This document shows, one piece after another, positions 1-3,525 of a stretch of DNA of 3,525 nucleotides. Below the pieces are notes generated by a model that was given only the letters and a program-made list of their open reading frames with translations, ran no database searches and had not been told where the DNA came from. The DNA lies in sequence record JQ966307.1. One strand, written 5' to 3'. The position numbers and the translations under genes are program-made. This DNA comes from Escherichia phage MS2. Within the stretch, counting starts at the first letter, position 1; each line of letters starts with the position of its first letter.

Positions 1-131
1 GGGTGGGACCCCTTTCGGGGTCCTGCTCAACTTCCTGTCGAGCTAATGCCATTTTTTTAATGTCTTTAGCGAGACGCTACCATGGCTATCGCTGTAGGTA
101 GCCGGAATTCCATTCCTAGGAGGTTTGACTC
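1..131 (+). other. 5' untranslated leader of an ssRNA phage genome, including the 5' terminal hairpin (about 5..23, GGGACCCC-UUUC-GGGGUCC) starting with GGG
   Basis: Seen in sequence: the window opens GGGTGGGACCCCTTTCGGGGTCC, an 8-bp G/C-rich stem around a UUUC loop. Established knowledge: this is the characteristic 5' end of MS2-group genomes, whose minus strand then ends in the CCCA-complement used by replicase. The leader runs up to the first gene start at 132. Confidence 0.85.
118..123 (+). promoter_or_regulatory. Shine-Dalgarno sequence (AGGAGG) of the maturation gene, 8 nt upstream of the AUG at 132
   Basis: Seen in sequence: AGGAGG at 118..123, then an 8-nt spacer and ATG at 132. Established knowledge: in MS2 this SD is sequestered by long-range pairing with an upstream complementary sequence in the leader. 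A CUUCCU stretch around 30..36 is a plausible partner, but that pairing is inference. Confidence 0.75.
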
Positions 132-1313
132 ATGCGAGCTTTTAGTGTCCTTGATCAGGAGTCCGAGACCTTCGTCCCTAGCGTCCGCGTTTATGCGGAC
201 GGGCAGGTCGAAGATAACTCGTTTTCCCTAAAATACCGCTCGAACTGGACTCCCGGTCGATTTAATTCGACCGGGTCTAGAACGGAACAGTGGCACTATC
301 CGTCCCCTTATTCTAGGGGTGCGCTCAGTGTCACATCGGTAGATCAAGGTGCCTACAAGCGCTCTGGGTCATCGTGGGGTCGCCCGTACGAGGAGAAAGC
401 CGGTTTTGGCTTCTCACTCGACGCACGTTCCTGCTATAGCCTCTTCCCTGTTAGTCAGAATCTGACTTACATCGAAGTGCCGCAGAACGTTGCGAACCGG
501 GCGTCGACCGAAGTCCTGCAGAAGGTCACTCAAGGAAATTTCAACCTTGGTGTGGCCCTAGCAGAGGCCAGGTCGACAGCCTCACAACTCGCGACGCAAA
601 CCATTGCGCTCGTGAAGGCGTACACTGCCGCTCGTCGCGGCAATTGGCGCCAGACGCTCCGCTATCTTGCCCTAAACGAAGATCGGAAGTTCCGATCGAA
701 ACACGTGGCAGGCAGGTGGTTGGAGTTGCAGTTCGGCTGGCTACCGCTCATGAGCGATATCCAGGGCGCATATGAGATGCTTACGAAGGTTCACCTTCAA
801 GAGTTTCTTCCTATGAGGGCCGTACGGCAAGTGGGCACTAACATTAAGTTAGATGGCCGTTTGTCGTATCCAGCTGCAAACTACCAGACTACGTGCAACA
901 TATCACGACGAATCGTGATATGGTTTTACATAAACGATGCACGTTTGGCCTGGTTGTCGTCTCTAGGTATCTTGAACCCACTAGGTATAGTGTGGGAAAA
1001 GGTGCCTTTCTCATTCGTTGTCGACTGGCTCCTTCCTGTTGGGAACATGCTCGAGGGCCTCACAGCCCCCGTAGGATGCTCCTACATGTCTGGAACAGTT
1101 ACTGACGTAATAACGGGTGAGTCCATCATAAGCGTCGACGCTCCCTATGGGTGGACGGTGGATAGACAGGGCACTGCTAAGGCCCAAGTCTCAGCCATGC
1201 ATCGAGGGGTGCAATCCGTATGGCCAACAACTGGCGTATACGTGAAGTCACCTTTCTCGATGGTCCATACCTTAGACGCGTTGGCATTAATCAGGCAACG
1301 GCTCTTAAGATAG
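132..1313 (+). CDS. mat: Maturation (A / assembly) protein, 393 aa; pilus-binding minor virion protein of ssRNA coliphages
   Basis: Seen in sequence: 393-codon ORF, ATG at 132, TAG at 1311..1313, preceded by a strong SD. The translation (MRAFSVLDQESETFVPSVRVYADG...HTLDALALIRQRLLR) matches the MS2 A protein as I recall it in length and along most of its length, with differences mainly near the N-terminus. First gene in the canonical levivirus order. Confidence 0.95.
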   Translation: MRAFSVLDQESETFVPSVRVYADGQVEDNSFSLKYRSNWTPGRFNSTGSRTEQWHYPSPYSRGALSVTSVDQGAYKRSGSSWGRPYEEKAGFGFSLDARSCYSLFPVSQNLTYIEVPQNVANRASTEVLQKVTQGNFNLGVALAEARSTASQLATQTIALVKAYTAARRGNWRQTLRYLALNEDRKFRSKHVAGRWLELQFGWLPLMSDIQGAYEMLTKVHLQEFLPMRAVRQVGTNIKLDGRLSYPAANYQTTCNISRRIVIWFYINDARLAWLSSLGILNPLGIVWEKVPFSFVVDWLLPVGNMLEGLTAPVGCSYMSGTVTDVITGESIISVDAPYGWTVDRQGTAKAQVSAMHRGVQSVWPTTGVYVKSPFSMVHTLDALALIRQRLLR

Positions 1314-1324
1314 AGCCCTCAACC

Positions 1325-1328
1325 GGAG
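1325..1328 (+). promoter_or_regulatory. Coat gene ribosome-binding site (GGAG) 8 nt upstream of the coat AUG
   Basis: Seen in sequence: GGAG at 1325..1328 and ATG at 1337 within AACCGGAGTTCGAAGCATGGCTTCT. Established knowledge: in MS2 the coat initiation region forms a hairpin that sets coat translation efficiency. Confidence 0.7.
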
Positions 1329-1336
1329 TTCGAAGC

Positions 1337-1729
1337 ATGGCTTCTAACTTTACTCAGTTCGTTCTCGTCGACAATGGCGGAACTGGCGACGTGACTGTCG
1401 CTCCAAGCAACTTCGCTAACGGGGTCGCTGAATGGATTAGCTCTAACTCACGTTCTCAGGCTTACAAAGTAACCTGTAGCGTTCGTCAGAGCTCTGCGCA
1501 GAACCGCAAGTACACCATTAAGGTTGAGGTACCAAAAGTGGCTACCCAAACCGTCGGTGGTGTACAGCTTCCTGTAGCCGCATGGCGTTCGTACTTGAAT
1601 ATGGAATTAACTATTCCTATTTTCGCAACGAACGACGATTGCGCGCTTATTGTTAAGGCGATGCAAGGTCTCCTAAAAGATGGAAACCCGATCCCCTCAG
1701 CAATCGCAGCAAACTCCGGAATCTACTAA
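1337..1729 (+). CDS. cp: Major coat (capsid) protein, 130 codons (129-aa mature protein after Met removal); also the translational repressor of the replicase gene
   Basis: Seen in sequence: ATG at 1337, TAA at 1727..1729 immediately followed by an in-frame TAG at 1730..1732 (tandem stops). The translation MASNFTQFVLVDNGGTGDVTVAPSNFANGVAEWISSNSRSQAYKVTCSVRQSSAQNRKYTIKV... matches MS2 coat as I recall it at all but about 3 positions. The supplied ORF (1220..1729) begins at an upstream in-frame ATG, but the genuine start is the internal ATG at 1337 with its own RBS. Confidence 0.97.
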   Translation: MASNFTQFVLVDNGGTGDVTVAPSNFANGVAEWISSNSRSQAYKVTCSVRQSSAQNRKYTIKVEVPKVATQTVGGVQLPVAAWRSYLNMELTIPIFATNDDCALIVKAMQGLLKDGNPIPSAIAANSGIY

Positions 1730-1907
1730 TAGATTCCGTCCATTCCAACATGAGGATTACCCATGTCGAAGACAACAAAGAAGTTCAACTCTTTATGTAT
1801 TGATCTTCCTCGCGATCTTTCTCTCGAAATTTACCAATCAATTGCTTCTGTCGCTACTGGAAGCGGTGATCCGCACAGTAGAGACTTTACAGCAATTGCT
1901 TACCTAA
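1680..1907 (+). CDS. L: Lysis protein L, 75 aa, single-gene lysis protein with a C-terminal transmembrane domain; +1 frame, overlapping the coat 3' end and the replicase 5' end
   Basis: Seen in sequence: ATG at 1680, TAA at 1905..1907, 75 codons, in a different frame from both coat and replicase. The translation METRSPQQSQQTPESTNRFRPFQHEDYPCRRQQRSSTLYVLIFLAIFLSKFTNQLLLSLLEAVIRTVETLQQLLT has a hydrophobic C-terminal half and an LS dipeptide in a Leu-rich stretch. Established knowledge: this matches the position, size and sequence of MS2 L, whose translation is coupled to coat termination. Confidence 0.9.
   Translation: METRSPQQSQQTPESTNRFRPFQHEDYPCRRQQRSSTLYVLIFLAIFLSKFTNQLLLSLLEAVIRTVETLQQLLT
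1748..1766 (+). promoter_or_regulatory. Coat-protein translational operator hairpin (TR) enclosing the replicase start codon; also the capsid packaging signal
   Basis: Seen in sequence: ACATGAGGATTACCCATGT at 1748..1766. It folds as a 5-bp lower stem (ACAUG/CAUGU), a bulged A at 1753, a 2-bp upper stem (GG/CC) and an AUUA loop at 1756..1759, with the replicase AUG at 1763..1765 in the 3' arm. Established knowledge: this is identical to the wild-type MS2 operator as I recall it. Confidence 0.93.
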
Positions 1908-3400
1908 GAGACGAATTGCTAACTAAGCATCCGTCCTTAGGAAATGGTAATGACGAGGCGACCCGCCGGGCTCTAGCTATCGCTAAGCTCCGGGAGGCGA
2001 ATGAGCGGTGCGGCCAGATTAATAGGGAAGGTTTCTTACACGATAAATCCTTATCGTGGGATCCGGATGTTTTACAAACCAGCATCCGTAGCCTTATTGG
2101 CAACCTTCTCTCTGGCTACCGCTCGTCGTTGTTTGGGCAATGCACGTTCTCCAACGGTGCCTCAATGGGGCACAAGTTGCAGGATGCAGCGCCTTACAAG
2201 AAGTTCGCTGAACAAGCAACCGTTACCCCCCGCGCTCTGAGAGCGGCACTACTGGTCCGAGACCAGTGTGTGCCGTGGATCAGACACGCGGTCCGCTACA
2301 ACGAGTCATATGAATTTAGGCTCGTCGTAGGGAACGGAGTGTTTACAGTTCCGAAGAATAATAAAATAGATCGGGCTGCCTGCAAGGAGCCTGATGCGAA
2401 CATGTACCTTCAGAAAGGAGTTGGCGATTTTATACGCCGTCGTCTCCGCTCTATCGGTATCGACCTGAATGATCAAACGATCAATCAGCGTCTTGCAAAA
2501 CTTGGCAGCATCGATGGTTCTTTAGCGACGATTGATTTATCGTCTGCTTCTGATTCCATATCGGACCGCCTCGTTTGGGAATTCCTCCCATCGCAAATGT
2601 ACGCGTACCTGTCGAAAATTCGTTCGTCACGAGGAATCGTTGACGGACGTGTAGTCGACTGGCACCTATTTTCCACAATGGGTAATGGTTTTACCTTTGA
2701 GCTAGAGTCCATGATATTTTGGGCAATAGTCAAGGCAACTATGATCCATTTTGGTAACCTTGGAACAATTGGCATCTATGGGGACGATATCATATGTCCC
2801 ACAGAGATTGCACCTCGTGTGCTAGAGGCTCTCAGCTTCTACGGTTTTAAACCGAATCAGTCGAAGACGTTCATCACGGGTCGCTTTCGCGAGTCCTGTG
2901 GTGCACATTACTTCGGCGGTGCTGATTGCAAACCGATTTATATCAAGAAACCCGTTAACAACCTCTTCGCCGTCTGTCTGTTACTCAACAGGCTACGCGG
3001 GTGGGGTGTTGTGAACGGAGTGTCAGATCCTCGCCTCTTCGAGACTTGGAAATGGCTATCCGAACGTGTTCCTTCGATACTTTTCGGTGGGTCTAACCTT
3101 GATGCAGACTACTACGTGGTTAGTCGTCAGGAAGCTAAAAAGCGTTACGAGAGTCACCCATCTTATGGGCGCACCCTCTCTCACTTTCATAGCACTCCTC
3201 ATCGGCTTTACCGCGTGCCCGTATCTAAACGTGAATTTTCTCCACGTGAAGAATCCGGTCGCCTCATCACTTGGTACCATAATGGTGGTCAAGTTATTGA
3301 CACCACTACGACCCCAAGGGTTCGCCTTGTGCGAACGTCGGAATGGCTAACAGTGGTGCCACTCTTCCCTCAGGAAGATGGCAACTGCGAGCTCTCCTAG
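1763..3400 (+). CDS. rep: RNA-dependent RNA polymerase (replicase beta subunit), 545 aa
   Basis: Seen in sequence: 545-codon ORF, ATG at 1763 inside the operator hairpin, TAG at 3398..3400. RdRp motif A (IDLSSASDSISD, about 2531..2566) and the catalytic motif C YGDD (2777..2788) are present, with STMGNGFTFELES between them (motif B-like). The N-terminus MSKTTKKFNSLCIDLPRDLSLEIYQSIASVATGSGDPHS matches the MS2 replicase as I recall it. The C-terminal roughly 100 aa look more diverged. Confidence 0.97.
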   Translation: MSKTTKKFNSLCIDLPRDLSLEIYQSIASVATGSGDPHSRDFTAIAYLRDELLTKHPSLGNGNDEATRRALAIAKLREANERCGQINREGFLHDKSLSWDPDVLQTSIRSLIGNLLSGYRSSLFGQCTFSNGASMGHKLQDAAPYKKFAEQATVTPRALRAALLVRDQCVPWIRHAVRYNESYEFRLVVGNGVFTVPKNNKIDRAACKEPDANMYLQKGVGDFIRRRLRSIGIDLNDQTINQRLAKLGSIDGSLATIDLSSASDSISDRLVWEFLPSQMYAYLSKIRSSRGIVDGRVVDWHLFSTMGNGFTFELESMIFWAIVKATMIHFGNLGTIGIYGDDIICPTEIAPRVLEALSFYGFKPNQSKTFITGRFRESCGAHYFGGADCKPIYIKKPVNNLFAVCLLLNRLRGWGVVNGVSDPRLFETWKWLSERVPSILFGGSNLDADYYVVSRQEAKKRYESHPSYGRTLSHFHSTPHRLYRVPVSKREFSPREESGRLITWYHNGGQVIDTTTTPRVRLVRTSEWLTVVPLFPQEDGNCELS

Positions 3401-3525
3401 TCAGCACGGCTAGGGACCCCCGTAATCGGGGTGGGTGCCGCGAAAGCGGCTATTCATCGTAACAACGATGGATAGGAGTAATCTCCTAATTTGGTGACTA
3501 ACTTTGCTTGGCTAGTCACCACCCA
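3401..3525 (+). other. 3' untranslated region (125 nt) with a series of stem-loops, ending in a 3' terminal hairpin and single-stranded CCCA
   Basis: Seen in sequence, successive hairpins: about 3417..3433 (CCCCG-UAAU-CGGGG core); 3437..3450 (GCCGC-GAAA-GCGGC, a GNRA tetraloop); 3455..3470 (CAUCGU-AACA-ACGAUG); 3473..3488 (UAGGAG-UAAU-CUCCUA); and the terminal hairpin 3493..3520 (GGUGACUA ... UAGUCACC, 8 bp) with a UGCUU-containing loop, followed by ACCCA. Established knowledge: MS2-group genomes end ...CACCACCCA with a terminal hairpin whose UGCUU loop forms a long-distance pseudoknot with the replicase coding region. Confidence 0.8.

Follow-up and report, generated by a model that had tools for sequence, protein, structure and literature searches.

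The window analyzed here, the whole 3525-nt stretch of JQ966307, is the complete plus-strand genome of the F-specific RNA coliphage isolate DL52, "genogroup I-JS". This is a known system, published with an ORF table and a full length of 3525 nt by Friedman, Snellgrove, and Genthner (2012, Viruses 4:1548; PMC3499819), and as a published MS2-group genome the DL52 sequence itself offers nothing new. The overall identity between the window and isolate DL54 (JQ966308), 96.8%, agrees with the published similarity of 96.73% (PMC3499819), and an NCBI replicase protein from a 3525-nt record is 100% identical to that of the window. An initial annotation had described a complete MS2-type genome with no additional system, and the search against levivirus genomes that it proposed as a check supports this description. 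The ORF coordinates it gave are borne out, with matches to four levivirus Pfam families (Table 1), and we located each of the other features it had claimed, namely the operator hairpin, the tandem coat stops, the 5′ GGG hairpin, and the 3′ hairpin followed by CCCA. Because the window is exactly as long as the published DL52 genome, nothing flanks the replicon, as had been claimed.

Table 1. Features of the DL52 genome and the evidence for each.
Feature	Position (nt)	Strand	Evidence
5′-terminal GGG hairpin, within the 5′ UTR (1-131)	1..28	+	folds at -23.2 kcal/mol, z -4.6
Maturation (A) gene, 393 aa, ATG start	132..1313	+	PF03863 Phage_mat-A, 3.6e-202
Coat gene, 130 aa	1337..1729	+	PF01819 Levi_coat, 1e-67
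Lysis (L) gene, 75 aa, in the +1 frame with respect to coat; overlaps the end of coat and the start of replicase	1680..1907	+	PF11125 Phage_MS2_lysis, 1.3e-38
Operator hairpin for translational control, bound by the coat protein; includes the replicase AUG	1748..1766	+	Rfam RF02359, fold, 19-mer
Replicase (RdRp beta subunit) gene, 545 aa, probably chimeric; GDD at nt 2780-2788	1763..3400	+	PF03431 RNA_replicase_B, 7.9e-199
3′ UTR, 125 nt, terminal CCCA	3401..3525	+	folds at -55.4 kcal/mol, z -5.1
Segment attributed to a DL16-like MS2 strain	1..2347	+	99.9% to EF108464 (measured over 1-2390)
Putative crossover interval, 48 nt, replicase codons 196-211 VPKNNKIDRAACKEPD, kept in both parental lineages	2348..2395	+	fixed sites
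Segment attributed to the "JS"/L007-like lineage: replicase catalytic core, C-terminus, and 3′ UTR	2396..3525	+	identities, informative sites

The layout supports assignment of the window to the MS2 type, probably Emesvirus zinderi (formerly Levivirus genogroup I). As expected for Fiersviridae and Emesvirus, a plus strand of ~3.5 kb carries maturation, coat, and replicase genes in this order on the same strand with Pfam E-values below 1e-60, a lysis gene in the +1 frame spans the end of coat and the start of replicase, and an operator hairpin encloses the replicase start codon. The termini are those of an Emesvirus, with a GGG-initiated hairpin at the 5′ end and a 3′ hairpin that is followed by the ...ACCACCCA end; this 3′ signature of DL52 was also noted in the original paper (PMC3499819). 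The in-frame tandem coat stops, read from the sequence, are TAA (1727-1729) and TAG (1730-1732). RF02359 (MS2 operator) scores 59.6 bits at 1731-1766, where the gathering score is 40, and the operator 19-mer ACATGAGGATTACCCATGT, the same as in MS2, occurs once in the window with 0 occurrences expected by chance. An Rfam scan of the window at E-values up to 1 returned the operator only and no further curated RNA family.

Gene order, overlaps, operator, and termini are common to the window, DL16 (EF108464), and MS2 (NC_001417). Positions 1-127 are the same as in MS2 and DL16 apart from a TT insertion in a U-run at 52-53, which accounts for the +2 shift of all gene coordinates relative to MS2. 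The A protein is 100% identical to those of DL16 and DL54 and 96.2% identical to that of MS2, in which the gene starts with GUG instead of the AUG of the window. The coat protein shows 100% identity to DL16 and 97.7% to MS2, and the L protein, also 100% identical in DL16, shows 93.3% identity to MS2 L. By analogy with MS2 biology, the A protein would mediate attachment of the RNA to the F pilus, coat would be the open cistron, and a coat dimer bound to the operator hairpin would switch replicase translation off. Translation of L would proceed in the +1 frame over the coat/replicase junction, and the replicase, together with host factors, would copy the RNA starting at the 3′ CCCA end.

The initial annotation held that the genes overlap exactly as in MS2. 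This is correct for the gene layout, but the label "MS2-like" applies to the 5′ two thirds of the sequence only, as the last third is not MS2-like. The annotation rightly guessed that the departures from MS2 are what is of interest here, without recognizing the mosaic structure itself. Over positions 1-2390 the window shares 99.9% identity with DL16 and 92.3% with MS2, whereas positions 2391-3525 are just 69-70% identical to either one, and no MS2-like strain exceeds ~70% over 2396-3525. Over the 5′ 2347 nt, the window differs from DL16 by three substitutions and the TT insertion, and the next closest deposited MS2-like records after DL16 and DL54 reach ~94.5% identity in the 5′ part. The same break is visible in the replicase, in which residues 1-195 are 99.5% DL16-like and 60.8% L007-like while residues 212-545 are 97.6% L007-like and 67% MS2/DL16-like.

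The 3′ part finds its relatives in four contigs from four metagenome samples: L006 (SRR7550489), L007 (ENA ERZ781410), L008 (ERR3201760), and L009 (ERZ1744908). These contigs share 88-96% identity with the 3′ part of the window, and 100% in the 3′ UTR where they extend that far, compared with just 55-70% across A, coat, and the 5′ part of the replicase. Over 2397-3525, identity to the window is 95.8% for L007, 95.4% for L006, 94.6% for L008, 92.6% for DL54, 87.7% for L009, and 68-70% for MS2 and DL16. Relative to the window, the L007 lineage has a 5′ UTR of its own, an A protein of 394 aa (55% identity), a coat protein of 129 aa (75%), an L protein of ~72 aa (48%), a replicase N-terminus at 61%, a 73-nt coat-replicase spacer, and an AAAA operator loop. 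Its replicase catalytic domain, by comparison, is 99.2% identical to that of the window. The replicase of this lineage is just 65-66% identical to those of MS2 and fr, and no close relative of its 5′ part was found among 50,697 phage records. A literature search found no papers on the four sample accessions. These comparisons indicate that L006-L009 represent an uncatalogued Emesvirus-like lineage that appears to be the source of window 2396-3525, a second parent not known in 2012.

Two parental lineages are thus discernible, one on each side: DL16 is 99.9% identical to the left part and ~70% to the right, and L007 is ~60% identical to the left part and 95.8% to the right. Of 950 sites at which the window agrees with DL16 and not with L007, 934 lie before 2341; none of the 311 sites with the opposite pattern lies before 2383. 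In the window as in DL54, fixed sites of the MS2 type end at 2347 and those of the JS type begin at 2396. This is corroborated by the trees, in which the 5′ part nests within MS2-like diversity (window plus DL16, 100% bootstrap) and the 3′ part nests within L006-L008 diversity (75-81% bootstrap). The published breakpoints are several and vague, placed "downstream of the catalytic site" (PMC3499819). Contrary to that publication, the distribution of sites points to a single sharp crossover inside the 48-nt block common to both parents, at replicase nt 586-633 and upstream of the catalytic core. Codon differences between the window and L007 in the 3′ part comprise 33 synonymous and 8 nonsynonymous changes, and this mostly synonymous pattern is as expected under natural divergence.

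We asked which genome is the mosaic. That DL16 is the recombinant was rejected, as both of its halves group with other MS2-like strains. A 3′ third that diverged rapidly without recombination, or an ancestral DL52 arrangement from which DL16 or L007 arose by recombination, has nothing in its favor beyond being formally possible, and we give these readings practically no credence. Identity drops from 99.9% to ~70% within 50 nt, and the 3′ part is 95-96% identical to genomes with 5′ parts at ~55-60%. Furthermore, DL16 falls with other MS2-like strains in either half (90-98%), and the L006-L008 genomes agree with one another on both sides; since the halves of these genomes are consistent, the window is the odd one out. 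The identity profiles and trees already refute both readings.

The window is probably the genome of a phage with an MS2-type way of working that arose by template switching between a DL16-like MS2 strain and an L007-like lineage. The former would have contributed nt 1-2347, comprising the 5′ UTR, A, coat, L, the operator, and replicase codons 1-195. From a separate Emesvirus-like lineage, seen whole in the metagenomes (L006-L008), would have come nt 2396-3525, with replicase codons 212-545, the whole catalytic core, and the 3′ UTR. The most likely mechanism would be that the replicase switched templates by homologous copy choice in an F+ cell coinfected with the two phages. A crossover at this position would keep co-adapted modules together, with the coat protein and operator on one side of the join and the polymerase core and 3′ end beyond it. 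Provided that the recombinant is real, it shows two levivirus modules that tolerate exchange, coat plus operator and polymerase core plus 3′ UTR.

The original paper ties the divergent replicase C-terminus to a 2-nt insertion and hence to a frameshift (PMC3499819). We rejected this explanation: tblastn aligns window residues 432-540 to MS2 in the replicase frame with 48.6% identity, and alignments of the C-terminus to MS2 in other frames gave nothing meaningful. The C-terminus is divergent in frame and not frameshifted. The 3′ UTR folds into about five hairpins (3418-3431, 3437-3450, 3452-3473, 3474-3487, and 3492-3521), the last of which is followed by CCCA. It is 46 nt shorter than the 171-nt 3′ UTR of MS2, from which it differs by the absence of two hairpin blocks, and it is 100% identical to those of L006 and L007 across the overlap.

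DL52 and DL54 are a textbook claim for natural recombination in ssRNA phages, and with a nameable second parent and a crossover fixed to 48 nt this claim is now testable. The claim still depends on sequences from a single laboratory, and the 5′ part is almost the same as that of a strain handled alongside. We considered whether the window is a laboratory or assembly chimera, a real rival that we nevertheless judge unlikely. The DL52 stock would then truly be JS-type (either L007-like or itself an MS2-like/JS recombinant of older date); primers based on MS2 and used for walking would have picked up traces of a DL16-like contaminant in the 5′ fragments, and the amplicons would have been merged across the universally conserved 48-nt block, the place best suited to joining unrelated amplicons. 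The 99.9% identity of the 5′ 2347 nt to DL16 fits this account, as does the sequencing of DL16, DL52, and DL54 in one laboratory by primer walking on cloned RT-PCR fragments (PMC3499819). At 1621 and 1811, the two substitution sites before the crossover block, the remaining strains share the base of the window and DL16 is the only one to differ, a pattern that fits clone-level noise. On the other side, separate investigators took the isolates from the field and plaque purification was done elsewhere, each fragment was read from three clones, and contamination was weighed by the authors and rejected (PMC3499819). Reads assigned to DL52 and DL54 have also been reported from Japanese wastewater, although the JS part alone could yield them. 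In work that takes DL52 as its reference, such as strain typing of wastewater, reads of this kind may derive from the nonrecombinant parent lineage.

The second isolate, DL54, bears on the chimera account in both directions. DL54 has the same switch interval (2348-2395) and the same short 3′ UTR as the window and is 100% identical to it over 128-1911, but differs from it by 5% over 1912-2390, where it carries its own MS2-like variant, and by 7-8% over 2396-3525. This pattern counts in favor of the chimera account. However, the MS2-like stretch 1912-2347 of DL54, at most 96% identical to any deposited strain, adjoins JS-type sequence, so that contamination with DL16 leaves at least one such MS2-like/JS junction unaccounted for, unless the stretch came from the undeposited DL2 or DL13. 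Another deposited strain as the source of this middle segment was rejected, the best match being 96%.

We also searched for the junction outside the original isolates. The recombinant would be marked by GGGAACGGAGTGTTYACAG on the left with the JS-type GATGCGAACATGTACC on the right; GGCAATGGCGT would be the left flank in the nonrecombinant L007 lineage. In IMG/VR, neither the recombinant nor the parental junction pattern had a match (0 each), indicating that this collection holds neither lineage at those exact patterns. The recombinant junction was not found in JGI contigs, where the sole match was a parental-type contig. All four metagenomic JS-type replicases sit on a non-MS2 5′ part (0/4 with an MS2-like one), and the metagenomic genomes inspected that encode the exact coat protein of the window are MS2-type through the junction in 9/9 cases, with no recombinant among them. 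Among recorded sequences, the exact A protein occurs solely in the entries for DL16 and DL54, and the exact replicase has no record in the contig index. A junction-spanning protein search returned only short fragments and missed the full-length protein of the query itself, and so is not evidence of absence. Across the contigs and assemblies searched, there is no observation of an MS2-like/JS junction independent of the original laboratory, a result that favors the chimera account.

A third origin would be a genuine biological recombinant that arose not in the environment but in the laboratory, when mixed stocks were enriched or propagated together on E. coli HS(pFamp)R. Near-zero 5′ divergence from DL16 and the passage of all three isolates through the same collection and host point this way, and enrichment cultures would favor co-infection. 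This origin nevertheless seems very improbable, as a JS-type and a DL16-like phage would have to meet in the same culture twice, there is no direct sign of stock mixing, and recombination in leviviruses is regarded as rare.

Returning to recombination in nature, the JS part of DL54 is not sister to that of the window (0% bootstrap). One possible, if somewhat doubtful, reading is that DL52 and DL54 are independent natural recombinants, in which two variants of the uncatalogued Emesvirus species crossed with MS2-like phages in the same 48-nt block and the DL16-like 5′ segment later spread further, requiring at least three events among a handful of isolates. If so, levivirus species would regularly exchange modules through homologous recombination at a hotspot, although recombination in this group is usually treated as negligible, and the polymerase core with the 3′ UTR would be swappable between lineages with replicases just ~65% identical.

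Finally, we compared the complete replicase with the ICTV species criterion for Leviviricetes, which is roughly 80% RdRp amino-acid identity. The whole chimeric replicase is 78.2% identical to that of MS2 and 79.4% identical to that of DL16, at or slightly below this ~80% threshold, and the A, coat, and L proteins are 93-98% identical to those of MS2. NCBI files both DL54 and the replicase protein matching that of the window under MS2.

A BLAST search of the window against 50,697 phage records, the comparison with levivirus genomes called for in the initial annotation, returned MS2-group matches only. The closest was JQ966308 (MS2 isolate DL54; 96.8% over 128–3525), and megablast alignments to all MS2 records except DL54 end near 3117–3123. 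The published description of DL52 (JQ966307; Friedman et al. 2012, PMC3499819) puts its length at 3525 nt and its similarity to DL54 at 96.73%, with an ORF layout as in DL54 and a shortened 3′ UTR with the end ACCACCCA. Every one of these properties is found in the window, and the C-terminal two thirds of its replicase is 100% identical to NCBI 'replicase [Escherichia phage MS2]' (P0001), encoded on a record of 3525 nt. As a match of published properties rather than a base-for-base comparison with JQ966307, identification of the window as DL52 is very secure. It follows that both genome and 'recombinant' status were in print before, and the initial reading of a complete, known MS2-type replicon with no new system holds. 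To the original description we add a second parental lineage, a crossover narrowed to 48 nt, the correction of two statements, and a caution that the searches found the recombinant junction only in the original sequences.

The six-frame ORF list reproduces exactly the four gene coordinates first proposed from sequence, and each product matches its own levivirus Pfam family far over threshold. The operator hairpin, tandem coat stops, and both genome termini were likewise located by Rfam, sequence reading, and folding. The 19-nt operator sequence is identical to that of MS2 and occurs once. Folding gives the 3′ UTR some five hairpins, fewer than in MS2, and a compensatory change preserves the terminal one (GGUAAC/GUUACC in MS2, GGUGAC/GUCACC in the window). 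With all genes and cis elements in place, the genome would be expected to function as in established MS2 biology.

Genes and cis elements of the window
Feature	Position	Strand	Basis and remarks
A gene	132–1313	+	393 aa; six-frame ORF list and levivirus Pfam match
Coat gene	1337–1729	+	130 aa; six-frame ORF list and levivirus Pfam match
L gene	1680–1907	+	75 aa, +1 relative to coat/replicase frame; ORF list and Pfam match
Replicase gene	1763–3400	+	545 aa; six-frame ORF list and levivirus Pfam match
MS2 operator hairpin	1731–1766		Rfam, 59.6 bits; sole Rfam family in the window
Tandem coat stops TAA TAG	1727–1732	+	read from sequence
Strong GGG-initiated 5′ hairpin	first 28 nt		folding
3′ hairpin, then CCCA	last 34 nt		folding

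A 169-aa ORF at 1220–1729 was rejected as an extended coat protein; it is an ORF-caller artefact, the coat frame being open upstream to an ATG inside A. The A start codon (132–134) is AUG, shared with DL16, J20, and FrHenna; in reference MS2 it is GUG. A TT insertion at 52–53 lengthens a U-run in the 5′ UTR from 5 to 7 nt and shifts every coordinate by +2 relative to MS2.

We mapped the mosaic by 100-nt sliding comparison on alignments of the window with DL16 (EF108464), MS2, and DL54. Over 1–2390, the window is 99.9% identical to DL16 (three substitutions and a TT insertion), 92.3% to MS2, and 98.9% overall to DL54; identity to DL54 is 100% over 128–1900, with the first difference at 1912, and 94.9% over 1901–2390. 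Over 2391–3525, these values are 70.2% (DL16), 68.8% (MS2), and 92.5% (DL54). The original description names DL16 merely as 'minor parent' and spreads breakpoints over replicase nt 84 to 1366 (PMC3499819).

Replicase codons 212–545 were used to query a collection of 5.8 billion protein clusters. Beyond DL52 and DL54, the search returned one more cluster, P0002, at 97% identity, whose four members come from four different samples. Their metagenomic contigs, L006 (3295 nt), L007 (3548 nt), L008 (3462 nt), and L009 (1325 nt), match the window over 2397–3525 at 95.4%, 95.8%, 94.6%, and 87.7%, respectively, and L006 and L007 are 100% identical to it where they overlap its 3′ UTR. Up to about 2340, identity is just 55–70%. 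Window and L007 proteins are 54.8% (A), 74.6% (coat), and 48% (L) identical, and their replicases 60.8% over aa 1–195 and 97.6% over aa 212–545.

The L007-type contigs are near-complete levivirus genomes with an architecture of their own. Their 5′ UTR differs, A has 394 aa and coat 129 aa, L is MS2-type with ~72 aa, the coat–replicase spacer measures 73 nt (33 nt in MS2), and the replicase has 544 aa. The L gene starts at the coat stop, whereas in MS2 it starts 47 nt upstream of it, and the operator loop is AAAA instead of AUUA. Replicase identity of L007 reaches 65% with MS2 and 66% with fr; its A protein is 56–57% identical to both, and the coat of the lineage 74% to MS2. The 5′ 2370 nt of L007 found no match above 66–68% among the 50,697 phage records. 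By these comparisons, the lineage adds a third deep branch to the MS2/fr group and appears to be uncatalogued. Species are separated at roughly 80% RdRp identity, and the lineage would count as a separate species on that scale.

Genomes of this type comprise L007 1–3548, L006, L008, and L009/L010, from four metagenome samples. Within L007 1720–1806, the coat stop UGA (1726–1728) and the L start AUG (1728) share a nucleotide in UGAUG. ENA ERZ781409 (L018), an MS2-like contig with the window's exact coat protein, is adjacent in accession to ERZ781410 (L007), and the two are probably from one study; if so, both parental lineages co-occur, as co-infection would require.

With DL16 and L007 as parents, the window agrees with DL16 against L007 at 950 sites, all but 16 of them before 2341; two of the late sites are 2347 and 2389, and 14 are scattered past 2400. 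Agreement with L007 against DL16 occurs at 311 sites, none before 2383. Among fixed differences between four MS2-like strains and L006–L008, MS2-type sites end at 2347 and L007-type sites begin at 2396, the same positions as in DL54. The 48 nt between them encode VPKNNKIDRAACKEPD (replicase codons 196–211), identical in both lineages. Because the catalytic domain (aa 243–373, GDD at nt 2780) is 99.2% L007-like, the crossover lies upstream of the catalytic core, contrary to the downstream placement in PMC3499819. That paper also attributes the replicase C-terminus to a 2-nt-insertion frameshift, which we dismiss: aa 455–545, 41% identical to MS2, align in the same frame. The strong divergence of this C-terminus is of the ordinary kind and came with the L007 lineage.

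The best explanation for the mosaic is that the replicase switched between homologous templates while a DL16-like MS2 and an L007-like phage shared one host cell. The switch would fall inside the longest stretch common to both genomes, leaving matched partners together: coat protein and operator from the MS2 side, polymerase core and 3′ UTR from the L007 side.

Natural recombination is, in our judgment, the probable source of the junction. Partial laboratory chimerism, which we consider unlikely, would fit the way these genomes were sequenced, by primer walking on cloned RT-PCR fragments; DL16 was sequenced in the same laboratory. The 5′ part is just three substitutions from DL16, and at two of these, 1621 and 1811, before the crossover block, DL16 alone departs from other strains; among deposited MS2-like records, the next nearest differ by about 5.5%, and the window's exact A protein is found solely in the DL16 and DL54 records. 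A junction search in IMG/VR found none, and one at JGI matched only L009, a parental-type contig. All four metagenomic replicases of the L007 type are joined to an L007-type 5′ part, and in 9/9 metagenomic genomes inspected for encoding exactly the coat protein of the window, the sequence across the junction is MS2-type. Against a pure artefact, collection and plaque purification of the isolates took place elsewhere, substitutions in the L007-like part are mostly synonymous, and in DL54 a unique MS2-like stretch (≤96% to anything deposited) directly abuts L007-type sequence. Recombination during laboratory co-culture seems very improbable. DL52-assigned reads were dominant in a Japanese wastewater study; these could equally stem from the L007 lineage.

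Neighbour-joining trees with bootstrapping differ by region. The window groups with DL54 over 128–1911 (93%) and with DL16, DL54 lying elsewhere, over 1912–2347 (100%); in the L007-like part, it groups with L006–L008 (75–81%) and with DL54 in 0% of replicates. DL54 is made up of three parts: up to 1911 it is 100% identical to the window; over 1785–2220 of its own record (window 1912–2347; 5% from DL16) it is MS2-like but unique; and the rest is L007-type, with nearest relatives other than the window. Such a structure calls for either additional recombination or a mixture of templates. If everything is natural, at least three events are required, two sharing one 48-nt site.

MS2-type replicase fragments labelled 'hypothetical protein' (P0128, P0131, and P0009) occur in NCBI assemblies assigned to Vibrio parahaemolyticus, Salmonella enterica, and E. 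coli; most likely, phage that was spiked in or carried over has contaminated these bacterial genome assemblies.

Follow-up and report, generated by a model that had tools for sequence, protein, structure and literature searches.

The coat protein gene of this MS2-type phage genome ends in two adjacent in-frame stop codons, UAA followed by UAG, and the question raised by this locus is why the second of them is present. A first-pass annotation had regarded the double stop as part of the arrangement that couples translation of the lysis (L) gene to termination on the coat gene. The whole stretch of DNA analyzed (record JQ966307.1, 3,525 nt; termed the window) was shown by an open reading frame (ORF) listing and by homology to be a complete genome of an MS2-group levivirus with the four MS2 genes, located as follows.

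132-1313: maturation gene (ORF listing)
1337..1729, plus strand: coat protein gene, 130 codons plus TAA (ORF listing; protein homology)
1680..1907, plus strand: L gene, 75 codons, in the +1 frame relative to the coat gene (ORF listing; homologous annotated coding sequences in DL54, DL16 and MS2)
1763-3400: replicase gene (ORF listing)

The coat protein of the window is 100% identical to those of DL54 and J20 and 97.7% identical to that of MS2, with Pfam family PF01819 being on record for its homologues. At the nucleotide level, the window exhibited 96.8% identity to DL54 (over 128-3525), 94.3% identity to DL16 (over 1-3123) and 88.5% identity to the MS2 reference, and these identities place it in the MS2 lineage of Emesvirus zinderi.

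Direct reading of the end of the coat gene (ATC TAC TAA TAG ATT) confirmed the presence of the two stops, both of which are in the coat frame, and a third in-frame stop was located a short distance downstream.

1727..1729, plus strand: first coat stop, UAA (direct reading), within the CUAA tetraloop of the coat terminator (CT) hairpin according to the fold
1730..1732, plus strand: second in-frame stop, UAG (direct reading), forming bases 1 to 3 of the 3' arm of the CT hairpin
1751..1753, plus strand: third in-frame stop, UGA, in the operator hairpin, 8 codons after the UAA

L begins at 1680, 47 nt before the first T of the TAA, so that the coat and L genes overlap by 50 nt, while 30 nt (1733-1762) separate the TAG from the replicase ATG at 1763, with the operator lying within this spacer. 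These distances and the assignment of the genes to those of MS2 had been given correctly by the first-pass annotation, and both the overlap and the spacer match those of MS2. The six bases of the doublet are also read in other ways. U1730 is the +4 base of the UAA termination signal, and in the L frame the bases of the UAG are shared by codons AAU and AGA (Asn17 and Arg18).

The UAA-UAG sequence is the original "tandem stop," described in phage R17 by Nichols in 1970 and, as cited in PMC1088959, read as a fail-safe and not as a coupling device. The doublet has thus been known since 1970 and is ordinary for the MS2 lineage. Relative to the UAAUAG terminator of R17, MS2 and f2 (Emesvirus zinderi), the window has the same hexamer, the same last coat codons (..GGN AUC UAY), the same distances to the L and replicase starts and the same third stop, the operator UGA. 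A difference was found in the nine bases following the UAG, which are AUUCCGUCC in the window and ACGCCGGCC in MS2; the substitutions compensate one another, so that the hairpin is retained.

The distribution of the doublet was examined among natural genomes of the MS2 lineage, in lab-evolved MS2 records and in more-distant relatives. The natural set consisted of 15 genomes: the window, DL54, DL16, MS2, DL1, J20, R17, M12, FrHenna, FrSaffron, FrBlood, a German isolate and three contigs (one each from IMG/VR, a metagenome and Logan). All 15 contained the doublet, and in the window the hexamer and its spacing are identical to those of MS2. The third stop was likewise kept in all of the MS2-lineage genomes and in fr. 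For the lab-evolved MS2 records, 209 of 289 were exact matches over MS2 positions 1696-1756; five of the imperfect clones (roughly 75 further imperfect records lay outside this sample) had kept the doublet and differed elsewhere. Coat-protein scans of IMG/VR and a metagenome collection gave 3 loci, and the outgroups were obtained from a protein search together with nine contigs. The doublet was absent from fr, which has TAA GAA in two independent records, from GA and BZ13, which have TAA TGG (i.e., UAAUG), and from eight of nine metagenomic lineages with coat identities of 50 to 79%. The exception was L028, a Logan contig (SRR16936384) with a coat protein about 62 to 67% identical, which has an independent TAA TGA at 988-993 with no hairpin around it; the coat-replicase spacer of this contig is much longer. 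An adjacent second stop was therefore present in 1 of about 10 outgroup coat lineages, a small sample, against 4% expected by chance, and no enrichment of adjacent second stops was detected among these outgroup coat genes. A T directly after the stop was found in 7 of the about 10 outgroup lineages.

The expected frequency of a second stop was estimated from the window itself. Given its base composition, the probability that a codon drawn at random is a stop is 0.044, and stops make up 0.037 of all triplets in the window. A doublet terminates only one of the four genes (coat), and there is a chance of about 15% that at least one of four genes would have one. With a rate of about 4% per stop and four genes, one doublet in one genome is not beyond chance. 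Conservation was similarly uninformative. TAATAG was invariant in 14 of 14 aligned MS2-lineage genomes, as were 33.6% of all 6-nt segments over positions 1-3100, and 79% of the alignment columns were invariant among these 14 genomes. As divergence within the lineage amounts to only 2 to 12% over the first 3,100 nt and a third of all hexamers are invariant, the invariance of this hexamer is no evidence of selection, and conservation as a proof of selection on the doublet was rejected because the MS2 clade is too shallow. For the same reason, conservation cannot prove either structure-driven or fail-safe selection on the UAG. Nowhere nearby is variation greater than in the codon directly after the TAG (ACG, ATT, ATG, ATA or ATC), while TAATAG never varies, a pattern in the aligned sequences that is suggestive and serves as a hint rather than a test. 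Nor can the conservation of the six bases be credited to a single role, as three overlap here: coat termination, L codons 16 to 18 and the tip of a coat-binding hairpin.

This hairpin was detected by folding of positions 1640-1770, which gave three hairpins (lysis, CT and operator; z = -4.3). Together with the two strands of the Min Jou long-range interaction, whose role is described in PMC11979748, the RNA elements of the region are as follows.

1640..1711, plus strand: lysis hairpin (LH), with the L start codon and ribosome-binding region inside it (fold)
1717..1738, plus strand: CT hairpin, also named TR-1, CGGAAUCUA / CUAA / UAGAUUCCG, 9 bp, -11.4 kcal/mol (fold)
1430..1437, plus strand: Min Jou 5' strand, inside the coat gene (duplex prediction)
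1738..1745, plus strand: Min Jou 3' strand, directly after the CT hairpin, nearly invariant in the alignment
1748..1766, plus strand: translational operator (TR) hairpin, with the replicase ATG at 1763 inside it (fold; Rfam RF02359)

The CT hairpin had a z of -6.1 relative to shuffled sequences. In the fold, the UAA is located wholly within the CUAA tetraloop, and the UAG pairs with A1725, U1724 and C1723 of the Ile and Tyr codons. Across isolates, the pair formed by alignment columns 81 and 96 is AU, CG or GC, and two other pairs vary with a G-U wobble. In the alignment, 92% of cells were paired, compared to 22 to 41% when the partner was slid by 1 to 3 columns, and no shuffle reached the observed score. 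Compensatory support for this hairpin in the aligned sequences is modest, with a full double change at only one pair. The structure at 1717-1738 is the known coat terminator hairpin (the names CT and TR-1 are used in PMC11979748 and PMC12377776), and its position beside the operator makes it very probably the TR-1 of the packaging literature, those papers being without coordinates. The window resembles the CT/TR-1 of MS2 in position, in the CUAA loop, in the UCUA/UAGA apical stem and in the adjacency to the Min Jou 3' strand and the operator, and differs in having a stem of 9 uninterrupted bp where MS2 has 10 bp with an A.C mismatch. In Rfam, the operator family was the sole match (RF02359 at 1731-1766; 59.6 bits, E = 9e-13), and no family covers the CT hairpin.

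Functions have been reported for the counterpart in MS2. In the MS2 virion, 15 stem-loops contact coat dimers, and the homologous one, at nt 1720-1731, is among them (PMC9023274); the CT hairpin, which is just upstream of the Min Jou interaction, is reported to affect replicase translation (van Himbergen 1993, as cited in PMC11979748). Both coat-dimer binding and replicase modulation, known for MS2, are candidate roles for the hairpin in this genome by analogy. The Min Jou duplex is predicted to be intact in the window (1430-1437 with 1738-1745; 8 bp, -10.4 kcal/mol). At 1739, the window, L001 and L002 have a G-to-U change by which the tenth CT pair (C-G in MS2) is lost and an A1436-U1739 pair is gained in the Min Jou duplex.

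A hairpin around the coat stop was plausible in fr, in the OGVH/L024 clade, in L033/L038 and in L035, and was absent in L027, L028, L029, L036 and GA. The hairpin of fr is weaker than that of the window, with a register shifted by one base, and none surrounds the stop of GA and BZ13. Because such a hairpin is absent in several relatives, and about 11% of the 35-nt segments of this highly structured genome fold equally well, we do not claim it to be universal. In the clade formed by L011 and L024-L026 (coat 75 to 79% identical), the terminator hairpin is formed in another register (GGCAUC / UACU / GAUGCC), one member ends its coat gene with UGA and another with UAA, and the spacer to the operator is about 60 nt.

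The explanation that we favor on balance is that the UAA is the working stop and that the UAG is a lineage-specific, redundant back-up which owes its presence largely to the CT stem and to a preference for U at the +4 position and has no specific role in L coupling. The UAA at 1727-1729, with its +4 U and its location in the loop of CT/TR-1, would stop essentially all coat ribosomes, and the UAG at 1730-1732 would almost never be read. We infer the reason for its retention from the structure and from the context of the stop: the UAG would be both the complement of the fixed coat codons (..UC-UAC) in the other CT arm and the source of the favored +4 U, and any fail-safe effect would be a minor bonus at most, with no specific part in L coupling. 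The coat codons leave no freedom in the 5' arm, and opposite its UCUA the other strand must read UAGA; when such a stem closes on a CUAA tetraloop, a UAG necessarily follows the UAA. A genome-wide survey of bacteria found a preference for +4T and no selection for additional stops (PMC6764699).

In silico substitutions indicated how far each base is held by the stem. Any change of G1732 costs the hairpin 6.4 kcal/mol, with the resulting UAA still being a stop and UAC and UAU not. The change A1731G, giving UGG, costs 0.3 kcal/mol because the pair is kept as U.G, and U1730C, giving CAG, removes the second stop, is silent in L and costs about 0.9 kcal/mol. Given this low cost, the U is not forced by the stem alone. 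These predicted energies suggest that the stem may explain the G well and the A partly, while the U may be better explained by the +4 preference. Two comparisons limit the structural account. Structure is possible without a doublet, as fr and the OGVH/L024 clade have terminator hairpins in other registers and no second stop, and, against the account, the doublet of L028 (TAA TGA) occurs without any hairpin. More tentatively, and with more doubt than confidence, the founding example of a "fail-safe tandem stop" could be a by-product of RNA structure, the UAG having been kept as the top of CT/TR-1 and the complement of the invariant Ile-Tyr codons, in a hairpin that would serve replicase control and coat-dimer binding.

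The alternative that survives best, though we consider it unlikely, is the one proposed originally for R17 (Nichols 1970, as cited in PMC1088959), namely, that the second stop was selected to keep rare read-through from extending the coat protein or from carrying ribosomes into the Min Jou strand and the operator, where replicase control would be disturbed. The crowded layout fits this proposal, with the replicase start just 30 nt downstream and the CT hairpin, the Min Jou strand and the operator packed into the interval, as does the invariance of the doublet in all MS2-lineage genomes and the sampled lab-evolved clones. That invariance, however, is not significant within the MS2 clade, and adjacent second stops in related coat lineages (1 of about 10) are near the 4% chance rate. 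Phage fr manages without the doublet, eubacteria show no genome-wide selection for additional stops (PMC6764699), and a ribosome terminating at the UAA would already cover the downstream elements.

Rather less likely still is a historical accident, in which a single event in the ancestor of the MS2 lineage produced the UAG, which has since been inherited with no selection of its own. A chance rate of 4% per stop, a clade that differs by 2 to 12% with a third of its hexamers invariant, and outgroups lacking the doublet are all compatible with such an origin. The constraint on G1732 and, to a lesser extent, on A1731 imposed by a hairpin with covariation elsewhere in its stem argues against it, as does the constancy of TAATAG next to a highly variable codon.

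The reading from which this analysis started, that the doublet as such is a functional component of coat-L coupling (e.g., by making certain that all ribosomes terminate close enough to reach the L start), appears very improbable. L starts within the coat ORF, at a codon closed in a conserved hairpin, as observed in the ORF listing, the fold and the consensus fold; the latter had compensatory pairs at columns 21-54 (GC/AU), 15-60 and 18-57, and the structure is named LH in PMC11979748. Because its start is closed in this hairpin, L is not translated on its own. In MS2, L is activated by termination on the coat gene (Berkhout et al. 1987 and Schmidt et al. 1987, as cited in PMC12548453, PMC5007439 and PMC6071253), so the coupling arrangement includes the site at which coat translation ends. 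The first-pass annotation had described L translation in MS2 as depending on ribosomes that terminate on the coat gene and then reinitiate upstream. The dependence on termination is supported by this literature; strict reinitiation is not, as a 2025 review takes the data at the wild-type MS2 distance (-50 nt) to agree with initiation by another ribosome while the terminating one holds the hairpin open (PMC12548453). Scanning by ribosomes from the stop to the nearest start was demonstrated in fr (-38 nt) and dominates in MS2 constructs only at a shorter stop-start distance (PMC12548453); the scanning model of reinitiation in fr is that of Adhin and van Duin 1990. By homology, L in this genome would be coupled as it is in MS2: termination 50 nt past the L start would prevent refolding of the lysis hairpin and/or allow a few ribosomes to reach the L start, and the outcome, as in the literature, would be a low level of L synthesis.

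The preservation in the window of the doublet, the 50-nt overlap and the lysis hairpin agrees with a coupling function for the doublet, as does the reported dependence of MS2 L on termination at the end of the coat gene, but comparison with close relatives indicated that the position of the stop is what matters. Phage fr has a similar gene overlap, equivalent lysis and operator hairpins and an L gene dependent on coat termination, and differs in having a single UAA followed by GAA, with an L start (UUG) 12 nt downstream and an overlap of 38 nt. In GA and BZ13, the stop and the L start themselves overlap (UAAUG), the next stop comes only at +3 codons, and L of GA is strictly dependent on ribosomes that have finished with the coat gene (PMC9955659). 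As fr and GA couple L with single stops, coupling depends on the position of the stop and not on its doubling. The efficiency of the first stop points in the same direction. UAA is the least leaky bacterial stop (PMC6764699), so the share of ribosomes that would ever meet a second stop 3 nt later is negligible, and a third follows 8 codons later anyway. No requirement for a double stop in L activation was found in this comparison with fr and GA/BZ13, and the double stop is probably not needed to switch on the lysis gene. The inclusion of the doubling in the coupling arrangement has thus found no support.

Programmed read-through or a frameshift signal at the stop was rejected because UAA, UAG and UGA all occur within 9 codons and no long open frame follows. 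Phage Qbeta also has a levivirus coat-gene stop whose efficiency matters, for read-through to A1 (PMC6071253), but with the opposite logic, a single leaky UGA being followed by a 600-nt open frame whereas the window has the strongest stop and two more within 8 codons.

Few RNA elements in virology have been studied as thoroughly as the lysis hairpin, the CT hairpin, the Min Jou interaction and the operator. Earlier work covers the doublet, the hairpin and the coupling alike, and nothing in the window is new. The window agreed with the MS2-lineage terminator and its CT hairpin in all features compared, apart from small departures, namely, compensated substitutions low in the stem and the change at 1739. 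What the analysis provides is a correction: annotations of the L coupling mechanism should leave out the doubling, since a single stop suffices for coupling in close relatives.

A number of minor differences from other MS2 strains were noted. In the lysis hairpin, the pair between window positions 1660 and 1693 (columns 21 and 54) is G-C here and A-U in MS2. A lab-adaptive mutation of MS2, U1691C, is said to speed lysis (PMC11979748); it creates the C that is natural in the window, where it is compensated by a G on the other strand. The L start codon also varies among close relatives, being GUG at 1678-1680 in the German isolate (L012; LT898437) and UUG at 1691-1693, 12 nt further downstream, in fr (L004).

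At the 3' end of the genome, positions 3120-3525 (the replicase C terminus and the 3' untranslated region [UTR]) exhibited only 89% identity to DL54 and about 71% to other MS2 strains, with a 3' UTR shortened by about 50 nt. A divergent replicase C terminus and a short 3' UTR fit the JS-type natural recombinants DL52 and DL54 (PMC3499819).

At the other end, a run of T residues in the 5' UTR (52-58) has 7 T in the window and 5 T in DL16, MS2, R17, M12, J20 and the other isolates compared. The extra residues are either a real insertion or a homopolymer sequencing error, and because of them all downstream coordinates of the window are shifted by +2 relative to MS2. Just upstream of this run, fr and DL1 have a separate one-base insertion of an A. 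The maturation gene starts with ATG (132-134), as in most natural isolates, and with GTG in the MS2 reference and fr. Upstream, the coat frame stays open as far as an ATG at 1220 within the maturation gene; the resulting ORF (1220-1729) has 169 amino acids, and a public protein cluster, P0001 (169 amino acids; ENA), is exactly such an over-extended coat gene call.

Follow-up and report, generated by a model that had tools for sequence, protein, structure and literature searches.

How closely does the replicase of coliphage DL52 follow that of MS2, and why do its last ~100 residues depart from it? DL52 and the strain DL54 are reference genomes for F-specific RNA phage typing and water-quality work, and they are cited as the first natural recombinants known from the ssRNA phages. 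The window analyzed here, i.e., the whole 3,525-nt stretch, is the DL52 genome deposited as JQ966307 (Friedman, Snellgrove and Genthner 2012; PMC3499819), and coordinates are DL52 genome positions throughout (Table 1). Its replicase matches AFN39796.1 exactly, and its length and ORF positions agree with those published. The 2012 study reported DL52 and DL54, two "JS-like" genogroup I strains, as recombinants. An odd tail lying within a 1.1-kb foreign 3′ block is thus largely known already for DL52 itself; new here is the donor lineage, which was found in public metagenomes.

Table 1. Features of the DL52 genome (JQ966307)
Feature	Position	Strand	Description
DL16-like block	1..2374	+	MS2-type, genogroup I; 5′ UTR to replicase codons 1-204
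Maturation gene	132-1313	+	ORF list
Coat gene	1337-1729	+	ORF list
Lysis gene	1680-1907	+	ORF list
Operator hairpin	1731-1766	+	Rfam RF02359 match, 59.6 bits
Replicase gene	1763-3400	+	545 aa; ORF list
Crossover zone	2348..2395	+	48 nt, near-identical across all Emesvirus lineages; encodes VPKNNKIDRAACKEPD
JS-lineage block	2383..3525	+	Replicase codons 207-545 including YGDD, and entire 3′ UTR
YGDD	2777-2788	+	aa 339-342
Hypervariable segment	3125..3262	+	aa 455-500 (RQEAKKRYESHPSYGRTLSHFHSTPHRLYRVPVSKREFSPREESGR); core of the divergent stretch first noticed
Structured C-terminal segment	3263..3400	+	aa 501-545 and stop codon
3′ UTR, JS type	3401..3525	+	125 nt; MFE folds

Two-block structure of the DL52 genome

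DL52 displays the MS2-type gene order (maturation-coat-(lysis overlap)-replicase) with an operator hairpin at the replicase start, and it shares these traits, the PF03431 domain, and YGDD with MS2, fr (Emesvirus zinderi), and GA (Emesvirus japonicum). The precomputed Pfam match (PF03431.19, RNA_replicase_B) is present in the DL52 replicase and in all relatives. Close similarity to MS2-type strains is nonetheless confined to the 5′ two-thirds of the genome, with nucleotide identities of 92 to 99.9% over 128-2374 but only 75 to 76% in the core, 54 to 58% in the hypervariable segment, and 53% in the UTR from position 2396 on. The closest strain, DL16 (EF108464), differs from DL52 at just four positions within 1-2374 (52, 53, 1621, and 1811), being 99.9% identical over 128-2374. 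Its identity in the four segments from 2396 falls to 76.5%, 54.3%, 65.5%, and 53.0%. The metagenomic contig L010 (see below) matches DL52 at 96.3% over 2396-3124, 88.5% over 3125-3262, 97.8% over 3263-3400, and 99.1% over 3401-3509. All per-block identities derive from alignments with penalized end gaps.

At the protein level, the replicase is 95.6% identical to that of MS2 over aa 1-204, 77.3% over aa 205-455, 31.1% over aa 456-500, and 47.8% over aa 501-545. The initial annotation, which held that the N-terminal region and the catalytic core track MS2 and that divergence sets in near 3100, is therefore right about the first 204 residues and about the remoteness of the last ~100 (aa 446-545 jointly, 43.6%). 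It does not hold for the core, which from 2383 on has only ~75% nucleotide and 77% amino acid identity to MS2, fr being about as close, and the break is a sharp one at 2374-2383, ~740 nt upstream of the proposed start.

DL52 is thus a mosaic in which 1-2374 is nearly identical to the MS2-type DL16 and 2383-3525 comes from the JS Emesvirus lineage. Its replicase joins an MS2-type N terminus of 204 to 206 residues to a JS-type palm, thumb, and C terminus. The stretch that first drew attention is, very probably, the weakly constrained C-terminal part of this mosaic gene.

The JS donor lineage and the crossover zone

According to its citation in PMC3499819, the "JS" Levivirus lineage of Vinje 2004 is recognized by a replicase fragment clustering apart from genogroups I and II. 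The DL52 replicase core and C terminus behave accordingly, with 96 to 98% nucleotide identity to JS contigs, as compared with 74 to 75% to MS2 and fr (75% and 74%, respectively, in the core) and 66% to GA, an assignment based on the metagenome contigs; the published references, WWTP1_50 and 2GI13, are 189 bp long. JS-type sequence does not extend genome-wide in DL52, since 1-2374 is DL16-type.

Five metagenomic JS contigs cross the junction: L009 (SRR7550489_5525), L010 (ERZ781410 NODE_606), L011 (ERR3201760_1143), L173 (ERZ781409 NODE_1890), which stops ~45 nt beyond it, and L012 (ERZ1744908 NODE_4572), which shares the JS core but has a more diverged C terminus, possibly with a second boundary at the DYYVVS anchor. 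From 2396 to the 3′ end, L009 to L011 match DL52 at 88 to 99%, including the C terminus and the short 3′ UTR where covered, whereas identity of the JS contigs to DL52 over 128-2374 is only ~65%. All five, L173 among them, are JS-type on both sides of the junction and hence unrecombined. The related proteins P0003, P0121, and P0122 match the DL52 replicase from ~aa 205 to the C terminus but differ in the N-terminal 200 residues, and L010 is 97.3% identical to it from aa 208 to the end.

L009 to L011 and L173 encode their own maturation and coat proteins (the lysis ORF was checked in L010 only). Relative to their MS2 counterparts, the JS maturation protein (394 aa) shows 55% identity, the coat protein (129 aa) 74%, and the replicase N terminus 60%, and identity to MS2 across the 5′ two-thirds ranges from 35 to 80% in 100-nt windows. 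Because they carry maturation, coat, and N-terminal replicase sequences of their own, L009 to L011 represent unrecombined JS genomes. The unmixed donor lineage of the DL52 3′ block is therefore present as near-complete genomes in public metagenome assemblies. No record in the phage collection matched the 5′ part of the JS contigs. When IMG/VR and JGI metagenomes were searched for the JS-specific UTR hairpin as an exact pattern, there were 0 matches, and protein-guided scans of the two collections found no JS-like sequence, the closest match being 69%. The JS lineage (amino acid identities to MS2 and fr: maturation, 55%; coat, 74 to 80%; replicase, 65%) probably deserves recognition as an Emesvirus species of its own.

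The suggestion that the 3′ part of the genome might be recombinant is borne out by this donor, which matches 2383-3525 at 88 to 99%, with the amendment that the block includes motif A and YGDD, earlier assigned to the MS2-like part. The C terminus itself, which together with the shorter 3′ UTR first suggested that the 3′ end is the most distinctive part of the genome, has known counterparts within the lineage, although not identical ones: over aa 446-545, DL54 is 86% and three contigs are 91 to 93% identical.

Sliding-window profiles show identity stepping at the junction. With DL16 and L009 to L011 as parents, informative sites to its left are DL16-like without exception (871/871, with none JS-like), and 289 of 303 to its right are JS-like (14 DL16-like). 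Both parents can thus be identified, and the breakpoint has statistical support, with maximum chi-square values of 956 to 1102, reached in 0/500 permutations. The top value, 1102 (likewise 0/500), is that of the DL52 junction, which lies between 2374 and 2383 (aa 204-207), inside the N-terminal third of the replicase. The DL54 junction falls at 2383-2396 in DL52 coordinates and varies with the JS contig taken as parent. The crossover zone was delimited by alignment, maximum chi-square breakpoints, and column entropy, which is lowest at aa 196-210 in a 72-sequence family alignment. A recombination signal in DL52 was already reported in PMC3499819, with breakpoint estimates from aa 133 to aa 460 and no donor named; the junction is now pinned to nt 2374-2383 with real parental lineages.

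Such a junction would arise by homologous copy-choice, the polymerase switching templates inside the conserved stretch. The likeliest setting would be the phage replicase at work in a cell that a DL16-like phage and a JS phage had both infected. We consider the case for this natural origin evenly balanced, with a laboratory origin as its main rival.

Origin of the DL52 and DL54 junctions

DL54 (JQ966308; stock CICEET 24) is 96.8% identical to DL52 (stock CICEET 29) overall. The two genomes show 0 differences across 128-1911, but within the JS block they have 79 per 1031 sites. There, three unrecombined JS genomes lie closer to DL52 (44 to 54 differences) than DL54 does, and a single informative site joins the two strains. 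Their JS blocks are not sisters despite identical 5′ blocks, which rules out descent from one ancestral recombinant. DL54 is, moreover, a three-part mosaic with a further block boundary near 1912, and its middle block (1912-2389) finds a best match of ≤96% among deposited strains.

A laboratory origin is a serious contender, if somewhat short of an even chance. DL52 and DL54 would then be pure JS phages with a normal JS C terminus, their deposited genomes would be laboratory chimeras, and the JS phage would stand by itself as a third Emesvirus genogroup or species. MS2-derived walking primers may have failed on the JS 5′ part and amplified trace DL16-like RNA, or templates may have switched during PCR, the amplicons then being merged across the conserved 2348-2395 stretch. 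The methods of the original study are compatible with such a route, given that the genomes were obtained by primer walking on cloned RT-PCR products and another worker supplied part of the sequence data, although the strains had undergone plaque purification and each amplicon was covered by three sequenced clones. The 5′ blocks also fit. DL52 and DL54 are identical there and two positions off DL16, the DL16 record itself deviating at those positions from all or most compared group I strains. Within the phage collection, this DL16-type haplotype occurs only in the records of DL16 and DL54, besides DL52 itself; all three were sequenced by one group, and the next nearest of 293 records is 94.3% identical. 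Conversely, the two differences common to DL52 and DL54 mean that their 5′ block is not strictly that of the DL16 record, and a regionally dominant DL16-like clone could equally account for the 5′ identity.

Further support for a chimera comes from the nonsister JS blocks, from the placement of both junctions in the same conserved, primer-length zone, and from the DL54 boundary near 1912, as expected of an amplicon edge. However, the failure of DL54 1912-2389 to match any deposited strain above 96% would demand a second, unsequenced contaminant. The chimeric replicase also lacks a second observation. Among ~15 billion proteins, the replicases of DL52 and DL54 each form a cluster with a single member, the junction was not found again outside the original study in protein clusters, IMG/VR, JGI contigs, or JS contigs, and the metagenomic JS contigs are unrecombined at this point (5/5). 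Detections of "DL52" in wastewater (Lee 2019) were rejected as independent evidence for the chimera, as the contig assignments there followed the best BLASTn hit alone and pure JS phages would yield the same ones.

Hypervariable segment, C terminus, and 3′ UTR

Within the JS block, the segment at 3125-3262 stands out in every comparison. Identity drops there to 59% between MS2 and fr, 80% between MS2 and DL16, 79% between DL52 and DL54, and 88.5% between DL52 and L010, and megablast alignments to every MS2-like record end at 3114-3125. Divergence beginning at aa 455 was reported in 2012 (PMC3499819). The segment appears nearly unrelated to MS2 because it evolves fast in every lineage: over aa 456-500, dN rises 4- to 18-fold, both within and between lineages, at dN/dS ratios of 0.05 to 0.19 (NG86). 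Synonymous divergence also rises ~2-fold, for which relaxed protein constraint alone is insufficient. The gap fraction among 72 relatives is 0.37 at aa 451-465 and 0.85 at aa 466-480, GA lacks 20 residues in the segment, and AlphaFold confidence drops to pLDDT 56 to 58 at aa 461-480. The segment (aa 455-500) is an insertion restricted to the MS2/fr/JS clade and partly deleted in GA, and aa 458-480 within it stand out as a clade-specific, dispensable-looking loop.

The last 45 residues have a different character. They contain the anchors SGR..W.H.GG, RTSEWL, and FPQE, and end in a GA-length tail, ..CELS. In the AlphaFold model, they belong to a C-terminal fold with strands at 480-488 and 514-524 and a helix at 494-507 (pLDDT 84 to 94). 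Identity over aa 501-545 is 46% to GA and 95.7% to L010. These residues are thus predicted to fold yet accept many substitutions. Retention of the anchors DYYVVS, RTSEWLT, and FPQE, noted at the outset, is confirmed: SEW, FPQE, and DYYVVS are common to DL52, MS2, fr, and GA, the last with the variant DTYLVS. In tail length, the ..LS ending, and UTR length, DL52 resembles GA, unlike MS2.

The DL52 replicase model as a whole (pLDDT 90.5) has the palm YGDD and the right-hand fold of the Qβ polymerase. Foldseek aligns it with the Qβ replicase beta subunit (PDB 3MMP, 3AGP, and 4R71) at TM scores of 0.77 to 0.79 and 28 to 29% identity, whereas a PDB sequence search aligns only aa 41-430 with the Qβ enzyme, the last 115 residues being too diverged.

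Among the causes first proposed for the divergent tail, relaxed constraint finds support, both at aa 455-500 and in the C-terminal tail, from the universal dip in identity, the low dN/dS, the absence of the segment from most relatives, and the low pLDDT. No positive selection on the C terminus is supported, dN/dS remaining below 1 (0.05 to 0.19 in aa 456-500); where the ratio approaches 1, in aa 501-545, it is based on just 1 to 7 substitutions. Adaptation of RNA or host-factor contacts is without support because there is no dN/dS excess.

Three further readings can be set aside. In-place divergence of the C terminus from that of an MS2-like ancestor without recombination, by acceleration or adaptation, is very improbable. 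The segment is indeed fast-evolving across all lineages and keeps residual in-frame homology to MS2, but divergence is abrupt at 2383 and not at 3100, the conserved core is synonymously saturated (pS of 0.60 versus MS2, against 0.19 for aa 1-204), the same block matches, at 96 to 99% identity, genomes with 5′ parts unrelated to DL16, and dN/dS is below 1. The split of informative sites across the junction (871:0 versus 14:289) rules this reading out. A frameshift, whereby a 2-nt insertion and compensating indels would shift MS2-like sequence for ~45 codons, is hardly credible: PMC3499819 does list a 2-nt insertion (replicase nt 1374) and many indels in this part of ORF4, but nucleotide identity of the segment to MS2 is 50%, against 46.7 ± 2.4% for shuffled sequence, and homology to MS2 aa 456-497 resides in the replicase frame only (z = 7.0; other two frames, 0.7 and 0.3). 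Equally far-fetched is an overlapping +1 gene constraining or driving the unusual sequence (ORF 3066-3350, 94 aa), which reads through in five closely related JS-block sequences but is ruled out by stops in the divergent JS contig L012, MS2, and fr, and over which synonymous divergence in the replicase frame goes up, not down.

The 3′ UTR, correctly described from the start as shorter than that of MS2 and reported as shortened in PMC3499819, measures 125 nt in DL52, 171 nt in MS2, 176 nt in fr, and 119 nt in GA, DL16 having a 171-nt MS2-type UTR. It is 99.1% identical to L010 in the contig-covered part, 60% to GA, and 53% to MS2. Five hairpins are predicted, with fewer internal ones than in MS2; MS2 and GA share the first (GGGACCCCCGTAATCGGGGTGGG) and the terminal hairpin (GGTGACTA...TAGTCACCACCCA) with DL52. 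The 3′-terminal hairpin loop has a 7- to 8-mer match to CCAAGCA(A) in the coat gene, which is weak evidence for a possible long-range pairing with this conserved coding motif.

The polymerase core, the C terminus, and the 3′ UTR would have moved together for the simple reason that they adjoin in a single 3′ block, and coadaptation between the replicase core/C terminus and the 3′ UTR is possible.

For users of the reference genomes, the divergent C terminus is one part of a larger JS block, 1.14 kb in length, the donor lineage has capsid genes of its own, and the DL52 and DL54 records do not stem from one recombinant ancestor. Best-hit typing will score pure JS contigs as "DL52." The natural-recombination claim for both strains merits retesting. 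If they are chimeras, the "first natural recombinants in Leviviridae" are no recombinants at all. If the DL52 phage is real, the N-terminal 206 residues of an MS2-type replicase function with a JS palm, thumb, and 3′ UTR. Natural junctions would imply at least two to three independent crossovers in the same 48-nt stretch, i.e., a recombination hotspot that would join a module of virion genes plus replicase N terminus to one of polymerase core plus 3′ UTR.

Divergence profile and position of the junction

The 3525-nt genome of strain DL52 (JQ966307) has an MS2-type gene layout (see table), and its replicase is identical in full to AFN39796.1, a protein from a 3525-nt record. Sliding-window comparison revealed 100% identity to DL16 (EF108464) until ~2350, with only four differences over 1-2382 (positions 52, 53, 1621, and 1811). 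Past ~2350, the window is 60 to 87% identical to all MS2-type strains, and likewise to fr, with a further drop to 36 to 55% at 3100-3250 and in the UTR. Megablast alignments to every MS2-type record end at 3114-3125. The 5′ UTR T-run (53-59) has 7 T in DL52 versus 5 in DL16 and MS2, a 2-nt insertion that makes every later coordinate 2 higher than its MS2 counterpart. The DL16 record departs at 1811 from every other group I strain in the comparison, and at 1621 from most of them; DL52 and the second JS-like strain, DL54 (JQ966308), differ from it at both positions.

Replicase identity to MS2 is 95.6% at aa 1-204, 77.3% at aa 205-455, 31.1% at aa 456-500, and 47.8% at aa 501-545. The C-terminal divergence described in the initial annotation is thus real, and the DYYVVS, RTSEWLT, and FPQE anchors are all kept. 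However, a catalytic core that tracks MS2 closely is contradicted by the figure for aa 205-455, and the main discontinuity lies after ~2350, upstream of the drop at 3100-3250.

Features of the window and identity of its segments to L010, a metagenome contig of the JS lineage, and to DL16
Feature	Position	Identity to L010	Identity to DL16	Remark
Maturation gene	132-1313			
Coat gene	1337-1729			
Lysis gene	1680-1907			Overlapping
MS2 operator hairpin	1731-1766			Rfam RF02359
Replicase gene	1763-3400			
Segment	128-2374	65.4%	99.9%	
Segment	2396-3124	96.3%	76.5%	
Segment	3125-3262	88.5%	54.3%	
Segment	3263-3400	97.8%	65.5%	
Segment	3401-3509	99.1%	53.0%	UTR

When DL16 and a JS contig were taken as the parental sequences, 871 of 871 informative sites left of 2374 were DL16-type, and 289 of 303 right of 2383 were JS-type (maximum chi-square of 1102, reached in 0 of 500 permutations). 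The crossover lies inside 2348-2395, a near-identical stretch in all lineages whose translation, VPKNNKIDRAACKEPD, is the block in which the family is most conserved. These data support the recombinant origin suggested earlier for the 3′ part, but with a junction that precedes the region then flagged (3100-3400) by 740 nt. Accelerated evolution in place can yield neither the abrupt change at 2383 nor a block that shares 96 to 99% identity with genomes whose 5′ parts are unrelated.

DL52 was listed, with this accession and length, by Friedman et al. in 2012 (PMC3499819). That study termed DL52 and DL54 JS-like, noting MS2-type resemblance in three genes, replicase divergence starting at aa 455, and 3′ UTR deletions totalling ~53 nt. 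Recombination was called in both by several programs, which named DL16 the "minor parent" and identified no donor; their breakpoint estimates ran from aa 133 to aa 460 (PMC3499819). Several points of the initial annotation, which is partly confirmed as a whole, had therefore already been published; the new elements here are identification of the donor lineage, a precise junction, evidence that the two JS-like records are not sisters, and the doubt that follows on a natural junction.

The hypervariable segment and the 3′ UTR

Identity at 3125-3262 (replicase aa 455-500) dips in every pair compared (MS2-fr, 59%; MS2-DL16, 80%; DL52-DL54, 79%; DL52-L010, 88.5%). In close pairs, dN in this hypervariable segment rises 4- to 18-fold and dS ~2-fold, with a dN/dS of 0.05 to 0.19. 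An alignment of 72 related replicases has 37% gapped sequences at aa 451-465 and 85% at aa 466-480, and its highest entropy, the extreme N terminus aside, at aa 481-545; the GA replicase lacks 20 residues within the segment. The AlphaFold model (mean pLDDT of 90.5) falls to 56-58 at aa 461-480 and recovers to 84-94 at aa 481-540. It matches the Qβ replicase fold (TM of 0.77 to 0.79), whereas only aa 41-430 align to that enzyme by sequence search. The ratio pN(JS-MS2)/pN(fr-MS2) is ~1.5 in the core and the segment alike, consistent with scaling with lineage distance. These results make the segment a loop that is specific to this clade and under weak constraint. Relaxed constraint, one of the explanations initially offered, accounts for the extra dip, while adaptation finds no support. 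The near-random look of the segment against MS2 is the expectation for a more distant lineage. A frameshift was rejected, as homology to MS2 aa 456-497 shows up in the replicase frame alone (z = 7.0, against 0.7 and 0.3 for the other frames). At the nucleotide level, the segment is 50% identical to MS2, versus 46.7 ± 2.4% for shuffled sequence. A 94-codon +1-frame ORF overlapping the flagged region (3066-3350, plus strand) reads through in five closely related sequences of the JS block. It is a chance ORF, since stops break it in the JS contig L012, MS2, and fr. MS2 and fr are unusually alike at the end of the replicase gene: their final 45 codons (window-equivalent 3263-3400) show 88% nucleotide identity and a dS of 0.38, versus 80% and 0.97 in the core. 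This suggests constraint at the RNA level close to the 3′ end or an ancient exchange between these two lineages.

The 3′ UTR is indeed shorter than that of MS2 (125 versus 171 nt; fr, 176 nt; GA, 119 nt). Its first and terminal hairpins are retained, the latter with ACCACCCA, and internal hairpins are fewer than in MS2. This UTR is a lineage trait, 99% common to L010, and is marginally nearer GA (60%) than MS2 (53%); the replicase tail (..CELS) also has the GA length. CCAAGCAA in the coat gene (1403-1410) is complementary to the 3′-terminal hairpin loop (UUGCUUGG, 3497-3509) and occurs at the homologous position in MS2, DL16, and L010, while fr and GA carry CAAGCAA(C) near 2200-2212 instead. 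This complementarity, in a conserved coding motif, may be a coincidence.

Natural or laboratory origin of the junction

DL54 is a three-part mosaic: DL16-type until 1911, a different MS2-type from 1912 to ~2389 (third codon positions differing at ~5%; 96% identity to the closest database record), and JS from window-equivalent 2396 to the end. DL52 and DL54 do not differ at any position of 128-1911. In the JS block they differ at 79 of 1031 sites, and DL52 is nearer there to three unrecombined genomes (44 to 54 differences) than to DL54. Informative sites pair DL52 with DL54 once, versus 6, 4, and 3 for other pairs, and four-point sums do not group them either. At biallelic sites of this block, DL54 has 38 private differences, versus 9 to 18 in the other four sequences. 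Identical 5′ parts, non-sister JS blocks, and the extra DL54 block (1912-2389) would therefore take two or three separate events, of which two fell within one 48-nt zone and shared their 5′ partner; the resulting doubt concerns whether the junction arose in nature.

Also weighing against a natural origin, the DL16-type 5′ haplotype (1-2374, ≥99%) occurs solely in the DL16, DL54, and DL52 records of one sequencing group; among 293 MS2-type records, the closest after these is at 94.3%. The chimeric replicase had no second sighting among ~15 billion proteins, five of five JS contigs across the junction are unrecombined, and wastewater detections of "DL52" are best-hit contig assignments. Genomes were assembled by primer walking on cloned RT-PCR products, and JS 5′ sequence would not fit MS2-based primers, as a laboratory chimera would have it. 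In favour of a natural origin, the phage stocks had been plaque-purified, with three clones sequenced for each amplicon, DL52 and DL54 have in common two differences from the DL16 record, the DL54 middle block is ≤96% identical to any deposited strain, and homologous copy-choice is expected at the longest conserved stretch. A natural origin is an even call, and a laboratory chimera a serious possibility that falls short of probable.

The JS donor lineage

Searching a large protein collection returned a replicase, P0003, and three cluster mates (P0121, P0122, and P0123) that match the window replicase from ~aa 205 to the C terminus, "odd" residues included, but are very unlike it over their N-terminal 200 residues. 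The encoding contigs, of the JS lineage, are L009 (SRR7550489), L010 (ERZ781410, 3548 nt), L011 (ERR3201760), L012 (ERZ1744908), and L173 (ERZ781409). L010 (1-3548), L009, L011, and L173 are near-complete genomes; L010, the sole contig checked for it, has an MS2-type lysis ORF and is 97.3% identical to the window replicase from aa 208 to the end. The L012 replicase has a JS core (97 to 98% aa identity) and is much more diverged from the DYYVVS anchor on (64 to 69% at aa 456-500; 78% at aa 501-545; pS of 0.35 to 0.65 versus 0.17 in the core). This pattern may reflect either another natural boundary, at window position ~3125, or an extreme case of rate heterogeneity.

The JS coat and maturation clusters (10 and 7 members) derive entirely from ENA or Logan assemblies. 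Protein clusters and NCBI yielded no named or NCBI member of the lineage, and the contigs had no match in a phage-genome collection. Unrecombined JS is diverged from MS2 nearly as much in the maturation protein (55%) and the replicase N terminus (60%) as in the replicase C terminus (43%). The 3′ end, initially suggested as the most distinctive part of the genome, looks so in DL52 only because the 5′ two-thirds are DL16-type.

The 394-aa JS maturation protein is 55% identical to those of both MS2 and fr, the 129-aa coat protein 74% to MS2 (74 to 80% versus MS2/fr), and the replicase (544 aa) 65% to MS2. The corresponding identities to MS2 are 78, 87, and 83.5% for fr and 39, 60, and 50% for GA (maturation, coat, and replicase). 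With their own proteins at these identities, these contigs represent a third Emesvirus lineage, which fits a 2004 proposal in which the JS cluster falls between genogroups I and II (quoted in PMC3499819). Unrecombined JS is probably a third Emesvirus species.

Follow-up and report, generated by a model that had tools for sequence, protein, structure and literature searches.

The window analyzed here—the whole stretch of 3525 nt—is the sequence of levivirus strain DL52 (JQ966307), a member of the genus Emesvirus. Its replicase ORF runs from 1763 to 3400, leaving a 3′ UTR of 125 nt (3401-3525), which is 46 nt shorter than the 171-nt 3′ UTR of MS2 (NC_001417.2, 3569 nt), in which the replicase spans 1761-3398. 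These two UTR lengths, together with a gene offset of +2 relative to MS2, had been put forward in a preliminary description of the sequence, and they hold: the window ORF coordinates set against NC_001417.2 give 125 versus 171 nt, alignment of the UTRs likewise shows them to be unequal in length, and the offset is found in four of four ORFs. The source of the offset is a run of U residues in the 5′ UTR (seven in the window, at 52-58, versus five in MS2), and the genome lengths balance (3525 − 3569 = −44 = +2 − 46). The 3′ terminus reads ...GGUGACUAACUUUGCUUGGCUAGUCACCACCCA, with a UGCUU terminal hairpin and a CCCA end, and positions 3518-3525 carry the emesvirus signature ACCACCCA, which every complete emesvirus genome in the comparison has without change. 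The presence of this signature and the intact complementarity of the long-distance helix ld IX confirm the earlier claim that the end is not truncated. Among 50,697 phage records, the full UTR is matched by JQ966308 (DL54) only.

The short UTR of these phages has been reported before. Friedman, Snellgrove & Genthner (2012, Viruses 4:1548; PMC3499819) assigned DL52 and DL54 to a 'JS' subgroup with a shorter genome, described ~53 nt of 3′ UTR deletions starting ~40 nt past the stop codon with ACCACCCA retained, and reported that the replicase gene had recombined, DL16 being a parent and the predicted breakpoints being scattered over replicase aa 133-460; they did not interpret the secondary structure ('data not shown') or name a donor of the 3′ part. 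The bare fact of a short UTR with deletions and a retained end is therefore already known for DL52. What is new in this study is the accounting of its length against DL16, the inventory of its hairpins, and the origin of the 3′ part, with the crossover now placed at 2348-2395 (replicase aa ~196-211) and the donor lineage identified. Two features describe the resulting mosaic:

2348-2395, plus strand: crossover interval, a stretch conserved in all emesviruses (GTTCCGAAGAATAATAAAATAGATCGGGCTGCCTG), with DL16-like sequence on its 5′ side and lineage-X sequence on its 3′ side.
2396-3400, plus strand: lineage-X part of the replicase gene (residues ~212-545), very probably inherited with the UTR.

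Upstream of the crossover interval, from 12 to 2347, the window is DL16-type at 837 of 837 informative sites, and up to ~2350 it is ~100% identical to DL16. Beyond that point identity to DL16 falls to 44-87%, nearly all informative sites between 2396 and 3501 are X-type, and 2396-3400 is 95-99% identical at the nucleotide level to the lineage-X assembly L010. At the protein level, replicase residues 206-545 show 97.6% identity to lineage X versus 67.8% to MS2. We also considered whether the replicase C terminus might be a frameshift artefact, a '2-nt insertion' being mentioned in the original paper, and rejected this: the protein aligns in the MS2 frame (540 residues, 79% identity), and the match to lineage X is 97.6%. 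Lineage X is an undescribed emesvirus that we found in four metagenome assemblies, L008 (SRR7550489), L010 (ERZ781410), L011 (ERR3201760), and L007, which amount to fewer than four independent sources if ERZ781410 and ERR3201760 belong, as they may, to one study. Over the whole genome, the four share 88-99% identity with one another and 45-83% with MS2, DL16, and fr; for lineage-X proteins, identity to MS2 is 56% for the maturation protein, 74% for the coat, and 65% for the replicase, the coat being ~75-81% identical to that of MS2/fr. A metagenome scan gave a single contig, L007, and lineage X was recovered by a protein search with replicase residues 200-545. An exact look-up of the window replicase gave no match, a protein search with the 190 C-terminal replicase residues gave one irrelevant partial match, and queries of IMG/VR viral contigs with the replicase C terminus and the H1-H3 junction motif CGGGGTGGGTGCCGCGAAAGCGG did not return the donor. 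That L008 might itself be a chimeric assembly was ruled out, as the separate assemblies L010 and L011 agree with it in both 5′ and 3′ parts over the whole genome. Lineage X is very probably the origin of the 'JS' replicase type, and one crossover at 2348-2395 is sufficient to account for the joint inheritance of the C-terminal two-thirds of the replicase and the UTR.

Folding of the 3′ UTR with its upstream context predicts a compact domain composed of the following elements:

3395-3415, plus strand: hairpin R1, 8 bp with loop AGCAC; the replicase stop codon UAG (3398-3400) lies in its 5′ arm.
3418-3431, plus strand: hairpin H1, stem CCCCG/CGGGG with loop UAAU, between R1 and ld IX (predicted pair probability 0.95).
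3432-3436, plus strand: 5′ strand of ld IX, UGGGU, complementary to the terminal ACCCA (mean pair probability 0.85, in the MFE fold).
3436-3437, plus strand: junction at which H2 is absent, a clean gap; H2 of genogroup I is GUGCUC GAAA GAGCAC plus GGGU, 19 nt.
3437-3450, plus strand: hairpin H3, stem GCCGC/GCGGC with loop GAAA (predicted pair probability 1.00).
3451-3474, plus strand: hairpin H4′, 10 bp with loop AACA (mean pair probability 0.87; −9.8 kcal/mol alone).
3475-3486, plus strand: hairpin H7′, stem GGAG/CUCC with loop UAAU (pair probability 1.00); the DL54 variant at 3482 is in the loop.
3487-3492, plus strand: unpaired linker before U1, UAAUUU (AUUU in MS2), with a DL54 variant at 3492.
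3493-3520, plus strand: terminal hairpin U1, whose lower stem of 8 bp is followed by the A.C mismatch (3501/3512), two apical pairs, and loop UUGCUU at 3504-3509 (pair probability 0.99).
3521-3525, plus strand: 3′ strand of ld IX, ACCCA, invariant in all complete genomes compared and containing the CCA end.

All of these helices are predicted, with pair probabilities of 0.85-1.00 for every one of them, and several lines of evidence argue for the fold. The UTR folds at −55.4 kcal/mol, compared with −36.1 ± 3.8 kcal/mol in 200 shuffles (z = −5.1). In a seven-sequence alignment, 98.4% of the cells in shared helices are paired versus 25-49% when the partners are slid, seven pairs have changed on both sides (including four in R1 and two in U1), and none of 500 shuffles reaches the paired fraction or the covariation score of the real alignment. 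R1 is paired in 100% of cells in the seven sequences (mean pair probability 0.91), its four doubly changed pairs distinguishing X-type from group I sequences, and the two covarying pairs of the U1 stem are seen in comparison with MS2, fr, and GA. Covariation is uninformative for ld IX and H1, whose pairs are invariant: the ld IX strand UGGGU is the same in seven of seven genomes compared, and the only variant in H1 across group I and X-type sequences is a loop change (3426 U>C in L011). Variation among X-type UTRs is confined to four sites (3426, 3482, 3492, and the U-run at 3503-3505), all in loops or the linker; with 37 of the 125 UTR positions unpaired, we calculate the chance of this to be ~0.008. 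When the UTR is folded alone, a different closing helix appears (GGG at 3413-3415 with CCC at 3522-3524), which we discarded in favor of UGGGU/ACCCA because the fold with upstream context places those G residues in R1. Closure by UGGGU/ACCCA agrees with the hairpins described in the literature between R1 and ld IX, the latter being described for all Leviviridae (PMC3561173). The window contains no tRNA-like element that we could find, and Rfam, which holds no family for the levivirus 3′ domain, matches it only at the MS2 operator hairpin (1731-1766).

Comparison with genogroup I (MS2, DL16, fr; Emesvirus zinderi) shows how the shorter domain differs from the longer one. Shared features are R1 with the stop codon in it and the same 8-bp stem and 5-nt loop size, H1 and the ld IX strands with the same sequence, an H3 core (CCGCGAAAGCGG) that is the same in the window, DL16, and fr, an H7-like hairpin, a U-rich linker, U1 with UGCUU, and the ACCACCCA end. 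R1, H1, ld IX, H3, and U1 are therefore retained, with compensatory base changes in R1 and U1. However, the genogroup I UTR measures 171-176 nt and has seven hairpins inside ld IX (H2 to H7 plus U1), in line with the 'Seven hairpins in phage MS2' of the literature (PMC3561173), whereas folding with upstream context, which finds seven in MS2, DL16, and fr, gives only four in the window (H3, H4′, H7′, and U1) and four in GA. The difference of −46 nt from DL16 is made up of +4, −19, −34, −1, +2, and +2 nt. The +4 reflects a stop codon lying 4 nt earlier within R1 than in DL16/MS2, the −19 is the absence of H2, a clean gap, and the −34 corresponds to one 24-nt hairpin in place of H4-H5-H6 (59 nt reduced to 25 nt), H4′ being the sole hairpin where group I has H4, H5, and the A-rich H6/V. 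The stem core of H4′ (UCAUC/GAUGG) resembles that of H4 in fr (UCAUC/GGUGG), which suggests that H4′ is homologous to H4. From position and short sequence similarity, we interpret H4 as the hairpin that was kept, H5 and H6 as those that were lost, and H7′ as the probable counterpart of group I H7 (stem CGGGA/UCCCG, loop UUC). Hairpin V, which in MS2 has a large A-rich loop (GGGACCUCC, loop CCUAAAG, then GGACCC), has no counterpart in the window, whose A-containing single-stranded elements are limited to two loops, AACA in H4′ and UAAU in H7′, and the linker UAAUUU. The expectation that a single internal hairpin had been deleted or remodelled is thus not supported, since H2, H5, and H6/V are all absent and H4 and H7 are remodelled. 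Retention of the terminal UGCUU hairpin and of CCCA had also been proposed; both are present, but the hairpin is not identical to that of MS2, having a G-C pair at 3496-3517—as in GA—instead of the A-U of MS2 and fr, together with an A.C mismatch and two additional nucleotides in the loop.

These comparisons bear on whether the UTR became short within the MS2 lineage, an MS2-type UTR of 171 nt having lost or remodelled one internal hairpin in situ, as initially suggested. Such an event would fit the 5′ two-thirds of the genome, which belong to the MS2 group, and the H2 site, a clean 19-nt gap with flanks identical to DL16 and fr that looks like a simple deletion. It does not fit the rest. Not one but three hairpins are missing, and the sequences flanking the second gap have themselves diverged; the compensatory substitutions in R1 and U1 would be left unexplained by a recent loss; the same UTR is found in genomes of lineage X, whose identity to MS2 elsewhere is only 45-83%; and divergence from every MS2-group genome begins at ~2396, in the replicase gene ~1 kb before the UTR. 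We therefore consider loss within an MS2 genome to be highly improbable.

An artefactual origin of the short UTR, by truncation, incomplete assembly, or loss of stable GC-rich hairpins through RT skipping or cloning, can be judged from independent sequences. DL52 and DL54 come from one laboratory and from cloned RT-PCR products, and the absent hairpins with GAAA and UUCG tetraloops are of a type that RT can skip. Yet the family signature and the complementarity of ld IX are intact, and the remaining hairpins are remodelled with their pairing preserved, which skipping would not do. Moreover, short-read assemblies (Logan SRR7550489, ENA ERZ781410, Logan ERR3201760) give the same junctions: three of the four lineage-X assemblies (L008, L010, and L011) reproduce the window UTR across both, L008 and L010 matching it without mismatch over 93 and 112 nt, respectively, and independently showing the H2-absence junction. 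The fourth, L007, ends ~27 nt past the stop codon, diverges after 12 nt of UTR, and is uninformative in this respect. The lineage-X match from 2396 onward and the presence of the UTR in three metagenome assemblies lead us to reject truncation and RT artefact, which we hold to be scarcely credible, together with deletion in situ. At the extreme end, L010 supports the 5′ arm of U1, the loop (with one U fewer), and GGCU, while the last 8 nt of the U1 3′ arm come from DL52 and DL54 only; the last 12 nt (AGTCACCACCCA) are likewise known from these two genomes, obtained in one laboratory by primer walking, and could be partly primer derived. The model predicts that the RNA ends in ...GGCUAGUCACCACCCA-3′, with nothing after it. 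Taken together, the evidence makes it very probable that 3401-3525 is the complete 3′-terminal RNA domain of a levivirus, but not of MS2, and that it is the native four-hairpin 3′ UTR of lineage X, which supplies everything past a single crossover at 2348-2395, the sequence upstream being that of a DL16-like MS2.

Whether the crossover took place in nature is a separate question. The UTR may belong to lineage X and yet DL52 and DL54 may be laboratory chimeras, in which a DL16-like contaminant amplified with MS2-based primers contributed the 5′ part and a true lineage-X phage the 3′ part, the two having been joined in the conserved 2348-2395 stretch by amplicon assembly or PCR template switching. 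We regard this as a possibility to be taken seriously, albeit one that we think somewhat unlikely. DL52 and DL54 differ at 0 of 1773 sites in 128-1900 versus 84 of 1018 in 2383-3400, a pattern that does not follow a clock if both descend from a single recombinant. In the 5′ part they share 99.8-99.9% identity with DL16, another genome from the group that sequenced them, the next deposited strain being at 94.7%, and lineage X, with an identity to MS2 of only 44-83% over the 5′ 2.4 kb, would be a poor fit for MS2-derived walking primers. The recombinant replicase clusters (P0002 and P0004) consist of two GenBank records only, with no metagenome members, while non-recombinant lineage X has four. 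On the other hand, the authors state that the strains were isolated by different investigators and plaque purified, with three clones sequenced for each, and argue against contamination (PMC3499819), and repeated natural recombination at a conserved hotspot could have occurred. The 5′ part is not an exact copy of the DL16 record, since DL52 and DL54 have the MS2-consensus base at 1621 and 1811, where DL16 is the outlier, although the two SNPs that they share against DL16 are themselves uninformative on chimerism. The 1901-2382 segment of DL54 matches no deposited strain above 96.1%, this being the best value in a search for an identical segment in another strain of the same laboratory, which found none. 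DL52-like reads are abundant in infectious wastewater fractions (PMC6963950), but pure lineage-X reads would also be assigned to DL52. It is conceivable, though again we incline against it, that the 'JS' phages represent a third, undescribed emesvirus species with a minimal four-hairpin 3′ domain and that the published DL52 and DL54 genomes, to date the sole natural recombinants reported among leviviruses, are laboratory chimeras.

The consequences differ between the two cases. If DL52 is genuine, it is a natural domain swap in which MS2-type maturation protein and coat would package and deliver an RNA without hairpin V in its 3′ domain, an old candidate for the maturation-protein site, so that U1 rather than V would be the determinant, in line with cryo-EM. 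If it is a laboratory chimera, the main cited case of natural levivirus recombination falls, and read-classification studies using DL52 as a reference have counted a different, undescribed phage.

Genogroup II phages (GA, BZ13/DL10; Emesvirus japonicum) have a UTR of similar size, 118-119 nt, and likewise four hairpins inside ld IX, and their U1 stem (GGUGACUA/UAGUCACC) and loop context (UUUGCUUGG) are identical to those of the window. However, GA has an H2-like hairpin (GUGACC GAAA GGCCAC) straight after ld IX and lacks H3, which is the reverse of the window, the two middle hairpins differ in sequence, and the register of R1 and H1 is shifted. Because the hairpin set differs and the GA replicase is only 53% identical to that of lineage X, these short UTRs represent separate reductions or elaborations rather than one element. 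Other single-stranded RNA phages—PP7, AP205, phiCb5, SP (three hairpins), and PRR1, C-1, Hgal1, and M (no V)—belong to distant genera with unrelated UTR sequences; unlike in these phages, the reduced domain here belongs to an Emesvirus and occurs together with structural genes of the MS2 type. Previous work has shown that hairpin number in the 3′ domain is evolutionarily labile and that V can be missing, with a conserved core of U1, ld IX, and a UGCUU-like loop (PMC3561173; PMC13483237); V is found in MS2, Qbeta, SP, and AP205 but missing from PRR1, C-1, Hgal1, and M (PMC3561173). As lineage X demonstrates, the 3′ replication/packaging domain can carry four or seven hairpins in a single genus. 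Together with GA, this lineage separates a conserved core (R1, H1, ld IX, U1 with its UGCUU loop, and the CCA end) from the probably dispensable H2, H5, and V, a distinction useful for minimal MS2-replicase templates and packaging signals.

By analogy with MS2, Qbeta, and PRR1, the domain might work as follows. It has the core elements of the family, R1 with the stop codon, H1, ld IX, H3, and U1 with its UGCUU-containing loop, the missing hairpins probably being accessory elaborations of genogroup I. ld IX would sequester the CCA end, at which the replicase initiates (PMC10610835), minus-strand synthesis presumably starting at the penultimate C. U1 would be bound by the maturation protein in virions, a contact conserved across single-stranded RNA phages (PMC13483237; PMC10610835). 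In Qbeta, the U1 loop forms a pseudoknot with a replicase-gene site ~1.2 kb upstream that is conserved beyond coding constraints and needed for replication (PMC3561173), and the window contains a candidate for a similar partner:

2213-2221, plus strand: candidate pseudoknot partner of the U1 loop, CAAGCAACC, in the DL16-derived part.

Within it, CAAGCAA (2213-2219) is complementary to UUGCUUG (3504-3510), 1292 nt downstream, and may pair with the U1 loop as in Qbeta. The site, heptamer included, is conserved in nine of nine emesvirus sequences, including synonymous third positions, these sequences representing only ~4 independent lineages.

The 3′ UTR of the window covers 3401-3525 (125 nt) and, judged from the replicase coordinates of both sequences, is 46 nt shorter than that of MS2 (NC_001417.2), a genome of 3569 nt in which replicase occupies 1761-3398 and is followed by a 3′ UTR of 171 nt. 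This confirms the length difference claimed in the preliminary description, which had also reported a shift of +2 for all ORFs relative to MS2. That shift is real and has a single source, a U-run in the 5′ UTR (52-58) with seven U where MS2 and DL16 (EF108464) have five, and the extra U could come from RT/PCR slippage. The genes are in the four-gene levivirus order:

132-1313, maturation protein
end at 1729, coat
1680-1907, lysis
1763-3400, replicase

The maturation gene starts (132-134) with AUG, as in DL16, while MS2 has GUG, and the only Rfam match in the window is the MS2 translational operator hairpin (RF02359, 59.6 bits; 1731-1766), found at the replicase start as expected.

In a megablast search of 50,697 phage records, the sole record matching the window through its 3′ end is JQ966308.1, "MS2 isolate DL54" (96.8% identity over 128-3525), and all matches to MS2-group genomes stop at about 3117-3123. 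There are two published "JS" strains, DL52 (JQ966307, 3525 nt) and DL54 (JQ966308, 3398 nt, partial) (Friedman, Snellgrove & Genthner 2012, PMC3499819), and the window is identified as DL52 by its length and by how it relates to DL54. The short UTR has therefore been published before for DL52: JS genomes were described as 3525 nt long, versus 3569-3575 nt in genogroup I (MS2, DL16 and fr), owing to 3′ UTR deletions, specified as "53 nt deletions" starting about 40 nt past the stop codon, with a shared terminal signature, ACCACCCA, and with no structural interpretation in that description ("data not shown") (PMC3499819). What is added here is a breakdown of the UTR by hairpin, in which three, "hairpin V" among them, are absent; a sharply delimited crossover; a donor, namely an emesvirus lineage that is undescribed and occurs in public metagenomes; and a concrete doubt that the "first natural levivirus recombinants" arose in nature.

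Along the genome, the window is essentially identical to DL16 up to about 2350, beyond which identity to every genogroup I genome is 44-87%, a drop that occurs well upstream of the UTR. A frameshift artefact was ruled out as the cause of the diverged replicase C-terminus, which is in frame with MS2 (79% identity over 540 residues). A protein search with replicase residues 200-545 retrieved, at 97% identity, a 544-residue Logan protein (P0003) that belongs to a 90% cluster of four proteins drawn from different assemblies. Contigs of this separate emesvirus lineage, here called lineage X, are 88-99% identical to one another genome-wide:

Metagenome contigs of lineage X
L008, Logan SRR7550489, 3295 nt
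L010, ENA ERZ781410, 3548 nt, near-complete
L011, Logan ERR3201760, 3462 nt
L007, OGVH01004572, 1325 nt

In their 5′ 2.4 kb these contigs share only 44-83% identity with MS2, DL16 and fr, and no deposited phage genome matches the 5′ 2.2 kb at more than 67%; their identity to the window is 95-100% from about 2365 through its 3′ end. Lineage X proteins show identities to MS2, fr and GA of, respectively, 56%, 57% and 42% (maturation protein), 74%, 81% and 60% (coat), and 65%, 66% and 53% (replicase). Replicase diverges from MS2 to a similar extent in its N-terminal (61% identity) and C-terminal (68%) parts, and these comparisons identify lineage X as a coherent sister lineage of genogroup I. Of the sites separating DL16 from lineage X, all 837 that fall in 12-2347 are DL16-type in the window, and nearly all of those in 2396-3501 are X-type; this places the crossover within 2348-2395, where emesviruses as a whole show almost no variation, and makes lineage X the donor of the last 1.15 kb of the window.

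The UTR itself is found on lineage X genomes. L008 is identical to the window over 3401-3493 (93 nt, 0 mismatches, to the contig end), L010 carries the window UTR over 112 nt, to GGCU in the 3′ arm of the terminal hairpin U1, with one U fewer in the loop, and L011 contributes 35 nt with one loop difference; the last 12 nt come from DL52 and DL54 alone. This rules out a truncated UTR, in line with the preliminary description, as well as an artefact of RT skipping or cloning in a single laboratory and, together with the upstream divergence, a deletion inside an MS2 genome. One crossover at about 2370 would suffice to bring the C-terminal two-thirds of replicase and the UTR together, so co-adaptation need not be invoked for their joint inheritance.

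How this junction arose is a separate matter. DL52 and DL54 differ at 0/1773 positions in 128-1900, 24/482 in 1901-2382 and 84/1018 (8.3%) in 2383-3400, and the 5′ part that they have in common shows 99.8-99.9% identity to DL16, the next deposited strain being at 94.7%. This is not the pattern expected had a single ancestral recombinant simply diverged. Repeated recombination, at one conserved site, between a DL16-like 5′ parent that was the same each time and X strains that were different is one explanation. Another, to which we give some credence without favoring it, is that the DL52 and DL54 genomes are laboratory chimeras, in which a DL16-like contaminant gave the 5′ amplicons, MS2-derived primers being a poor fit to the divergent lineage X, and true lineage X isolates gave the 3′ amplicons. 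The sequence of DL16 comes from the same group, and the recombinant replicase has no further occurrence in the protein collection, where nonrecombinant X is found four times. However, the authors of DL52 and DL54 argued for independent isolation, the middle segment of DL54 is at most 96.1% identical to any deposited strain, and DL52 and DL54 diverge from DL16 at two sites, at both of which it is DL16 that lacks the MS2-consensus base. That the UTR originates in lineage X is unaffected by this alternative, which nevertheless decides whether the window shows an MS2-type maturation protein and coat working with a lineage X 3′ domain.

When each UTR was folded together with 25 nt of upstream context, every emesvirus shared a common frame: hairpin R1 with the replicase stop codon, then H1 (CCCCG-UAAN-CGGGG in emesviruses), then UGGGU paired to the terminal ACCCA. 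The latter helix is the long-distance interaction ld IX, described for all Leviviridae as closing the 3′ domain and as being separated from R1 by hairpins (Rumnieks & Tars 2012, PMC3561173). Inside ld IX, MS2, DL16 and fr fold into seven hairpins (H2-H7 and U1), which agrees with the "seven hairpins in phage MS2" of that study (PMC3561173), and the window folds into four (H3, H4′, H7′ and U1):

Hairpins inside ld IX
Genogroup I, H2: GUGCUC-GAAA-GAGCAC
Genogroup I, H3: CCGC-GAAA-GCGG
Genogroup I, H5: UUCG-type tetraloop hairpin
Genogroup I, H6: large A-rich loop, "hairpin V" of the literature
Genogroup I, H7: CGGGA-UUC-UCCCG
Window 3437-3450: H3
Window 3451-3474: H4′, 10 bp, loop AACA
Window 3475-3486: H7′
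Window 3493-3520: U1

GA and BZ13/DL10 (genogroup II; UTR of 118-119 nt) also have four hairpins, but a different set (H2-like, two of their own, and U1). The window displays the family features of a levivirus 3′-terminal domain (CCA end, ld IX, U1 with UGCUU, R1 with the stop codon), yet its UTR is neither MS2-type (seven hairpins, 171-176 nt) nor GA-type (H2-like hairpin, no H3), and is a third emesvirus layout. As had been noticed at the outset, the terminal hairpin with UGCUU and the CCCA end are retained, the window ending in ACCACCCA. U1 is nevertheless not that of MS2: its loop, UUGCUU, is 2 nt longer, pair 3496-3517 is G-C as in GA instead of A-U as in MS2 and fr, and position 3501 is A instead of the G of MS2, creating an A.C mismatch. 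Ahead of the stop codon, GCGAGCUCUCCU is kept in the window (3380-3400), MS2 (3378-3398) and fr in differing reading frames (...C-E-L-S-stop in the window, ...A-S-S-P-R-stop in MS2), which suggests that it may be constrained as RNA, as the 5′ flank of R1, rather than as protein.

Lengths measured between conserved anchors account for the whole difference from DL16:

Length of the window UTR relative to DL16 (nt)
Stop codon 4 nt earlier inside R1: +4
Spacer, H1 and ld IX 5′ strand: 0
UGCUCGAAAGAGCACGGGU (H2 and linker), clean gap between identical flanks at window 3436/3437: -19
H3 core, identical to DL16 and fr: 0
H3-to-H7 stretch, 59 nt with H4, H5 and H6 in DL16, 25 nt with one hairpin in the window: -34
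H7: -1
Linker: +2
U1 loop: +2
ACCCA: 0
Sum: -46

This accounting leads to three missing and two remodelled hairpins, and not to the single deleted or remodelled internal hairpin initially proposed. The stem core that H4′ (UCAUC/GAUGG) shares with fr H4 (UCAUC/GGUGG) points to H4′ as the probable homologue of H4.

Several results support the predicted fold. The UTR alone folds at -55.4 kcal/mol, versus -36.1 ± 3.8 for shuffles (z = -5.1). Pair probabilities are 0.91 (R1), 0.95 (H1), 0.85 (ld IX), 1.00 (H3), 0.87 (H4′), 1.00 (H7′) and 0.99 (U1). In the alignable helices (R1, H1, ld IX, H3 and U1) of four X-type and three genogroup I sequences, standard pairs occupy 98.4% of cells, versus 25-49% when 3′ partners are slid by 1-3 columns, and neither the paired fraction nor the covariation score observed was attained in any of 500 shuffles. 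Both members of the pair are changed in seven cases, of which four lie in R1, two in U1 and one, attributable to a local misalignment of MS2, in H3; ld IX and H1 are invariant, which makes covariation uninformative for both. X-type UTRs vary at four sites in all, each unpaired or marginally paired:

3426, H1 loop (L011)
3482, H7′ loop (DL54)
3492, linker (DL54)
3503-3505, U-run length in U1 loop (L010)

With 37 of the 125 UTR nucleotides unpaired, rough arithmetic puts the chance of all four falling so at ~0.008.

How the domain would work can be proposed from the levivirus family. Replication begins at the plus-strand 3′ UTR, where the CCA end is placed in the active site and the penultimate C serves as the start point (review, PMC10610835), and ld IX holds the 3′ end in a closed domain (PMC3561173). 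In the window, ld IX would likewise sequester the CCA end, minus strands would start at the penultimate C, and U1 would be the maturation-protein contact in virions, a contact conserved across ssRNA phages (PMC13483237, PMC10610835). An essential pseudoknot links the U1 loop of Qbeta to a site located about 1200 nt upstream (PMC3561173). The window carries a CAAGCAA (2213-2219) complementary to UUGCUUG (3504-3510), 1292 nt downstream, and CAAGCAACC (2213-2221, in the replicase gene) is kept in 9/9 emesvirus sequences, including synonymous third positions of Gln and Ala codons, in a region where lineage X and the window share only about 56% identity. This is suggestive of a candidate Qbeta-like long-range pseudoknot, which would span the recombination breakpoint. 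The elements absent from the X-type UTR are plausibly accessory: PRR1, C-1, Hgal1 and M are without hairpin V (PMC3561173), and MSRP-22, a spontaneously evolved MS2-replicase template, contains no more of the MS2 UTR than nt 3464-3568, which excludes H1-H3 (PMC8956599). Plus-strand recognition by MS2 replicase seems to require internal sites besides the UTRs (PMC6847885).

The metagenome contigs display several other peculiarities. In L010, the coat-replicase spacer is 73 nt (1729-1801), versus 33 nt in MS2, and a 72-codon ORF (1728-1946) runs from the coat stop codon into the replicase gene, a GA-like position for a lysis gene. L007 has a lineage-X-like replicase C-terminus (81% amino acid identity to the window), but its match to the window ends 12 nt past the stop codon and it then diverges (TCGTGACTGGGAAAC) to the contig end (1296-1325); either this X strain is more divergent or the end of the contig is an artefact. 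Finally, L009 (JGI 3300066765, 3505 nt) is another emesvirus-like genome, whose replicase (P0007) is 57% identical to the C-terminal part of that in the window; this contig, without a CCCA end, extends at least 141 nt past the stop codon, with GGUGGGUGG and a CGCGAAAGCG hairpin.
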